NCBI GenBank assembly: GCA_963717525.1
Contig: OY970343.1
Span: forward strand, 256,001-320,000
From: an uncultured Methanoregulaceae archaeon
Lineage (GTDB): Archaea; Halobacteriota; Methanomicrobia; Methanomicrobiales; Methanospirillaceae
Length of the DNA stretch: 64,000 bases
Direction of reading: 5' to 3'
Shown here: one piece after another, positions 1 to 64,000 of the stretch
Numbering within the stretch: position 1 is the stretch's first letter
How the letters are laid out: the number at the start of each line of letters is the position of its first letter
Notes under the pieces: generated by a model
Told to the model about the DNA's origin: nothing
Database searches by the model: none
Seen by the model: only the letters and a program-made list of their open reading frames with translations
Program-made: the position numbers and the translations under genes

Positions 1-765
1 GTGGGTAAGGAAGAGGGGACCATCGAGCAGGATGAAAAAGACATGCTGTACTCGGTGCTTGAATTCGGGGACACGACAGCACGGGAGATCATGACGCCCC
101 GCGTTGATGTTACCCTCATGGAGGACACCACGGAGATCGGTGAGGCGATCCGGATCTTCAACGAGACCGGCTTCTCCCGGATCCCGATCTACCACGGGCA
201 GATCGATAACATCACCGGCGTCCTTAACGTAAAAGACGTCTTTTCTGCGATGGTCTCGAAGAGGAAAGACATTTCTATAAGAGAGATCATGTATGACCCG
301 ACCTTCGTGCCGGAGACGAAGAAGATCGACGACCTCTTAAAGGAGCTCCAGGTCCACCGGGTGCAGATTGCGATCGTCATCGACGAGTACAGCAGTTTTG
401 TCGGCATTGTCACGGTTGAGGACATCCTTGAAGAACTTGTCGGCGACATCAGGGACGAGTACGACCGGGAGGAACCCGACGTGCAGAAAATCGCGGAGGG
501 GGTGTTTGTGCTTGACGCCCAGATGTGGGTCGACGATATCAACGATGAGCTCGGTCTCCGGCTGCCCATGGACGAATCGTACGAGACGGTCGGAGGCCTT
601 TTGATCGACCGGCTCGGCCACCTCCCGCAGCACCCCGGGGAGAAGGTGGAGATCGAGGCGGGGAGGATCACCCTTGTGGTCATGCAGATGCACGGCCGGC
701 GCATCGTCAAGGTCAAATGCATCGTCCGCCCGGAAACAGAGAGTGGCGGGGGAGAACCCCGGTAA
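1..765 (+). CDS. Hemolysin/CorC-family CBS-domain protein (5' partial)
   Basis: Tandem CBS domains (FSRIPIY, VIDEYSSFVGIVTVEDILEELVG) plus a C-terminal CorC_HlyC-like domain; open at the window start. Confidence 0.9.
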   Translation: MGKEEGTIEQDEKDMLYSVLEFGDTTAREIMTPRVDVTLMEDTTEIGEAIRIFNETGFSRIPIYHGQIDNITGVLNVKDVFSAMVSKRKDISIREIMYDPTFVPETKKIDDLLKELQVHRVQIAIVIDEYSSFVGIVTVEDILEELVGDIRDEYDREEPDVQKIAEGVFVLDAQMWVDDINDELGLRLPMDESYETVGGLLIDRLGHLPQHPGEKVEIEAGRITLVVMQMHGRRIVKVKCIVRPETESGGGEPR

Positions 766-775
766 CAGAGGAACC

Positions 776-1384
776 ATGGCAAAACGGATCGTAGTGGTCG
801 CATCGGGACGGGGTTCGAACTTCCAGGCTGTCATTGAAGCCCTGCAGAGAGGTATGATCCCGGCCGCCTGCGTGGCGCTGGTCACCGACAACCCGAAAGC
901 GTACGCGATCGAGCGGGCGGAGGCTGCCGGCATCCCGGTTATCGTTGTCGTTTATGCAGCGTCTGCCTCCCGCGAATCCTACGAGCAGGCGCTCCTTTGT
1001 GCACTCCAGGAGGCCCGGCCCGATCTTATCGTTCTTGCCGGTTACATGCGTATTGTCGGGCAGGCGATCGTGCGGGAGTATGCCAGGAAAATGATCAACA
1101 TCCACCCGGCGCTCCTCCCCAGCTTCGCCGGCCTCCACGCCCAGCGGCAGGCCCTCCTGCACGGGGTAAAGGTCACCGGGTGTACCGTTCACTTCGTAGA
1201 CGAGAGTCTTGACGGTGGCCCCATCATCCTCCAGCGCTGCGTCCGGGTGATGGATGACGACGACGAGGACACCCTCGCCCAGCGCATCCTCATCCAGGAG
1301 CATATCGCGCTCCCTGAGGCAGTCCGGCTCTTCTGCGAGGACCAGCTTACTATAGTAGGAAGAAAAGTCCGGATCCGGCAGTAA
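776..1384 (+). CDS. purN: Phosphoribosylglycinamide formyltransferase
   Basis: ASGRGSNFQA, LAGYMRI, NIHPALLPSF and GCTVHFVDESLDGGPII motifs. Confidence 0.95.
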   Translation: MAKRIVVVASGRGSNFQAVIEALQRGMIPAACVALVTDNPKAYAIERAEAAGIPVIVVVYAASASRESYEQALLCALQEARPDLIVLAGYMRIVGQAIVREYARKMINIHPALLPSFAGLHAQRQALLHGVKVTGCTVHFVDESLDGGPIILQRCVRVMDDDDEDTLAQRILIQEHIALPEAVRLFCEDQLTIVGRKVRIRQ

Positions 1385-1480
1385 GGACTGGTACCGGGAC
1401 TTCCGGGGGCCTCCCTTACGCCCCTTCCCTTTAATACCCCGGGCGCTGATAGTATGACACCTGCAGGGTACGCGTTGACC

Positions 1481-1807
1481 ATGAAGGATAAGAAACGCCC
1501 CCCCTCCATAAAACCCCTGGCACGGGAGCGTATTGCGGTGCTCTTTTCCCAGGCGGAGAAAGTCTACCACGAGCATCCCGGGTACAGCAACCGGTATGTC
1601 GCCCTTGCCCGGAAGATCTCCATGCGCGAGCGTGTCAGGATCGAACCCGTATTCCGGCACCGGTTCTGTCACCACTGCTACCGGTACATGGTGCCGGGAG
1701 CGAACATGCGGGTGCGGGTGCACCACGGGTGGGTGGCAGTCACCTGCCTTGAATGCAGGAAAACGACCCGGTACCGGGTGGAGAGATCCCATGACCACAA
1801 AGACTGA
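1481..1807 (+). CDS. rnp4: Ribonuclease P protein component 4 (Rpp21)
   Basis: LARERI...RYVALARKI, CxxC...CxxC zinc ribbon; conserved order before yhbY and rps19e. Confidence 0.9.
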   Translation: MKDKKRPPSIKPLARERIAVLFSQAEKVYHEHPGYSNRYVALARKISMRERVRIEPVFRHRFCHHCYRYMVPGANMRVRVHHGWVAVTCLECRKTTRYRVERSHDHKD

Positions 1808-2042
1808 TCCCGCGATGCAGGACCTCAAACCGACGGTCTGGATAGGAAAACAGGGCTGCACGGAAGCCGCGATCGAAGAGATCGTTGCCCATCTCAAGAA
1901 ACGCACGGTCATCAAGGTAAAATGGCTCCAGAATACGGAGGTCGACCCGGAATCGGTGGCGGCCTCGGCTGGAGCCGCGCTCGTCGGGGTGCGGGGAAAG
2001 ACCATGGTGCTTGCACAACGCGGGAAAAAAGAGAAAAAATAA
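1791..2042 (+). CDS. YhbY/CRM-family RNA-binding protein
   Basis: LKPTVWIGKQG...IKVKWL...VGVRGKTMVL; ATG at 1791. Confidence 0.88.
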   Translation: MTTKTDPAMQDLKPTVWIGKQGCTEAAIEEIVAHLKKRTVIKVKWLQNTEVDPESVAASAGAALVGVRGKTMVLAQRGKKEKK

Positions 2043-2152
2043 GCCGTTTTTTGTATTGGGATACCGGGTGCCGGTATCTCGAAATATATAAAAACCTCGC
2101 TTACCAATAACATAAGACTGTTATTTAATTTTAAAAACAGTGAGGACTAGTC

Positions 2153-2783
2153 ATGACGACCGTATATGATGTCCCGGCAGATCACCTCATCAGGAAGGTT
2201 GCCGAGGAGCTCAGGAAGCGGCAGGAGATCAAGCCGCCGGTATGGGCTGCCTTTGCAAAGACCGGGGTACACAAGGAGATGCCTCCCGAAGACCCCGACT
2301 GGTGGTTTATCCGGGCAGCAGCAGTGCTGAGACGCGTCTATGTCGACGGCCCCTTGGGCGTCGAGAGGATGCGGAGTTTCTATGGAGGGAACAAGAACCG
2401 CGGCTCAAAACCGAATGCTTTCCGGAAGGGCAGCGGCTCGATTCTCCGAAAAGCCCTCCAGCAGCTTGAGGCTGCAGGCCTTGTCATCCATGATAAGACC
2501 GGCCGCAGGGTTTCCCCTGCCCGGCATGGCGTTCCTGGACAACATGGCACAGGAGGTCCTTGCCCACCCGCCGGCACCAGTCCCGAAGAGGGTAAAGCCG
2601 GTTGCCGAAGAGCCCAAGAAGACCGAGGCAAAGAAGGGCAAAGGCGACAAGGCAGCAAAGGCCGAGAAGTCCGACGATGCAAAAGGCGAGAAGAAGCCTG
2701 CCGCAAAGAAGGGCGAAGGCAAGAAGGCTGAAAAGCCTGAAGGCCATAAAGAGAAAGCTGAAGGCAAGAAGCCTGAAGCATAA
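2153..2783 (+). CDS. rps19e: 30S ribosomal protein S19e with Lys/Glu-rich C-terminal tail (frameshift near 2520, probably an artefact)
   Basis: [10 protein letters not shown]...KTGVHKE...WWFIRAA...LQQLEAAG; continues in another frame as [12 protein letters not shown] after an extra C in a C-run. Confidence 0.92.
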
Positions 2784-2798
2784 ATGCGGTGATGATCC

Positions 2799-3128
2799 AT
2801 GGGAGACGACGAGCTGAGTGAGATCCGGAAGAGAAGGATGGCACAACTCCAGCAGCAGGCAGGCCAGCAGCAGGAGGAACTCGAACAACAGCAGCGTCTC
2901 AAGCAGCAGATGCAGATGGTACTGATGCAGATCCTCGAGCCTGATGCCCGGGAACGCCTGAACACCATCAAGCTCACCAAACCGGACTTCGCAGCTGCCG
3001 TGGAACAGCAGCTGGTGATGCTTGCCCAGAGCGGGCGCCTCCAGCAAAAGATCACCGATGCACAGTTAAAAGAGCTGCTCCGGCAGCTTGCGCCGGCAAA
3101 ACGGGATTACTCGATCACCAGAAAGTGA
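2799..3128 (+). CDS. PDCD5-family DNA-binding protein
   Basis: DELSEIRKRRMAQLQ...ILEPDARERLNTIKL...KITDAQLKELL. Confidence 0.92.
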   Translation: MGDDELSEIRKRRMAQLQQQAGQQQEELEQQQRLKQQMQMVLMQILEPDARERLNTIKLTKPDFAAAVEQQLVMLAQSGRLQQKITDAQLKELLRQLAPAKRDYSITRK

Positions 3129-3727
3129 TGAAAGCAGGAGTGCTCTACAGCGGCGGGAAGGATAGTTCCCTTGCAGCGATCATGCTGGGTACGTATTACG
3201 AGGTTGAACTCAACACCTTTGTGTTCGACCCCGCCCGCCTAATCCCGACAATAGAGAATGCCGCACAGGCGCTGGGGTTTCCTTTGAGAAAACGGGTATT
3301 TCCCGAAGGTATGGCAGAAGAGATGGCAGAGATGGTAATTTCGTGCGGGTATCCCAACGATGCGATCAACCGCATCCACCAGACTGCCATCGGGACCCTT
3401 GCCGGTGAGTACAAGGTCGTTGGCGACGGCACCCGGTTTGATGACCGGGTCCCGATGCTCACCAGGGCGCAGGTGCAGAGCATCTGCGGCAGGACCGGGA
3501 GCACGTACGTGCGCCCGCTCCTCGGCTACATGCGATCCGAAGTCGACCGGCTGGTTGACCGGCTCCTCCTCGTAGAGTACGGGGAGACCGGGACGATCGA
3601 AAACGGCGATTACGAATCCGAGATCAGGGCGGCGATCCGTGCCCGCGGAGTTGATCCCGCTGCCCTCTTTCCCCCTCACCACGAGCAGTCGCTTGTCGTG
3701 GGAAAAAAGAAGTGCACAAACAACTAG
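3125..3727 (+). CDS. PP-loop (adenine nucleotide alpha hydrolase) family protein
   Basis: LYSGGKDSSLA PP-loop motif; conserved position between PDCD5 and rpl39e. Confidence 0.85.
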   Translation: MMKAGVLYSGGKDSSLAAIMLGTYYEVELNTFVFDPARLIPTIENAAQALGFPLRKRVFPEGMAEEMAEMVISCGYPNDAINRIHQTAIGTLAGEYKVVGDGTRFDDRVPMLTRAQVQSICGRTGSTYVRPLLGYMRSEVDRLVDRLLLVEYGETGTIENGDYESEIRAAIRARGVDPAALFPPHHEQSLVVGKKKCTNN

Positions 3728-3736
3728 GTGAAGAAC

Positions 3737-3889
3737 ATGAGCAAGCTCAGCAAAGGAAGGAAGATCCGGCTCGCCAAGGCATGCGACCAGAACCGGCGCG
3801 TGCCCCAGTGGGTCATGATCAGGACGAAAAGAGCCGTCGTTTCGCACCCGAAGAGACGTAACTGGCGCAGAAGCACGTTGAAGGTGTGA
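3737..3889 (+). CDS. rpl39e: 50S ribosomal protein L39e
   Basis: Manual translation [50 protein letters not shown] (50 aa, below ORF-track cutoff). Confidence 0.95.
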
Positions 3890-3894
3890 GATCA

Positions 3895-4161
3895 ATGGCA
3901 GAACAGATGCAGGAACATGTCTACATCATCCCCCTGCGGGATGCACGCAGAATGCCCCGGTGGAAGCGGGCGAACGGCGCGATCAAGGATATCCGCAAAT
4001 ACCTCGCGAAGCACATGAAGACCGAGGATGTCAAGCTTGACAAGACCATCAACGAGAAGGTGTGGAGCCGGGGGGCCGAGAAACCGCCATCAAAGATCCG
4101 TGTCCGCGCCATGAAGATGGAAGACGGGCAGGTCCAGGCTGAACTTGCCCCGGAATCGTAA
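3895..4161 (+). CDS. rpl31e: 50S ribosomal protein L31e
   Basis: YIIPLR...[10 protein letters not shown]...[19 protein letters not shown]. Confidence 0.95.
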
Positions 4162-4165
4162 GCAT

Positions 4166-4828
4166 ATGGAACGCACGACTAACTTTGCCGGGGACCCCAA
4201 TATCGGGGTTTTTGCCCGGGTAGCAGGCGATATCGCGGTTATCCCGCCGGAAGCCACACCGGAGTTCCGGGACGCGCTCAAAGAGGCGCTCACCGTGGAA
4301 CTGGTTGCGACGACCATCCAGGGCAGCTCGATCATCGGGTCGCTTGTCGCAGGGAACAGCCGGGGCCTCGTCATCTCCGGCCTCGCGACCGATGACGAAA
4401 TTGCGGTGCTTGAAAAGCACCGGAAGGTCATGCTGCTTTGGGAGACGATGAATGCGGCGGGAAACGTGATCATGGTAAATGATACGTTTGCCGCGGTGCA
4501 CCCGGACCTTCCTGTTGATATCGCCGCAGCGATCGGGGAATTCCTGGATGTCGAGGTAATCCACCTCACGCTTGGGGGTGTGCGGACGATCGGAATGGCC
4601 GGTGTCGCCACGAACAAGGGCGTGATTGTGCACCCGAATGCGACCGCGCAGCAGATTGCGCAGATCGAAGCGGTGGCAAAGGTACCGGTCGGTACTGGCA
4701 CGATCAACATGGGCAGCGGCCTTATCGGTACCGGCCTACTCGTGAACGACACGGGATATATTGCCGGCAACGCGACGAGCGGGTTTGAACTTGGCAGGAT
4801 CGAGGACATATTTGGATTTCTGGAGTGA
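4166..4828 (+). CDS. eif6: Translation initiation factor 6 (aIF-6)
   Basis: [26 protein letters not shown] and [11 protein letters not shown] motifs. Confidence 0.93.
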
Positions 4829-4833
4829 GAGTT

Positions 4834-5025
4834 ATGGCAGAGCAGAAGTTTGAAGTGAAAGGAACCTTTTTGATGGGCGAAGACTGGATGCCCTACACGA
4901 AAGTGATTGAGGCGCCCAACGAGAAGCAGGCCGAGGAACGCACGTTTGCGGTCATCGGCAGCAAGCACAACCTCAAGAGACGCTACATCAAGATCTCCGG
5001 TGTTACACCGGTAAAAAGCAACTAA
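4834..5025 (+). CDS. rpl18a: 50S ribosomal protein L18Ae (LX)
   Basis: FEVKG...A.E....IGSKHNLKRRYIKI. Confidence 0.92.
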   Translation: MAEQKFEVKGTFLMGEDWMPYTKVIEAPNEKQAEERTFAVIGSKHNLKRRYIKISGVTPVKSN

Positions 5026-5124
5026 ATCTTTTTCTTTCTCCGAAAATCCGGTGGAATCCACCGGGAGATTCGGGTATTTGGGCTTAAACCCAAGTCGGTA
5101 ACGAACCCTGCCACTCAAGCAGAG

Positions 5125-5304
5125 AACGCTCTTGGGGGCTGTCGCCCCCGCCGCGTGGGCATCCCCCACTACGAGAGATTACGCGCAAAACGCCTGTCGG
5201 GTTTTGCGCTGGCGAGTATGGTTATAAATGGCTCCCAGATGACCCTTCATGGGTGAAGACAGGTAATTGATCCGCCGACGGGGAGCCCTTCGGGGGCGGC
5301 GGCA
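5125..5304. repeat. GC-rich multi-hairpin intergenic repeat, copy 1 (MITE- or ncRNA-like)
   Basis: Shares aacgctcttgggggct..gcccccgccgc, cgcaaaacgcct..tcgggttttgcgct and acaggtaat..ccgccg..cccttcgggggcggcggca blocks with 48696-48855. Confidence 0.8.
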
Positions 5305-5366
5305 TCATCTTTATGGGAAGTAAAGGAGTCGGCCCCCCATCTTCATGACCGTTTTTGAATCCTTAT

Positions 5367-6854
5367 TCAGATCATCCCCGGCCCGCTCCCGCCCGATCCA
5401 TCCTGGTAATCCGGGTGGATCTCCGGCCGTACCACGAATGCCAGTACAAGGATGATGAGACCCAGCACAAACGAGCCAAGGAATGCGAGATCGAAGCCTG
5501 CCGTGGCCACCCTGATCTGCAGGTCGACCGGGGATTGCAGCGTCACGTTGTGGTTTGTGGCGATCGTAAGAATCCCCCACAGGAAGATCAGGTTGAACAT
5601 CGCTATCCCGAGGGTGAGGGGGACGAAGCGTTCGAGGCTGGTAAGGCTCGAGATCATGCCCTGCTTCGCCTTTGACACCGAGTTCATCACCATGTTCGAT
5701 ACCGGGGTGATGACAAGGCCAAGACCAAGGCCGATGAGCACCAGGCAGAGGACGACATACAGCACCGGCGTATCGGGATGGAGCTGCATGATGAAGAAAT
5801 AGCCGCCGGTAAGGAGGACACCGGCCGCGATGCAGAGCAGCCGGGGACCGGCCCGGTTGAAGAGGATGCCGGCGAGGATGCCTGCCCCCATCATTGCAAA
5901 GGAGAGTGAGGTCAGGATAAGGCCAGCGGTGGAGGTGTCGTAAGCGCTGACATATTTCAGGTAAAATGGCAGGAGATAATTGATCCCGGAAAAGCTGAAA
6001 AAGACAAGCGAGAGCAGGAGGTTGGTGGCGAGGAAGTTCCTGTTTTTAAAGAGTGAAAAGTCGAGGAGCGGGTCGGCTATCCGGCATTCGTGCCAGACAA
6101 ACCATCCCAGCGTGACCAGGGCGAGAAGGGCAAGGCCGAGGATGACCGGAGAGGTCCAGCCCATCGTCTCCCCTTCTGAGACGACGAAGAGCAGGGAGGC
6201 AAGGCCGCAGAAGATGAGCATGGCGCCGGCCCGGTCAAACCCGGCGAGTGATCCCGTGGTGACAGATGCCGGTATCACCCGTGCGCCAAGGAGAACCGCC
6301 CCTATCCCCACCGGCACATTGATGAAAAAGATCCAGTGCCACGAGAGGTACTGGGTCAGGACACCGCCGATAGTCGGCCCGAGCGCCGTCCCCAGGCCGG
6401 CAAGGGTCATGACGATCCCCATGGCCTTTCCCCTCTCCTCCATCGGGATGTAGGCAGTGACCATGGCCGGCGCGATCGCGCAGATCATCGCGCCGCCGAC
6501 CGCCTGGATTATGCGTGAGCCGACCAGCACGGTGAGCGAATCGAACATGTCAGGCAGGATGCCGCAGGCGAGCGAGCCGAGGGTGAAGATGACAAACCCG
6601 GTCAGGAATATCCGTTTGAACCCGATAATATCGGATATTTTCCCAAAGACCAGCACGCAGCCGGCCATCACGAGGAGATAGGCAGTTGCGACCCAGCTTA
6701 CGGTGGTCGATGATACGTGGAATGCTTCCGAGATGGTTGGCAGGGCGATGTTGACGATCGTGCCATCGAGTCCGGACATGAACGTGGCAAGCGAGATGGA
6801 GAAGACAAGAAGGAAGAAGCCGGACCGGGCGGCGCCTGTACCATGATCACTCAT
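5367..6854 (-). CDS. MFS drug-efflux transporter, DHA2 (EmrB/QacA) family
   Basis: About 14 TM segments; LDGTIVNIALP, GKISDIIGFKR and WHWIFFINVPVG motifs. Confidence 0.92.
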   Translation of the reverse strand: MSDHGTGAARSGFFLLVFSISLATFMSGLDGTIVNIALPTISEAFHVSSTTVSWVATAYLLVMAGCVLVFGKISDIIGFKRIFLTGFVIFTLGSLACGILPDMFDSLTVLVGSRIIQAVGGAMICAIAPAMVTAYIPMEERGKAMGIVMTLAGLGTALGPTIGGVLTQYLSWHWIFFINVPVGIGAVLLGARVIPASVTTGSLAGFDRAGAMLIFCGLASLLFVVSEGETMGWTSPVILGLALLALVTLGWFVWHECRIADPLLDFSLFKNRNFLATNLLLSLVFFSFSGINYLLPFYLKYVSAYDTSTAGLILTSLSFAMMGAGILAGILFNRAGPRLLCIAAGVLLTGGYFFIMQLHPDTPVLYVVLCLVLIGLGLGLVITPVSNMVMNSVSKAKQGMISSLTSLERFVPLTLGIAMFNLIFLWGILTIATNHNVTLQSPVDLQIRVATAGFDLAFLGSFVLGLIILVLAFVVRPEIHPDYQDGSGGSGPGMI

Positions 6855-7057
6855 GGAGGGATGTTACTGCCCATAAGTGATGAGAATTGCGGTTTGTCGC
6901 CATGAATTGCCCCTGTACCGTTCAGGTTCACGATGGGGAAGCAGTTGTTCAGGAGGGGCGCCGGAAAAGCGCCCTATAATGATGTATTTATGCTCCCTGC
7001 AGACAAACATATCAGAAAGACCCAGTTACCCGCAGAACAGAAGGGGAGGCAGGAATC

Positions 7058-7540
7058 TTGGCAGCAGCACAACCCATGGACCAGCGCGAAATCGAGACGC
7101 TCCAGTACTACTTAAAAGAATACGGACAGCAGGCCGAGGTCTTTGCCGGCCAGCTCGAGCTTATGGAGAACGGGCGCATGGAGGCGTTTGCCGCGATCGA
7201 AGCGCTTGGGGCACTTGTTGCTACGGATGACGACACCGTCCTCCTCCAGATCGGCGGAGGGGCAAGCCTCCGGGCGAAGATTCTCGAACCGGAGAAAGTC
7301 CTCCTCAATATCGGCTCCGATGTCATCGTGGAGAAGACAAACGCGGATGCGATCGAGTACCTGAAAGACCGGATCACCGAGATGGAAGCTTCGCAGAAGA
7401 AGGTTGCCGAGGCGTTAGACAAACTCCGCGCCCAGATGAACGAGATCGCAAAACGGCTCGAACAGGGATACCGGCAGGCATCTGCATCAGAAAGCCCAAC
7501 CCCCCGCCGCCACGATCACGAAGATCACGACGAAGAATAA
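7058..7540 (+). CDS. pfdA: Prefoldin alpha subunit
   Basis: Coiled coils flanking VLLQIGGG...VLLNIGSDVIVEK beta hairpins; upstream of ftsY. Confidence 0.9.
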   Translation: MAAAQPMDQREIETLQYYLKEYGQQAEVFAGQLELMENGRMEAFAAIEALGALVATDDDTVLLQIGGGASLRAKILEPEKVLLNIGSDVIVEKTNADAIEYLKDRITEMEASQKKVAEALDKLRAQMNEIAKRLEQGYRQASASESPTPRRHDHEDHDEE

Positions 7541-7558
7541 GCGAAGGAACCCTCAAAT

Positions 7559-8609
7559 ATGTTTTCGGGTCTCAGGGAACGGCTGCAGGCTGCACGCGAC
7601 CGGCTTGGCGCCAGCATCGGGGCAGCAGCGGAAGCAGCCCTGCCGGTGGCGCCGGCTGAACAGGCTGCCCCCGGAAAAACCGGTGACACCCCTCTGGCTG
7701 CAGGTCCGGCAAAGAACCCGACACTTGCCGACAAGGTAAAGATCCTCATCATCGACCGTGAACTGGTTGTTTCTGAAAAGGACGTTTCCGAGGCCCTCGG
7801 GGAACTGGAGATGACATTGCTCGAAAGCGACGTTGCTCTGCCGGTTGCCGATGCGCTTATCGCAGACATCCGCACCGGCCTCGTGGGAAAACACCGCAAA
7901 ATCGGGGAATCTGTGGACGCACTTGTTGTCAGGGCTCTCAAGTCTGCCCTGCTCAAGGTGCTCGGCTCGGGCTTTGACCTGTCGGCCTATATCAAAACCC
8001 ACGAGCGGCCGGTCAAGATCCTCTTTACCGGGGTGAACGGGACCGGGCAAGACCACGACAGTCGCAAAGATCGGGGCATACCTCAAGAAGCAGGGTTTCT
8101 CGGTCGTGATCGGGGCCGGCGACACCTACCGGGCCGGGGCCATCGAGCAGATAGGAGTACATGCAGAACGGCTGGGCATCAAGATTATCGAGCACAAAGC
8201 CGGTGCCGACCCGTCGGCGGTGCTCTTTGATACCGTGCAGTACGCACAGGCCCATAAGACCGACGTAGTACTTGCGGATACCGCCGGCCGGTTCCATACC
8301 AAAGCAAACCTCATGAGCCAGCTCGACAAGATACGGCGCGTGATGAAGCCCGACCTCATCGTTTATGTCGACGAAGCAGTGGCGGGAAACGATGCGGTAG
8401 TCCGGGCAGCAGAGTTTGACCGGACCGTCGGGGCCGATGCCATCGTGCTCACCAAGGCCGACATGGACTCCCGGGGCGGGGCAGCGATCTCGATCGCCCA
8501 CACCATCGGAAAACCTCTGCTCTTTCTCGGCACAGGGCAGGCCTACGAGGATATTATTCCGTTCGAACCCACGGTAATCGTCGACGAACTTCTCGGCGGT
8601 GCTGCCTGA
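7559..8609 (+). CDS. ftsY: SRP receptor FtsY (frameshift near 8045)
   Basis: LLESDVA; GVNGTGKTT split by an extra G; DTYRAGAIEQ, DTAGR, TKADMDSRGG. Confidence 0.93.
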
Positions 8610-9933
8610 TGATGGACAGTCTCTCTGACGCCCTCAAGGACGCCCTCAAGAAACTCGCCGGGAAAGCCGTAGTCGACCGTGCAGCAGTCGACGAGCTCGT
8701 CAAGAACCTCCAGCGGGCGCTTCTCTCGGCTGATGTGAACGTCAAGCTGGTGATGGAACTCTCAAAAGCGATCCGCTCCCGGTCGCTTGACGAGGAAGTG
8801 CCGAAAAACACCAATGTCCGCGAACACGTCCTCCGCATCGTCTACCAGGAACTGGTCCGGCTTGTCTATGCCTCGGCAGATGTAAAACTCGAGCCGCAGG
8901 TCATCCTGATGGCCGGCCTCCAGGGAAGCGGCAAGACAACGACCACGGCAAAGATCGCCCGCTACTTCCAGAAGAAGGGCATGAAAGTCGGGGTGATCTG
9001 CGCCGATACCTTCCGTCCCGGTGCCTACAACCAGCTTGCTACCCTCTGTGCGAAGATCAATGTGCCCTGCATCGGCGACCCGAAAGCCACCGATGCCCGG
9101 AAGATCGTAAAAGAGGGCCTCGTTGCCGTCAAAGACCAGGAGATCATCATCGTTGATACCCAGGGCCGCCACGCGCTGGAGCCCGACCTGATCCAGGAGA
9201 TCATCGACCTCAACGCGATCACGAAGGCCACCCACCGCTGGCTCGTGATCGATGCCGCGCTCGGCCAGCAGGCGAGCGAGCAGGCACGCCGGTTCCATGA
9301 AGCGATCGGGATCGACGGCGTGATCATCACCAAGATGGACGGCACGGCAAAAGGCGGGGGAGCACTCTCTGCCGTGGCCGAGACCAAGAGCGGGATCGTC
9401 TTTATCGGCGCAGGGGAGACGATCGAGAACCTCGAACGCTTCGATGCAAACGGCTTTATCTCCCGGCTCCTCGGGATGGGCGATCTGCAGGCCCTCTACG
9501 AGAAAGTCCAGGAAGCCCAGGTGTCAAACGAGGTTGACATGGAAGCGATGATGAAGGGCCACTTCACCCTTCGCGACATGTACAAGCAGCTCGAAGCCCT
9601 CAACAAGATGGGCCCCTTGAAACAGATCATGAACATGCTCCCGATGGGGAACATGCAGCTCCCCGAGGGTGTCTACGATGTGACGAGCACCAAGATGGTG
9701 CGGTACCGGATCCTCATGGACTCGATGACGCCCCAGGAGCTCGACGATCCCGGCATCATCTCCAGTTCCCGGATGCAGCGGATCGCCCGGGGGCCGGCGG
9801 GACCCCTGAAGAAGTCAGGGAACTTCTGAAATATTACAAGATGATGCACAAGACCCTCAAGGGTCTGCGGGGCGCCGGCGGCGGAAAATTCAACATGCAG
9901 CGCCTGATGAAACGCTTCTCCGGAATGCAGTGA
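8609..9933 (+). CDS. srp54: Signal recognition particle protein SRP54 (frameshift near 9790)
   Basis: [28 protein letters not shown] and M domain; C-terminus [13 protein letters not shown] in another frame ending at TGA 9931-9933. Confidence 0.93.
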
Positions 9934-9934
9934 G

Positions 9935-10510
9935 ATGACCTCGTTTGCCATAGTCGGGCATCTTGCCCGCACGGACGGGGATTTTTCCTTGAACGATCTC
10001 CCCGGGGCAGGACGTATGGACGTGCTCTGCCGGTGCGTGAACGCATCGCTCTTCCTCTCCCACGACCTGCGCCGAGACGCAGACTGTTACCTTGTCCTCC
10101 TCGGAGGTCCTAAGGCACCAAAGACCGTGCTCTTCCGGGGGGGCGAACTTCGCTCGCTCTCCCCCGATGAACGGAGTGCCGGGGCGCTTGTCAAAAAAGC
10201 GCTCTCCATTCCCTGCGGGAGCGAGTTCCGCGAAGCTGCGCCCGGGGTGTACGTAAGGAATGGCGGCCTTGAACGCCTCTTTACGGAACACGCGTTTGCC
10301 GTGCTGGACGAGAAGGGCACCGATATCAGAATGGTCCCGGCCGTGCCGGAGGCATTCCTGCTCTCGGATCACCAGAACTTTTCCGATGCCGAGGAAGCGC
10401 TCGTAAAAGATGCACCCCGGTATTCGGTGGGGCCGGTCTGCCTGCATGCAGATCATACGATTACGGTCATCTCAAATGAGATCGATCGGAGGAAGAACGG
10501 ATGGAAATAA
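9935..10510 (+). CDS. trmY: tRNA (pseudouridine54-N1)-methyltransferase
   Basis: DFSLNDLPGAGRMDVLCRC, LSPDERS, SVGPVCLHADHTI SPOUT motifs; next to pus10. Confidence 0.92.
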   Translation: MTSFAIVGHLARTDGDFSLNDLPGAGRMDVLCRCVNASLFLSHDLRRDADCYLVLLGGPKAPKTVLFRGGELRSLSPDERSAGALVKKALSIPCGSEFREAAPGVYVRNGGLERLFTEHAFAVLDEKGTDIRMVPAVPEAFLLSDHQNFSDAEEALVKDAPRYSVGPVCLHADHTITVISNEIDRRKNGWK

Positions 10511-11733
10511 ACGAACAGGTCGAAAAGATCCTCGCCTACGGAGACTGCTGCGATCACTGCCTGGGACGGTTCTTTGGCAAACGCTCGCACGGTCTTGGTG
10601 ACGATGAACGGGGCCGGGGCCTCAGGATAGCACGGGCGCTGGCCTCAAACCAGCCGTACGAACGCTTCTCCGGCATCTGCTGGGTCTGCGGGAATTTCTT
10701 TGACGCGGTACCGGAATGGGCACAAAAAGTGGTAGCCGCGATGGAGGGGTTCGAGTACTCGACCTTCCTTGTCGGCTGCCGGGTCCCCCCGCTTATCGCA
10801 GAGAACGAGGAGATGGTCTGGAGCGACCTCTCCCTTGGCGATCCCGAGCCGTTCAAGTCCGAGGTGAACCGCGAGGTGGGAAAGGCGGTATCGGCATTAA
10901 CGGGAAAGACCGTAGACTTCAAAAAACCAGATATCATCGCCCTGCTCGACCCGGCATCCGGCATGGTCGACATCCAGGTCAACTCCGTATTCTTCTACGG
11001 GAGGTACCAGAAGTTCGAGCGTGGTATCCCCCAGACCCACTGGAACTGCCGGGCCTGCAAGGGAGCAGGCTGCGAAAAGTGCAACTATACCGGCAAGCAG
11101 TACCTGGACTCGGTGGAAGAGCTGATCGGCAGGCCGGCTATTGAGGCATTCGACGCGGAAGATGCGGTGCTGCACGGCGCTGGCAGGGAGGATATCGATG
11201 CCCGCTGTGTAGGAACAGGCCGGCCGTTCATCCTTGAGATCGTTGCCCCGAAAAAGCGTTCAATCGACCTTGCCGCCCTCGAAGCAGAGATCAACAGGAG
11301 TGCAGATGGAAGGGTTGCGGTTGCCCTTTCGCACTGGAGCGACCGATCTGATGTGGAAACCCTTAAATCAAGTAAAGCGCATAAAAAATACAGGATCCTG
11401 GTCGAGGTTGAAGGGCAATTATCTGCGGGAGAACTCGCAAATGCCCTGAAAACCTTAAAGGGCGTCACAATACAGCAGCGCACGCCCGTACGGGTCGCCC
11501 ACCGGAGAGCTGATAAGATCCGGGAGCGTAAAGTCCTCGATATCGAGTTCGTAGGGGAACAGGATGGAAAGTTCATCCTTGAAGTCCTGGGCGAAGCCGG
11601 CCTCTACATCAAGGAACTCGTATCAGGCGATCAGGGAAGGACCATCCCGAGTCTTGCCGAGATCCTGCAGCGATCGGCGCACGTCACCAGCCTTGATGTC
11701 GTGCAGGTAGAAGGACCACAGGAGGGAGATTAA
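10501..11733 (+). CDS. pus10: tRNA pseudouridine(54/55) synthase Pus10
   Basis: CDHCLGR, GRYQK..RGIPQT, HGAGREDIDARC, GLYIKELVSGD.GRT.PSL. Confidence 0.95.
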   Translation: MEINEQVEKILAYGDCCDHCLGRFFGKRSHGLGDDERGRGLRIARALASNQPYERFSGICWVCGNFFDAVPEWAQKVVAAMEGFEYSTFLVGCRVPPLIAENEEMVWSDLSLGDPEPFKSEVNREVGKAVSALTGKTVDFKKPDIIALLDPASGMVDIQVNSVFFYGRYQKFERGIPQTHWNCRACKGAGCEKCNYTGKQYLDSVEELIGRPAIEAFDAEDAVLHGAGREDIDARCVGTGRPFILEIVAPKKRSIDLAALEAEINRSADGRVAVALSHWSDRSDVETLKSSKAHKKYRILVEVEGQLSAGELANALKTLKGVTIQQRTPVRVAHRRADKIRERKVLDIEFVGEQDGKFILEVLGEAGLYIKELVSGDQGRTIPSLAEILQRSAHVTSLDVVQVEGPQEGD

Positions 11734-11735
11734 CA

Positions 11736-12026
11736 ATGGCACACCACAATGGACCAAGAAAGAAAACACGGTATAAGTTCAAGAAAGAATTGAGACAGCG
11801 CGGGCTGCCGCCGGTCACCTCCGTCATCCAGCAGTTCGAGGTCGGCGAGAAGGTACATATCGTTGTGAACTCAAGCATCCAGAAAGGCATGCCGCACCGC
11901 CGGTTCCACGGGCTCACGGGCACCGTGATCGGAAAAAGGGGCCGGGCATGGATGCTCTCCATTCACGACGGCAATGCGGAAAAAACGGTCATTGCGCGAC
12001 CGCAACATCTAAAAGCGCAAAAGTAA
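11736..12026 (+). CDS. rpl21e: 50S ribosomal protein L21e
   Basis: GPRKKTR, KGMPHRRFHGLTG, RPQHL. Confidence 0.96.
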   Translation: MAHHNGPRKKTRYKFKKELRQRGLPPVTSVIQQFEVGEKVHIVVNSSIQKGMPHRRFHGLTGTVIGKRGRAWMLSIHDGNAEKTVIARPQHLKAQK

Positions 12027-12049
12027 ACTCAATTGTCTAGGTGATTGGC

Positions 12050-12401
12050 ATGAAAGTGAAGGGTATTATTAGCGAAGAGAAGGTTACGCTCCCTGAACTC
12101 CGCGCCGCTCTTATGGGCGTGGAATCAGAGAGAATTGCTGCCGAAAAGGAGTTGTCCTACGAGTTCAGGCGCAGCATGGATCATGCCAATCAGTCTTGCC
12201 AAGACCACGCCTGAAAAATCCAAAGAGCTGGTGGAGAAACTCCTCAAGCTCGAGAAGATGAAGCCGGAGATCGCCTACCGTATAGCAAATATCATGCCCA
12301 AGAGCCGGGACGAAGTTCGGGCGATCTTCGCAAAGGAGCGTTTCACGCTCGCTCCTGAAGAGATTGATTCCATCATCGACCTGGTCATGGCACACTTCTG
12401 A
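12050..12401 (+). CDS. rpo4: RNA polymerase subunit Rpo4 (F), frameshift near 12190
   Basis: MKVKGIISEEKVTLPE...LSYEFRRS then AKTTPEKSKELVEKL...IANIMPKSRDEVRAIFAKER. Confidence 0.88.
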
Positions 12402-12411
12402 GGTGTTTTGC

Positions 12412-12975
12412 ATGAAGGCCGAGAAAAAAGAGGTCAACGCGATCGTACTGGATGTGCTCATGAAAGGGCACGCCGAGGATCCCCGGCCCCAGTTCAAGCG
12501 GGAACCAGTTGTCCAGGCAATGGGGCTTGAACAGTTCAAGCTGCTTGAACTGATCCCCAAACCCGGCGTGGTCATCAATCTCCACGACAAGGTCTATATC
12601 GGGGACTCCGAGAGGGACAGGATCGAACGCGTGAAGCGCCGGATCAGCTACGAGGAGCTGACCCCGACCGCAAAGGGAGAACTGCCGTTCATGATCGAGC
12701 AGATCGTGACCGAGCGGGAACAGGATTTTGTCACGTTCTTTAACAAGGCGATCTCGATCACGCCCAAGCTCCACATGCTGCACCTGCTGCCCGGTATCGG
12801 GAAGAAACTGATGTGGGAGGTGCTGGAATCCCGGAACAAAAAGCCGTTCGAGAGTTTCGCGGATATATCCACACGGATCAAGTCGATCCCCCACCCGGAG
12901 AAGATGATCCAGGCCCGGATCCTTGAAGAACTGCAGGAAAAGGACGTCAAATACCACCTCTTCACCACGAAATGA
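12412..12975 (+). CDS. DUF655 putative RNA-binding protein
   Basis: FKLLEL, FFNKAISITPKLHMLHLLPGIGKK; conserved rpo4-DUF655-ksgA order. Confidence 0.9.
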   Translation: MKAEKKEVNAIVLDVLMKGHAEDPRPQFKREPVVQAMGLEQFKLLELIPKPGVVINLHDKVYIGDSERDRIERVKRRISYEELTPTAKGELPFMIEQIVTEREQDFVTFFNKAISITPKLHMLHLLPGIGKKLMWEVLESRNKKPFESFADISTRIKSIPHPEKMIQARILEELQEKDVKYHLFTTK

Positions 12976-13736
12976 AAGCCCGTCACGACCAGCACTTCCT
13001 TATCGACAAGAACGCAATACACCGGATCGCGGATCTTGAAGACGTGAAGGGAAAGACGGTACTTGAGGTTGGGCCGGGGAACGGGGCCCTGACCCGAGCC
13101 CTGCTCGACCGGGGTGCCCTTGTCCACGCGGTGGAGCTTGACGGTATCCTCTGCGAAGGACTGGCAGATCTTTTCTCTGAAGAGATCCAGAAAGGAACGC
13201 TCACGATCACGCATGGGGATGCGACCCGGTGCGACCTCCTGCCGTTTGAGATGGTAGTCTCCAACCTCCCCTACTCGGTCTCATCGAAGATCACCTTCCG
13301 GCTCCTCGATATCGGTTTCGCGGTGGCCGTGCTGATGTTTCAGGAAGAGTTTGCCCGGCGCATGGCAGCCCCGGCAGGCACGAAAGACTGCGGGCGGCTC
13401 TCGATCATGGTGCAGACCTATGCCGCCGTGCAGCAGTGTTTCACGCTGCCTCCCACCTGCTTCTCGCCCAAGCCCCAGGTGCACTCGATGGTGGTGAAGA
13501 TCTTCCCCCGCCCTCCGATCTTTGGGGTCAGTGACAAAAAGCGGTACGCGGACGTGGTGCGGGCGCTCTTTACCCACCGGAGAAAGACGGTGCGAAACGG
13601 CCTCAGGGGATCATCGGGTATTCTTGATCCCGGATGGGCAAAGCGCGTTATTGACGCACTGCCGGGCGAAATTCTCCAGAGCCGGCCGGAAGAGCTGTAC
13701 CTCGAGGATTTTGCGACGATTGCGAATTTTACGTAA
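12972..13736 (+). CDS. rsmA: 16S rRNA adenine dimethyltransferase
   Basis: DQHFLID, VLEVGPGNGALT, VSNLPYSVSS and F.PKPQV.S motifs. Confidence 0.95.
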   Translation: MKARHDQHFLIDKNAIHRIADLEDVKGKTVLEVGPGNGALTRALLDRGALVHAVELDGILCEGLADLFSEEIQKGTLTITHGDATRCDLLPFEMVVSNLPYSVSSKITFRLLDIGFAVAVLMFQEEFARRMAAPAGTKDCGRLSIMVQTYAAVQQCFTLPPTCFSPKPQVHSMVVKIFPRPPIFGVSDKKRYADVVRALFTHRRKTVRNGLRGSSGILDPGWAKRVIDALPGEILQSRPEELYLEDFATIANFT

Positions 13737-14144
13737 ATCTTTGTAAGCGCTGTCTTTTTGGGGGTCTGTCCTCCCAAATGCACACCATTATACCTCTTTT
13801 TGGTGATCCCCCCCGGTTTGCCCGTGGTATCCTGATCACTCCTGCGATGAAAAGGGGGAATGGGTACACGGCAACCGATGTGCGTCTGACGGATATTATC
13901 AGTTTTTACAGGGTGTTGTGTGCGGTATTTCGCTATGGATCTCCACCTCATCGCGGGCAGGGGTTCCCTCTATAAATTGCCGGCAGGTTTATAGAATGCA
14001 GCATAAAGAAAAATCGGGATTACTAGGTTATCATGACTTAAAAACCGGATCCGGGGTCATATCCGGGGATAATTTTTCTTAAACCGGGCAATTTTTGCCG
14101 TCGCCTCGATCATTGATGGCGTGTTGTGATTACCAAGCGGGGGA

Positions 14145-14414
14145 TCAGGGCTCTTTCCTGCTCCCGCCAAGGATCTTTCTTGTTGTTGAGATGATCCACC
14201 GCCGGTTCAGGAACAGGTGGAAGAAGACGAAAAGCCCAAGGAGAATACCGGACCAGTCATGGAGGTTAGAGATCAATGCCTCGGGAAGGATCACGGTATC
14301 CAACCCGGTCAGCTGCAACAGTACGGTATATTTCAGAAGCCCGGTGATAAAACAGATCGCAAAGGTGATCCCCATGAGGAGATCTACCAGCCATTTTACT
14401 TTGACCCAGTCCAT
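14145..14414 (-). CDS. DUF4405-like small membrane protein
   Basis: Two or three TM segments with LHDWSG...FHLFLN His pair; start at MDWVK. Confidence 0.75.
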   Translation of the reverse strand: MDWVKVKWLVDLLMGITFAICFITGLLKYTVLLQLTGLDTVILPEALISNLHDWSGILLGLFVFFHLFLNRRWIISTTRKILGGSRKEP

Positions 14415-14511
14415 CTGATCTTCCCTTTCCCCTGTTCCCTCATATTGGTTTGTACAGGTACAACAGGCAGAGGCAATCCCTTTTTCCCCCCGCCGCCCTA
14501 CACTTCCTGTC

Positions 14512-15068
14512 ATGCCCTATGATCCTGCGCAGGTATACCAACCCGAGGCCGACACGTTTCTGCTCCTTGAGGTTGTACTGGCTGAAGTAAGGCCCGGGGA
14601 TCGGGTGCTGGAGATCGGCACCGGCTCCGGTCGGGTTGCCGCGGCACTCGTACAGGACTGTGATGTCGTGGTAACCGACATCAATCCTCATGCGACATTC
14701 TGCGCACGGGAGAAAGGACTGGATGCAGTGCGAACCAATCTCTTCTCCGGCCTTCGGGGCAGGTTTGATCTTATCCTCTTCAACCCCCCGTACCTCCCCA
14801 CACAGCCGGACGAGCGGATCGATGACTGGCTGGAATATGCGCTTGACGGCGGCGCGACCGGTCGGATTGTCATTGAGCGGTGTGCTGCATCTATCGGCGA
14901 TGTGCTTGCCCCGGGGGGAGGATCCTCCTTCTGGTCTCCTCGCTCACCGGGCTTTCAGAAGTGAGGGAGATATTTGCCGGCCGCGGTTTTCTGGCTGAGG
15001 TGGTACGGCAGCAGGTTGTGGAGGACGAGGAACTTTTCGTGCTCCGGATCACCAGGAGAGAAATCTAA
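14512..15068 (+). CDS. HemK2/PrmC-like methyltransferase (frameshift in a G-run near 14915)
   Basis: VYQPEADTFLL, LEIGTGSG, FNPPYLP, LDGG..G; tail RILLLVSSLTG in another frame. Confidence 0.88.
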
Positions 15069-15232
15069 CTTCTCAGCCAGAGGATGAGCACAACTACATT
15101 TATTGCTGGAATGAGGCCAATCATCGCGATCCCCGGCAGGAACCAGCTGCTGTCGAAGAGCAGGTACGCAGCCCAAAGCAGTCCTGTGCAGGAGAGCAGG
15201 AAGAAGAAAACGAACTGGCGCAGACTATACAT
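15065..15232 (-). CDS. Small 55-aa two-TM hypothetical protein
   Basis: Manual translation MYSLRQFVFFFLLSCTGLLWAAYLLFDSSWFLPGIAMIGLIPAINVVVLILWLRS. Confidence 0.5.
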   Translation of the reverse strand: MYSLRQFVFFFLLSCTGLLWAAYLLFDSSWFLPGIAMIGLIPAINVVVLILWLRS

Positions 15233-15539
15233 GGATTCCTTTACTGTATGCCGTGCCGGTTAGTAGCCTTTTTGTTTTTGCTATTTGATCAGGGGCATCA
15301 GCTCTCCCGCACCCCAGGCGATCAAAACTATGTAAGGAAAAACCGGCGGTATATCAAGCAGATTTTCCAACTATTTCCCGTGTGACCCGCCCCATTCGCG
15401 CAGGTAATCCCATGGACACAAAAACAACCGACGACATCCCCTGCCGCCTTCGCCGGGTCGCCCCTCTGGTAACAACAGTCCTGTTTCCGGACGCCCGGTG
15501 AACAAAACAGAGCCCCTGGAGTTTTAAGACGCCGGAAGG

Positions 15540-16325
15540 TTATACAATCAGCCGGCGGCGCATCAGGTTGATCGAGATGATGCAGAAGATGATCGTGGCG
15601 ATGATTATCCATGCGATATTCAGGGGGAGCAGCGCTCCGATGGATGGAAGAGTGGCCATCCGCATGAGCGCCACAAGGTGGGTGAGCGGGAAGATCGCGA
15701 GGGCGACATACTGGAGGATCGCCGGGAGAATGCTGAGGGGGAAGAAGGTGCCCGAGAAGAGCATCATCGGCGTGATGAGCAGGAACGACGGGTAGTTGAG
15801 CGTGTCGATGCTTGGGGTGATTGCGGTAAAGCACATCGCAAGGCCGGCAAACGTGAGCCCGCCGAGGAACGCGAGCGGGATGGCTAAAAGCGAGAAGGGG
15901 AGCGAGATGACCCCGAACACCGCAAGCACCGGGAGCATGATCGTAACCGAGATCACGCTCCGGGTGGCACCCCAGAGGAGCTCTCCCGCGATCACGTCTT
16001 CTATCGAGAGCGGTGTCGCGATGATCGCATCGAAACTCTTCTGGTAGTACATCCGCACGTAAGATCCGTAGGTGCACTCGAAGAAAGCGGAGTTCATGAC
16101 CGAGATTGCAAGGACGGCCGGGGCAATATAATCGATATACGGCACTCCGTTGATAGCACCGACATACGTCCCGATCCCAAGGCCGATGGCAGTCAGGTAC
16201 AGAAGCGCCTCAATAAACGGCGGGAAGAAGTTCACTTTCCAGGTTTTGAAAAAGACATCGAGGTTGCGCTGCCAGACCTTTCCGGCGCGACGGGTAATCC
16301 GAGGAAAAGACAAGATGGACGGCAT
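15540..16325 (-). CDS. ABC-2 type transporter permease (NodJ-like)
   Basis: Six TM segments; YIDYIAP, FDAIIATPL, FSGTFFP. Confidence 0.9.
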   Translation of the reverse strand: MPSILSFPRITRRAGKVWQRNLDVFFKTWKVNFFPPFIEALLYLTAIGLGIGTYVGAINGVPYIDYIAPAVLAISVMNSAFFECTYGSYVRMYYQKSFDAIIATPLSIEDVIAGELLWGATRSVISVTIMLPVLAVFGVISLPFSLLAIPLAFLGGLTFAGLAMCFTAITPSIDTLNYPSFLLITPMMLFSGTFFPLSILPAILQYVALAIFPLTHLVALMRMATLPSIGALLPLNIAWIIIATIIFCIISINLMRRRLIV

Positions 16326-16326
16326 C

Positions 16327-17235
16327 TTACTCCCTCAGGGTTCTTCCGGTCAGTTTCAGGAAGACATCCTCAAGCGTCGCCGGCCTGGTGCTCACCCTGC
16401 TTGTTTTACACCGGTCAAGCAGGGTCTTTGCAAGTTCCCGCGATGCATCCGTCGCTACCTGTACCTGGTTGCCGAGGCTTTCGTAAGGTACGCCCAGTTC
16501 CGCAAGGCAGGCCGTAACCTCGGGCGTGTTATCCATCTCGATGATCTCGTTTCCGACATGGTCCCGGACAAGATCGGCCGGATTTCCCTCGACAAGGAAC
16601 GTCCCGTGGTCCATGATCACCAGCCGGTCGCAGAGCCGAGCAGCCTCGTCGAGATAATGCGTGGTAAGGACAATGGTATTTCCCTGCGCCCGGAGAAGCC
16701 GGAGGCGGTCCCAGATCAGGTGACGTGCCTGCGGGTCGAGGCCGATGGTCGGCTCGTCGAGGATGAGCAGGTCCGGGTTGTTGATGAGCGCCCGGGCGAG
16801 GATGAGCCGGCGTTTCATGCCCCCGGAGAGCTTGTCGATGGCGGTGTTGCGTTTCTCGGTGAGCGCCACAAACACGAGCAGATTCTCCACCCGCCTTTCT
16901 GCCTCGGCCGTTGGAATATCGAAGTACCGGGCATAGGTGAGAAGGTTTCCTGCACACGTGAAGTCCGGGTCGAGGTTGGTCTCCTGCGGGACAACGCCGA
17001 TCCGCTGTTTGATCCCGGCAGGGTTTATATCCGGATCCATGCCGAATACCCGTAACGTTCCTGATGTGCGGGGGGAGACACATTCGATCATCCGCATGGT
17101 GGTGGTTTTTCCTGCCCCGTTTGGCCCGAGGAAACCGAAGATCTCCCCTTTTTTCACGGAAAACCGGATATGGCTGACTGCAACTATCTCGTTGAAGGTC
17201 TTGGTCAGGTCGTCGGCTTCGATGATACCCGGCAT
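16327..17235 (-). CDS. ABC transporter ATP-binding protein (NodI-like)
   Basis: GPNGAGKTT, LSGGMKRR, LILDEPT, TTHY. Confidence 0.95.
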   Translation of the reverse strand: MPGIIEADDLTKTFNEIVAVSHIRFSVKKGEIFGFLGPNGAGKTTTMRMIECVSPRTSGTLRVFGMDPDINPAGIKQRIGVVPQETNLDPDFTCAGNLLTYARYFDIPTAEAERRVENLLVFVALTEKRNTAIDKLSGGMKRRLILARALINNPDLLILDEPTIGLDPQARHLIWDRLRLLRAQGNTIVLTTHYLDEAARLCDRLVIMDHGTFLVEGNPADLVRDHVGNEIIEMDNTPEVTACLAELGVPYESLGNQVQVATDASRELAKTLLDRCKTSRVSTRPATLEDVFLKLTGRTLRE

Positions 17236-17329
17236 CCATTCTCCTCCGTATCCCTCAGTTCATCGCGTATCCATAAAATTCTCTTTGCTCCAGAAGCGAT
17301 CACGGGGTGTACTGCAGGCGCGGTAAATA

Positions 17330-17791
17330 TCAGAATGCCATTGATGGGGTTTCTTCGCTTTTCACGAGAACAATACCGGCGATAAGGACCGCGAGCAGTG
17401 CCACGGTGGCAAACATCTGGATCGCATCGGTGGTCGCCACATTATAAACAAGGATATGCCGCACCATGCCGGTGAGGCCGGCGATCAAAAGTGCCCGCAC
17501 CTCAACATGCTTGGTCCGGAAATAGACCGTGACCGTCTCGAAGAGCACGATGATGGTGATGGTGAGGAGCAGGGCGTAGATCACCCCAACAAGACCGTCT
17601 GCAAAATCGTGCGTGATGATCATGGTGCCAATCTGCTGGGCCGCATCGTAGACCGAGAAGACCGCGACGATCGTGAGCATGGCAGCGACGATGATGTACA
17701 TCGCCAGCGGGACCAGGGAGAAGAACCTGATGATATACTCAAGGCCGGGCTGGTGTGCCGGTACATTTGCAACGGGGGTATTTTCTGGCAT
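17330..17791 (-). CDS. PsiE-family membrane protein
   Basis: Four TM segments; LLTITIIVLFETV...LIAGLTGMVRHIL. Confidence 0.75.
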   Translation of the reverse strand: MPENTPVANVPAHQPGLEYIIRFFSLVPLAMYIIVAAMLTIVAVFSVYDAAQQIGTMIITHDFADGLVGVIYALLLTITIIVLFETVTVYFRTKHVEVRALLIAGLTGMVRHILVYNVATTDAIQMFATVALLAVLIAGIVLVKSEETPSMAF

Positions 17792-17871
17792 GGTATATAC
17801 ACCTGAACAGGTATAGTAGGTAGACTATACGGGATTAAAAAATAATAGGCCGGTGTAGTTCCTGCCCCTTA

Positions 17872-18345
17872 TTATCCCTTTTTCCGGATGCGGTCGATGG
17901 CCCGTGCTGCAGCCTCCCGGACTGTCTCAAAGGGATCTGCTGCTGCACCGGTGAGCGCACCGACTGCCCGGTGGTCGCCGAGCCTGCCCAGCACCTCTGC
18001 CGCCCCGGCCCGGATCCGGTCGTCCTTGTCGGCAAGACACCCGGTAAGGGGCAGGACCGCACGGCGGTCTTTCAGCCTCCCAAGCGCCACAATCGCCCCT
18101 GCCCGGACGCCGGGATCTTTGTCGGCCAGCGCCGCGATGAGTCCCGGTACGGCCCGGTCGTCGTCCAGCCTCCCGAGTGCCTGCGCCACTTCCCGGCGGA
18201 CAGCCGGGTGGGCGTCACCCAGAGCCAGAACAAGCGGCATGACCGCTGACGGGTTGCCGGATCGGCCGAGCCGGGCTGCGGCGTCGCGCCGAACCTTTAT
18301 GGTGGGTGAGCCCAATGCCGCAATCAGGGAGGTAAGTTCAGTCAT
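17872..18345 (-). CDS. HEAT/PBS lyase-like repeat protein
   Basis: Repeated L.D.D..VR..AA.ALGRL.D.RAV units. Confidence 0.9.
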   Translation of the reverse strand: MTELTSLIAALGSPTIKVRRDAAARLGRSGNPSAVMPLVLALGDAHPAVRREVAQALGRLDDDRAVPGLIAALADKDPGVRAGAIVALGRLKDRRAVLPLTGCLADKDDRIRAGAAEVLGRLGDHRAVGALTGAAADPFETVREAAARAIDRIRKKG

Positions 18346-18373
18346 GACAGGGACCGTTTCCGGTCTTTTCGGA

Positions 18374-18721
18374 TCAGCGATCGCATTCTCCGCCGGACTC
18401 GTATGCGGCGATCACTTTCTTTGCCATTTCCGGCGAGATCCTGTCATGGACGAGTTTTACAAGCGCTTCTGCGTCCTCGGTCTCGAGGCAACCGAGCCCC
18501 TCTTCACCGGTCAGGATCTTTTCCGTGATATACGCCAGTTCCTCATCGGAAAGCCGGCTGATCCGCCCGGTAAAATCCTCGGCACTTTCTGCAAAATGGT
18601 TGGAGACCGGCGGCAGGATCGCGTGGAACTGGTGCCCTGAGCCGCCGCAGGTGAGATCCCCGCATTCAGGAGCGAGTTTTTTTAAGATTGCAATGTCCTT
18701 TTCGCTGAGTTCGCGTGCCAT
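18374..18721 (-). CDS. Hypothetical protein
   Basis: 115-aa ORF with protein-like composition and upstream GGTG; co-oriented with the HEAT gene. Confidence 0.7.
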   Translation of the reverse strand: MARELSEKDIAILKKLAPECGDLTCGGSGHQFHAILPPVSNHFAESAEDFTGRISRLSDEELAYITEKILTGEEGLGCLETEDAEALVKLVHDRISPEMAKKVIAAYESGGECDR

Positions 18722-18814
18722 GGTTCACCATCCGTCGTGAAATGTATTTTTTGGAAGATCACGATGAGCCTTTTTCGCTCACCTGCCGGAAACATGTAAA
18801 AAAAAGACTGGTGA

Positions 18815-19213
18815 TCAGAAGTATTTATTGATCCAGTTTTTAATCCCTGCAATAATGCCTGTTCCGCTCCCGGACGAAGATTTCCTCTGGGGGGACCGGA
18901 TCGGCTGGGACTGGGGGCGGCTGGCCTGGACGGGAGGCGGGTGGGAAATCGTCCGCCGCTGGGCCGGTTCTGACCGTTCGGGGACGTCCCGGATCGTGCT
19001 GTGCGGTTCCTCTGCTTCGGGTTCAAACCCCCATGAGAAACCGACCTTGTATGCATTCTCGTTCTGGCGGATCCAGTTTGCGGCTGCCATATATCCCCGG
19101 TCTTCCGCCCGTTTTACCGTGTCCTGTGTGTCCAGTGTAAAATGGATCTCGCGTTCAAGAGCGACCAGCTCTTCATATACATTGCCTGGGACCTTGATCT
19201 TCTCCCTGCTCAT
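18815..19213 (-). CDS. Hypothetical protein
   Basis: 132-aa ORF with a globular N-terminus and a Pro/Ser-rich linker. Confidence 0.65.
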   Translation of the reverse strand: MSREKIKVPGNVYEELVALEREIHFTLDTQDTVKRAEDRGYMAAANWIRQNENAYKVGFSWGFEPEAEEPHSTIRDVPERSEPAQRRTISHPPPVQASRPQSQPIRSPQRKSSSGSGTGIIAGIKNWINKYF

Positions 19214-19419
19214 AGTACTTCACATAGGGATATGCAGGGATACGATATTTAATGCTTCCTCATAAAAATGCGCAGATACGCGTTTAATCCACAAACCGGG
19301 TAAAAAAAAGAGCGTTAAATGCCTTATGCCCGATCCCTGCAGAAGGTTTGATGTCCGCGCCCGCAGATGATTAGTTGTTCCGTGCAAGCCCGGTATCCGG
19401 GTTGCCCGCGGGGTGTCTC

Positions 19420-19608
19420 ATGGCAACAGTTGTTTTTGTGGATGATGATTTTCGGCGGATGCCCCGTGCGGATATGGCAAAACTCCAGAGGATTATTGCA
19501 TCCGGCAAATCCGGCGTGCACAAGGTGTCGTTCAAAGACCGGGAGATCAACGTGGAGATTAAAAAACAGGGCGACAAGGTCCTTGTCAGGATCTCCCATA
19601 TAATTTAA
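19420..19608 (+). CDS. Small hypothetical protein
   Basis: MATVVFVDDDFRRM...; GGGGTG upstream of the ATG. Confidence 0.55.
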   Translation: MATVVFVDDDFRRMPRADMAKLQRIIASGKSGVHKVSFKDREINVEIKKQGDKVLVRISHII

Positions 19609-19707
19609 ATACCCTTGGTGGATAGGCTCTTGTGTCATCACAATATTTATACGTATAGCGAATGTAAAATAAAAGTGACATAATGGAATGATGGGTGTAT
19701 AAAAATT

Positions 19708-20083
19708 ATGCCGGGGAGGAAAGTGCTTTATTTTACCGAGAAGGAAGAGGAGTTTACGAACCTCCTTATCACCGTAGGGCTTCCGAGAATCGTGGCAAAA
19801 GTGCTGGTGTTCCTTGCAAACACCCGTGAAGCGTCATCCCGTGATATCGAGCGGGGGGCCGATCTCCGCCAGCCGGAGGTGAGCCTCGCGATGCACTATC
19901 TCCAGGCACAGGGCTGGATAGAAAGCCGGGCAGGACAAGACAGAAGCGATCGGCAGGCCGCAGAACCTCTTTGCCCTCTCCCGGTCGATCTCCGAGATCA
20001 TCGGCCACATCCAGAAAGAAAAGGAGAGCGAGATCCGGAGAAAGATGGCCTTGGCGCAAAAGATCCGCAGTTACGTGGCCTAG
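19708..20083 (+). CDS. Winged-helix (ArsR/MarR-like) transcriptional regulator (frameshift near 19930)
   Basis: AKVLVFL...SSRDIERGADLRQPEVSLAM...GWI; continues as IGRPQNLFALSRS in another frame to TAG 20081-20083. Confidence 0.82.
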
Positions 20084-20413
20084 GTTTTTTTTAGGATATC
20101 CTGAATCTTTTTCTTCAAAGGCCGGCTTACCTGTCCCGGGTTACTGGCCGGATTCGTGCTCCGCAGAGTACAGCAGCGCTTTTACCAGAAAATAGGCGAG
20201 CACGGCGGCGATGCAGAGAAGGGCAAATGCAAGCAGGATCCGCTCATGCGGCGGAATCACCAGGGACAGGTATGCATGGTTTGCCAGCATCAAAGAGTCA
20301 TCTTCCTGACGGTTGTTTCTGTGATTTTTTACAGTTTCCATCCATAAAAACGTGTTGCTGGCAGCAGAAGATCCTGCTGCTAATTAAGAAAAAGGGGCTG
20401 AAAAATCCCGGCC

Positions 20414-20974
20414 TTACTTCCCGTGGTATTTCTTTCCGGCCGAGAACGCCTTCTCAATCTCTTTACCCACGCCGAAATAGGTGGCCTGTGCGTAAATGAG
20501 CGGGTTAATTTTTGCAATGTCTGGTTTTTTGTCGGTCAGGCAGGACGGATCGGCATGGATCTCCTCAATTTCCCCGACATACAGGATGTGGCTCCCGCAC
20601 TCCATGGACTTGAACAGCCGGCACTCGATGTTGACCGGGCATTCCTCCGCGAGGGGGGCGGTCCTGAGCCTGCCATAGAACGACTGGAATACCCCGGATT
20701 TGTCTGCCTGCGAACCGGAGACAAGGCCGCAGTGGTCGGTCTCGACTACCTGGCGTGCGGAGGGAATATTCAGGCTGAATGTCTTGTTCTCCTCGATCCC
20801 TTTTGCGGTGTACCTGACCTTGTTGATCGCAACACAGATCATCGGGGGCGACATGCAGGCGACCGTGGCCCATGCAGCGGTCATGTAGTTCGCTTTCCCC
20901 TTCACGTTTGCGCCCACGAGAACGGTGGGCATGACACTCATGTACGGCATCGGGCCGACGGTTACCTTCTCCAT
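20414..20974 (-). CDS. Flavin reductase-family protein (flavoredoxin-like)
   Basis: NYMTAAW, FSLNIP, CGLVSG, ECPVNIEC, GSHILYVGEI. Confidence 0.9.
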   Translation of the reverse strand: MEKVTVGPMPYMSVMPTVLVGANVKGKANYMTAAWATVACMSPPMICVAINKVRYTAKGIEENKTFSLNIPSARQVVETDHCGLVSGSQADKSGVFQSFYGRLRTAPLAEECPVNIECRLFKSMECGSHILYVGEIEEIHADPSCLTDKKPDIAKINPLIYAQATYFGVGKEIEKAFSAGKKYHGK

Positions 20975-21170
20975 CTCGTATTCACCGGTTTCCGGTTCGC
21001 AAGGGAGGGGTTTAAGGATATCCCTGCCAGCGGGGTCGTGACCACAGGCATGTCTTTCTGGCCGGGCCCTGCCGGAAAAAGGGCTCATGAGAAAAGATCT
21101 GTTCTTGTCCATTGTTCAGTTCTGGGGAATGCACTGATTTCGCCGGGGAGCAAAAAATGTCTTATCATTT

Positions 21171-22426
21171 TCATCGTTTTTTTGCAAGAACCAGGATCGC
21201 AAGAGCGGCAAGGACAGGTATCCATGAAAATCCCGGTTCCGGGGCCGGTGTGGTGGCGGGGCCGGATTCATTCCCGGAAAACGCTGGTACGCTCCCTGTG
21301 GTAAGTGTCGCGACGAATGTTGTATTCTCCAGTACTGGCTGAACGGTGGTATTCTCACCTCCTTCTGCGCTGACCTGAGTTGCCGCGGACTGGTTGGCCG
21401 GCACGGTAAACTGATCCCGTGAAAAACCGTACACGTTTGAACTGTCGACCGCCACAACCAAAGAGCCGTCCCCGCTCACGGCTACCGACCGGGATTTACC
21501 GGGTTTTCGGTTGTTGCCTCTCCAAGCAGCGTGCCCTGCCGGTTGTATATATGGATCTGGTTATCGATACTCCCTGTCGCAATGGTGGATCCGTCATCGG
21601 AAATGCCTACGCTTGTTACCCAGTACCCGGCCTTTCCTGTCCAGAGGAGGTTGCCGTCCCGGTCTACGGCAATGACGGTGGAATCATCCCGCCCGGCAAC
21701 AATCGTCGATCCGTCCCCTGAGTACGCAAGGGAGATGATATTCCCGCCGGGAAATACCCGGTCCCAGAGGAGGGTGCCGCTGCCGTGGTACATCCGTATG
21801 TGGTTACCGTTGGGGATTACAATCCCGGTGCCATCACCGGATATCGCAACCGCCGCGGGATTGATTGAGTTGTCGTACCAGTTCGGGACATAACTCAGGT
21901 TGAAGCTTCTCAATGCCTGTACGGTGCAGACAATGATCTGGTCTTTTACCGGGGAGATTTTAATGTCCTGGACGGTCTCTGTGGTATTCTTCCCCAGGCC
22001 GGAACCGGAATTATACCAGGACTGGACGTACGTTCCCCCGCCGGCTACGATTATCCCCGCGTCCGGCGAGATGGATAACGCAGTAACGGTATCGCCAAGC
22101 GACTGCTGCCAGAGAAGGACCCCCTGCCCGGAGATGAGGCGCACGATCTGGCCCTGGGCCGCAATGATATACCCTCCATCTCCGCTGATGTCGAGAGGGG
22201 ATCCAGCCCAGCCTGCCCAGAGTTTCTGCCCTGAGGGAGAGATTGCGATCAACTGGTCCCCCCCGGCAATGATGATCGATCCGTTGTGCGCTACCGCCAC
22301 TGTGGACAACGTCTCACCCGGATTTGCGGGAATCGTCCAGAGCGGAGCAACTGCCTGTACGGCCGGTATGAATATGCAGAACAGGACGAGGATCCAGAGA
22401 AGCCGCGTTGGGGAGAGTGTGGACAT
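21171..22426 (-). CDS. Secreted beta-propeller (WD40/PQQ-like) protein with PGF-CTERM-like anchor (frameshift near 21485)
   Basis: Signal peptide, repeated .IS.DG..I..G / G.LLW blades; C-terminal PGFSWIPVLAALAILVLAKKR in the downstream frame. Confidence 0.8.
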
Positions 22427-22740
22427 TCCGATCAATGAACCGATGGTCAGTATCGGTTAAGAAGTCTCGCATCTGGCTTTGAATCCTGATATTAAATCAG
22501 ACCGGCAACGGGGGTGGGGGGTCGGGCGGTGTCTTTCAATTATACGGTGTAAAAAAGGATCCAGGCCGGGGAAATACCGATGCCTTCCGTTTCATTTTGG
22601 CTGGACAGGGTATTCCCGGGTTCGTGGCGGGAAATGCCCGTTTTGGTTGTCGATAAAACCACCCGACAAGAATCTCACCGGTTAAAAAGGATGGGGATAA
22701 AAAGGCCGCCCGACCCCGGAAAAAGAGGGCGTGAATGAGG

Positions 22741-23013
22741 TTAATGAGAATTGGAGTTTTCCGAAGCGCTCTCCTGTACAACTTTCCGGAGCAACGTGCG
22801 GAATTCCTCATCATGTTGCGCGAGGTTGAAGAAGATGCTTCTCATCGTTTCCGGCAACCGCTCGTTGTTCATGTCATAGAACTGGCAATAATAGGCGCAT
22901 GCGTCAATGATCACGTCCTCGCGGTTCAGGTACTTGAGCTTCGCAATGGTATCCAGCTTATCGACCAGCGCGGTGGGGATCTTCAACGAGACCGCAGTTT
23001 CGTCATAATCCAT
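22741..23013 (-). CDS. Ribbon-helix-helix (CopG-like) protein
   Basis: VSLKIPTALVDKLDTIAK....NREDVIIDA pattern. Confidence 0.7.
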   Translation of the reverse strand: MDYDETAVSLKIPTALVDKLDTIAKLKYLNREDVIIDACAYYCQFYDMNNERLPETMRSIFFNLAQHDEEFRTLLRKVVQESASENSNSH

Positions 23014-23172
23014 GATTTGAACTGTTCACTGTGAGGTTATGAAACTATTGCCGTGAGGGAAGGGAACCGGGCCGATCCTGCATACCTGTGGGAAGCGCAC
23101 AGTTCTCCCCGCCCAAGGAGACCGGTAATGCCGTGTAGGAACCCGTATATCCGATGAGTGTTTTTTAACATC

Positions 23173-24063
23173 ATGGATGATGCTCAGACCTGGTTCAAAG
23201 AGGGTGTGGCACTGTACGAGAAAGGCGATTACCGTCGTGCCACAGCGGCATTTGACAAGGCAATCGCCATCGATCCCACCATGGCGGAAGTGTGGAACAA
23301 CCGGGGGCTTTCTTTGATCCAGACCGGTGACTACCAGGATGCCCTCAAGTCCATCAATAAGGCATTATCCATCAATCCGTATTACGAAAATGCGAGGAAA
23401 GCAAAGAGGATCGTTCTTGGACTTGTAAAAGAACCGGGGACTGCTGATGGTGCATCAGGAGGATCAGCAGGGTTCCGCCAGCCACCGGTGCCTTCAGCAC
23501 CGGAAGGGAAGAGCTCCCGGGGCCTGACGATAGCCATTGTCGCGATTCTTGTTATCGCGGCGTGCGGGATGGTGATCGTGAAGGATATGCAGGGTACGGG
23601 CAGCATCCTGCCGTTTGCGACCCCGACGCCGACACCTGCCCCGACTCCCGTACCGACCCCGTTACCGACAGTTACCCCTGTCCCGACACCCACGGTGCCG
23701 GTGGTACCAGCATCCGGGGTCTGGGTGGAGATTACCTACGACCAGTACTACTCGGGATCCGTGGGAACGCCCAGCACCCAGCAGCAGCTCTCCGGGAGCC
23801 TGCAGATGAAACCGAACACCGGGACCCAGTTCTACCAGATCCCTCAAAATGACGGATTTATTACTGCATCGGTAAGAAAGAACGATGGGTCCGGCGATAA
23901 CCTGACCGTCAGTATCTACGTGGATGGAACGCTGGTCAAGACTACTTCAACAACAACACCCTATGGTGTCCTGGATGTCACAGCAGTCCTTCCACCAACC
24001 GGGGCGTCGCCCGTTGTTAACAATTCGGGATCCATAAACCTCCCGGCAGGCACCGGGGCATGA
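23173..24063 (+). CDS. TPR-repeat membrane protein with Pro/Thr linker and extracellular domain
   Basis: Two TPRs (WFKEGVAL..., VWNNRGLSL...), a TM helix and PTPTP repeats. Confidence 0.85.
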   Translation: MDDAQTWFKEGVALYEKGDYRRATAAFDKAIAIDPTMAEVWNNRGLSLIQTGDYQDALKSINKALSINPYYENARKAKRIVLGLVKEPGTADGASGGSAGFRQPPVPSAPEGKSSRGLTIAIVAILVIAACGMVIVKDMQGTGSILPFATPTPTPAPTPVPTPLPTVTPVPTPTVPVVPASGVWVEITYDQYYSGSVGTPSTQQQLSGSLQMKPNTGTQFYQIPQNDGFITASVRKNDGSGDNLTVSIYVDGTLVKTTSTTTPYGVLDVTAVLPPTGASPVVNNSGSINLPAGTGA

Positions 24064-24418
24064 CCCCTCCGGAGGTCTCGTTTCTCTACCAGAACAAGGG
24101 TGGGAGTGGCCGATCCTGCTAATGGGAGGGGGCGCTCATTTTCCGGAATCCCCAGCACGTGACCCGAACATTTTTAAAAATTATCAGCAACAGAGTGAGA
24201 CATTTTCCGGAATCCTCCACTGCCCGGCCGGACTTTTTCCTGTACTGGCGCAGGGTTCGTCCGGTCTCCGACGGTGTTTTTGATTATTATTGGTGGGTTG
24301 GCCGGTTTTGGTGCTAAACCGTATCGATCTTTTTTTGGAATCCTCAGCACCAGACCCGGACTTTTTCGGAAATTGTGGGGTCGGGCTGTATGCTCAGAAT
24401 TGTGTGATGGGGATATCG

Positions 24419-24565
24419 TAGGGGCTGTCGCCCTCACACCCCCACGCGAGCAGAGCCGCCGCCCCCGACGAGACAATTACCGGAGAATCACGACACCGGT
24501 AATCTGCCCAGCGAGGGCATGGCGAGGCGCCCGAGTGACTCCCTGCAGAGCAGGGAGGGGGTGAA
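24419..24565. repeat. Structured intergenic element related to the 5125 and 48696 repeats
   Basis: gggctgtcgccc hairpin, gccgccgccccc (reverse complement of the repeat's 3' end) and attaccgg...ccggtaat hairpin. Confidence 0.5.
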
Positions 24566-24752
24566 TCGCTAAACGGAAGAGTTGGGTGAAGAGGAATCTT
24601 GTGATGATGGAACGCCGTTCCAGGTACTTAAAGCTAAATCAGATTTGGATTATTTGTGTCATGAAGGATGTATAACAAAACAGTTCACATATAATTCGCA
24701 ATCTATTTTACCTCTCGAAAGAGAAATTACATCGAACTCAGAGAGAAACCGC

Positions 24753-26465
24753 ATGCCGCAAGCCGATACGATATCCATATTATGTGTCGATGACGAGCCT
24801 CTCTTCCTTGACGCCTTCTCGCAAAAACTTGGACAGGAGGATGGGTTTTCTATCGTCTCAGTGTCTAACGCAGCAGAAGCGCTGCGAAGCATCGAATCCA
24901 GTCATTTTGATGCCATTGTTTCGGACTATGCCATGCCGGAAATGGATGGCCTCGCACTGCTCCGGGAGATCCGGGCACGTGGTTACAAGACGGTCTTTGT
25001 GATGATGACTGCTAAACGGCTAGCCCACATTGCTATCGATTCGATAAATGCCGGCGCTGACTATTATTTCCAGAAGGGTGCAAATGTAGCCGAGGACTTT
25101 CCCAAGCTTGTCGATTTCATACGGAATACCGTCCCTGAGCGGAGCGCCGGAAGGCAAGTGCCGGAACAGGACCGGTTCTACCAGTCGATGATCGAAAGCG
25201 TAAATGATATCATCTGTCGTGTCGCTCCTGATGGCACGTTTCGTTTCGCGAACGAAGCAGGTCTCAGTTTCTTCAAATCATCTCTCAACGATATGCCGGC
25301 AGGTAATTTCTTTTCTTTTATTCCCGAGAGCGAACGCAAAGGCGTTCTCCTCGGTCTGCAGAAGCTCTCCTCTTCACAGCCCGATGTCCTCATGGAACAC
25401 CATATGGTGGGACTCGATGGAAAATCTGCTCTGTTACAGTTGAAGTACCACGCGCTTTTCACCGGCGGCAAGATTGCGGAATACCAGATCTCCGGCAGGA
25501 GCACCGAGGGATTGGTCCGTATCGGCCGCCCGGAACATATGGCAGAAGTCGCGCAGGTATCGAAGGCGCCACCAGCACCTGCTCCTGCACCAAAACAGGA
25601 AGAAAAAGTCCAGTGGAGTGGACTCGTGGAGAGCATCCAGTCCATCGACACGCCTGTCTTTGCCGTTGACAAGAATGGATGTATTATTGCATGGAACCGC
25701 GGGCTCGAAGAGCTGACGGGGATCCCTGCATCAGCGATGATTGGAAAAGGGAACAGTGCATACGCCATCCCCTTTTATGGCAAAGCAGTTCCGATGCTCA
25801 TCGACCATATTATCCGGCCGTCCATGACCTCTGGTGCCGACGTCAAGAAAATTGGGGATACCTATATCGGTGACATGGAACAGGTCGTTATAAAGGGGAA
25901 ACCGATGTTGTTATGGGGTAAGGGCTCCCCGGTTTTCGATGCAAACGGCAAGCTTATCGCAGCCATCGAGGCAGTTACTATAGGCGAACCCCCAAAAGGT
26001 GGAGTAGGAAAGGAAGAGTACCTTGGGGGTATATCGAGCCTTTCGCTTAAAGTTTCCGGAGAAGGAGTTGGTGGTGCAATCGCCGGGGCGATCGGCTCGT
26101 CGTCCGGGGGGTACGGCGTTTATGCCACCAATAAGCGAGTAATTATCATCCGCAACCCCGACCTTAATCCCGAGACTGGTCAAGGGGTCCAGTTCAGCAC
26201 GTTCATGATTGAAGAACTCTTTGGGTCAGTCGGGGATATACGCCAGAAATCTATCGATGATCTCGAGAAATTGAAGATCTTTGAGGCAGAGAAATACGCA
26301 ATAACGAGAATCGAACTGAAAAAACCGGTTCTGCTCTCCGGGTACCTGCATATCACGGCCGAGAACAATAGCTCCTTCAGGATCTATATTGATCACAAGA
26401 AGACATATGGCCACATTGAGCAGCTGATGAAATCGTTCCTCCCAGAAAAACTTCAGATCGATTGA
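24753..26465 (+). CDS. Response-regulator receiver + two PAS domains + unknown C-terminal domain
   Basis: ILCVDDE, IVSDYAMPEMDG, GADYYFQKG; PAS motifs (FRFANEA; FAVDKNGCIIAWNRGLEELTG). Confidence 0.88.
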   Translation: MPQADTISILCVDDEPLFLDAFSQKLGQEDGFSIVSVSNAAEALRSIESSHFDAIVSDYAMPEMDGLALLREIRARGYKTVFVMMTAKRLAHIAIDSINAGADYYFQKGANVAEDFPKLVDFIRNTVPERSAGRQVPEQDRFYQSMIESVNDIICRVAPDGTFRFANEAGLSFFKSSLNDMPAGNFFSFIPESERKGVLLGLQKLSSSQPDVLMEHHMVGLDGKSALLQLKYHALFTGGKIAEYQISGRSTEGLVRIGRPEHMAEVAQVSKAPPAPAPAPKQEEKVQWSGLVESIQSIDTPVFAVDKNGCIIAWNRGLEELTGIPASAMIGKGNSAYAIPFYGKAVPMLIDHIIRPSMTSGADVKKIGDTYIGDMEQVVIKGKPMLLWGKGSPVFDANGKLIAAIEAVTIGEPPKGGVGKEEYLGGISSLSLKVSGEGVGGAIAGAIGSSSGGYGVYATNKRVIIIRNPDLNPETGQGVQFSTFMIEELFGSVGDIRQKSIDDLEKLKIFEAEKYAITRIELKKPVLLSGYLHITAENNSSFRIYIDHKKTYGHIEQLMKSFLPEKLQID

Positions 26466-26730
26466 GAGATTCTGGATTCCAGTTCTGTGCTGGTGCTTCT
26501 GCAATTGTACTGCAAACCCTTTTGAATGGAACGTCTAGCGCTCGCCGCACATGCTGCCAAACCGGTCATACGATCATCAGAACCTTTTGTTTGAAACTTT
26601 TTATAATACATTTGAGTTCAAGAGCACCGCATGAAGTTACTTTCGGAAGTACTGGGTCTTGACAAATAGACTATTTTTGTTATATCAGTGAAGGATTTCA
26701 AAATAGAGCATTACACCATCGGTCTAGGAG

Positions 26731-26805
26731 TGCTGCTAAGGGGATTCGAACCCCTGTCGCGAGCGTGAGAGGCTCGCATGATTGGCCGGTCTACACTATA
26801 GCAGC
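26731..26805 (-). tRNA. tRNA-Glu(CTC)
   Basis: Cloverleaf GCTGCTA.../...TAGCAGC-A; anticodon arm CGAGC-CT-CTC-AC-GCTCG; T-loop TTCGAAT. Confidence 0.95.
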
Positions 26806-27021
26806 GTAATTGCCCACTAACATGGGCGATGGAGTTACTTAAAGTTTATCAGCCTTGCACCCGCCTTTTCAGGAGAGACGCAAACGAAGACTTACTTGGA
26901 AAGAGGGGCGATACAGCCAGTCTTTTCTTTATCCGGCCGTGCCCGGTTATTGGTGCTGTTCGGCTGCCGGTGCTTCCCCATAAACAAGTATATCCCGAAC
27001 GGGCATCGATTAATATAAGAA

Positions 27022-28137
27022 ATGGCTGGTAGTCTTGAAGAGCAGATAGCCGAGCTGGAAGCAGAGCTGACAAAGACTCCGTACAACAAGGCTACCTCCA
27101 AGCACATCGGGCGGATCAAGGCGAAGATGGCAAAACTTCGCGACGAAGCGGTCTTCCGTGCGATGAAGTCCGGCGGGGGCGGGGAAGGCTACTCGGTCAA
27201 GAAGTCCGGCGATGCGACTGCCGTTCTTGTCGGTTTCCCGTCTACGGGTAAATCCACGCTCCTCAACAAGCTCACCGGTACCGAGAGTGCGGTCGCCGCA
27301 TATGCGTTTACCACGCTCACCGTGGTGCCCGGCGCCCTCGAACACAAGGGTGCGAAGATCCAGCTGCTCGATATCCCGGGACTTATCGCCGGCGCCGCTA
27401 TGGGCAAGGGGCGCGGCAAGGAAGTCATCGGCGTCGTGCGGAGCGCCGACATCATCATCATCCTCGTGGACGTTTTCAACGGCAAACACGTCAACGTCCT
27501 CATCAAGGAGCTCTACGATGCGGGCATCCGGATCAACGTGCCAAAGCCCGATATCACCATCAAGAAGACCTCGGTGGGCGGTATCCGTCTCTCGGCGGTC
27601 GGGACACTCGACCTCGATATCGAGGACGTGCGGTCGATCCTCTCCGAGAGCAAGATGATGAACGCCGAAATCCTGATCCGCGGCAACGCGACCCAGGAAG
27701 ACCTCATCGATGCGGTTCAGGGAAACCGTGTCTACGTGCCGGCGTTCATCGCGGTCAACAAGGTTGATCTCATTGACAAGGAGACCTATCTTGATATCGA
27801 GCACGACATCAAGGACCGGTACGGTACTTCGCCCCTCATGATCTCCGCCCATTCCGGGTACCACATGGAGGAACTCAAGGATGCGATCTACGACTGCCTC
27901 GGGTTCATGCGCATCTACCTCAAGCCCCAGAGCGGTGACGCCGATCTCGAAGAGCCGCTGATCATCAGGATCGGGAGCACGGTCGAGACGGTCTGTACCA
28001 AGCTCCACCGGGACTTCGTGCGCCGGTTCCGGTATGCCCGGATCTGGGGGAAGTCCGTGAAGCACGGCGGCCAGCGGGTGGGCCTGTCGCACAAGCTGCT
28101 CGATGGCGATATCCTCACCATCATCATCGAACACTAA
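27022..28137 (+). CDS. DRG-family (OBG/TGS) GTPase
   Basis: GFPSTGKST, YAFTT, DIPG, NKVD; C-terminal TGS domain. Confidence 0.95.
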   Translation: MAGSLEEQIAELEAELTKTPYNKATSKHIGRIKAKMAKLRDEAVFRAMKSGGGGEGYSVKKSGDATAVLVGFPSTGKSTLLNKLTGTESAVAAYAFTTLTVVPGALEHKGAKIQLLDIPGLIAGAAMGKGRGKEVIGVVRSADIIIILVDVFNGKHVNVLIKELYDAGIRINVPKPDITIKKTSVGGIRLSAVGTLDLDIEDVRSILSESKMMNAEILIRGNATQEDLIDAVQGNRVYVPAFIAVNKVDLIDKETYLDIEHDIKDRYGTSPLMISAHSGYHMEELKDAIYDCLGFMRIYLKPQSGDADLEEPLIIRIGSTVETVCTKLHRDFVRRFRYARIWGKSVKHGGQRVGLSHKLLDGDILTIIIEH

Positions 28138-28233
28138 CTTATTTCTTCATCAAAGGAGGGACAGCGATTCCCGGAATGGTGTGCCAAGAGACACTCCGGG
28201 CCGCCTTTCTGTTTATGATCCGGCCATCCTTTT

Positions 28234-29382
28234 CTATTCCGGTAATCGTTCACGTTCCTGCGATTTCCACGGATCCCGGATGATCCCAAGGAGCACTTGG
28301 AGCGGGGCGTCGGTCTTTATCCCGGTCCCGGAGAAGTGGGTCCGGCTTGCGCCAAAGCCCGCGGAACGCAATCGCTCCAGCACCGTATCAACCGGGGGTG
28401 GCGAAACGGCAAGCGACCGGGCGAGGAGATGGTAATCATAGTGGCTGGAGAGGGGGAGTTCTTCCCGGCAGGTATCCAGGAGTTTTGCGAGATCCTTTTT
28501 TGTCCCGAGTTCAGTGCCGGCAAGCCGGTCCTGCATCTGCACCAGGATCTTATCGGAGAAAAGTTTTCCCAGGTACAGCGGTCCTATCGGGCGGAGCGGT
28601 TCGTCGCAGTACGGGCAGGTGGCGGATGCAGGTACCATCCCGGGCTGTTCCTCGCGGTAGGCACAGGACGGGCACTGCATCACAAACCCGATCCGGGCAA
28701 TGGTCCGGTCTGCAGCCTGGGCACCCCGGGTGAGCATGAGGTTAAGGCGTACAAAGTGCTCCCGGGCAAAGCAGAAGAGCGGTTCAATTCCCCGGTCGTA
28801 TTTCATCGTTTCCCTGACAACAAAACCAAGGAGGATACGGAGCCCCACCTCGGCGTGGTAGCCGGTGTTCGCCGGGCGTGCGAAGTACCGGCGGATACCA
28901 GCCTGGAGGTGCGCCCCGCAGAGCGGGGCAGTATCCGTTGCAGTTACGAGAAGGAACCTGCGACACCCCCGGATACCGGCATCGATAAAGGGCGCCGGAG
29001 TCCCGAACGGGTCGATATCGACCGCATCGAAGGACTGCTCGTAGAGCAGCGAGCATGCGTCCCGGCAGGTGACAGTGATCGGAAGCCCGGATCGTGCGAC
29101 GTTCTGCAGGATCAGAGGAATCGCCTCAGGGTCCTTGTCGTTGATGGTGACCGGGACCCCGCACTCGTTTGCCACCCGGAGTCCCCGGACACCGGTTGCC
29201 CCCATGGAATCGAGGTAATCGGAGGGTTTGAGTACCGAGAGGAGGAGGACCGTGGCGTCACGGTTGATCTCCATGCGCCGGTTGAAAAAGACCGGGGCCG
29301 TGCCGGGCGGGAATTGTTCCCGGTTGTCCTGGACCGGGACAAAAAACGTTGTTGTTCCTTCCGTTGCCGCGATAACGTCCAT
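28234..29382 (-). CDS. trm1: tRNA (guanine26-N2)-dimethyltransferase
   Basis: VFFNRRMEINRD, ATGVRGLR, DIDPFGTPAPF, TATDTAPLCG, SRTHF..TGIKTDAP. Confidence 0.95.
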   Translation of the reverse strand: MDVIAATEGTTTFFVPVQDNREQFPPGTAPVFFNRRMEINRDATVLLLSVLKPSDYLDSMGATGVRGLRVANECGVPVTINDKDPEAIPLILQNVARSGLPITVTCRDACSLLYEQSFDAVDIDPFGTPAPFIDAGIRGCRRFLLVTATDTAPLCGAHLQAGIRRYFARPANTGYHAEVGLRILLGFVVRETMKYDRGIEPLFCFAREHFVRLNLMLTRGAQAADRTIARIGFVMQCPSCAYREEQPGMVPASATCPYCDEPLRPIGPLYLGKLFSDKILVQMQDRLAGTELGTKKDLAKLLDTCREELPLSSHYDYHLLARSLAVSPPPVDTVLERLRSAGFGASRTHFSGTGIKTDAPLQVLLGIIRDPWKSQERERLPE

Positions 29383-29445
29383 TGCGGGAGAGATGTTGAA
29401 GCGCGTAAAACTTATACATATTCCCCTGCAATTGGTATGAGCAGT

Positions 29446-29520
29446 GGGCGAGTGGCTTAGTCCGGATAGAGCGTTAGCCTCCTAAGCTAATGGTCGGGGG
29501 TTCAAATCCCCCCTCGCCCG
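29446..29520 (+). tRNA. tRNA-Arg(CCT)
   Basis: GGGCGAG/CTCGCCC-G acceptor; TTAGC-CT-CCT-AA-GCTAA anticodon arm; A20 in the D-loop; TATA-like cttata about 30 nt upstream. Confidence 0.96.
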
Positions 29521-29635
29521 TCTACGCGATAGTATTTTCCTGTTCGATCGCTTCCCTCCCCTCCCCGCTGTATTGGCATAATCTTTTTTTTTAATAAAAA
29601 ACAGAAATATCCGGTATCACAACAAGAGGCGAATT

Positions 29636-30196
29636 GTGAAAACGGGTATTCTTTGTACGATCGCAATGCTTGGCATCATCAGCCTGATCTTTGTTGCCGG
29701 CTGCACAACCAGTACCCCCCCAACCTCGGGAACCCACGATTCTGCATATACCTCCGGCACCGGTAACGTTCCACCCGGCCAGGACACAATCGCCATGCTG
29801 GTGAACGGGACGTGCTCCTTCAATGCCTCAGTGTACCAGATCACGGCGAGTTCGTCCTCCTCCGGCAACCATAGGATAGATGTCTATGTTACGGCAACAA
29901 ACACCGGGACCTCCCCGGTCCAGCTGCGGTGGTTCAGCACCATTACGACTGCTGATGGCGCTTCATTTGGTGGCCCGTGGGTCTCTCATGGAGGGTACGG
30001 GGCAGAGACAGATCCCATCATGCCGGGAGGCTCGGAGACACCGCGGGATTACGTCACGATCGATTCCGACCAGGCGTACCAAGCATTACGTAGGGGAGCA
30101 ACGCTCCGGGTCGATTTTGTCACCGAACCTTCCGGGAACGAGTCCCCGGTCAGTTTCTCAACCACGTGGACGCTGAATCCTGCAGACTTCACCTGA
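29636..30196 (+). CDS. Putative lipoprotein with Ig-like (DUF4352-like) domain
   Basis: Lipobox-like FVAGC after a hydrophobic stretch; VTATNTG...I.PG.S pattern. Confidence 0.7.
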   Translation: MKTGILCTIAMLGIISLIFVAGCTTSTPPTSGTHDSAYTSGTGNVPPGQDTIAMLVNGTCSFNASVYQITASSSSSGNHRIDVYVTATNTGTSPVQLRWFSTITTADGASFGGPWVSHGGYGAETDPIMPGGSETPRDYVTIDSDQAYQALRRGATLRVDFVTEPSGNESPVSFSTTWTLNPADFT

Positions 30197-30302
30197 CCCA
30201 TTTCACCCGATTTTTTCTTTTCCGGTTCTTTGGTGTCGGCAAAATCCCTCTCACCGTGGCACGCAGGTTAATATCAGAACGGCCCGATACCGGATCCTGC
30301 GT

Positions 30303-31142
30303 ATGGGCCTTGCAGGATTTTTCAGGATCACCCGCCCGGCAAATTCGGTCATAGCCGGGCTTGCGGCGATTGTCGCATACCTTATCGCCACCGGTACGCT
30401 GGTGAACGGTGTCCTCCTGCTCATGGCCGTTGTCATCCTCATCACCGCCGCCGGGAACGTGATCAACGATTATTTTGACGCGGAGATCGACGCCATCAAC
30501 CGGCCGGAGCGTCCCATCCCCTCAGGTGCGATGAGCAGAAACGCAGCACTGGTCTGGGCCGGTATTCTGTTCATCCTCGGCCTCGCGGCCTGCATGTTCA
30601 CGACACCACTCTGCCTTGGTATCGCGCTCTTCAATGCCCTTCTTCTCGTCGTTTACGCGGCCCGGCTCAAAAGCACGCCTCTCCTGGGGAATATAGCAGT
30701 CGCGTATCTTTCCGCAAGCATCTTCCTCTTTGGCGGGGCGTTTGCCGGATGGCACTTGCTTGTCCAGGTACTCCCGATCGCTGTCATCACCTTCCTTGCG
30801 ATGCTGGCCCGGGAACTCCTGAAAGATGCGGAGGACATCGAGGGGGACCGGGCCGGTGGTGCGGACACCCTGCCCATCCGGATCGGTGTACAAAAAACCG
30901 CTCTTCTCGCCTTTATCTGTGCTGCAGCAGCGGTCACCGCGAGCGTGTTTCCGTATTCCTGGTGGGGTGTGTGGTATCTCCCCGGTATCGCCCTTGTCGA
31001 TGTTATCATCATCGGTGCGGCCGTAAAGGCACTTGGCAGCACGGATCCCGGCAGCCTGAAAGTGACCGGCTCGACAACACTTCTCAAGATCGGGATGTTT
31101 GCGTCCCTCGTGGTCTTTACGCTCTCTGCCGTTCTTTTATGA
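30303..31142 (+). CDS. Digeranylgeranylglyceryl phosphate synthase (UbiA family)
   Basis: ITRPAN, NVINDYFDAEIDAINRPERPIPSG, RELLKDAEDIEGD. Confidence 0.93.
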   Translation: MGLAGFFRITRPANSVIAGLAAIVAYLIATGTLVNGVLLLMAVVILITAAGNVINDYFDAEIDAINRPERPIPSGAMSRNAALVWAGILFILGLAACMFTTPLCLGIALFNALLLVVYAARLKSTPLLGNIAVAYLSASIFLFGGAFAGWHLLVQVLPIAVITFLAMLARELLKDAEDIEGDRAGGADTLPIRIGVQKTALLAFICAAAAVTASVFPYSWWGVWYLPGIALVDVIIIGAAVKALGSTDPGSLKVTGSTTLLKIGMFASLVVFTLSAVLL

Positions 31143-31197
31143 AGAGGGGCAAACGCACGGGTGACAGGCTTTGCACTTAATGTCACCTTTTGACCAG

Positions 31198-31230
31198 ACT
31201 TTAGGTGCAGACGCAAGACTTTAGGTGCAA
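31198..31230 (+). repeat. Left subterminal repeats actttaggtgca x2 (20-bp period)
   Basis: Copies start at 31198 and 31218; the motif resembles the TIR core. Confidence 0.85.
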
Positions 31231-31248
31231 GAATGAAATCCTTGCACT

Positions 31249-31425
31249 ATGGTAATAATCACCAAAGAAGGTGTTGATGGTAAGGTTTGTTCAACCTGCC
31301 ATGTTTGGAAACCACTATCAGAGTTCCCAACAGATCCGACTCATGGACCCAAACAAGGATTTAGACATTGTAGTTGTAGAGCATGTCATAGAGAAAAAAG
31401 CAGAGCACAGAGGCAAAACAAGTAA
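31249..31425 (+). CDS. 58-aa zinc-finger microprotein (transposon cargo)
   Basis: Manual translation MVIITKEGVDGKVCSTCHVWKPLSEFPTDPTHGPKQGFRHCSCRACHREKSRAQRQNK; CxxC-KPLSEF-...CxxC. Confidence 0.7.
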   Translation: MVIITKEGVDGKVCSTCHVWKPLSEFPTDPTHGPKQGFRHCSCRACHREKSRAQRQNK

Positions 31426-31428
31426 GGA

Positions 31429-32637
31429 TTATTTGTGAAGGAAACTAGGTTCGATTCCGTTTTCAAACATTTCGTGAATCACGACCGTCAAATTATATGC
31501 GATGATCTTTGCCAATAATTCGTTTATCTGCGCGATTTGATTTTTTGACTTGAGAGTTTCCCCGAACTTCCGCTTTATCGCCGCATTGGTGGATTCCACA
31601 TTACTGCGCTTGTGGTAGTGCTCCATGAACTCCTCGCGGTTCAACTGGAAGAAGTAATACATCTTGTTCCATAATGGAGAACCCCTTGTTTTGCACCTAG
31701 CATGTTTCTTGAATGGGATATACGCAACGCCGCCAACAGCGCCTGCCGCTTCAAAATTGTCACGCGATGAATACGCACGGTCGGCGGAAATTTCACAAAT
31801 GTTAAAGTTCTTTGAGAGATCTTCCACGAGCGGTTTAAAATGTGGTGAGTCGTTGTCGTTAGTAGTGGATATTTCTATACCGGTAACGATGTTGGTCTTA
31901 ACACCGGTTGCCATGTGTGCCTTTAACCACCGGTGTTCTTTTTTCTGACCGTGCTTCATTCCACAGTATGCGCCAAATGTTGTTGTCCTGAATCCAGTAG
32001 AATCTATTGCAAAATCAGTTTCAAGTCCGGCAACCGGTAACGCAGACAATGTAACCAATTCATGAAGTATCGGGGTTATTTCAGCATCGTTGAAGAGTTT
32101 AGATGGCGCGTTAAAGTGCGGCGCGTGGTCAATCTGTTGCTTATCTACTGCGTTTTGAAACAAGGTGTGCGCTCTGCGGCTGGACAACTGCGAATACACT
32201 TTTTGTATCGCACAGAAAAGGGATTCGCTAAGTGGCAGGCGCGGCCTTCCCATAGCCTGCTCTGGTTCAGGAATGGCTTTTACCAAGTCCTTTAACAGAG
32301 CGTCAAACAGCCTAATCTCTTCTGTCTGCGCGGCGTTGTACGCACTCCATGCCTGAGCATAGGTTAGGTGCATCTTCTCAGTAACCGTGCCTTTCGGTGT
32401 GTCTCTCTGTACTTCAAGATAAAAGCGGGTTGCCAGTATGTGTTTACACGGTAGACCACGCTTAACGAAGTCGGGGCAGGTGCAGGTCATTCCCTTATCG
32501 GTAGCTTTTACCTCGTAGACTCCGTGGCCGGTTTGGGATTTTACGGTATATGAGTGGTCGTCTACTTTCTTGATCTGCCCATTCTTTTCTACGATTGCTT
32601 TTCCTCTTTCTTCCCTTGTGGTTGTTAGTTGCTCCAT
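31429..32637 (-). CDS. Transposase: N-terminal SWIM zinc finger + DDE domain
   Basis: CTCPDF...PCKH SWIM; IDSTG, ADRAY and YHKRSNVE..NAAIKR (Y-2-R-3-E-6-K) catalytic motifs; GAGGT upstream of the ATG. Confidence 0.93.
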   Translation of the reverse strand: MEQLTTTREERGKAIVEKNGQIKKVDDHSYTVKSQTGHGVYEVKATDKGMTCTCPDFVKRGLPCKHILATRFYLEVQRDTPKGTVTEKMHLTYAQAWSAYNAAQTEEIRLFDALLKDLVKAIPEPEQAMGRPRLPLSESLFCAIQKVYSQLSSRRAHTLFQNAVDKQQIDHAPHFNAPSKLFNDAEITPILHELVTLSALPVAGLETDFAIDSTGFRTTTFGAYCGMKHGQKKEHRWLKAHMATGVKTNIVTGIEISTTNDNDSPHFKPLVEDLSKNFNICEISADRAYSSRDNFEAAGAVGGVAYIPFKKHARCKTRGSPLWNKMYYFFQLNREEFMEHYHKRSNVESTNAAIKRKFGETLKSKNQIAQINELLAKIIAYNLTVVIHEMFENGIEPSFLHK

Positions 32638-32641
32638 TTTA

Positions 32642-32725
32642 TTTACCTCTTTATTTACCAATAATATTTATGCCGTCAGACTACATAAACTTATTGGTAA
32701 ATAAAATGGTAAATTAAAAGGTAAG
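32642..32725. promoter_or_regulatory. Divergent promoter/operator region with a 15-bp inverted repeat and 12-bp-phased GGTAAA boxes
   Basis: tttatttaccaataa (32650-32664) / ttattggtaaataaa (32691-32705); TTTACC at 32642 and 32654; GGTAA at 32696, 32708 and 32720. Confidence 0.6.
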
Positions 32726-32761
32726 AAAAAGTATAAATAAAAAGGCACCAGAATGGTAAAT

Positions 32762-32944
32762 ATGCCCAGAAATTCAAAGGCAGATGAATCTATGTTAAAC
32801 CGAGCAACAAGCAAAGGTGGATCTTTACGAACCACAATACCGGCTTTTATTGTATCCTCATATGGATTGAAAGAAGGTGGTAAAATACGCTGGGTACTTG
32901 AAAACGGAAAAATTGTTGTTGAACCACAACATCCTGAAAAGTAA
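32762..32944 (+). CDS. AbrB/MazE/SpoVT-family DNA-binding protein
   Basis: GGSLRTTIPAFIVSSYGLKEGGKIRW...KIVV swapped-hairpin signature; divergent from the transposase. Confidence 0.85.
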   Translation: MPRNSKADESMLNRATSKGGSLRTTIPAFIVSSYGLKEGGKIRWVLENGKIVVEPQHPEK

Positions 32945-33045
32945 ATATTAAGGTAAATAATGTGCCAATAGAAAGATTTAAGATCCCTGAGTCTATACAT
33001 ACATATGGATGCCTAGGTTCGCTGGGCTCTACTGAAGAAAATTAA

Positions 33046-33118
33046 CGGGCACGGCGGGGATCGAACCCGCACCAGCAAGATTAGCAGTCTCGTACACTGT
33101 CCATTATGCTACGTGCCC
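33046..33118 (-). tRNA. Non-canonical tRNA, anticodon GCT (Ser) but short variable loop and Arg-type body
   Basis: GGGCACG-TA-GCAT-AATGGACA-GTGT-A-CGAGA-CTGCTAA-TCTTG-CTGGT-GCGGG-TTCGATC-CCCGC-CGTGCCC-G (73 nt, complete cloverleaf). Confidence 0.85.
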
Positions 33119-33127
33119 ACAGTGGTT

Positions 33128-33201
33128 TGGGGCGTGTGGTGGGAATCGAACCCGCAGTCCGGCTTTACAAGAGGAGGACCCCGACCTTCGGGACACACGC
33201 C
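33128..33201 (-). tRNA. Atypical tRNA-like RNA, anticodon TGT, encoded CCA (possibly a pseudo-tRNA)
   Basis: G-GCGTGTG-T-CCCG-AAGGT-CGGG-G-TCCTCCT-CTTGTAA-AGCCGGA-CT-GCGGG-TTCGATT-CCCAC-CACACGC-C-CCA. Confidence 0.6.
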
Positions 33202-33249
33202 ACTAATTACTTGTCCATTTGGGACCACCTCGCCTCTTCTACATAGGGC

Positions 33250-34029
33250 TTATTCATCAAATTCAACACCCTTGCGTTTGAGATCCTTTATCATCTTCTT
33301 TACAAGACTCTCTGCGAATTTTGCAGTAAGATCATCAGTAACCACCACGACATGTCCCCTATACTCGACTTTTCCCGGGTCGGGGGCTTGCTCTTCAACC
33401 GCATGTGTTTGCAGAGGTGCTGCCGTAGTTCCCTCATTCCCGTTCCCTAATGCATGTTGGCTACTATTGTCTGGTTGTGTATTTTGTGTGGGGGCAGTGT
33501 GCGCAGGCTCCACGGTAAACGTACTTGGTATATGAAGCGTGAGCTTGCGAACAAACGGTTGCCTAGAGGAATAAGGCGGATTTTTTGTAATACATTGGAT
33601 ATCGGCATTATATGCTGACCAGAGATTATCCAAGGAGTCGGTGTCAATATTAATGAGTGATGGGATTGACCTTACTGTCTTATCGAACAGTGCCTTATCG
33701 GGGGTTTTGCCGATGGTGGCAATTAATTGTTTCCACAACGGGGATCTGTTTACCGCAGCCTCTATAGCTGAAGATCGATGAGGGCCGTCTGATAGGATCG
33801 CTTTTCCCCGATCCGTTAACACATAGGTTCCGTTTTTTGTCTGCTGAATAAACCCATAGAGTTCCATATCCCGCAATTTATCGCGGGCACTTGTGATCTT
33901 TATTTTTGTTGTCTCCATGAATTTATCACGAGTGAGACCGGCGTTGAACCCCTCGCTGATTTCCCTAATTGTATCTGCACAAATCCCGACTCGTGTATAT
34001 ATTATGGGGGCGTCCCCGTACCTGTCCAT
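33250..34029 (-). CDS. Hypothetical protein with N-terminal winged-helix-like domain (transposon cargo)
   Basis: ARDKLRDMELYGFIQ...YVLTDRGKAIL wHTH wing pattern; low-complexity linker; short C-terminal helical domain. Confidence 0.7.
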   Translation of the reverse strand: MDRYGDAPIIYTRVGICADTIREISEGFNAGLTRDKFMETTKIKITSARDKLRDMELYGFIQQTKNGTYVLTDRGKAILSDGPHRSSAIEAAVNRSPLWKQLIATIGKTPDKALFDKTVRSIPSLINIDTDSLDNLWSAYNADIQCITKNPPYSSRQPFVRKLTLHIPSTFTVEPAHTAPTQNTQPDNSSQHALGNGNEGTTAAPLQTHAVEEQAPDPGKVEYRGHVVVVTDDLTAKFAESLVKKMIKDLKRKGVEFDE

Positions 34030-34152
34030 ATGATCAAATCCTTGTGATCAATTGGTATGCTGTTTGGGAATATAGCGCTTTGGGTTGGTGTGTGTTACGT
34101 GGCGCAGTGTGAAAGTGAAAATGTGGTGTGCATATCATTTTTGGATGGCTAT

Positions 34153-34185
34153 ACTTTAGGTGCAAGTTTCATACTTTGGGTGCAA
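34153..34185 (+). repeat. Right subterminal repeats acttt(a/g)ggtgcaa x2 (20-bp period)
   Basis: Copies start at 34153 and 34173, immediately inside the right TIR. Confidence 0.85.
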
Positions 34186-34262
34186 ATGGGGGTTTAAGTG
34201 CAAAGCCCGGGTGACAACAACCTTTATGCACAAGGTCGTGCCTCAACTACTTTGATACGCAC

Positions 34263-34676
34263 ATGGCAAACGTCATCCAGAAAGGCAGCACGTATTATGC
34301 ACCAAAAGGGGCGTATTACGAAGGAAATGTCCGGATTGACGGTGATTTTATCGTGCCCGCACGGACCCATTTCTGGGGACGGCTCGTGGTGACCGGCAAA
34401 CTCGAACTGGGCATGAAGTCGAGCGTTGCTCTCGATGTTGAATGCGGGAGCGCGGTCATCGGGAGCCATGCCCGGATAAAAGGGCCGCTCGTGGCAGCCG
34501 GGGATGTGAGCCTCCTCGATCACTGCGTAATTTATTCTGTTGCGGCGGGGGGGAAAGTCATCATCAGGCCCGATGTCCGCGTCGGGGACGTGACCAGCAG
34601 CGATGCGATCATTGTCCACGGCAAGATAAAGAGCGGGAAATTAACCGGCAAGAGCATGAAGGTCCTCGGGAACTGA
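34263..34676 (+). CDS. Bactofilin-like (polymer-forming) beta-helix protein
   Basis: Repeated G.l...G.v.l beta-helix units (EGNVRIDGDFIV, GRLVVTGKLEL). Confidence 0.7.
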   Translation: MANVIQKGSTYYAPKGAYYEGNVRIDGDFIVPARTHFWGRLVVTGKLELGMKSSVALDVECGSAVIGSHARIKGPLVAAGDVSLLDHCVIYSVAAGGKVIIRPDVRVGDVTSSDAIIVHGKIKSGKLTGKSMKVLGN

Positions 34677-35351
34677 TGCCGGATCCAACCCCAATGTCGC
34701 CACGTCGTATACATCCTGCCAGCTGACCAGCGTCTCCACGCAGCCTTCCTTTAACGTTACCACGCCCATCGCGACGAGACCAATCTTGTCGGCCATATCG
34801 ATCCCTTCCTTGACCTCGGTCAGGCAGCCGACGCCGATGATCGCCTTGGGATGGTATTTTTTGACCATCCTTTTGATAAACGACGACCCCGGGATGATGA
34901 AGACCCGGTATCCCAGTTTTTCGAGGAGGATCCGGGCCTCGCCCACGGTACACTGCCCGCAGTTCACGCATTTGAGCCCTTCCGGGGTGAGATGGGCCGG
35001 GCACTTTGCCGATCTCAGGCACTGGGGGAAAAAGGCCGCACGCTCTGATATGGGTACCCGGGAGAATGCACTCGTGTTCATCGTATTATGGATCTTGATA
35101 AGGAACGTGAGCATCTCCCGGTCCTCAAGGCCGAGGAGCCGGAAGAATGCCTTCATAAATCCTTCAAGAAAGACGAGGCCTGCCTTGATGAGCCGGGGAA
35201 AATACAGGTGCCCTTTTTTTATTGAGTACAGGGAGATGACGACAAGGACAAACGATGCGAGGAGTACCCCGATGATGAAGAGAACGGTCACTTCCCCGAT
35301 GATATACATCAGGGCGTGCCACTGGCTGAGATCGATATCCATGAGGGTCAT
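34641..35351 (-). CDS. DUF116 family protein
   Basis: PQCLRS..CPA...GLKC..CG.C, IIPGSSF, IIGVGC. Confidence 0.88.
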   Translation of the reverse strand: MTLMDIDLSQWHALMYIIGEVTVLFIIGVLLASFVLVVISLYSIKKGHLYFPRLIKAGLVFLEGFMKAFFRLLGLEDREMLTFLIKIHNTMNTSAFSRVPISERAAFFPQCLRSAKCPAHLTPEGLKCVNCGQCTVGEARILLEKLGYRVFIIPGSSFIKRMVKKYHPKAIIGVGCLTEVKEGIDMADKIGLVAMGVVTLKEGCVETLVSWQDVYDVATLGLDPASVPEDLHALAG

Positions 35352-35357
35352 GTCAGT

Positions 35358-36410
35358 TTACGGTTTATTTTTGGGTTCCGGGCGGGATAAGAGTGTGTTG
35401 ATATCAAAGGGCGGCCTGACAACACCCTGTTCGGTGATGATTGCGCTGACAAGTTTCATGGGGGTCGCATCGAACGCGTAGTTCACTACCGGGACACCAT
35501 CAGGGATCAGGATCCGGTTTCCCACGATCGCGAGCTCATCGCGCCCCCGTTCCTCGATTGTAACCTCGTGCTCTGTCCGGGTGGCATCGAATGTGGAGAG
35601 CGGGGCTGCCACATAGAACGGGATGCTGTGGTGGCGGGCGCAGACAGCGTGCATGTAGGTGCCGATCTTGTTGAAGACGGCATCTCTGGTGATCCGGTCA
35701 GCGCCGACGATCACGGCGTCGATTTTTCCGGTGCGCATGAGGTGCGCTGCCGTGGAGTCGGTGATGACCGTGACATCGATCCCGTCGCGGGCGAGCTCCC
35801 ACGCAGTGAGCCGGGCGCCCTGGAGGAGCGGGCGGGTCTCGCACGCTATCACACTGACCTTTTTCCCCTCTTCCACGGCCGACCGGATCACGCCAAGCGC
35901 CGTCCCCCACGAGGAGCAGGCGAGCGCACCCGCGTTACAGTGGGTGAGCACGGTGCACCGGTCCGGGAGGAGGGTTGCCCCGTTCTCCCCTATGGCATGG
36001 CAGCAGCGGGTATCCTCATCCGCGATTGCACGTGCCTCATCAAGTGCGGTAGTTTTGGCAGAGGTTACATCGGTTTCAACCAGAAACCGGGCAAGCACCC
36101 GGTCGACCCCCCAGCTCAGGTTGACAGCGGTCGGCCTGCTCTCCCGGATGCGCCCGGCTTCGTGCTGCACGGCACGGGAAAACTCCCCGAACGATCGTCC
36201 GGTACAGGTAAATGCAGCAAGGGCGACCCCGAACCCCCCGGCAACGCCGAGTACCGGGGCCCCCCGGATCTCCAGCCTCTGGATCGCCGCAATGAGCCGG
36301 TCGACGCTCGTGCACCCCGCGATGGCATACTCGGTGGGAAGCAGCGTCTGGTCGATGTACCGGATGCCGCAGAGCGACTCGTCCCACCAGAGCGTTAACG
36401 TATCCTTCAC
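35358..36410 (-). CDS. mtnA: S-methyl-5-thioribose-1-phosphate isomerase (eIF-2B family)
   Basis: IDQTLLP, IRGAP.LG, SRPTAVNL, LTHCNAGALA, ETRPLLQGARLTAWEL, NKIGTY; probable GTG start at 36410. Confidence 0.9.
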   Translation of the reverse strand: MKDTLTLWWDESLCGIRYIDQTLLPTEYAIAGCTSVDRLIAAIQRLEIRGAPVLGVAGGFGVALAAFTCTGRSFGEFSRAVQHEAGRIRESRPTAVNLSWGVDRVLARFLVETDVTSAKTTALDEARAIADEDTRCCHAIGENGATLLPDRCTVLTHCNAGALACSSWGTALGVIRSAVEEGKKVSVIACETRPLLQGARLTAWELARDGIDVTVITDSTAAHLMRTGKIDAVIVGADRITRDAVFNKIGTYMHAVCARHHSIPFYVAAPLSTFDATRTEHEVTIEERGRDELAIVGNRILIPDGVPVVNYAFDATPMKLVSAIITEQGVVRPPFDINTLLSRPEPKNKP

Positions 36411-37709
36411 CGGGATCGCGCCCTTGGCTCCCTTTTTATTCTTTGACCCCGCGAATGCCCGCATCGCGGCTGCTCCTCCCGAGGCAACGCTGTCGGGGAT
36501 GTCTCTGGGCGAGACCGCGGCACCGGCAACAAAGATCCCCGGCCGGATCGTTCCTGTTGTGTCCAATGCATCGTGCACCGACCGGATGAATCCGGTCTCT
36601 TCAATGGGGAGGCCAAGTTTTCCCGCGAGTGCCGCAGTCGCGTCCGTTGGCTGTATGCCGACCGAGAGCACCACAAGGCCCGGGCGCAGGGTCTCAACTT
36701 CCCCGGTCTCCGTGTTCTCTACCCGGAACTGCATGCCGGTCCCGTTTTTGTCTGCCTGAACATCGGAGGGTATCCCCCTCATGAACCGGACGCCAACATT
36801 CTTTGCCCGCTCGTAGTATTCCTCGTATCCCTTGCCGTAGGCACGGACGTCCATGTAGAAGATCGTAACCGCGATTGCCGGGTACTTTTCTTTGATGAGC
36901 ATCGCGTTCTTTATCGCCTGCATGCAGCAGACACAGGAACACCAGGGCCGGCAGAGCGATGTGTCACGCGAACCGACGCACTGGATAAAGACGACGCTCT
37001 CCGGCTCTTTTCCGTCACTCAGGCGACCGATCTTTCCTCCGGTTGGCCCGCTTGCGTTGATCATCCGTTCCAGTTCGAGGCTCGTGACTACATCGGGGAA
37101 TTTCAGGTACCCGAGCGGGCTCTTTTTCCGGGCATCGAAGACCTCATATCCGGTAGCGATAATGATGGCTGAGGCCTCGATAACGGTCTCCTTTTCCGTA
37201 TCCTCGTGCAGGATCGCCTGGGGCCCGCAGGCATCGTAACAGAGCCCGCATTCGATGCAGTGTTCCGCGTCTTTTACCACCCGGTCGGGGACCGCCTGCT
37301 GGTGGGGTTTATAGATCGCTTTCCTGACCCCGACCCCGGCATCGAACCGGTTGTAGACCTCGACCGGGCAGATCTGGATGCAGTCACCACAACCGGTGCA
37401 CGCCACCATATCGATGTAACGCGGGTGTTCGCGGACGGTAACCCGGAAGTGCCCTGCGTCGCCCTCAACGCGTTCCACCTCGGACAGGGTGTGGATCCGG
37501 ATATTTTCGTGCCGCTGGACATCCACCATCTTGGGGGAGAGGATGCACATGGAACAGTCGTTTGTGGGAAACGTCTTGTCGAGCTGTGCCATGTGGCCTC
37601 CGATGGTGGGCTCCCGCTCGATCAGGTGGACGACGACGCCGTGGTTTGCGAGATCGAGCGCGGCTTGGATCCCGGAGACGCCGGCCCCGATGACGACCAC
37701 ATCACCCAT
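36407..37709 (-). CDS. hdrA: Heterodisulfide reductase subunit A-like flavoprotein (short form)
   Basis: VIGAGVSG, GGHMAQLDKTFPTNDCSMCILSP, two ferredoxin motifs, FIQCVGSRD, CS.VCCM, PRDIPDSV; reads in frame into mtnA in this sequence. Confidence 0.9.
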
Positions 37710-38196
37710 GGGCGTATTCCCCGGCAAGCCTGACGTAGGACTGGGCATTCTGGACAATGTGTTCACGCTGGGCCGGGGTGGTTTCTTTGAGCACCTTTCC
37801 GGGCACACCGAGCACGACCGAGCCGGGCGGTACCTTCATGCCTTCTGTCACGACCGCTCCTGCACCAATGAGGGAGTCCTCCCCTACGACAGCACCGTTC
37901 AGCACGATCGCACCCATGCCGACCAGCACCCGGTCCCGGATCGTGCAGCCGTGGAGGATCGCACCGTGCCCCACAGACACGTCGCACCCCAGCGTGGTCG
38001 GGAACCCGGCGCTGGTATGGACGACGCAGTTGTCCTGGACATTCGACCGGTCGCCAATGGCAATCCGGTCCTTGTCTGCCCGGATCACCGCCCCAAACCA
38101 GATGCCGATATCCTTTCCCAAGGTAACCCTGCCGATCACCGTTGCATTGGGAGCGCACCAGAGTGGTGTGCCTGCGATCTTCCCGTCCATATCCAT
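37702..38196 (-). CDS. Gamma-carbonic anhydrase-family hexapeptide protein
   Basis: IWFGAVIRAD, SNVQDNCVVH, VGHGAILHGC. Confidence 0.92.
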   Translation of the reverse strand: MDMDGKIAGTPLWCAPNATVIGRVTLGKDIGIWFGAVIRADKDRIAIGDRSNVQDNCVVHTSAGFPTTLGCDVSVGHGAILHGCTIRDRVLVGMGAIVLNGAVVGEDSLIGAGAVVTEGMKVPPGSVVLGVPGKVLKETTPAQREHIVQNAQSYVRLAGEYAHG

Positions 38197-38226
38197 AATA
38201 CCATAGGAACTTAACGTACAGACAGT

Positions 38227-38724
38227 ATGAAGGTTATGGTAGGGGGTACCTTCGACCCCTTGCACGACGGCCACAAGCGCCTTCTGACCCGGTCGTTCGA
38301 ACTTGCCGGGCCCGAGGGGCAGGTCGTGATCGGGCTGACGACGGACCCGTTTGCGAGCAGGAAGACGCATCCGATCCATCCATTCAGCGAACGAAAAGCC
38401 GATCTTGAAGCGTTCATCGCCGCTGTCATCACCACGCAGGCTGCACAAAAAAAATATGCCACGCACTGGGAGATCGAGCCACTCGGGGACCGGTTTGGTT
38501 CGGCGCTTGATGCCGATTTTGACGCGATCGTGGTCTCCGAGGAAACGCTGCCGGTTGCGGTCGAGATCAACCGTCTGCGGCGCGAGCGCAAGCTGCCCAA
38601 GGTGGATATCCACCAGATCACCTGTGTGCTCGCCGAGGATGGCCGCTGGATCTCATCCACACGCATATGGCGCGGCGAGATCGACGTCCACGGCCACCTG
38701 ATCCGCACAGCGTCACCGGAATAA
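38227..38724 (+). CDS. coaD: Phosphopantetheine adenylyltransferase (archaeal)
   Basis: GGTFDPLHDGHK, IVVSEET, ISSTRI. Confidence 0.92.
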   Translation: MKVMVGGTFDPLHDGHKRLLTRSFELAGPEGQVVIGLTTDPFASRKTHPIHPFSERKADLEAFIAAVITTQAAQKKYATHWEIEPLGDRFGSALDADFDAIVVSEETLPVAVEINRLRRERKLPKVDIHQITCVLAEDGRWISSTRIWRGEIDVHGHLIRTASPE

Positions 38725-38773
38725 AAAAAGGCACGCGCAAGGTGTGCCGGGCGGTGTTTCCCACATTGCCCCG

Positions 38774-39268
38774 TTATATGATGAAGTTCGTCAGGTCTTT
38801 TGTGATCACCGAATCGCAGTAGATGCAGCGCAGGCCTTTCCCGTCCGGCAGCACCGCAAACCTGCTCTTGATCGGCTCGTTCGTGCGGGTGATGCAGCCG
38901 GGATTGGGGCAACGCACGCTTCCCACGATCAGGACCGGGATCTCGACGCCTTGTTTTTCGCAGACCTTGAAGTTCCTGACGATATTGATGGTCGCCCGGG
39001 GGGAGATGAGCGCGATCCGGTCGACCTCTTCTTTTGAGAGCTCGCGGTTGGAGATCTTGACAATGTCCTTCTTTCCCATGTTCCTGCTGGGTACGTTGGT
39101 CGCAATCGAGAGCGTTTCCGTGGTTGACCCGACTATCCCGAGGATCTTGATCACGTTGAGCGCTTCCCCGCCATCGATGTGGTCGATCACAGTGCCGTTT
39201 TTAATCCGCCGTATGAGGAGACCTTTCCCGTCATCGTCGCTGGATTCGGCAGGAGCGATATGCTTCAT
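38774..39268 (-). CDS. pyrI: Aspartate carbamoyltransferase regulatory subunit
   Basis: IKNGTVIDHI, KKDIVKI, CPNPGCIT, CIYCD. Confidence 0.96.
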   Translation of the reverse strand: MKHIAPAESSDDDGKGLLIRRIKNGTVIDHIDGGEALNVIKILGIVGSTTETLSIATNVPSRNMGKKDIVKISNRELSKEEVDRIALISPRATINIVRNFKVCEKQGVEIPVLIVGSVRCPNPGCITRTNEPIKSRFAVLPDGKGLRCIYCDSVITKDLTNFII

Positions 39269-40161
39269 CTCATCACGTCCAGCAGCATGGCCATTCTCAC
39301 GGGCACACCGTTCTTCGACTGCTCGAAGTATCGGGCATGAGGCGAGGCATCCAGGCGCGGGTCGATCTCGTCCACCCTCGGGAGCGGGTGCAGGACGATC
39401 AGGTGCTCCTTTGCCCCGGCAAGGAGTTCGGGGGTGATCCGGTAGCTGGACGCGACGTTGAAGTACGAGGTCGAGTCCGGGAAGCGCTCCCTCTGGATCC
39501 TCGTGACATAGAGGACGTCCACTTCACCGATCACCTCACCGATATCGGTGTGGCTTATGATCTCCATTCCCTTTTCCGCGAGGCCTGCAGCAAGGGCAGG
39601 AGGCAGTTCGAGCCCGGGCGGGGAGATTGTATGGAGCCGGACACCGTAGAGAGAGAGGGCAGAAGCAAGCGAGTGAGCCGTCCTCCCGTACCTCAGGTCT
39701 CCCACGAGCGCGACATCTATCCCGTCGATAGGCATCGATTGCCTGATGGTATAGAGGTCAAGGAGCGTCTGCGAGGGGTGCTGGCCGGCGCCGTCACCGG
39801 CGTTTATGACGGGTACGGTCGCAAATTCTGCGGCGAGCCGGGCCGCACCCTCTTTCGGGTGGCGGATGACGATCGCGTCCGCGTACCCGCTCACCACCCG
39901 GATCGTGTCGGCAAGAGTCTCGCCCTTTGCCATCGAGCACGCCTCGACGCTGCTCACCGAGATGGAGCTCCCGCCAAGGCGTGCCATCGCGGATTCAAAG
40001 GACATCCGTGTCCGGGTGCTGGGTTCAAAAAAGAGGACGGCAAGGATCTTGCTGTTGAGGGCGTTATTATCGTATGTGTTCTTCCCGATCTGTTGTGCGT
40101 GATCCAGCAGCCGGTCGATTGCGCTGCGGTCAAAATCCCCGATGGATATGATGTGATGCGT
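39265..40161 (-). CDS. pyrB: Aspartate carbamoyltransferase catalytic subunit (start codon reads ACG)
   Basis: HIISIGDF, FFEPSTRTRMSF, HPSQTLLD, HPLPR; the frame extends to an ACG behind GGAGG. Confidence 0.95.
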   Translation of the reverse strand, partial: THHIISIGDFDRSAIDRLLDHAQQIGKNTYDNNALNSKILAVLFFEPSTRTRMSFESAMARLGGSSISVSSVEACSMAKGETLADTIRVVSGYADAIVIRHPKEGAARLAAEFATVPVINAGDGAGQHPSQTLLDLYTIRQSMPIDGIDVALVGDLRYGRTAHSLASALSLYGVRLHTISPPGLELPPALAAGLAEKGMEIISHTDIGEVIGEVDVLYVTRIQRERFPDSTSYFNVASSYRITPELLAGAKEHLIVLHPLPRVDEIDPRLDASPHARYFEQSKNGVPVRMAMLLDVMR

Positions 40162-40344
40162 GGCAACTCCTCCCGCGCGGTGTTTCCTTCAAATTATATG
40201 CACGTTCCGCCCTAATGTACCTATCTTCACGGGCCCGGGCCTCTAGGAAGGGAGCAAACGACGGCTGGCGACAAAAATGATATTATCTGATTGTTGCCCA
40301 AGTAACTAGAGAGATATACGTTTATTTTTCAAGGGACGTGAGCC

Positions 40345-41436
40345 ATGCAGATACCTGTAGCGCGGCCGGTGATTGGTCCGGATGAGGTGGCGGCCGTATC
40401 GGATGTGCTGATGTCCGGTATGCTGGCACAGGGGGAGAGGGTTGCCGAGTTCGAGCAGAAGTTTGCCGCGTACTGCGGCACCGCCCATGCGGTAGCAGTC
40501 AACAACGGGACTGCCGCCCTCCATGCGGCCTTGCTTGCGTGTGGTATTGGTTACGGAGACGAGGTGATAGTGCCGGCCTTCTCGTTTATTGCGACCGTGA
40601 CCGCAGTCTCGATGTGCGGCGCCCGACCGGTCTTTGCCGATGTGGACGAGGAGACCTTCAATATCCGCCCTGATCAGGTGAAAGAACGCATCACGCCAAA
40701 GACAAAAGCAGTCATCGGTGTCCACCTCTTCGGCCAGCCGTTCGATGTCGAACCTGTACAGGAGACCTGCGAGGCGAACAATCTTGTGCTCATCGAGGAC
40801 GCGGCACAGGCCCACGGCGCCTTGTACCATGGCGCCAAAGTGGGCAATTTCGGCCGTGCCGGGTGCTTCTCGTTCTATGCCACCAAAAACATGATCACCG
40901 GGGAGGGCGGGATGATCACCACAAGCGACAAGCCCACTGCAGACCGGCTCCGCCTTCTTGTCAACCACGGCCAGAGCGAGAAGTACCTCCACACCGTGCT
41001 TGGCTATAACTACCGGATGACCGATATCTCTGCTGCGATCGGGATTGTCCAGCTCAAAAAACTGGACAAGTTCAACCTGCGCCGGAGAAAGAACGCGGAG
41101 TACTATGCGGCAAACCTTTCGGCAAAGGGGCTTGTAAAGCCGAAGGTTGCCGGGAACGTGCAGCACGTGTACCACCAGTATGTCGTCAGGCTTACGGAAG
41201 AGTTCCCGCTCTCCCGGACAGCATTTATGGAGTATCTCAAGGCAAAAGGGATAGGGTCGGCGGTTCACTACCCCCTACCGATCCACCGCCAGCCCCTGTA
41301 CGCACCGGTAGCAGAACCCGATCCCTGCCCGGTGGCAACCCGTCTTGCAGCGACCGTGCTCTCCCTGCCGGTGCACCCGTCGCTTGACACAAAGGACCTC
41401 GCCTATATCTGCGAGACAATCAATAAGGTGAAATAA
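40345..41436 (+). CDS. DegT/DnrJ/EryC1/StrS aminotransferase (WbpE-like)
   Basis: NNGTAALH, IEDAAQAHG, SFYATKNMITGEGG, GYNYRM. Confidence 0.93.
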   Translation: MQIPVARPVIGPDEVAAVSDVLMSGMLAQGERVAEFEQKFAAYCGTAHAVAVNNGTAALHAALLACGIGYGDEVIVPAFSFIATVTAVSMCGARPVFADVDEETFNIRPDQVKERITPKTKAVIGVHLFGQPFDVEPVQETCEANNLVLIEDAAQAHGALYHGAKVGNFGRAGCFSFYATKNMITGEGGMITTSDKPTADRLRLLVNHGQSEKYLHTVLGYNYRMTDISAAIGIVQLKKLDKFNLRRRKNAEYYAANLSAKGLVKPKVAGNVQHVYHQYVVRLTEEFPLSRTAFMEYLKAKGIGSAVHYPLPIHRQPLYAPVAEPDPCPVATRLAATVLSLPVHPSLDTKDLAYICETINKVK

Positions 41437-41437
41437 C

Positions 41438-42361
41438 ATGGATGTCGGGGTTATTGGTGTCGGGACGATGGGAAGAAACCACGTCAGGGTCTATTCAGAA
41501 TTAAAAACCGTAAACCATCTCGGGGTCTGCGATATGAACGCAGAGGCTGCCGCAACGATTGGGAAGCAGCATGGCGCGACAGTGTACCCTTCGGTCGAAG
41601 AACTTCTCCGGCATGTTGATGGGGTGAGCATCTGCGTCCCGACCCCGTTCCACGCGAAGGTCGCAGGCCAGGTCTTTGCGGCAAAAAAACATACATTTAT
41701 CGAAAAACCGATCTGCGCAACGGCGGCAGAGGCACGCACGCTCATGACCGGTGCCCCAAAAGGGATCACCATCGGCGTGGGGCACATCGAGCGCTTCAAC
41801 CCGATAGTCGCAGAGATAAAAAAGATCGTGACAAAACCCTTGTATATCGAGATGAAAAGGCACAACCCGGCATCGGCCCGGGTGACGGGAAGCTCCGTGG
41901 TCGAGGACCTGATGATCCACGATATCGATATTATCATCAATGTGTTCTTCCCGAATCCCTGCCACATCTATTCCGTGGGAAATGCCGACCTGTGCAGCGT
42001 GCTCATGGAGTGCGGGGGCGTGCCTGTTGCGCTCTCGGCAAGCCGTAAGGCCTCAAAGAAGATCCGGATGATCTATATTGAGGAGGAGGACTTCACGGTT
42101 GAAGGTGACTTCATGAGCCAGGAGGTCACGATCTACCGGAAGCCCGGCCGGTACCAGTTCGAGAACGAGCGGTACGTGCAGGAGAACATCATCGAGAAGG
42201 TGATGGTTAACAAGGTCGAACCTTTGAAGGTGGAGCTTGCGACTTTCATTGATTGTGCACAGAAGCATATACCCTTCCCGGTCACACCGGAACAGGCGAT
42301 CCGCAACCTCGTGGTCAGTGAGCAGATCCGGGCCGGTTTTGCGACCAGAGCACCGGTATGA
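41438..42361 (+). CDS. Gfo/Idh/MocA oxidoreductase (WbpB-like)
   Basis: GVIGVGTMG, EKPI, GHIERFNP, DLMIHDID. Confidence 0.9.
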   Translation: MDVGVIGVGTMGRNHVRVYSELKTVNHLGVCDMNAEAAATIGKQHGATVYPSVEELLRHVDGVSICVPTPFHAKVAGQVFAAKKHTFIEKPICATAAEARTLMTGAPKGITIGVGHIERFNPIVAEIKKIVTKPLYIEMKRHNPASARVTGSSVVEDLMIHDIDIIINVFFPNPCHIYSVGNADLCSVLMECGGVPVALSASRKASKKIRMIYIEEEDFTVEGDFMSQEVTIYRKPGRYQFENERYVQENIIEKVMVNKVEPLKVELATFIDCAQKHIPFPVTPEQAIRNLVVSEQIRAGFATRAPV

Positions 42362-43788
42362 CGCTCGATGCACTGATAAAAAAACGGGGTCCGATCCGGA
42401 AAATCGGCGTGATCGGTATGGGATATGTCGGTATCCCGGCCGCCGCTCTCTTTGCCGACTCCCCGAAATTCGAGCACGTGTACGGCTTCCAGCGGGACTC
42501 GCCTTCTTCGGGATACAAGATCGCGATGCTCAACCGGGGCGAAAGCCCGCTCAAAGGGGAGGAGCCGGGGCTTGAGGCGCTGCTCAAAAAGGTCGTCGGG
42601 GTTCACAAGTTCGAGTGCACGGCCGATTTTTCCAAAATAGCAGGTCTTGACGCGGTGACCCTCTCCATCCAGACCCCGTTTCTGGACAAGGACGACCTTA
42701 TTCCCGATTTTTCGGCGTTGTACGAAGGGATCCGGAACGTGGGCCGCAATATGAGGCCCGGGATGCTTGTGGTCCTTGAATCCACGATCACCCCGGGCAC
42801 GACCATCGGCCCGGCCCGGGCGATGCTCGAAGAGGAGTCGGACCTTATTGCGGGCGTGGACTTTGCACTTGCCCACGCCCCCGAGCGGGTGATGGTGGGC
42901 CGGTTGATCAGGAATATCCGGGAGCACGACCGGGTCGTGGGCGGGATCGACCCGGCCAGTACAGCCCGGGCAGCCGAACTCTATTCACCGTTACTGACGG
43001 TCGGGAAGGTGATCCCGATGACCGCAACGGCCGCCGAGGTCACCAAGACCGCCGAGAACACCTTCCGCGACCTCCAGATCGCGGCAGCAAATGAACTGGC
43101 GCTCTATTGTGAGGCGATGGGAGTCAATTTCTACGATGTGAGGGGCGGAATCGACAGCCTCAAAGGCGAGGGGATCACCCGGGCGATGCTCTGGCCCGGG
43201 GCCGGGGTGGGCGGCCATTGCCTGACAAAAGACACCTACCACCTCGAACGCGGTGTGAAGCAGCTGGGAAAGGACATTCTCGACTACCCCGAAAAAGAAC
43301 CCTCTCTCTTTGTGCTTGCCCGCACCATCAACGACTTCATGCCACGGCACATGCTCCGGCTTACATCAGATGGCCTTGCCCGGGCAGGTACTCCGATAAG
43401 AGGGGCAAAGATCGCACTCCTTGGCTGGGCATTCCTTGCCAATTCCGACGATACGAGGAACACCCCCTCCGGACCGTTCCGCGATTACCTGATCGCCGCC
43501 GGGACTACGGTCACCGTCCATGACCCCCACGTCGGGCATGCCCCGGGCCTGAGCCTGACCCCCTCGCATGAGGAGGCTATCCGGGGAGCGGATGCCGTGG
43601 TCGTCTTTGCCGGCCACCGCCAGTACCGCTCGCTCGACCCACGGCAGGTCAAGGCTTTGACCAGAAAGGAGCACCCGGTCATTGTGGATGGCAGGAATAT
43701 CATCGACCCTGATGCCTGGATCGGCGCCGGGTTCATCTACAAAGGGATCGGGCGGGGTGACAAGAACAACCATCCCATAAAAGATTAA
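42358..43788 (+). CDS. UDP-sugar (UDP-GlcNAc/ManNAc) dehydrogenase family
   Basis: GVIGMGYVG, ESTITPGTT, HAPER, KTAENTFRD, GVGGHCL. Confidence 0.92.
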   Translation: MTLDALIKKRGPIRKIGVIGMGYVGIPAAALFADSPKFEHVYGFQRDSPSSGYKIAMLNRGESPLKGEEPGLEALLKKVVGVHKFECTADFSKIAGLDAVTLSIQTPFLDKDDLIPDFSALYEGIRNVGRNMRPGMLVVLESTITPGTTIGPARAMLEEESDLIAGVDFALAHAPERVMVGRLIRNIREHDRVVGGIDPASTARAAELYSPLLTVGKVIPMTATAAEVTKTAENTFRDLQIAAANELALYCEAMGVNFYDVRGGIDSLKGEGITRAMLWPGAGVGGHCLTKDTYHLERGVKQLGKDILDYPEKEPSLFVLARTINDFMPRHMLRLTSDGLARAGTPIRGAKIALLGWAFLANSDDTRNTPSGPFRDYLIAAGTTVTVHDPHVGHAPGLSLTPSHEEAIRGADAVVVFAGHRQYRSLDPRQVKALTRKEHPVIVDGRNIIDPDAWIGAGFIYKGIGRGDKNNHPIKD

Positions 43789-43842
43789 TTCCCCGGCAGG
43801 GATACGTGGCCAGCCACCGGGGCCGGGTTTTCCGTGCCCGTT

Positions 43843-44568
43843 TTATTTCCTTGCGATCGTGATGTACCCTGAGTGGCTCACGCTCGTTGAGGGCCGGGTC
43901 CCGCGTTTTGACCGGGTCATCTCGCGCTCGATCAACTCATGGGTGTGGACCTCGGGGAAGCGTGCCTGCGCCGCGTCCACCACGATTGCCATCTGTTCCA
44001 GAAACGGTGTGTAGCAGGCAAGGTAGCCCCCCGCACGGAGGTGGTCATAGGCGAATGCCACATGTTCAGTTGCGATCTGCAGGTCGAGGTGGATCACGTC
44101 ATAGATGCCTTCAGCGGTGAGAACATCGGCGGCTACTGCTTCCACGTTGTCGAGTTTGGCCTCTTTGATGTTTTTTAGAGCCAGCGCGGAGAAATCAGGC
44201 CTGATTTCGTATGTCTTCACGTGCGCTGCGATCCCGCCAAAATAGATTGCCGCGATCCCGCTGCCCGTCCCCGCATCGAGAACCTCGTCGCTCCGGTTCA
44301 TGCCGGTGTACGCGATCACGAGGCCGATATCCTTAGGGAGCATCGGGGCGCCGGAGCGCTTGCCATGCACGAAAAAGTCCGTGGGCCGGGGAATGCGGAG
44401 CACGAACTGTGCCCCGGTGTGGGTGGTAAATACATCGCCCGGCGCTGCCCCCACCAGCTGGGCAAGATCGAGCTGGCCCTTATCGGTCGAAAGCGTGCCC
44501 GGGCCTGCCCGGATAAAAAATTCCCGCCCCTCACCGACCAAAAGGACACGGTCGCCGGTTTCAATCAT
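43843..44568 (-). CDS. trmI: tRNA (adenine57/58-N1)-methyltransferase
   Basis: PMLPKDIG, VLDAGTGSG, GTRPST..SHSGYI. Confidence 0.88.
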   Translation of the reverse strand: MIETGDRVLLVGEGREFFIRAGPGTLSTDKGQLDLAQLVGAAPGDVFTTHTGAQFVLRIPRPTDFFVHGKRSGAPMLPKDIGLVIAYTGMNRSDEVLDAGTGSGIAAIYFGGIAAHVKTYEIRPDFSALALKNIKEAKLDNVEAVAADVLTAEGIYDVIHLDLQIATEHVAFAYDHLRAGGYLACYTPFLEQMAIVVDAAQARFPEVHTHELIEREMTRSKRGTRPSTSVSHSGYITIARK

Positions 44569-44907
44569 GGCGAGGAGAGTTTCACGATCGCTTCTGCAAT
44601 ATCGCCTTTGGTCGCGACAAGGGCTTCCTTTGCCTTCTCGACCGGCACCTGCGCCTGTTCGGCGACCATGGCAATATCCTCAGGCAGGAATCTCAACGGC
44701 TGTCTCTTCAAAGTGCGGCTTACCGGTGATCTGGTAGGTCGTGACACCCTGCATGGTCATCTCCGTCACTTCGGAGGGGCCAAACACCCAGTTGCCTTTC
44801 GGCGTCTTTATGACAATACTCTGGACGTCTTCAATCGTCTCGACCTGCATGCCGAGCTTCTTCATCATCGCCTTCATCTGCCGTGGATTGATGTTTCCCG
44901 GAAGCAT
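44565..44907 (-). CDS. nac: Nascent polypeptide-associated complex protein (frameshift near 44690)
   Basis: NPRQMKAMMKKLGM...TYQITG and UBA tail EDIAMVAEQA...GDIAEAI in the next frame. Confidence 0.88.
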
Positions 44908-45385
44908 TCTTCGCACTCCCCTGCCGTACTCTTACCGCTGCACCGTAATTAAATGCAATCATCTCCGCTCCTGAAAGGAGCGCAGCGCCGCAGGCAACGA
45001 GCCGATCGCCGCCCGCGACCACCAGCACGTCATCCCCCGCGCGGATCTGCGGGTCGGCCGCGACCACGTGTTTTGAAAACGCGTTCTTTCCCTGCGCCAC
45101 AAACTCTGCCACATCGTCACGGATCACGACCCGGTAGCCGGGTGTCGGGAGGATCGCATGAAGCCGGCGTGCCCCCTCCATCCCGAGCGTGAGCCTGCCG
45201 TCCGAGGCCCGGATCGTTGCAAGCCGCACGCCCCCGAACAGGATCTGCCGGACACGTCCCGTCGTCGAGAGGAGGAATTCGCAGCCCTCGGGAAAGAGCC
45301 CGGTTCCCACAAGGCTCCCGAACTGGTAGTCAGCAATCGCCTGCACCCTGCGAAGCGAACTGTTCTCCGAGTATCCTGTTGACAC
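44831..45385 (-). CDS. PUA-domain protein (archaeosine TGT C-terminal-like)
   Basis: IADYQFG, TGRVRQI, GKNAFSKHV..ADPQIRAGDDVLVV; the GTG start is inferred. Confidence 0.8.
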   Translation of the reverse strand: MSTGYSENSSLRRVQAIADYQFGSLVGTGLFPEGCEFLLSTTGRVRQILFGGVRLATIRASDGRLTLGMEGARRLHAILPTPGYRVVIRDDVAEFVAQGKNAFSKHVVAADPQIRAGDDVLVVAGGDRLVACGAALLSGAEMIAFNYGAAVRVRQGSAKNASGKHQSTADEGDDEEARHAGRDD

Positions 45386-46730
45386 GGTTGACAAACTCCT
45401 GTTCTGCGGATTTGGGGATAAACGCTCCGGCCGCGATCTTGTGCCCCCCGCCCCCGCCGCCGTACTCAGCCGAGGCATCGCTGATAGCCTTCTGGAGGTC
45501 GATCCCCTTTTCAATGATCCGTTCGGTTGTGCGCATCGAGATCTTGGTGAGGTTCTTGTCCTCGGGAACTTCGCACATGATCAGGATGGGTTTTTTACTG
45601 TTTAACTTCGAGAGCGCCATACCCGCGCCGATACCCACGATGGTATCCGGGAACTTCCCCCCGACGTGGAGGTACTGGACGTTCTCGAGTTCGGTGACTC
45701 CTGTTTCGATAATGTACTGGAGCAGATTTCGTATGATCGCACGGTGGTTGCCGAGCATGTGTTCAGCCTCCCGGTAGGCCGTGCCCCGGTCTCCTTTGAG
45801 GATCGCACTCCCGACCGCCGGTTTTGTCCACCGGCCGCAGGCATTGAGGAGCGTTGCGTACTCCTGAGCGTTCCGCAGCGGTGTCCGCGGGATCTCGTCC
45901 GGGAACCGGTAGGTCTCTGCGAGGAGCCGGTCCACGCTCTCGCCGTTAGCGATCAGCTGCTCGGCCAGCGCGGACGTTATCGTGCGCCGGTACTCATCGG
46001 AGAGTTCCTCCCAGACATACCAGCGCCCGTCCGGGGTCTGCTGGACAATGCCCAGCTTTTTCAGGAACTGCCGTGCCCCCTCGGGGTTGTTGCTGATCCC
46101 TTTGATGAACGGGTCGTCGTTATAGGCAAGCGAGAGGTGGACCGGCCGGGTCGCGGTGCCGTAGCAGTTGAGGTCTTTTTTGCAGACCTTCACCGACCGG
46201 TGCCGGACACCGTCCTCCACAATCAGGTCGCGGGCCGGGCCGACCAGCCCGCAGGTCTCCCGGGCCATCATGTCCCCGACATTCCCGATCACCGCGATCT
46301 TCGCGAGGTCGATGTTTGCTTCGTCCATCTGCTTTGCGATGAGATAGGAGACACCGGCAGCGCTCATCTTCGTGTACCCGTACGGGAGGCAGTTGACCTG
46401 CGGATACGTGACATCGCCGGGCTGGCTGACATGGTGGTCGACAATCAGCACATCCTTCTCTTTGAGCCCCCGCCCGGCAAGGAGATTCTGCTGGCCGGCA
46501 CCGAGATCCGTGAATACCTTGAACGACTCATCATCAGGCACCTGCGGCATGGTGAGCGGTTCAAGCTGCCGGACAAAAACGGAACGGACACAAATCCCGT
46601 GGCGGGAGATGGCCTGTGAGAGGATCGCTTCACTGGAGATGCCATCCGCATCGATGTGGGAGATGATGGTTATCTCGTGCGCAGCCGTGATCTGCTCGGC
46701 AGCCGCCTTCACATCATCGTTAAAACCCAT
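45330..46730 (-). CDS. DHH-family RecJ-like phosphoesterase
   Basis: SHIDADG, DLG, DHH, GGGGGHKIAAG (DHHA1). Confidence 0.92.
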   Translation of the reverse strand: MGFNDDVKAAAEQITAAHEITIISHIDADGISSEAILSQAISRHGICVRSVFVRQLEPLTMPQVPDDESFKVFTDLGAGQQNLLAGRGLKEKDVLIVDHHVSQPGDVTYPQVNCLPYGYTKMSAAGVSYLIAKQMDEANIDLAKIAVIGNVGDMMARETCGLVGPARDLIVEDGVRHRSVKVCKKDLNCYGTATRPVHLSLAYNDDPFIKGISNNPEGARQFLKKLGIVQQTPDGRWYVWEELSDEYRRTITSALAEQLIANGESVDRLLAETYRFPDEIPRTPLRNAQEYATLLNACGRWTKPAVGSAILKGDRGTAYREAEHMLGNHRAIIRNLLQYIIETGVTELENVQYLHVGGKFPDTIVGIGAGMALSKLNSKKPILIMCEVPEDKNLTKISMRTTERIIEKGIDLQKAISDASAEYGGGGGGHKIAAGAFIPKSAEQEFVNRVNRILGEQFASQGAGDC

Positions 46731-46771
46731 TACCTATTATTTATGGAGTCAATACAGATGAAGTGTGTCAT

Positions 46772-48196
46772 ATGTTTGACCTGTCATCCTGTGCAGAAGA
46801 GTTCCTTGAGGACGGGATCATCACTCATGAGCGGATGCGTGCGGTGGATGCAAACGCGCAGGCGCTTGGGGTGACCGGCCTCCAGCTGATGGAGAGCGCG
46901 GGGAAGGCCCTTGCGGCATCCGTTCTAGCACTTCGCCCAAAAGTCGTGCTTATCCTCTGCGGCCGGGGCAACAACGGGGGTGACGGCATGGTTGCGGCCC
47001 GGTACCTCCAGCGCGGGGTGGACACCACGGTCTGGTATCTTGATAACGGCACGCGTACTCCTTCCTGTGCTCACCAGCTTGCGGCACTCAAAGGCTGCCG
47101 GGTGACGCTCCACCCGTTTGTATCCACTGATGACCTCCGGATCCTTGCCCCCTGCATTGGTGAAGCGGATGTGATCGTTGACGCCCTGCTCGGGACCGGG
47201 GCAGCAGGAACGCTTAAAGAACCGCTGGCGACCTGCGTGGAGATGGCCAACACGTCACGGGCAAAAATTATTGCGGCAGACGTGCCCTCTCCTGGTATGC
47301 GGGCTGACCGGATCTGCGCGTTCCACCGGCCCAAGGTAAAGGGATCGGATATTATCGATATCGGGATCCCCTTCGGGGCAGAAGTCTGCACCGGGCCGGG
47401 AGAGCTGACGCTTATCCCGGTACGGAGCAGGACCAGCCACAAGGGTGTAGGAGGCGAAGTGCTCGTGATCGGCGGCGGGCCGTACCAGGGTGCCCCCTAC
47501 CTTGCCGGCCTCGGGGCATTGCGGGCCGGGGCGGACATCGTCAGGATCGCATCGCCGGTCTTTGAGCCGGTACCGGACCTTATCTACGAACGCCTGTTCG
47601 GGGATCGGATCGGGGAGGAGCACACGGAACGGCTCATCGCGCTCGCTGAGCATGCGGACGTGGTGGTCTGCGGGAACGGGCTTGGCCTGGAGAGCCACGG
47701 GGTGGTGCTCGCGGTTGCCCCCTATTGTAAAAAGGTGGTCTTCGATGCCGATGCTCTCCGGCTGCCGCTCCCGAAAGCAGCACAGGAGACGCTGTACACC
47801 CCGCATGCCGGTGAGTTTGCCCGGATCGCGGGCAGGTATCCGATTCCCGGTGATGCAGCCGATGCATGCGGCAGGGCCCGGGCAGCAAAACTGTCGGCAA
47901 AGGATCTGGGGGCTACAATCCTCCTCAAAGGGCCGGTGGATATCATCACGGACGGACGCCGGGTCAGGTTTAACCGGACCGGTGATCCGGCTATGAGCGT
48001 TGGCGGGACCGGGGATGTGCTGGCCGGTGTCTGCGGCGCCCTCCTCTGCCACCTCCCGGCCTTCGAGGCGGCCTGCATCGCTGCGTACGTGACCGGCCGG
48101 GCTGGGGAGCGCGTGGCAGAAAAGAGGGGAGAGGGCATGCTTGCCTCTGATCTTGTGGACCGCATCCCGGAAGAGCTGTTCAGGAGGCATACATAA
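46772..48196 (+). CDS. nnr: Bifunctional NAD(P)HX epimerase/dehydratase
   Basis: LMESAG, GRGNNGGDG, DALLGTG, HKG..G, TPHAGEF, GGTGDVLAG. Confidence 0.92.
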   Translation: MFDLSSCAEEFLEDGIITHERMRAVDANAQALGVTGLQLMESAGKALAASVLALRPKVVLILCGRGNNGGDGMVAARYLQRGVDTTVWYLDNGTRTPSCAHQLAALKGCRVTLHPFVSTDDLRILAPCIGEADVIVDALLGTGAAGTLKEPLATCVEMANTSRAKIIAADVPSPGMRADRICAFHRPKVKGSDIIDIGIPFGAEVCTGPGELTLIPVRSRTSHKGVGGEVLVIGGGPYQGAPYLAGLGALRAGADIVRIASPVFEPVPDLIYERLFGDRIGEEHTERLIALAEHADVVVCGNGLGLESHGVVLAVAPYCKKVVFDADALRLPLPKAAQETLYTPHAGEFARIAGRYPIPGDAADACGRARAAKLSAKDLGATILLKGPVDIITDGRRVRFNRTGDPAMSVGGTGDVLAGVCGALLCHLPAFEAACIAAYVTGRAGERVAEKRGEGMLASDLVDRIPEELFRRHT

Positions 48197-48663
48197 TGGT
48201 GAAATTTACCCATATTTCGGATGGCAGGGCACAGATGGTGGATATCAGCGCGAAGTCCGACGTCGTGCGCGAAGCGGTGGCTACCGGGAAGATCTACCTT
48301 CGGCCGGCCACCCTCGCGGCGATCCGTGAGGGGATCGTTGTCAAGGGAAACGTGCTTGCCACGGCCCGGGTGGCTGCCACCCTCGCGGTAAAAGAGACGG
48401 CCCGGATAATCCCGATGTGCCACACCATCCAGCTTGGCGCAATCGCGGTTGACTTTAAGGAAGGCGACGGGTTTATCGAAGCGGTTGTCAGGGCAAAATC
48501 TACGGGCAAGACCGGGGTCGAGATGGAGGCCCTGACCGGTGTCTCGGTCGCGCTCCTCACCATCTGGGACATGGTCAAATCCGCAGAAAAAGACGAAAAC
48601 GGCCAGTACCCGGTCACACGGATCGAAGGTATCCGTGTTGTGGAAAAGAAGAAGGGGAAGTAA
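48196..48663 (+). CDS. moaC: Cyclic pyranopterin monophosphate synthase
   Basis: QMVDIS.K, KGNVL, IPMCH, TGVEMEALTG, WDMVKS. Confidence 0.96.
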   Translation: MVKFTHISDGRAQMVDISAKSDVVREAVATGKIYLRPATLAAIREGIVVKGNVLATARVAATLAVKETARIIPMCHTIQLGAIAVDFKEGDGFIEAVVRAKSTGKTGVEMEALTGVSVALLTIWDMVKSAEKDENGQYPVTRIEGIRVVEKKKGK

Positions 48664-48695
48664 ATCACATCCTCTTCGATGATTTTTTAATTAAT

Positions 48696-48855
48696 AACGC
48701 TCTTGGGGGCTAAAGCCCCCGCCGCTGTGGCATCCCACGGCACGATGCTCTACACGCAAAACGCCTCGTCGGGTTTTGCGCTAGCTATTACCTGTTTATC
48801 AGGACAAAACAGGTAATGAGGCCGCCGCGGGGGCGCCCCTTCGGGGGCGGCGGCA
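48696..48855. repeat. GC-rich multi-hairpin intergenic repeat, copy 2
   Basis: Homologous to 5125-5304 with conserved stems and variable loops. Confidence 0.8.
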
Positions 48856-49017
48856 GGCCGTTACAGGGAAACTTAAACAACAACTCTTGTTTAAAGAGTC
48901 CCGTGCAGCGCCGCGTACTTTAATACCCTCCCTGTCCAATTCTATAGAACTACGGGATCCGTCCCGTTCTAAAGGAATGTAGCCCGCGATGGGCCGAACC
49001 TTGAGGTGTTATAACAG

Positions 49018-49608
49018 ATGGTAAAATCGATGTATGCGTATGTCAGGGATGCGTGGGCGAGACCTGACAAGTCCGAAGTAAAAGCCATGCTCTGGGACCG
49101 GATGCAGGAGTGGCGCCGCGAAGGCAGTGTCACCCGTATCGAACGTCCGACCCGTATCGACCGCGCCCGCTCTCTCGGGTACAAGGCCAAGCAGGGGATT
49201 GCAGTTGTCCGGGTCCATGTTCGCCGCGGTGGCCGCCGCAGTTCCCGGTACGTCCGGGCCCGCCGGTCCGCACGTATGGGTAAGAACCGGAGCACGCCGG
49301 GAAAAAGCATCCAGCGGATCGCCGAGGAACGCGCATCCGGCCGGTACCCGAACATGGAAGTGCTCAATTGGTACTGGGTCGGCCAGGATGGCAAGCTGAA
49401 GTACTACGAAGTTATCCTCGTTGACGGTCACCACCCCTCGATCCGGAGCGACAAGAACCTCGCATGGCTTGCAAACCCGACCCACCGTGGCCGTGCAGAG
49501 CGGGGCAAAACCTCGGCAGGCCGGAAGGGCCGTGGCATGAGGACCCGGGGCCGGGGTACCGAGAAGACCCGCCCGAGCATCCGCTCCCATGCCAACCAGG
49601 GCAAATAA
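49018..49608 (+). CDS. rpl15e: 50S ribosomal protein L15e
   Basis: [42 protein letters not shown]. Confidence 0.97.
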
Positions 49609-49640
49609 TCTTATCCTTTTTTCCCGCTAAGGGTATCTTC

Positions 49641-50286
49641 ATGAAGATCACCGATGCCTGTGTCTATCCCTATCCTGCCGGTGATTCCTCCATCCGCAGG
49701 CTCGCGCTCGAGGCGCGCTCGTGCGGGTATGACAGCATCGTGGTACCAGAGACTTCTGCCGCCGGGATCTGTGGCGTTACCGTGATCCCAGGCACGTTCC
49801 TTGCCGGTATCCCTGCAAAGGATGTCCAGAACCGGATAAAAAAAAGCAGGGGAAGCGGTGCAGTCGTGTCCGTGCAGATGGGGGACAACGGCTTTAACCG
49901 TGCCGTGGCCGGGACAAACGGCGTCCATATCATACGAGGCATCGGTGCGGCTGACAAGCGTGCGTTCGATCACGTGGTGGCCAGGATCGCCGCGGAGAAC
50001 ATCACAGCCATTGATATCGACCTATCGCCGCTCATCTCCGGGCGCGGGCACCCCCGGCAGAAAGCGATCCACCGCTATCTCGATCTTATGGTCCTACACC
50101 GCAGGTTCGAATTCCCGCTCACCATCTCCTCATCGGCCAGGTCTGTTCTTGGCCTGCGGGCCGTGCGTGAGGTCAGCCGGCCTCTGCTCGCTTTTTGGCA
50201 TGGATGAGACCGATGTCCGTGAAGCGTTGGCCGGTGTCGGACGGGCAACCGAACCACGTGAGAGCATCGTAAAGGTGATCCCATGA
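49641..50286 (+). CDS. rnp3: Ribonuclease P protein component 3 (Rpp30), frameshift near 50175
   Basis: FNRAV, FDHVVARIAAE, PLTISSSA....LRA.RE; position between rpl15e and rnp2. Confidence 0.85.
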
Positions 50287-50840
50287 GTATACGCCCCCCC
50301 ACGCTCCGGGAAAAAAGGCGGTACCTGCTCGCCCGGATCGACCCGGCCGGTACAAACCCCGAGGCAAAAGACCTGTACTACGCGGTATACGAGGCCGTAG
50401 TCTCGCTCTTCGGGGACATGGCAGCAGCCGCGATGCAACCATCGGTACTTGCGGTGGAAGAGGGAAACGTGATCCTGCGCTGCCGCAGGGGTGCCGAACG
50501 GGAGTTTGCCATCGCGCTCTCAACACTAACGACCTGCCGGGATATCCCGGTTGCCCTTCGTATCCGTGCGGTCTCTGGAACCATCGAGAGCCTGCGGGAG
50601 CGGATCGCAGTGTTCTCACCGCAGGAAACATCAGCTGCCGGGCAGGATAGTATACCCACAGATGACGGAAAGTGCGGGACCCCACAGTACCAGTTTGGTT
50701 CCATCCCGGTCGAGATAGTCGTGTGCCACGGTCACAAGGTTGATGCATTAGAAAAGGGATTTAAAAATACACGCCGATTGTTCTTAACAACAGAAGATCT
50801 GGAGATTATCCATGCAACCACAATATCAGATGGGCTATGA
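50283..50840 (+). CDS. rnp2: Ribonuclease P protein component 2 (Pop5)
   Basis: [23 protein letters not shown]. Confidence 0.88.
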
Positions 50841-51534
50841 CCGGGCGATCACCGTTTTCTCGCCTGACGGCAGGTTATACCAGGTGGAATATGCCCGGGA
50901 AGCGGTAAAGCGCGGAACCACGGCAGTCGGAATCAAGGCGGAGGGAGGGATCGTGCTTATCGTCGATAAGCGTGTCAGTTCCAAGCTTCTTGAATCATCG
51001 TCTATCGAGAAGATCTTTAAGATAGACGATCACATCGGGGTCGCCTCATCGGGTCTTGTTGGGGATGCGCGGGCCCTCGTGGACCGGGCGCGGATCGAAT
51101 GCCAGATCAACCGGGTCTCCTACGATGAGCGGATTGAAGTCGAGGCTTTGGCAAAGAAGCTCTGCGACCACATGCAGACCCTCACCCAGTATGGCGGCAT
51201 CCGCCCGTACGGCACGGCCCTCCTGATAGCCGGGGTGAGTGACGGTGAATGCCGGCTTTTCGAGACCGACCCGTCCGGCACACTCCTTGAATATAAGGCG
51301 ACCGGGATCGGCATCGGCAGGCCGGCGGCCATGAAGGTCTTTGAAGAAGAATACACCCCGGCCCTTCCGATCAAGGATGCCATCCTCCTCGGGCTCAAGG
51401 CGCTGCACTCGGCAACCGAAGGCAAGTTCGACGTTGACACCGTGGAGATCGGGATCGTCGAATGCAGCACGGCGACGTTCAAGAAGATGACCAAGGAAGA
51501 AGTCGCATCGTACGTCGGTCAGTTTAAACAGTGA
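50812..51534 (+). CDS. psmA: Proteasome alpha subunit
   Basis: [28 protein letters not shown]. Confidence 0.97.
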
Positions 51535-51540
51535 TCCGGT

Positions 51541-52245
51541 ATGATCTCTCTTGAGCAGGCAGTGGTAGCCCGGCTTGAAAGCCACGGGGAAAAGTTCGAA
51601 ATCCTAGTCGAACCCCACCTTGCAGCACGTATACGACAAGGCGAGAACATCAATATCGAGGACGCCGTGGCTGCCTTAAACGTGTTCGGGAATTCGTCAA
51701 AAGCCACCCGGGCATCCGAGGAATCGCTGGAAAAGGTCTTCCACACCACGGATTTTGCGACGGTGGCAAAGAAGATCATCGAAAAAGGCGAGATCCACCT
51801 GACCGCCGACCAGCGTAGGGAAATGACCGAGGAAAAGCGCCGCAAGGTGATCAATTTTATTGCACGGAATGCGGTCAATCCCCAGACCGGCCACCCGCAC
51901 CCGCCAACGCGGATTGAGATGGCGATGGAAGAGGCCCGGGTCAATATCGATCCCTTCAAGCATGTCGAAGAACAGGTGAAAGAAGTCGTCAAGGCGCTCC
52001 GGCCGATCCTGCCCATCCGGTTCGAGGAACTCCGGCTTGCCGTGAGGATCCCGGCCGATAACGCCGCCCGCGCATACGGGGACATTGCGGCGGCAAGCAC
52101 CATGGAGAAAGACGAGTGGCAGAAAGATGGCTCATGGGTCTGCGTCGTGCGGATCCCGGCCGGCATCCAGGGCGAGTTTTATGATCTCGTCAACAAGATC
52201 AGCAAAGGCGAAGGACAGGTAAAGATCCTCAATCAAGTATATTAA
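51541..52245 (+). CDS. Ribosome assembly factor SBDS
   Basis: [32 protein letters not shown]. Confidence 0.95.
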
Positions 52246-52288
52246 TTGCGAGGACAAATATAGAAAGTCAATTCGGTGGATACCTATC

Positions 52289-52588
52289 ATGGCAAGCTCG
52301 GAAAACTCAGCAAAAGGAAAAGTAACCGGTAGTGCAGGGCGTTTTGGCTGCAGGTATGGAAGATTCGTGCGCAAGCGTGTTGCCGAGATGGAGAAGATCT
52401 CACGGGCAGATCACCGGTGCCCGAAGTGCGACACAATATCGGTACAGCGCCGGGGTACAGGCATCTGGGAGTGCCGGAAATGCGGGTACAAATTCGCCGG
52501 CGGTGCATACCAGCCTGAGACCCCGGCCCTTCGTGTCGCCCTCCGTGCTATCGACCGCACCAGCGTCGTTGAAGAGAAAACTCATTAA
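52289..52588 (+). CDS. rpl37ae: 50S ribosomal protein L37Ae
   Basis: GRFG.RYG, CPKC, GTGIWECRKC, FAGGAY. Confidence 0.96.
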   Translation: MASSENSAKGKVTGSAGRFGCRYGRFVRKRVAEMEKISRADHRCPKCDTISVQRRGTGIWECRKCGYKFAGGAYQPETPALRVALRAIDRTSVVEEKTH

Positions 52589-52600
52589 ACTGGACCTGCA

Positions 52601-52735
52601 ATGGCAAGTACCTACAAATGCGCACGGTGCAAACAGAAGGTGGAGATCGACGTTAACGTCCGGTGTCCCTACTGTGGCCACCGCATCCTGTTCAAGGAAC
52701 GCGGTGCAGCAATAAAAGAGCTCAAAGCCTTGTAA
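52601..52735 (+). CDS. rpo12: RNA polymerase subunit Rpo12 (P)
   Basis: Manual translation [44 protein letters not shown]. Confidence 0.93.
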
Positions 52736-52807
52736 AGATCCGGAGCCGGTTACCCGGCAGTCCCCTTTTTTATTCTTGTTTTTCCAATACCTTGACGAGG
52801 TAATCCT

Positions 52808-53050
52808 GTGCCGCAGCATGAAGCCATGTTTCGTTTTACAACCGATTACGCAGACCAGATCTACCGGTCGCTCCTTCCTGAGCTTCAGGATGAAGTGAAC
52901 CCACGGTCGGCGACCTGCTGCTGGGTCGAGGGAACCGACACGCTGGTCCTGCGGGTCGAGGCGCAGGACATCGCAGCGCTGCGTGCGGCGCTCAATATGT
53001 TCCTGCGACTGGTCAGCATTGCTGACGAGATGCAGCAGATCTCCTCATAA
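52808..53050 (+). CDS. pcc1: KEOPS complex subunit Pcc1
   Basis: IYRSLLPE...RS...L.VEAQDIAALRAALN.FLRL. Confidence 0.9.
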   Translation: MPQHEAMFRFTTDYADQIYRSLLPELQDEVNPRSATCCWVEGTDTLVLRVEAQDIAALRAALNMFLRLVSIADEMQQISS

Positions 53051-53166
53051 GAATCTCATCGCCGTCCTCATGCTATCCTGATGCCGGTGCGGGGCCTGCC
53101 GCCGGCAAATGGATGCGGAATCATTTTTATTGCTGGCAGATGAACCTAGATACGGAAGATACGATC

Positions 53167-53529
53167 ATGCAAAACATATCCCCCAAAGTCCAGAACCAGT
53201 TCGCGATGCTCCAGCAGGTTCAGCAGCAGCTCCAGACCGTCCTTTCGCAGAAGACCCAGTACGAGATGGCGGTCCGCGAGGCCAAGCGCGCCGAAGAAGA
53301 GGTCAAGGATACTGCCGATGATACCCCCATGTTCATGAGCATCGGGACGGTCATGGTGCAGAAGAAGAAGGACTACGTCTCCGGGAAACTTGCCGAGAAG
53401 GTGGAGACGCTTGAGCTCAGGATCAAGTCCCTTGAGAAACAGGAGACGATGCTGCAGACCAAGTTCGAGCAGCTCCAGGCACAGATCAAGGCCGCACTCG
53501 AGGGCAAGAGTGCCCCGAATGCAGCATAA
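53167..53529 (+). CDS. pfdB: Prefoldin beta subunit
   Basis: LQQVQQQLQ...MFMSIGTVMV...ETLELRIKSLEKQE. Confidence 0.93.
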   Translation: MQNISPKVQNQFAMLQQVQQQLQTVLSQKTQYEMAVREAKRAEEEVKDTADDTPMFMSIGTVMVQKKKDYVSGKLAEKVETLELRIKSLEKQETMLQTKFEQLQAQIKAALEGKSAPNAA

Positions 53530-53627
53530 CCTTTTTTAAAACGTTCCTAGCGGATTAGAATACCCCCCACAGTATCGGCTGGCCGGGTGTCGATCCGTTT
53601 TCCTCGTTCCTGTAAAAAACAGCAGGT

Positions 53628-55145
53628 TTAGTCCCTGCTGGTCAGGTTGATCGCGTTTACCAGCGCATCGACAGAGGCGAGCACGATATCGTCGCCGCTG
53701 CCGCTAGCATCGTAGATGTGCCCATGCTCGTCCTCTACTGCGATCGTCACATGGCAGATCGCGTCCGAACCGCCGCTGATAGCTTCAATATGGAACTCGG
53801 TCAGCTGGATCCGGGCCGGGATGATCCCCACGATCGCCTTGAGCGCTGCGTCCACGGGGCCGTTTCCTACACTGGAGAAAACATGCTCGGTTCCGTTGAC
53901 CTGCGCCCGAACGCTCGCCGTCGGGATAACGTGGTTACCGGTCATGATCGCGATATCGTCAAGCCGGAAGACCTTTTTCCCGGCAGCGATCCCCATAACG
54001 CTCTCGGCGATCTCGTAGAGATCGGCATCGGTCATCCGTTTTCCCCTGCTTGCGATTGCCTTGACCCTTTCTACGATCTCATCAAGCTGCGCATCGCCGG
54101 GTTCGATATGAGCATCTATGAGCATCTGGCGCACCGCATGCCTGCCCACGTGTTTACCAAGCGTCAGCCGGCGCCGGTGCCCGACCATCTCGGGGGTCAT
54201 GATGCCGGGCTCGAACGTCTCGGAGCACTTGAGGACTCCCTGGGTGTGGATACCACTCTCGTGCGAGAAGACGTTCTCCCCGACCACCGGCTGGGTGGGG
54301 GGATACCGATTCCCGAAAACCGGGACACAAGCCGCGAGGTCTCTACGAGGCGCTCCTTCTTAATCCCGGTACGGATACCGTAGATCGACTCCATGATCAT
54401 CACCGTCTGGGCGAGGTCGGCGTTGCCGGCCCGTTCCCCAAGGCCGTTGACGGTCACCTGCACCTGCGAAGCGCCGGCTTCCACCGCAGCGATCGTGTTT
54501 GCCACCGCAAGACCGAAGTCGTTGTGGCAGTGGACATCGAGCGGGCAGTCGACCTCGCGGGAGAGCCTGCCCATCAGGGTCTTCATCCCCGAAGGAGAGA
54601 TGACGCCTACGGTATCCGGGATGTTGATGATCGTTGCTCCTGCCCGTGCAGCGGTGCGACAGACCTCGACAAGGTAATCGCCATCCGTCCGCGTCGCGTC
54701 CATGGGCGAGAACATGCACATGGTCAACATGATCCCGGGCGTACCGGATAATCTCTTCGGTGATCGAAAGCACCTGCTCCCGGGTCTTGTTGATCGTGTT
54801 CTCCCGCTGGATGTCCGAGGTTGGGATGAAGACATGGATCATGTCGACATCACAGTCAATGCAGGCATCTACATCGGCTTTGACCGATCGGGCGAGACCG
54901 CATATGTTTGCCTCAAGGCCGAGCTTCCTGATGGCGGCCACCGTCTCTTTCTCGGCGGCCGACGATGCAGGGAACCCTGCCTCGATCGTATGGACACCGA
55001 TGGCCGAGAGCTGACGGGCAATCTCGATCTTCTGTTCAAACGTGAATGCTATCCCCGGGGTCTGTTCTCCGTCCCGGAGCGTGGTATCAAAAACGGTCAC
55101 GTCTTCATGCGCACGGCTGTCCGTGAAGAAGACGATCCCCCGCAA
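53628..55145 (-). CDS. 2-isopropylmalate/citramalate synthase family (frameshifts near 54720 and 54300)
   Basis: FDTTLRDGEQTPG, PDTVG, HCHNDFGLA.AN, GERAGN, HESGIH, GNGPVDA spread over three frames. Confidence 0.9.
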
Positions 55146-55293
55146 AATCCTTGCGAGCCATGATCATTCATACGGCCCCGGATTATTTAAAGAAACCCTG
55201 CACCACGTTTTGTACCCTGTCGTTTTTGCGCCTAAACCGGGAGATCTTACGATATGTTTAATAGGAAACTATCCCTACATTATTAGGCAGTGC

Positions 55294-55400
55294 CCCGCCT
55301 TAACTCAGCCTGGTAGAGTGCGCGGCTGTAGTATGGTTTGCCGGTATCCGGCAACTGCGCGGCTACCGCGATGTCCCCGGTCCGAATCCGGGAGGCGGGA
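55294..55400 (+). tRNA. tRNA-Tyr(GTA) with 33-nt intron at position 37/38 (55332-55364)
   Basis: CCCGCCT/AGGCGGG-A acceptor (C1-G72, A73); CGCGG-CT-GTA-G[intron]A-CCGCG; CUGU pairs with intron GCGG as the BHB-type central helix. Confidence 0.93.
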
Positions 55401-55416
55401 TATTACTGTAAAAAAT

Positions 55417-55489
55417 GCCCAGGTAGTGTAGCGGCCTATCATGATTGCCTGTCACGCAATCGACTCGGATTCGAATTCCGACCTGGGCG
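55417..55489 (+). tRNA. tRNA-Asp(GTC)
   Basis: GCCCAGG/CCTGGGC-G acceptor; ATTGC-CT-GTC-AC-GCAAT; TTCGAAT. Confidence 0.96.
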
Positions 55490-55579
55490 TACGTTTCTCG
55501 GGTAGGAAGCCCGGCTGACCCTCAACGTCCGCCGGCCACATCCGCCAGCTTTTTGAATACGCCGGGGCACCCGACCGGC

Positions 55580-56811
55580 ATGGAACCAAAAAACGTCCGT
55601 CAGCACGCACCCACCACACGGGATCGGGCGTTCCACATTCTGAAGCCGAATGCATACAGAAGCGCCTCGAAATTGCATACGAGGCTAAGTGGATTAAATA
55701 CGCCGACTGGATGCATATCAAGAATTACATCGAAGAACGGAGGGTAGTAGCAAACATCCAGGAACCCCGGGCCTTCAAGATCATGTCTGTCCTCGTGAAC
55801 TGGCGACGGTTCATCGGGCCGTTTGAACTGAACACGGCAGATGACATCTACCAGGGGATTGCCAAGAGGAAATCGACCCTTTACCGTGGCAAGCCAATCA
55901 AACAGAACACACTCAGGGATTACATCACGTTCCTGAAACGGTTTTATCACTGGCTGATCGAGAACAAGTATTCGAGGATACCATGGGATAAGATCAAGGT
56001 AATCAAGCCTCCCGGGGCTGACACCATGGCCACAACCGCTGAGGATCTGCTCACCGAGCAGGAGGTACTGGCCATGATCGATGCCTGCAGGAACTCCCGG
56101 GACCGGGCCCTTATAGGCGTTGGGTACGAGGGGGCTTTCCGGGCTATCGAATTGGCCACCCTCGAATGGCAGGCGGTAAAATTCGATCCGCTCGGCGTCG
56201 TGATCAACACCAACAAGAAAACAGAGAAGTCGCGGTACATCCGGCTCGTCTCCTCGGTCCCGCTATTCGCTGCCTGGAAACGGGATTACCCGTACGAACC
56301 GACCGGCGAGAACCTCGTGTTCATCACCCGCCAGAATAAGCCGCTCGAACACGGCCAGTTTACGGCGCAGCTCAAGAAGATTGCCCGTCGGGCCGGTATC
56401 AGGAAGCGGATACATTTCCACCTCTTCCGGGACAGCCGGGTCACCCACCTGCTCCAGCAGCATTGCAGCGAGGCAGTGGTCAAGCAGATGTGCTGGGGCA
56501 GCCAGTCAACCAAAATGCTGGGAAATTATGCCCACCTCAGCAGCGTGGATGTCGATAACGAGGTATCCGGTTACATGGCATTGAGCGCCCCGAACAGTCC
56601 ACTAAGTCCCTGATGACAGCCATCCAGTGCTCCAACTGCCAGGCCATCTGTGAACCCGGTACGCGGTACTGTGGGGTATGCGGTATGCCGTTGACAGGTA
56701 CAGGAAGAGCAGACCCTGGGGCAGATCGTAAAGAAGATCGAACGGCACCCGGTATACCAGTCCTTGATCGAAGACGTGAAGAAGCGTGCCAGTGAGCTGG
56801 TGGCCGCATAA
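55580..56811 (+). CDS. Tyrosine recombinase/integrase with C-terminal double zinc ribbon (about three frameshifts; possibly a pseudogene)
   Basis: RDRALI...GAFRAIEL (R), HLFRDSR (HxxR), MCWG, NYAHL (Y); C-terminal CSNC...CGVCG; directly downstream of tRNA-Asp. Confidence 0.85.
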
Positions 56812-57114
56812 GGCTGATCCGGGAAATCCCCTTTTTTAAATGTTATATATCCATGAGTTTATCTGATTCTTAATTATGATTTAATCCCCATATCTTCATA
56901 TATGCCTAAAAATAAAGTTTTATATAGAAGTTATAATCAATTTTTATAATCGATATGAGTAATGAAAATTTCCTTTAACAGAGTGTTAAAGGAAAAATAA
57001 CCTCTTTTGGCGGTTTTGTTCCATTTCACATCTAAAAACTAATATTTAAAAATAATGCAAAAAGTATTTCATGTAGACATGTGAACAAAAGCTGCGAAAA
57101 AGGGGGTTAAAATT

Positions 57115-57279
57115 TTGAAAGCGGATCGGGAAACCATCACCTTCGAACAATTCAAAGCGCTACCGTCGGACCTGCATCGCGAGGTCGTAAAGATCCTTCT
57201 TCGTCGGGGTGAATGGGTTTTGAAAGACGATGCCGGGCTTGCCGATCTGGTTGGGATAGAGTTACGGGGGAAGTCCTGA
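57115..57279 (+). CDS. Small hypothetical protein (54 aa)
   Basis: TTG start behind GGGGGT; LKADRETITFEQFKALPSDLHREVVKILLRRGEWVL...; TGATG-coupled to the next ORF. Confidence 0.5.
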   Translation: MKADRETITFEQFKALPSDLHREVVKILLRRGEWVLKDDAGLADLVGIELRGKS

Positions 57280-57611
57280 TGGGTACGACACTTCGCGGCA
57301 TGGGTGCCGATAAAAAAATCCTAGTTCTGGCTATCTTCAAAACATTTGGATATCGCGTTTTTACTTATCGAGAGGTAAGTGCCCTTCCGGAATTTGACCA
57401 TGCGACATTTTTCCGTCTGTATGCGGACAAGATGATCCTTTGGGCTTCAAAAAGCAAACCTCTCCGCTACCGTCTTGGAACACAATACTCACGAAGAACA
57501 CGCGGTTTCGAACCGGTATTGCCCTCCGGTCGATCCTGTCAGGTAGATTCTCAAAATGTTGTGTATATAAGTGGACAACGGTGTCAGGTCGAAGGGGGGG
57601 AGACCGTGTAA
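57279..57611 (+). CDS. Hypothetical protein (possible wHTH)
   Basis: ATG overlaps the upstream TGA; FTYREV..LPEFD...F.RL..DK.I pattern. Confidence 0.5.
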   Translation: MGTTLRGMGADKKILVLAIFKTFGYRVFTYREVSALPEFDHATFFRLYADKMILWASKSKPLRYRLGTQYSRRTRGFEPVLPSGRSCQVDSQNVVYISGQRCQVEGGETV

Positions 57612-57682
57612 CTATGACGCGTTATCCCAACTGCAGAGGTCTGGGAAACGACAGTTGAACTCGCTGGCTGCTGCGGGAATCA

Positions 57683-58036
57683 GTGAGTAAAACAATCAAA
57701 AAGAGGTGTTCAAACGATGGTGAAAATCGATGTTGGGGGGTCCCAATCAAGGCCAGCAACTGTCCCGGTACCCCCAAGGAAATCTCGTCTGCTTCCGGAC
57801 AGAGATGTACCGCCGCAGACAAACGTTCCCTCAACGGGTACAAAAAACGGATGTACCTCATGGAGTGCGATGAGGACGTGGCTACCGGTAAAACGAATTA
57901 CTGTAGAAGAATTCCCATCTACGATGAACCCATCCCGGGGACGGTACCCGACAGCCCGGGCAAAGCCCCGGAAGTGTCCCCAGGTGTCCCTCGCAAGGCA
58001 ACCGCAAATGGTGAGTGTACATTCGGCTGTGTGTGA
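57683..58036 (+). CDS. Cys-rich hypothetical protein
   Basis: 117-aa ORF with multiple Cys, co-oriented in the island's small-ORF run; start uncertain. Confidence 0.4.
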   Translation: MSKTIKKRCSNDGENRCWGVPIKASNCPGTPKEISSASGQRCTAADKRSLNGYKKRMYLMECDEDVATGKTNYCRRIPIYDEPIPGTVPDSPGKAPEVSPGVPRKATANGECTFGCV

Positions 58037-58305
58037 CCTTTCACGACGGTTACCGAGACGGTTGGGACAAAGCACATCTCAAAAGGCTGATGGAGAGGAG
58101 GAACCGAAAAAAGACAAATTTTTTTGAGTATACTACCGTTTAACTACAAACTCATAAAGAACATTACGAGGATAAAATTGGAAATCTATATTGGTACAAG
58201 TGATCTACGCAATTCATCATCAGTATAAATACAATAAAAATATCGATAAGCATCAGCCTATTGAGGGAGTGCCCAAAAGAGCGCATAATATAAAGGAGAT
58301 GTAAA

Positions 58306-58485
58306 ATGGTGAAAGAAAACGACGAATTCGAATCTGGGGACCTTTGGTACCTGGTGATTGGCGTATTCCCCGATGTTAATATGGTGCAGACTATCGAACA
58401 CCCTACCAAAAACAGTCATCCGAATAAACGGGACTATGTCTATTGGCCCATAAAACAGGCAGATGACCTGATTAATAAGGATTAA
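58306..58485 (+). CDS. Small hypothetical protein (59 aa)
   Basis: AAGGAG upstream of the ATG; MVKENDEFESGDLWYLVIGVFPD... Confidence 0.4.
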   Translation: MVKENDEFESGDLWYLVIGVFPDVNMVQTIEHPTKNSHPNKRDYVYWPIKQADDLINKD

Positions 58486-58970
58486 CCTCGTCGAACATCG
58501 TTGTGAATATCAATATGAAATAGAGGGGCAGTACTAACGGGACCTCCCAAAACAATTCCCCCAAAAAACCTAGACGGCCGGCTTCCCGCTCTTATGAGAT
58601 TCACCCAACCCCTCCAGCTCCCTACAAATCACCGCAAACTCCCCCACACTGCCCCCCCCGGCACCGCTGCATACAATATAGGCCCAGCGCGTAACCAGGG
58701 GGCCAAAACAGGGATTCTTTTCGATCCGGTATACAATTCCTTATCAGAACATCAGATCTGCCCACAGAAACGCATGGTGGGGGTTCCCTGTCATATCTGT
58801 ACAATCAATGCTGTGCTATCAGACATGCTAGTAAATCCCGGGCACAATGAAGGCACAGATCAGTAAATTACTGTACCCGGTCCTATGGGGCCCATGTTGT
58901 CATACGTGGTATGCCTCGTCTTTTAGGAAAGATGACCGTCCAAAATAGGAATTGGGCCAACTAAAAAGAA

Positions 58971-60278
58971 TTAGACATTAACAATTCCAGGTCGATTAAC
59001 ATGTCTTGATAGACGAGACTGGATATCAACTAATAATTGATGACGAATTTGGCACAATGGTTTTTTCCTATGTTTGAGGGAATAGTTTCTTTTATTATTT
59101 TTAAATTCCTCAAATTCTGCCGTCATTAAATATCTGAAGTCAAATACAAGTTTGTACCTTTTCAGATTATATTCAATTATAGGAGATTTACATGAAGAAT
59201 CGCCTGTTTTAATTTTATTGGAAAATTCTTCCGGCCATAAGAATCCCAATAAAAATCTGTGTTTTTTCCATTTTTTATTAGCATAATCACATGTTGGAGT
59301 TGCTTCAAGGATTATTTTTTTTACTTTGCGTAATAGCTGATTTCGTTTAGGATAGGTTTCTAATTCTCCATTGAATAAATCATCAACTTTTAGAGGAAAA
59401 TTTCTTCGGGAAAATTCATACAACGTTCCCGGTTGGGGAAAATCTGCTGTCTCGGAAATTGAAAGCAGCAACATTGAATTTATTTTCCCTCGGGTTTTTT
59501 TATCAATAACAGATTCTCTCAAATCAGATAGATTTAAAATTGTTTTAAGATTTATCCCGGCAGAGTTGAATTCCGGTGAAGATATTTTTTTTTCAAAAAC
59601 ATCTGTCAAGGCATAATTAATCGTAATCAGTGCATTCTGAATCATTTCATTGCTATCTTCAATATTCAGATGGTTAGCCAATTGTGCAAAAGAAAGAGCG
59701 TAAAATATTTCACAGATATTCTTATCCCATTTAGTACTTGGCTTTGATAGGGATGAAATACTAGCAACCATCTCTCCTGCACAATAGTGTGCAATATTTT
59801 CCCAGAGTGTCAGAATCTGAAAAGCGCTGGATTTTTTTAATTCTCTTGAAATATTTTCTTCAAGCTGGGCGAGATTACAAGTTTTTCGTTTGTTTCTCGT
59901 TTCAAAACACTTGGATTTTTCTAGGTCCAAGAAAAAAATGGGCCGGTTTTTTTTAATTTTTGTTTTAAGCTTTTTTAACAAATCCGCATGTTTTGTCCAC
60001 CCAATTATCATATATGGACCATTATCAGATGAAATAATTCGATTTAATATTCCAATCGCGGTAGAAATTTTTGTTTCATCTGGTTGACCAATTGTTCCGA
60101 GCTCAATATCTAAAAAAACAATTCTTATCCCTGATAGAGGTTTATCGGGTAGTTGTTCAATTTCACTTGAAAAATATGTTGAGGGGATACCCTTTTTTGA
60201 TAATGTTTCTATTAATGGGTAGGCTTCTTTTTTATTGTCATCAATAACAACAACTCTGCCGCTTTGTGAAATATTCAT
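58971..60278 (-). CDS. Receiver-domain protein with long uncharacterised C-terminal region
   Basis: VVVIDD, FLDIEL, IGWT receiver motifs; C-terminal ATPTCDYA motif; ATGA overlap with the kinase gene. Confidence 0.8.
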   Translation of the reverse strand: MNISQSGRVVVIDDNKKEAYPLIETLSKKGIPSTYFSSEIEQLPDKPLSGIRIVFLDIELGTIGQPDETKISTAIGILNRIISSDNGPYMIIGWTKHADLLKKLKTKIKKNRPIFFLDLEKSKCFETRNKRKTCNLAQLEENISRELKKSSAFQILTLWENIAHYCAGEMVASISSLSKPSTKWDKNICEIFYALSFAQLANHLNIEDSNEMIQNALITINYALTDVFEKKISSPEFNSAGINLKTILNLSDLRESVIDKKTRGKINSMLLLSISETADFPQPGTLYEFSRRNFPLKVDDLFNGELETYPKRNQLLRKVKKIILEATPTCDYANKKWKKHRFLLGFLWPEEFSNKIKTGDSSCKSPIIEYNLKRYKLVFDFRYLMTAEFEEFKNNKRNYSLKHRKKPLCQIRHQLLVDIQSRLSRHVNRPGIVNV

Positions 60279-62377
60279 GTATTTCCCTCATTTTTAAAGG
60301 CTAATGCAACAATTGCTCCATTCTTGAATTCATCCGGAACTGAAAAATCGCCCAGATCAGGGAAAATCAATAATCCTCCATGGACTTCCATAATTTCTTT
60401 CGCAATATGCAATCCCAGTCCCATTCCGTCAGGTTTGCCTGATACGAATGGTTTGGTAATTTCTTCAGTAGGCAAACCAAAACCCGGGCCGTTGTCTGCA
60501 ATAATTATTGAAAGATATCCAGGCAAATCATTGGAAAGGCTGATATAGATTTTTTTATTTTTAATGTTACCATATTCCAACCACCAGATAGAATTATCCA
60601 GAATATTCAAAATTGAACCGATAATGAGATTTCTTGCAACTTTACAGTCAGAATCTTCATTAAAATTCTTATAATCACGGGAAATTTCAATTTTATGAGA
60701 TTCCAAGCGGAATTCAATATTAAAAATTGCTTGCTCAATCAGATTTTTCAAATTCTGTTTTTTCTTATCTGATTTTTTAATAATCAGACTATAACCTTCG
60801 ATTAAATCTGCCAAATGTTTAATAAGCGTAGTAATTTTATTCGAGGGTTTTTCCGTCTTGATTACTTCATTTAATTCTGATATTATTTTGTCAATTTCGT
60901 GAATGACAATGCTTAAACTTAAACCCGCTCCTGCACTTCTTAAGAGTGTTTCACTGATAAAATTATAATCGTCATTTATTCTTTTGAGATATACTTTAAT
61001 TTCCTCTCTAACGGATTCTTCTTTAATTTGTTCATCAACAATTTTATTTAATTCTTCCAAGTTTGAAATGACCGGTTTTGATTTTGGATTTGATCCATAA
61101 AAGGTTCGTAATTTTTCTTTATCAATACCTCTTAGCGTTTCTACAAGACTTAGAACGTAAAGGATAGATTGCGCAAATGTAAAATACGCATCATTTTCAA
61201 TAAATCCTTCTCTGTTGGTTTTTTCAATCAAATCAGAACTTTTTTCCCGGTCGAGTTCGATTGCACTGATAATTAAATTATTACTGACTCTTTTCGTTGG
61301 AATATTGACTCTGCGGATATCAAGGGAAAGCCAATCATTCCCTTCCTCACCATAATCATATACTCTGATTCCGTCGCGATAAACACGGATCCCTCCGTTA
61401 TTATCTAAAAATTCCTTTAATCCTTTTTTGTCTTGAACACCAAGGGCAAGAATTTTTGGTTGTCTGTCAAAAATATAGCCCTCAAACTTGATTGTACCTA
61501 TTTGATATTTCCCTAAATCAATGGGCTCTTGTGATTTATCTACCATCCTTAAAAGTTTTGAAATATGCTCATCATCCTCTTTTACTGTATGAGGCTCTAA
61601 TTTCTTCATCGCTTTCAAGGGAGTAAAATTATAATTGAATTTTTTTATATAATTACCTTCAATTTCAACATTAAATCTGAATAATGCATTTTCCTTAAAG
61701 TTTTTAATAGTCAAAAGGCCTTTCAGCCAATCCTCTTTGTCAACATTAAACTTTGGTTTAAAGGAATCGGGCGAATCAAATGGCGAACAGATTGAAGTTA
61801 TTGCTCTGGAGACTTCTCTGACTTTTCCTCGGTTCCACGGGGTTCGGAATTTTTTGATGATAATTTTTGTTCCGGTATTCTCTCCAGTAAAGATTTCCGG
61901 ATCACGCTCAAAAATTGAAATTGTTACATCATCCAAATAGTCAGGCACCCCAAATTTTTTTTCCCAGTCAAAACTTAAAAAAATCTCGGGATTATCTTTT
62001 TTTCTTGTAATCAATTCGATTAAATTGCCTAATTTATGGGCTCCAAAGCGGCCTATGCCTTTCTCTCCAAGAGGTAATCTGTGATATTTGGGCGTACGTT
62101 CTTTTTTATCGAATAATTTTTGTTTATAATCGTTTCCAGGTTCCATCCATATTGTCTCAATTGTATTCAAATCCATACCAGATCCATCATCTTCAATGAT
62201 GATTTCCCCTTTTTCTGGAAACTCAGGATTTTTCATAAAAATATTGGCATAAGATGCGTCAGCATCATAAGAATTTTTCACAAGTTCGAGTAAGGCAATA
62301 CTCTCATTTTTGATTAATTGATCGCCTAATTGAAGGAGGATTCGTGCCTTTGGTTTGAATTTCAATTCTTTCGGCAT
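60275..62377 (-). CDS. MORC-like GHKL ATPase fused to a histidine kinase
   Basis: N-terminal ELVKNSYDADA, EDDGSGM, GEKGIGRF; C-terminal VIHEI (H-box), NILDNS, ADNGPG, PFVSGK..GMGLGL. Confidence 0.88.
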   Translation of the reverse strand: MPKELKFKPKARILLQLGDQLIKNESIALLELVKNSYDADASYANIFMKNPEFPEKGEIIIEDDGSGMDLNTIETIWMEPGNDYKQKLFDKKERTPKYHRLPLGEKGIGRFGAHKLGNLIELITRKKDNPEIFLSFDWEKKFGVPDYLDDVTISIFERDPEIFTGENTGTKIIIKKFRTPWNRGKVREVSRAITSICSPFDSPDSFKPKFNVDKEDWLKGLLTIKNFKENALFRFNVEIEGNYIKKFNYNFTPLKAMKKLEPHTVKEDDEHISKLLRMVDKSQEPIDLGKYQIGTIKFEGYIFDRQPKILALGVQDKKGLKEFLDNNGGIRVYRDGIRVYDYGEEGNDWLSLDIRRVNIPTKRVSNNLIISAIELDREKSSDLIEKTNREGFIENDAYFTFAQSILYVLSLVETLRGIDKEKLRTFYGSNPKSKPVISNLEELNKIVDEQIKEESVREEIKVYLKRINDDYNFISETLLRSAGAGLSLSIVIHEIDKIISELNEVIKTEKPSNKITTLIKHLADLIEGYSLIIKKSDKKKQNLKNLIEQAIFNIEFRLESHKIEISRDYKNFNEDSDCKVARNLIIGSILNILDNSIWWLEYGNIKNKKIYISLSNDLPGYLSIIIADNGPGFGLPTEEITKPFVSGKPDGMGLGLHIAKEIMEVHGGLLIFPDLGDFSVPDEFKNGAIVALAFKNEGNT

Positions 62378-62492
62378 AGAAGCATCGCCATAATACTTTT
62401 GCAATCAATGCTTGCTTTCATAGTAAGTATTATTTCGCATTCAAATCTGGAAGAGAGGAGTTATATTTAGGAAATTTGAATTGCTAATATAT

Positions 62493-62912
62493 ATGTCCGA
62501 TGTCCTCACTCAGGAACAGCGGAAACTCAACATGTCCCACATACGGGCAAAAAACACCGGGCCTGAGGTAAAACTCCGGAAACTGCTCTTTGCGAAAGGA
62601 TTCAGAGGATACCGGATTCACTTTGATCTCCTTGGTAAACCCGACATCGTATTCACAAAAAAGAAAATAGCCATTTTTATAGATGGCTGTTTCTGGCATA
62701 AATGCCCGGTCTGCTTTCAGGAGCCGGAGACCCGAAAAGAGTTCTGGATGAAGAAGATTCAGTCCAATATTGATCGCGATAAAAAAGTCAATGAACAGTT
62801 AAAATCAGAGGGCTGGACAATAATCCGGATCTGGGAACATGATGTCAGAAAAAAACCGGATGATGCTATAAAAAAGATAACAGAAACTCTGGAAAAAACT
62901 AGTAAAAAGTGA
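62493..62912 (+). CDS. vsr: Very short patch repair endonuclease
   Basis: MSDVLT.EQR..NMS.I..KNT.PE, GKPDIVF, FIDGCFWH.CP, IWEH. Confidence 0.95.
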   Translation: MSDVLTQEQRKLNMSHIRAKNTGPEVKLRKLLFAKGFRGYRIHFDLLGKPDIVFTKKKIAIFIDGCFWHKCPVCFQEPETRKEFWMKKIQSNIDRDKKVNEQLKSEGWTIIRIWEHDVRKKPDDAIKKITETLEKTSKK

Positions 62913-62913
62913 A

Positions 62914-64000
62914 TTAATTGTAAATCTTTTCCAATTCTCGCAATACAGATTTCCCGATTGCTTTTGCGAGCAATGGCGGGACGGCATTTCCAACCTGCCG
63001 GAACTGCTCTGTTCTCGGGCCCTCAAAGAAGAAATTATCCGGGAATGACTGGCAGCGGGCGGCCTCCCTGACGGTAAAGGATCTGCATTGTTCAATGTCA
63101 GGATGGATAAAATAATGGCCATCTTTTGAGAGATGTGCAGTAACGGTTGATGCTGGTTTTTCCCGCCACTGGACTTTGAACCGATCAACAAATTTGTCGT
63201 TATTTTTCTTTTTATGTTCAGGTGCGAGATCGGATCTTTCCGAAAGCAAATCTTTCAATGTGGCGGATTTGCCGGTATTTTGACAATATTCAATAAAAAA
63301 CCGGTATCGATCAAGATCCGATTGCATATGAGCCCGGGCAAAATGATTAACCACACCCGGAGAATTCTTCCGCATTTTTTTCTGATAGACAGTACGCGGT
63401 TCATTTTCCGGATATTCGGAGTAAAAACGATTATTCCCATAACCGGGTTTAAGTTCCGGTAAATCACCGATCGCATCTTCTACGGTAATTTGCAGATTTT
63501 TCGGTTTTTTCTTCCTTTGTAATTTTTCGTACATTCTGAAAATCCCAGGGTTTTTTTCTTCCAGGCCTTCTTTGAAACCTATCAGAATCAGCCGTCTTCT
63601 GGTTTGAGGTACTCCAAAATTAACGCTGTTGAGGATATAATGATGAGGGTTTTCCGTTACTTTGTCGAGAGGGGGAATAATCGTGTATGATGGTGAAAGA
63701 TCGGAAAAATCCTTAAGTAGTTTCTGAAAAATTTTCTGCCCTCCGGTGGTAGCAGAAAACAGACCAGGTACGTTTTCATAGATGAATACATCCGGCTTAA
63801 AATGTCTGAGGAGCTCGAAGATAATGCCGGTAGAGGAAATTCTTTTTTTCGATATCCTCCTTTTTTTTCTCGTCCAGATCCTTCATCACCCAAGCTCTGT
63901 TGATTATTGAGTAAGGCTGGCATGGCGGCCCCCCCAAAAACACATTGATCGAATGAGGTGGGTTATGAAAATGTACACTATTTTCAATTTGCTGTATCAC
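62914..64000 (-). CDS. dcm: DNA (cytosine-5) methyltransferase, 5' partial and frameshifted
   Basis: GGPPCQ (motif IV), FIYENVPG (VI), NFGVPQTRRR (VIII) and TVREAARCQSFPD / QVGNAVPP (IX/X) across several frames. Confidence 0.88.

Follow-up and report, generated by a model that had tools for sequence, protein, structure and literature searches.

A small archaeal insertion sequence carrying a winged-helix gene, a three-codon minigene and two irregular tRNA genes

The window analyzed here, a 64-kb stretch of the chromosome of an uncultured Methanoregulaceae archaeon taken at its full length, contains at positions 31167-34207 an intact, cargo-carrying insertion sequence (IS) of an archaeal IS5-like family, 3,041 bp long and present in a single copy. 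Its cargo proper is a three-part cassette, made up of a winged-helix (wHTH) gene, a three-codon minigene with a strong Shine-Dalgarno (SD) motif, and two tandem irregular tRNAs, and this cassette exists outside this IS as a unit of its own. The reading we favor, with a probability of roughly 45%, is that the cassette RNAs are regulated, identity-switched tRNAs or tRNA mimics that act on translation or tRNA surveillance. The tRNA pair represents a mobile RNA cargo on a small archaeal transposon, in a methanogen-like host. The features are as follows.

31158-31166, no strand: target-site duplication, left copy, cgggtgaca, 9 bp (sequence reading)
31167-31180, plus: left terminal inverted repeat GGCTTTGCACTTAA, 14 bp, perfect (sequence reading, motif scan)
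31200-31209 and 31220-31229, plus: two subterminal repeats TTTAGGTGCA at the left end (motif match)
31249-31425, plus: 58-aa Cys/His zinc-ribbon ORF (Pfam, PHROG)
31429-32661, minus: transposase, 410 aa, N-terminal SWIM zinc finger and DDE_Tnp_1, IS5-like (Pfam, NCBIfam)
32753-32944, plus: AbrB/MazE(SpoVT)-type gene, 63 aa, divergent from the transposase (Pfam MazE_antitoxin, E 6.9e-8)
33046-33118, minus: tRNA1, class I cloverleaf, anticodon GCU (Ser codons AGY), G73 (Rfam tRNA, 63.3 bits; ARAGORN)
33128-33201, minus: tRNA2, compact irregular tRNA, anticodon UGU (Thr) (ARAGORN; weak in Rfam)
33207-33218, minus: three-codon minigene ATG GAC AAG TAA (sequence reading)
33226-33231, minus: SD-like GAGGTG, 7 nt upstream of the minigene ATG (read by eye)
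33250-34029, minus: winged-helix protein gene, 259 aa (Pfam, AlphaFold, fold search)
34155-34184, plus: two subterminal repeats TTTAGGTGCA, TTTGGGTGCA, adjoining the right end (motif match)
34194-34207, minus: right terminal inverted repeat, exact reverse complement of GGCTTTGCACTTAA (sequence reading, motif scan)
34208-34216, no strand: target-site duplication, right copy, cgggtgaca, 9 bp (sequence reading)

The terminal inverted repeats (TIRs), the duplication and the uninterrupted SWIM-DDE transposase all lie where the original prediction had placed them, and ends, duplication and genes confirm the intact, single-transposase transporter IS that it proposed. With up to two mismatches allowed, the 14-mer GGCTTTGCACTTAA occurs at two places in the window, both of them ends of the element; shuffled sequence gave a mean of 0.34 matches, with two or more in 4 of 100 shuffles. 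Across the whole 2.29-Mb genome, a single-contig metagenome assembly of 87% completeness, the only inverted pair with a target duplication is the element's own. The motif TTTRRGTGCA has five matches in the window, every one of them close to an end of the element, a number reached in none of 100 shuffles, and these subterminal repeats are probably binding sites for the transposase. The element has a G+C content of about 45%, versus about 60% in its flanks. It was inserted, with the 9-bp duplication, between genes for DGGGP synthase and bactofilin, where an empty site had been suggested as something to look for; such sites were found at all 19 of the 19 congener loci in which both flanks are present, each lacking the element and keeping a single related target copy, NNNNNgaca. 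This same spot has been struck independently at least three times.

Transporter, or cargo-carrying, IS elements of the IS4-IS5 DDE group, a concept from ISfinder, combine one DDE transposase with short terminal inverted repeats, a target duplication of fixed length, and passenger genes between the ends. The window element shares all of these, but differs in the SWIM finger at the N-terminus of its transposase, the small AbrB/RHH gene in its core, its asymmetric subterminal repeats, its recurrently used chromosomal spot, and its RNA gene passengers; a search of the literature turned up no account of an IS with tRNA cargo. The transposase matches Pfam DDE_Tnp_1 (E 2.7e-23) and SWIM (E 3.2e-7), scores 137.1 bits against the NCBIfam model transpos_IS5_2, for which the cut-off is 140 bits, and has 30 related loci at 40-81% identity. 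The AbrB-type gene was originally counted as cargo. A counterpart stands at the equivalent position in L002 and L003, and RHH_5 or DUF7557 genes stand there in L007, L009 and L014; judged by this correspondence, the gene belongs to the IS core and not to the cargo. The core consists of the SWIM and DDE transposase plus a small, divergent gene of AbrB/RHH type.

The related family includes eight TIR-to-TIR elements of 2.9-4.7 kb, with variable cargo, in which the core GGCTTTGCA of the inverted repeat is kept at both ends; five of the six for which both flanks are known show a 9-bp duplication. The objection foreseen in the original prediction, that homologous elements never carry tRNA-like sequences, is answered by the sister element L034, which has an identical TIR, a winged-helix protein 73% identical, and the same pair, in which a tRNA with a Thr anticodon precedes a GCU tRNA. 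None of the eight complete relatives has a tRNA, their cargo being RM, HEPN, MFS and other genes, and tRNA cargo is not a trait of the IS family.

The winged-helix gene is the constant neighbor of the tRNAs. Its product matches Pfam HTH_45 weakly (20.6 bits), but its predicted structure is clearly that of a winged-helix protein, with pLDDT >90 across residues 11-150 in AlphaFold; the wHTH and a helical domain (residues 14-148) are followed by a disordered linker and a short, conserved C-terminal beta-hairpin plus helix. The best fold matches, all weak, are MarR-, DtxR- and PhiH1-repressor-like, and the modeled fold suggests that the protein probably binds DNA and regulates the cassette. Its family is small, with 84 clusters found at E<=1e-3 among 1.84 billion proteins, and the cassette is rare, the wHTH gene occurring in 9 of 108 genomes of the genus. 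The wHTH fold is generic and carries no information on RNA.

Co-occurrence of tRNA cargo with the wHTH gene, another point raised by the original prediction, was seen in nine of the 14 evaluable wHTH loci, always with the tRNA-like gene directly 3' of the wHTH ORF and on the same strand. It failed at the other five, including the close homologs L040 and L036, the latter with a HicA gene after the wHTH gene instead of tRNAs. The cassette is found without this IS at L046, between IMPDH and SOD genes, and at L047 it adjoins an unrelated DUF2080 and DDE transposase with its gene order unchanged. Community variants with the tRNA pair but without the wHTH gene are weakly hinted at.

ARAGORN finds both of the predicted non-canonical tRNA genes on the minus strand, downstream of the wHTH ORF and co-oriented with it. 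The claimed disagreement between anticodon and identity elements is likewise supported for both. tRNA2 combines its UGU anticodon with G-1:C73, a histidine-type acceptor end, and has an encoded CCA, a 5-nt D-loop, and a 7-bp anticodon stem with mismatches; the Rfam tRNA model gives 21.2 bits on 33131-33200, below its 29-bit cut-off. tRNA1 carries GCU with neither a long, Ser-type variable arm nor an encoded CCA, and among the tRNAs of the host it lies nearest to Arg(CCU/UCU). In the sister element the corresponding tRNA, L034b, has GCU with a 22-nt variable region, the long arm having been lost in the window. tRNAs of the tRNA2 type (class A) show compensatory changes in 8 of 24 pairs and 91.7% of cells paired, which none of 500 shuffles matched, in a test of three homologs; no others were found in 108 genus genomes.

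Elsewhere, the second or sole cassette tRNA is built on a Ser-like body with a long arm and G73, and its anticodon is UAU, UAA or CCA; one further tRNA is Gly-like with a four-base CCCC anticodon, and one has a 6-nt loop. Every cassette tRNA is folded by ARAGORN as 7/5. Some partner tRNAs have abnormal loops or are degenerate, which, with the loss of the tRNA1 arm, also fits slow decay.

The minigene ends 6 nt upstream of the G-1 of tRNA2. An SD-like motif, ATG, two codons and a stop occur at this position in seven of nine cassettes, with the stop 6-14 nt from the first cloverleaf. Bases 33213-33225 could form a 4-bp hairpin that, read by eye, covaries among cassettes (GTCC/GGAC, GGCC/GGCC, GCCC/GGGC, TCCC/GGGA). 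The bar minigenes of phage lambda are ORFs of two to three codons with a strong SD that trap peptidyl-tRNA. The cassette minigene has the same strong SD, ATG, two sense codons and stop, but lies within a covarying hairpin, with a tRNA-like gene just behind it.

Transcription of the tRNA pair, proposed earlier as a check, finds support in two metatranscriptome runs from one sample. Each run gave one contig, spanning 33024-33212 (word depth 27.6) and 33024-33201 (19.6), with 0 differences from the window; these are assembled contigs from a single sample and carry no strand, ends, level or co-transcription with the wHTH gene. The rest of the 3.4 kb, including wHTH mRNA, was not seen in either run. 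Because each run comprises only about 22 million letters, carry-over of genomic DNA is an unlikely source.

The system was first put forward as undescribed, but its RNA design has its closest precedent in the irregular tRNA polycistrons of forest and peat soil metatranscriptomes, left unexplained in the portions consulted of Mukai et al. (2017, Nucleic Acids Res 45:2776, PMC5389517). According to those portions, two or three tandem tRNA-like genes share a transcript, near toxin-antitoxin or transposon genes: first comes a "tRNAHis-like" species that has G-1/C73, a Thr anticodon (GGU, CGU or UGU) and often an encoded CCA, then a long-arm tRNA with an anticodon at odds with its identity. The G-1 tRNAs were charged by E. 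coli HisRS, yet ACC was not decoded, and allo-tRNA(UAU) variants were inactive, two of them lethal. Those polycistrons were assigned to Acidobacteria, many of their tRNAs show 8/4 stems or an additional loop, and the partners are mostly stop-codon readers (UCA, CUA, UUA), whereas the window pair lies on an archaeal chromosome, inside a defined IS, behind a conserved winged-helix gene and minigene, and has 7/5 geometry (plus G-1), a shrunken D-arm and a lengthened anticodon stem. Two stretches of the window tRNAs (16 and 18 nt) are absent from the supplement of that paper, so far as it was available. Allo-tRNAs, as described in consulted parts of the same paper and of a review (PMC7609411), similarly join a Ser-type body (long variable arm, G73) to any of many anticodons that are not Ser anticodons, most often UAU, and are linked to transposable elements and TA systems; their UAU species are inactive in translation, and their defining 8/4 or 9/3 acceptor/T-stem geometry is absent from the cassette tRNAs.

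In the favored scheme, the tRNA pair would form the tail of an mRNA that starts at the wHTH promoter and includes the wHTH gene; RNase P and tRNase Z would release the pair, which would then accumulate. The RNAs would be recognized, and probably charged, through their acceptor marks and not their anticodons, and so would not be ordinary decoders; their target may be the machinery of translation or of tRNA surveillance, affected through low-level recoding or poisoning or through titration of tRNA-binding enzymes or nucleases. The winged-helix protein may repress its own operon, and a ribosome on the minigene could gate folding and processing of the first tRNA.

Tandem tRNA genes on a mobile element invite comparison with virus- and phage-encoded tRNAs, which serve codon supply or escape from tRNA-cleaving defenses. 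Here too the base composition is not the host's and the anticodons are biased to A/U-ending codons, but the carrier is a 3-kb transposon and the tRNAs combine mismatched identity marks with aberrant arms; two scans of viral contigs found no relative. Correctly charged decoders, phage-tRNA-like, for A/U-ending codons (ACA, AGU, AUA, UUA) used by A+T-rich mobile genes and poorly read by a G+C-rich host would account for codon use in element genes versus host (ACA 0.37 vs 0.16, ATA 0.38 vs 0.12, TTA 0.19 vs 0.04). UAU (four to five cassettes), UAA and UGU are the commonest anticodons, reading codons used 2-5 times more in the A+T-rich element; nearly all anticodon loops are the regular 7-nt CU-NNN-AA, and the pair does appear in RNA libraries. 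Such codon supplementation is nevertheless unlikely. Acceptor marks contradict anticodons (G-1:C73 with NGU; the G73 long-arm body with UAU, CCA or UAA), host tRNA-Thr having U73 and host tRNA-Leu A73. The codons read by CGU and CCA are not rare, two loops are of 8 and 6 nt, the window GCU tRNA has no Ser arm, and canonical Ser(GCU) and Thr(UGU) tRNAs are already encoded by the host. Analogous bacterial G-1 tRNAs gave no decoding in E. coli (PMC5389517). Our preference is for tRNA mimics under regulation, or tRNAs with a switched identity, rather than an ordinary supply of codons.

A still more doubtful account makes the tRNAs relics of real genes, captured with the wHTH gene (for example as att-site remnants of an integrative element) and transcribed by read-through without function of their own. 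The arm present in L034b and missing from window tRNA1, the degenerate gene at L042 (33.5 bits), the abnormal loops, the wHTH loci without tRNAs, and the rarity of the cassette would suit decay. Against it, compensatory changes maintain all four class-A helices, G-1:C73 and the NGU anticodon are kept in three of three while the wHTH partners are only 42-73% identical, and the minigene is widely conserved. Unrelated bacterial transcripts show this odd design again (PMC5389517), and tRNA-pair RNA stands far above the neighboring mRNA, in assembled contigs of one sample that carry no level.

It is improbable that the cloverleaves are purely RNase P or tRNase Z cut sites, or 3'-end protectors of the wHTH mRNA like mascRNA or viral 3' tRNA-like structures, with anticodons irrelevant. 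Their fixed place behind the wHTH ORF, the closeness of the minigene stop, and freely varying anticodons (UAU, UAA, CCA, GCU, four-base CCCC) would be expected, but two tandem tRNAs of two conserved types exceed the needs of a cut site, and the regular loops persist, as do the identity marks (G-1:C73; G73 with a long arm); the hinted variants lacking the wHTH gene count weakly against it as well. A chimeric assembly, whether of the whole element or of its tRNA part, was a concern of the original prediction; nothing was found in its favor, and it can be dismissed: contigs from an independent metagenome assembly, identical in sequence, bridge both junctions (31000-31196 and 34171-34400), the ends and duplication are perfect, and the sister element occupies the identical site in another metagenome.

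The 58-aa ORF near the left end has no tblastn relative in 32 related loci. It resembles the N-terminal part of His-Me finger/endonuclease VII nucleases (Pfam His_Me_b4a2, 23.1 bits, under the 25-bit cut-off; PHROG endonuclease VII, E 3.6e-7) and is probably a nuclease remnant.

A 3,041-bp cargo-carrying insertion sequence (IS) occupies 31167-34207 of the window, and the perfect 14-bp terminal inverted repeats (TIRs), the 9-bp target duplication cgggtgaca and the uninterrupted SWIM-DDE transposase on which the original prediction was built are all in place. Its features are as follows.

31158-31166 and 34208-34216: target duplication cgggtgaca, read directly in the sequence
31167-31180 and 34194-34207: TIRs GGCTTTGCACTTAA, 14 bp, perfect, the second the exact reverse complement of the first
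between the ends: Cys/His ORF, 58 aa
between the ends: transposase, 410 aa, SWIM and DDE_Tnp_1 domains, uninterrupted
between the ends: AbrB/MazE-type ORF, 63 aa
between the ends: winged-helix (wHTH) ORF, 259 aa
33218-33207: minigene ATG GAC AAG TAA, read in the sequence
33128-33201, minus strand: second tRNA gene (tRNA2)
33046-33118, minus strand: first tRNA gene (tRNA1)

The 14-mer of the TIR, allowing up to two mismatches, has only these two sites in the 64-kb window, and a genome-wide search with it across 2.29 Mb returned the element's TIRs as the sole inverted pair with a target duplication. The element is single-copy in its genome, with a G+C content of about 45% against about 60% in its flanks. 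The repeat TTTRRGTGCA occurs five times in the window, always at the element's two ends, and none of 100 shuffles reached five copies. All five (31200-31229, 34155-34202) lie on the plus strand, so that the left subterminal pair runs opposite to the left TIR and the right copies agree with the right TIR; repeat orientation is thus not symmetric between the ends.

Comparison with congeners shows what the locus looks like when empty. Both flanks are present in 19 of the 29 congener loci examined, the other ten having one flank only or being transposase matches. The element is absent from all 19, which keep a single related target, ...NNNNNgaca/acaacctttatgcacaagg, the empty site that the original prediction said to look for; the gap is no longer than 35 nt in 14 and runs to 72-220 nt in five. 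Contigs of identical sequence from an independent study cross both junctions (31000-31196 and 34171-34400), which excludes the chimeric assembly that had been named as a possible refutation. The element is a true mobile insertion.

The transposase matches Pfam model PF01609 (DDE_Tnp_1; E 2.7e-23, 83.2 bits against a 23-bit cut-off), and the top of eight NCBIfam transposase models, NF033579 (transpos_IS5_2), reaches 137.1 bits where its cut-off is 140. DDE transposase, TIRs and a target site duplication (TSD) of fixed length, here 9 bp, are traits of the IS4-IS5 type, and the wHTH gene, minigene and two tRNA genes inside the TIRs of a single-transposase element make it a transporter IS. Transposase relatives with 40-81% identity were found at 30 loci, hosted by Methanoregulaceae, Methanothrix, Methanocella and several DPANN-type archaeal MAGs, and GGCTTTGCA ends are conserved among the related elements. 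Eight of these, 2.9-4.7 kb in length, are readable from end to end; among the six with both flanks, five have a 9-bp duplication (L004, L005, L009, L014 and L029) and one, L007, has none. In all eight a small RHH, DUF7557 or unnamed ORF, divergent in seven, lies upstream of the transposase in the place held by the AbrB gene of the window element. The AbrB gene, originally counted as cargo, therefore belongs to the IS core. Cargo in the relatives is variable, including restriction-modification, HEPN, MFS transporters, a MarR-like protein and membrane proteins among others, and none of the eight contains a tRNA, a wHTH gene or a Cys/His gene, so tRNA cargo is not a family trait. A literature search turned up no account of an IS with tRNA cargo. 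None of the element's ORFs showed a toxin domain, and the AbrB/MazE-type ORF, which diverges from the transposase, has no toxin gene beside it; a MazEF/AbrB-type toxin-antitoxin pair was accordingly rejected.

The tRNA pair does recur in a sister element on a metagenome contig, L034, which has the same TIR and a wHTH protein 73% identical, followed by a Thr(CGU) tRNA-like gene and a 92-nt Ser(GCU) tRNA. The anticipated co-occurrence of element and tRNA cargo thus holds for this sister and fails for the eight end-to-end relatives. Against Rfam model RF00005, with its 29-bit gathering cut-off, tRNA1 scores 63.3 bits over 33046-33118, and tRNA2 scores only 21.2 bits (E 0.73) over 33131-33200; ARAGORN accepts tRNA2, giving it a D-stem of 3 bp and a long anticodon stem that contains mismatches. 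Together with the first tRNA-like genes of the L034 and L041 cassettes (L034a and L041a), tRNA2 forms a compact class, here class A, with G-1 paired to C73, a 5-nt D-loop, a 7-bp anticodon stem bearing one or two mismatches, a regular CU-NGU-AA loop and a two-base variable region; the window copy also encodes CCA. Across these sequences pairing holds in 91.7% of cells, and at 8 of the 24 pairs both sides have changed, values that none of 500 shuffles, and no slid register, came near. The tRNA-His mark G-1:C73 is present in all three and the tRNA-His anticodon GUG in none, the anticodons being UGU in tRNA2 and CGU in both L034a and L041a. That G-1:C73 marks histidine identity is established knowledge, stated also in Mukai 2017 (PMC5389517).

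For tRNA1, the comparison is with tRNA-Ser: G73 is present, and the variable loop, at 5 nt, falls short of a long arm, whereas its L034 counterpart (L034b) has a variable region of 22 nt. The host encodes its own canonical Ser(GCU), 86 nt long, and Thr(UGU) tRNAs. The claim that both anticodons disagree with their identity elements is thus borne out, by G-1:C73 with UGU in tRNA2 and by GCU without the serine long arm in tRNA1. The companions of class A, and the tRNA-like genes of further cassettes, are varied.

Body type and anticodon of other cassette tRNA-like genes (a and b, first and second gene of a cassette; anticodons of L038 and L042 read by eye)
L034b: long variable region, G73; GCU
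window tRNA1: counterpart of L034b without the arm; GCU
L039a, L052, L038 (cut off) and probably L042: long arm, G73; UAU
L043: long arm, G73; CCA
L106: Leu-like body, G73; UAA
L039b: Gly(CCC)-like, 8-nt loop; CCCC
L041b: 6-nt loop; anticodon not assignable

L039a, L052 and L043 are closest to host tRNA-Ser, and ARAGORN folds every cassette tRNA with a 7-bp acceptor and a 5-bp T stem. A compact D-loop, long anticodon stem and short variable loop are also hallmarks of tRNA-Pyl, a candidate rejected because the anticodon is UGU rather than CUA and the genome has no PylS (best TIGR02367 score 29.1 bits against a cut-off of 178). A tmRNA was likewise rejected, with just 18-nt T-arm matches to the tmRNA model. 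DNA BLAST of the tRNA pair against 228 family genomes found it only in genome G159; the six best short matches inspected were unrelated sequence without a tRNA-like gene, at least four of them inside one conserved protein-coding gene, and the remainder were T-arm matches. A covariance model, R1, applied to 108 genus genomes gave 88.5 bits for tRNA2 and no more than 40.3 bits for any other match, the one of these that was checked being the ordinary tRNA-Gly of the window's own genome.

The wHTH family is small, just 84 clusters at E<=1e-3 among 1.84 billion representatives. Counting the window's own genome each time, it was found in 9 of 401 genomes of the order, 9 of 108 of the genus and, credibly, 2 of 401 of the phylum, where the single extra locus is in G441 and the remaining matches are HTH-only. 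We examined fifteen wHTH loci, one of which ends within the gene. Among the 14 that can be evaluated, nine (window, L034, L038, L039, L041, L042, L043, L052 and L106) have a same-strand tRNA-like gene just 3' of the wHTH gene, and five (L036, L040, L044, L045 and L053) have none. Seven of the nine cassettes also share a minigene, consisting of a Shine-Dalgarno-like GGAGGTGA-type motif, 5-7 nt, ATG, two codons and TAA or TAG, placed 6-14 nt ahead of the first tRNA and within a 4-bp hairpin whose stem covaries. In L036 (1161-2236), a wHTH homolog of about 50% identity is followed by a HicA-toxin-domain gene in place of tRNA-like genes. At L040, near 2330-2360 and 3' of the wHTH gene of genome G361, ggggtcggacctcgtaaaa resembles by eye part of the class-A D-arm and anticodon loop, and may be a decayed tRNA remnant.

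The cassette is a unit independent of the window's IS. In L046 it lies between IMPDH and SOD genes with no transposase at all, and in L047 it retains the gene order of the window beside an unrelated DDE transposase with a DUF2080 gene. No convincing TIR or TSD was found around the cassettes of L046, L047 and L048; L047 has one 14-nt inverted pair, inside ORFs and without a duplication. In L048 an 86-nt direct repeat of the 3' end of thiC (8500-8585 and 9582-9667; 90% identical) brackets about 1 kb of inserted DNA adjoining a wHTH and tRNA(CCA) cassette, and resembles an att duplication belonging to a different integrated element. Upstream of wHTH, the motif CACATTTTCAYTTTCACAC is common to cassettes (window 34030-34160, L046 about 10590-10650, L034 150-230) and may serve as promoter or operator. 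For the wHTH protein, Pfam, NCBIfam, PHROGs and PADLOC yielded no more than weak HTH matches, and the ESM Atlas only unnamed clusters; a generic MarR/DtxR-like fold is predicted, such folds being all that Foldseek returned from the PDB (every E>0.008). A viral origin was rejected, as neither a wHTH protein scan nor a degenerate class-A tRNA pattern found anything in viral contigs.

The original prediction would have fallen had the region been silent. Two metatranscriptome runs from one sample each yield one contig (33024-33212 and 33024-33201, with no differences) taking in both tRNAs, the spacer and short flanks, and neither run contains anything from the rest of the 3.4-kb query. The contigs are silent on strand, ends and level, and an RNA library may include DNA; nor is the lack of wHTH, transposase and AbrB sequence in them evidence that those genes are silent. 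Cover of a 190-nt tRNA-only stretch at a word depth of 20-28, from runs of about 22 million letters, nevertheless makes a DNA source hard to argue. These are signs of expression of the tRNA pair.

To our knowledge, irregular tRNAs in which identity and anticodon conflict have been seen only as orphan transcripts and as scattered genes in soil bacteria. This design is found here on a complete archaeal chromosome, within a transposon whose ends are cleanly defined; its protein partner and its minigene are both conserved, and it shows signs of expression. As a defined genetic unit the cassette lends itself to cloning and testing, and it is evidence that the phenomenon reaches archaea and that transposons move it. 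The soil metatranscriptome contigs of Mukai 2017 (PMC5389517) carry a "tRNAHis (G-1)" with GGU, CGU or UGU, then a long-arm tRNA with a mismatched anticodon, and lay close to genes of TA systems or transposons. In the window, L034 and L041, too, a G-1:C73 NGU tRNA is followed by a second odd tRNA, and one RNA-library contig spans both window tRNA genes; unlike those polycistrons, the cassette is archaeal, has protein and minigene partners and rides in an IS. Two stretches of the window tRNAs (16 and 18 nt), looked up as text, are absent from the supplement of that paper (PMC5389517). Its allo-tRNAs are matched by Ser-type bodies with non-Ser anticodons in L039a (UAU), L052 (UAU) and L043 (CCA), and by the Leu-like body with G73 in L106 (UAA), but not in geometry, since cassette stems are 7/5 rather than 8/4 or 9/3 (acceptor/T-stem).

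We favor, at a probability of roughly 0.45, the reading that these are regulated tRNA mimics or identity-switched tRNAs, the winged-helix protein being the putative regulator of the operon. The identity marks and abnormal anticodon loops argue for it over an ordinary supply of codons by cargo tRNAs, as does bacterial precedent: in Mukai 2017 (PMC5389517), the G-1 species were charged by E. coli HisRS yet did not decode, and allo-tRNA(UAU) variants were inactive, two of them lethal. Codon supply, whose best argument is that ACA, ATA and TTA are two to five times as frequent in the element's genes as in those of the host, is accordingly unlikely. Charging according to the acceptor marks would mean natural, mobile, regulated mistranslation, and no such charging a new class of tRNA mimic. 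A bolder version, about one chance in five, would make the cassette a mobile recoding or mis-decoding module spanning two domains of life and spread by transposons. Its two tRNAs would be deliberately identity-switched, a His acceptor with a Thr anticodon being paired with a Ser-type body bearing an Ile, Leu, Trp or Ser anticodon, or with a +1 frameshifting Gly-CCCC, and would be controlled by a winged-helix repressor of their own and by a minigene that senses ribosomes; de-repressed, the module would alter or poison host decoding, as an addiction, abortive-infection or stress-diversification device. If true, this would also account for the irregular tRNA polycistrons that stand as orphans in soil metatranscriptomes. 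That the tRNA-like genes are decaying hitch-hikers is somewhat less probable again, and that they are pure processing signals is the least probable reading.

In one DNA run, X9, there are hints of short derivatives, non-autonomous and MITE-like, in which the tRNA pair alone is left. One joint, 31254 to 32970, omits the zinc-finger, transposase and AbrB part (1,715 bp), and another, 33251 to 34171, omits the wHTH gene (919 bp); their shorter sides, 29 and 28 letters, are below the bridging threshold, which makes them a lead rather than a finding. Loose ends in the same run place TIR-like sequence beside 32939 and 33265, directly adjoining the tRNA pair, and together with the joints suggest short TIR-bounded elements.

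The IS family is a useful by-product, with its SWIM and DDE transposase, variable cargo and reuse of one chromosomal spot. Between the DGGGP-synthase and bactofilin genes, before acaacctttatgcacaagg, family members occur in three lineages. In L014, a syntenic Methanoregulaceae MAG, the position and orientation are identical, the cargo is different and the transposase is frameshifted; the duplication there (3389-3397 and 6259-6267) is perfect and, read in window orientation as ataacgaca, departs from cgggtgaca at five of nine bases, which is hard to reconcile with a single ancestral event. The L034 element sits at the same spot in reverse orientation, with the duplication cgggcgaca (73-81). The differing duplications and the reversal point to independent insertions with strong site preference, the apparent target being ...GACA/ACAACCTTTATGCACAAGG. 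Since the flank CTTTATGCACAAGG resembles the element's subterminal repeats, the transposase may be drawn to end-like sequence. The window's genome also has two distant SWIM-DDE relatives (L002, G000:C1:1834765-1838082, and L003, 2072666-2075959; 43% identity over the N-terminus), each with its own divergent AbrB/MazE-type gene and each with one in-frame stop (TAG and TAA) interrupting a frame that is otherwise open for about 400 aa; these transposase genes may be pseudogenes or recoded genes. Another family member, in L005 (1692-6272), carries type I/IIG restriction-modification genes (HSDR_N, N6_Mtase, Methylase_S) and lies 67 bp from a tRNA-Ile(GAU) gene (1549-1625).

Follow-up and report, generated by a model that had tools for sequence, protein, structure and literature searches.

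A tRNA gene in the archaeal DNA analysed here (the window, the whole stretch of 64,000 nucleotides), termed tRNA2, is best read as cargo of a transporter insertion sequence, in which it would be one member of a cassette. Comparisons within the host tRNA set and with metagenome sequences support an arginine-type body carrying a serine anticodon. Our leading, though tentative, interpretation is that tRNA2 is part of a regulated cassette of miscoding tRNAs, which would cause general Ser-to-Arg errors at AGC/AGU codons. Features of the element are collected in Table 1.

Table 1. Features of the tRNA-bearing transposon, with positions in the window.
Feature	Position	Strand	Evidence or remark
9-bp target-site duplication, left copy	31158..31166	.	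sequence
Terminal inverted repeat, 14 bp	31167..31180	+	sub-terminal repeats inside
58-aa His-Me finger-like passenger ORF	31249..31425	+	PF18275 E 8e-5, below curated cut-off
SWIM-zinc-finger DDE transposase, IS5-like	31429..32661	-	PF01609 E 3e-23, PF04434
AbrB/MazE-like 63-aa protein	32753..32944	+	PF04014 E 7e-8; divergent from transposase
tRNA2	33046..33118	-	Arg-type 7/5 body, Ser anticodon GCU; ARAGORN, Rfam, sequence
tRNA1	33128..33201	-	His-type body, Thr anticodon UGU; ARAGORN, anatomy from sequence
SD-like motif, hairpin and mini-ORF	33207..33231	-	sequence; cassette comparison
259-aa winged-helix protein	33250..34029	-	profile and structure searches
Terminal inverted repeat, 14 bp	34194..34207	-	perfect match to other end
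9-bp target-site duplication, right copy	34208..34216	.	sequence

ARAGORN reports tRNA2 as a 73-nt Ser (GCU) gene on the minus strand (33118-33046), and Rfam model RF00005 matches it with 63.3 bits (cut-off 29, E 2e-11). The acceptor (7/7), anticodon (5/5) and T (5/5) stems are fully paired, and the 4-bp D stem includes two G-U pairs. The D loop is AAUGGACA, giving A20; the anticodon loop reads CU-GCU-AA, the variable loop has 5 nt, A15/U48 and discriminator G73 are both present, CCA is not encoded, and a U-rich tract comes after the gene. The first-pass annotation had drawn this cloverleaf from the letters (73 nt, CU-GCU-AA, 5-nt variable loop, A20, G73, A15/U48), and the sequence, ARAGORN and Rfam all give the same one; it had missed that tRNA2 is the second gene of a bicistron lying inside a transposon. 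The minimum-energy fold of tRNA2 differs from the cloverleaf (z -2.8), which is common in unmodified tRNAs and was given no evidential weight.

A base-call error at G34 (window base 33085), which had been named as a check on the unusual anticodon, was looked for in contigs of four runs from three studies (X3, X10, X11 and X12, where X3 is a possible source of the assembly and X12 is a bog metagenome from another study). All four span tRNA2 with zero other letters, G34 is unchanged throughout, and a base-call or assembly error is therefore ruled out; the read support consists of contigs rather than raw reads. None of the RNA runs contained more than a 0.05 share of the words of the stretch (X19 and X20 at 0.05). 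The resemblance to the host tRNA-Arg(CCU) noted earlier holds for the named motifs but not for the gene as a whole, which agrees at only 49/73 positions; as this is the best match among the other 46 ARAGORN genes of the host, a recent copy of a host tRNA is ruled out. Close homologues of tRNA2 were found neither in 60 relatives or IMG/VR, nor in 227 family genomes (where G156 has only tRNA1 and the leader), nor among the metagenome matches listed. The host is archaeal, as indicated by a Rfam match to the euryarchaeal eL15 leader in its DNA, and its gene content makes it a probable methanogen.

The claim of an Arg-type body with a Ser anticodon agrees with several sequence tests (host set, D-arm motif scan, A/G73). 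The combination of A20, C35 and U/G36 occurs only in the five tRNA-Arg genes and tRNA2 among the 47 host genes found by ARAGORN with its intron option off. With the anticodon left free, the D-arm motif of tRNA2 matched at least 119 metagenome loci (at least 91 distinct), every listed one with an Arg anticodon; the 91 listed distinct matches comprised UCU 43, CCG 25, CCU 21 and ACG 2, and at most 52/73 of their positions equal those of tRNA2. Among phage sequences a cyanophage tRNA-Arg matches best (75%, E 7e-6). tRNA2 is thus far from any ordinary tRNA seen (49/73 in the host, at most 52/73 among listed metagenome tRNAs).

In the available text of PMC9976931, bacterial Arg identity is given as A20, C35, U/G36 and A/G73, with the archaeal entry blank among experimentally characterized elements, whereas Ser identity lies mainly in the long variable arm, with contributions from G73, G30-C40 and G1-C72 in Methanosarcina. 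tRNA2 has the whole Arg set (as defined for bacteria), apart from an anticodon, GCU, that is not of Arg type (NCG, UCU, CCU). It lacks the long arm of canonical tRNA-Ser, which all four host tRNA-Ser genes have, and carries G73, G1-C72 and G30-C40, all three archaeal Ser determinants. Besides a normal long-arm tRNA-Ser(GCU), the host has three further tRNA-Ser and five tRNA-Arg genes. Its ArgRS has an N-terminal D-loop-binding domain and is nearest to that of P. horikoshii, one of the three enzymes (with those of E. coli and T. thermophilus) for which A20 dependence is stated in the accessible part of PMC8975779. The Tyr-x-Asn motif aligns and the FGDY-like motif is altered, and these motifs may map to A20 contacts in the host enzyme. 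The host SerRS is of standard type with an arm-binding coiled coil.

The tRNA pair sits in an IS5-like transposon of 3,041 bp (31167-34207), an island of 44.7% GC in a genome of 54.5% GC, where the order is winged-helix gene, mini-ORF, tRNA1 and tRNA2, then AbrB and transposase. We take the element to be a transporter insertion sequence close to the IS5 family, with IS903-like ends and 9-bp duplication pattern. It shares with such sequences a DDE transposase, inverted ends, a target duplication and passengers that vary among relatives, and differs from them in its tRNA bicistron passenger, its N-terminal SWIM finger and a transposase score just below the NCBIfam IS5 cut-off (NF033579, 137.2 bits, cut-off 140; PF01609 is above its cut-off). 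No partner toxin ORF was seen beside the AbrB/MazE-like gene in the ORF list, and none of the element's four ORFs matched synthetase families. Relatives of the transposon occur in 14/107 genomes of the genus with different passengers, and no cargo tRNAs lie near relatives of its transposase in 22 loci or 9 regions (only host Ser, Pro and Ile genes). Archaeal promoters lie outside the scope of the sigma-70 promoter scan.

Contigs of X10 contain the joints 31254-32970 and 33251-34171 at a depth of about 18.5 (5-7 elsewhere), and X11 contains the joint 31254-32970; the sides of these joints span just 28-30 letters, and no internal repeat accounting for them was found in the element. The joints point to putative shorter forms without the transposase (in X10 also without the winged-helix gene) in which both tRNAs are kept, and the short form would measure 407 bp if both X10 joints share one molecule. 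Elsewhere, related transposons with other cargo (L018:1124 in G114 and L027:893 in G025) share an insertion site that lies about 110 bp upstream of the host tRNA-Ser(GCU), and another (G121, L012) directly follows the UbiA-family gene that the window's element follows too; these shared sites suggest a target preference. Two AbrB-plus-SWIM-domain pairs (G000:C1:1836009-1836633 and 2073871-2074456) have neither a DDE match nor the element's ends. Separately, an 816-aa ORF on the minus strand (window 35358-37808) seemingly joins two enzyme-like parts, which we take from their motifs to be heterodisulfide-reductase-A-like and methylthioribose-phosphate-isomerase-like; it is either a true fusion or an assembly frameshift.

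tRNA1, called Thr(UGU) by ARAGORN, ends 9 nt upstream of tRNA2 and has a G-1:C73 His-type acceptor with encoded CCA. Its D arm is shortened (4-bp stem, 5-nt loop) and its anticodon arm extended, with a 2x2 pyrimidine internal loop; Rfam did not match it at gathering score. A homologue with anticodon CGU is present in G156, and the tRNA1 pattern had no match in IMG/VR. Upstream, an SD-like GAGGTG (33231-33226), complementary to the host 16S 3' end (GGATCACCTCCT), precedes a mini-ORF encoding Met-Asp-Lys-stop (33218-33207); a 4-bp hairpin spans the start codon, and the stop ends 5 nt ahead of the G-1 of tRNA1. A Met-X-X-stop mini-ORF lies between the winged-helix gene and the first tRNA in 6/7 archaeal cassettes; five of these mini-ORFs follow an SD-like motif that is complementary to the 16S end of the host, that of G438 overlaps the stop codon, and codons 2-3 read DK, GK, GA, GS, GF and SD. 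A comparable motif stands ahead of 1/94 bacterial and viral RCU genes and 0/109 ordinary Arg genes.

The model of the winged-helix protein (pLDDT 77) has an N-terminal DNA-binding-type domain (1-155), a disordered linker and a small C-terminal domain (220-252). For residues 5-149 the best structural match, among BrxA/FokI-type DNA-recognition domains, is BrxA (7zge; Z 8.2, rmsd 3.4, 134 aligned, 8% identity), a weak match with a Z that is commonplace according to the tool; unlike BrxA, the protein has no BREX genes beside it in the element. With Foldseek no hit reached E <= 0.001, PADLOC gave no BrxA match, Pfam, NCBIfam and PADLOC hold no curated family for it, and the Atlas returned unnamed clusters only. 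The family has 236 representatives at 50% identity. Homologues were absent from viral contigs and present in 5/400 other genomes of the class, plus G438 from a draw of 390 in the phylum; the first five share 26-39% identity with the window's protein.

The genes behind these archaeal homologues differ. In G156 a G-1:C73 gene with CGU is followed by a Gly-type gene whose ACC loop has 6 nt and, beyond it, by a DDE transposase; G004 has a long-arm gene of Ser type (G73) with UAU, together with a Gly-type gene whose CCCC loop has 8 nt; G016 has a long-arm UAU gene cut by the contig end; G393 a Ser-type 5' half with UAU; and G438 a long-arm G73 gene with UAA followed by AbrB and SWIM transposase in the window's order. 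G074 retains a hairpin remnant only. Body types were assigned by eye against the host tRNA set and the determinants in the available part of PMC9976931. Four of the seven archaeal loci, the window's included, hence have complete irregular tRNA genes, two have partial ones (contig end; half gene) and one a remnant, and no cognate body/anticodon pair with a normal 7-nt loop was found across the seven cassettes. Conservation of the anticodon in homologous elements had been proposed as a check, and GCU is not kept, the others carrying CGU, ACC, UAU, CCCC and UAA. The conserved property of the cassettes, as judged from these assignments, appears to be body/anticodon mismatch and not Ser-to-Arg, and the variation of the anticodon makes a specific Ser-to-Arg purpose unlikely. 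At one bacterial locus (L128), a distant winged-helix homologue (probability 89.7%) adjoins a GCU gene.

A narrow pattern combining an Arg-type D loop, a short arm and GCU matched 16 viral and 71 GTDB loci over many phyla, representing 78 distinct genes. At least 4/5 anticodon-stem pairs are present in 72/78; a full acceptor is present in 42/78, with A73 in 24, G73 in 16 and C73 in 2, and the other 36/78 retain the elbow and anticodon arm. In viral contigs the same Arg-type short-arm pattern gave 16 loci for GCU and 22 for ACU (14 distinct); the four NGA anticodons together had 2 loci, and AAG/AGG/AUG had 1. Where Arg bodies were found with non-Arg anticodons, these are thus the ones keeping C35 and U36, and for this reason the "uncharged decoy" raised by the first-pass annotation would fit tRNA2 less well than a charged state. 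At 12/74 GCU loci (those with enough flank) an IS1-like transposase on the same strand follows downstream within 1.3 kb, against 0/69 ordinary Arg genes (Fisher P 3e-4, with sets from different collections and kin that are not independent). From the other side, 7/80 viral IS1-like transposase loci have tRNA-like genes just upstream, mostly irregular, and 73/80 have none. Further neighbours of GCU genes are integrases, restriction genes and toxin-antitoxin-like genes. Two GCU genes (L062, L066) belong to ordinary Pro-Arg-His clusters, and for these a point change or an error is equally likely. A one-mismatch pattern run class-wide (401 genomes) listed mostly ordinary Arg genes, and 1/10 examined genomes with three matches had ACU.

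Several individual loci are recorded here in their own right. An ordinary chromosomal tRNA-Arg(CCU)-type gene bearing ACU occurs in G071 (L387, G071:C11:359-400, minus strand), an 85%-complete genome in which no CCU gene matched the pattern; the ACU gene is either an assembly error or a real change. A third tRNA-Cys(GCA) in G000 (C1:156252-156324, minus strand) is unlike the other two, with G73 instead of U73 and an imperfect T stem, and is possibly another mismatched tRNA. Among L043-L151 (e.g. L086, L096, L102, L125, L131) are many Arg-body GCU/ACU genes in which the D, anticodon and T arms remain while the acceptor 3' strand is replaced, often with GAAA or GAAU at the end; several of the ACU genes have an anticodon stem with a pyrimidine internal loop in common. 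On viral contigs, odd tRNAs directly upstream of IS1-like transposases (L184, L185, L189, L209, L227) have UUA, AUA or GUA on long arms, AGU, or distorted loops. An HTH gene stands head-to-head with an Arg-body GCU gene at L071, L077, L106, L117 and L129, four of which add a 125-137-aa partner that is weakly RelE/Gp49-like. In an Elusimicrobia bin, L104 and L105 are identical Arg-body GCU genes separated by 858 bp, and another odd tRNA-like gene lies close by.

The mechanism we tentatively favour would begin with a single transcript from a promoter-like stretch upstream of the winged-helix gene, whose product is the putative repressor of the cassette. While the mini-ORF is occupied by a ribosome, the 5' end of tRNA1 would be covered, which would tie tRNA maturation to the state of translation. 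Matured tRNA2 would be arginylated by the host ArgRS and, as arginyl-tRNA2, compete with the resident tRNA-Ser(GCU) at AGC/AGU, which make up 17.8 per 1000 host codons (about 1.8%; AGC 12.3 and AGA 3.9 per 1000), giving statistical Ser-to-Arg errors to which tRNA1 possibly adds Thr-to-His errors. The outcome would be general proteome damage, as from a conditional, toxin-like growth-arrest or stress effector, with no particular recoded protein. Such a product would explain the different body/anticodon pairs of the other cassettes. Bodies whose synthetases ignore the anticodon wholly or partly (Ser arm, His G-1, Arg 34) fit selection for charged-but-wrong adaptors, as do resized anticodon loops of the kind found in frameshift suppressors. 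Arg identity, anticodon selectivity, the recurring cassette with its mini-ORF, the precedents of allo-tRNAs and tRNA-ProX, and the retention of the tRNA pair in the indicated short form all argue for a miscoding effector. Poisoning of AT-rich invaders through rare codons is rejected for GCU, since AGC stands at 12.3 per 1000 host codons. A more specific version, which we consider possible but doubtful, is a mobile toxin-antitoxin-like or defence system, in which the winged-helix repressor holds the cassette, the mini-ORF senses translation and gates maturation, and the tRNAs poison the proteome through Ser-to-Arg, Thr-to-His, Ile- or Leu-to-Ser and frameshifting Gly events.

Several observations count against the miscoding effector. 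In the available text of PMC5389517, G-1/Thr-anticodon tRNAs took up His yet failed to deliver it at ACC, and six UAU allo-tRNAs gave no suppression; types such as these occur as tRNA1 here. Many members cannot be active adaptors, given that 36/78 GCU genes lack a full acceptor and two of the seven archaeal cassettes are broken. The short form would lack the presumed repressor, a loss that toxic cargo should not tolerate unless its promoter is also lost or repression may act in trans. Further points are the Ser determinants G73, G1-C72 and G30-C40 in tRNA2, the blank archaeal Arg determinants in the part of PMC9976931 available, the altered FGDY-like motif of the host ArgRS and the near-absence of the mini-ORF ahead of bacterial RCU genes (1/94).

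Some of these points lend themselves to another account, in which the genes specify charged or synthetase-bound RNAs that do not decode. They would titrate synthetases, elongation factor or anticodon nucleases as decoys or sponges, or provide transcript processing or stability signals upstream of the transposase. We regard this as conceivable but rather unlikely. This account accords with G-1/Thr-anticodon tRNA1s being His-charged yet unused in translation (PMC5389517, available text), with the 6-nt and 8-nt anticodon loops in homologous slots and the distorted D and anticodon arms of tRNA1, with the placement of Arg-body GCU genes just upstream of IS1-like transposases (12/74 vs 0/69 ordinary Arg), and with the 36/78 GCU genes that keep elbow and anticodon arm after losing the acceptor. 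A harmless cognate anticodon would serve a decoy or processing signal equally, yet no archaeal cassette gene has one, and the stems and loop of tRNA2 are fully canonical. Cargo tRNAs are absent from 73/80 IS1-like loci and from 9/9 regions around relatives of the element's transposase, so that the tRNA is not needed for transposition.

It seems improbable that tRNA2 is instead a passenger now silent or in decay, derived from a foreign tRNA-Arg(UCU/CCU) that the transposon caught and whose wobble base has drifted for want of expression or maturation. UCU, CCU and GCG are each one substitution from GCU, no close homologue with GCU was found in relatives, family genomes, IMG/VR or the metagenome matches listed, two archaeal cassettes are broken, and the chromosomal-type Arg(CCU) gene with ACU in G071 indicates that such changes or errors occur. 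Drift, however, should also strike positions 35 and 36 and the stems, whereas ACG position-35 neighbours were found at 1 locus and ACU at 22, and the stems of tRNA2 are intact although at most 52/73 positions match ordinary tRNAs (host and metagenome matches listed); order, mini-ORF and mismatch also recur at 26-39% winged-helix identity. An adaptor that respects the code, delivering Arg at AGA/AGG through extended wobble or G34 editing or being serylated despite its short arm, is very unlikely. Extended wobble of G34 is known in some mitochondria, AGA codons are rare (3.9 per 1000 in the host), and G73, G1-C72 and G30-C40 are Ser elements. The host nevertheless already has five tRNA-Arg and four long-arm tRNA-Ser genes, serine identity lies mainly in the long arm (PMC9976931, available text), and the unrelated anticodons of other cassettes mean that no single codon is served. 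We give almost no credence to a private or genome-wide code change in which the proteins of the element or host need AGY as Arg, which would account for an Arg-type tRNA adjoining the transposase gene. The "recoding" of the first-pass annotation fails in this sense, as AGY codons align to Ser and not Arg: in 13 tRNA-bearing IS1-like transposases 0/41 AGY codons at conserved columns face Arg and 25 face Ser, in the element's transposase 4/5 face Ser and 0 Arg, and in host genes aligned to relatives AGY faces Ser in 113/156 cases and Arg in 4, while AGR faces Ser in 7/114. With AGY away from Arg columns and the resident long-arm tRNA-Ser(GCU) intact, AGY-to-Arg reassignment is rejected.

The closest known relatives of a miscoding cassette are the irregular tRNA polycistrons of Mukai et al. 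(PMC5389517), described in the text available as lying near toxin-antitoxin and transposon genes and ascribed to Acidobacteria. Their G-1 His-type tRNA1s with Thr anticodons were charged by E. coli HisRS but gave no His at ACC, some of their allo-tRNAs put Ser at Leu codons and killed E. coli on induction, and six UAU allo-tRNAs gave no suppression; a later review (PMC7609411, available in part) repeats these findings. Likenesses to that account include tandem irregular tRNAs with a first gene of G-1 His type bearing a Thr anticodon (theirs UGU, GGU, CGU), long-arm Ser-type bodies with UAU or UAA in G004, G016, G393 and G438, and the vicinity of a transposon, the element here enclosing the pair and an AbrB/MazE-like gene with no protein toxin identified. 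Whereas those polycistrons, in the available text, come mostly from short metatranscriptome contigs, the present element is archaeal and complete, with ends, target duplication, winged-helix gene and mini-ORF, and tRNA2 is a 7/5 Arg-type gene rather than an 8/4 or 9/3 allo-tRNA. Among the 14 of 16 GCU-loop rows and the single ACU row accessible in their supplement, none is a canonical 7/5 Arg-body gene; closest to one is an ACU 'pseudo?' tRNA2 whose D loop has 64 nt.

According to the accessible text of PMC10404621, tRNA-ProX of Streptomyces and Kitasatospora mistranslates, is toxic and adjoins its own ProRS isoform, ProRSx. Like tRNA-ProX, tRNA2 joins the body of one amino acid to the anticodon of another beside a normal decoding set and is predicted to mistranslate statistically; unlike it, the tRNAs here come without a synthetase in the element, have several body types and lie in mobile DNA. 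CreT, a class of haloarchaeal RNA toxins that need tandem rare codons and are repressed by a CRISPR-derived RNA (PMC8501985, available text), likewise combines an archaeal SD, AUG and mini-ORF with an adjoining structured RNA, acts on tRNA supply and is under transcriptional repression (here presumed). The present cassette differs in having no tandem rare codons, a mini-ORF that precedes tRNA genes and a protein as presumed repressor. The literature searched, with most subscription papers outside its coverage, contained no report of an archaeal cassette or of Arg-body GCU tRNAs.

Overall, the mismatched tRNA cassette looks like a possible switchable device for garbling protein synthesis. Few bacterial groups are known to have natural missense tRNAs, and no genetic unit, regulator or function has so far been defined for the irregular polycistrons of Mukai et al. 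The 3-kb element shows where such a unit begins and ends and adds a candidate regulator and a leader that is conserved; at six homologous archaeal loci body and anticodon are swapped, and one small construct would make the question of toxins, decoys or junk directly testable. The finding also exposes a recurring annotation error, with Arg-body genes labelled tRNA-Ser(GCU/ACU), of which a single narrow pattern returned 78 distinct GCU sequences. Arg-body GCU/ACU tRNAs, should they prove active, would be ready-made Ser-to-Arg tools. Should the defence-type reading be true, the cassette would be the first natural missense-tRNA system in archaea within the literature searched, and the Arg-body GCU/ACU tRNAs would form a widespread class that is now annotated as tRNA-Ser.
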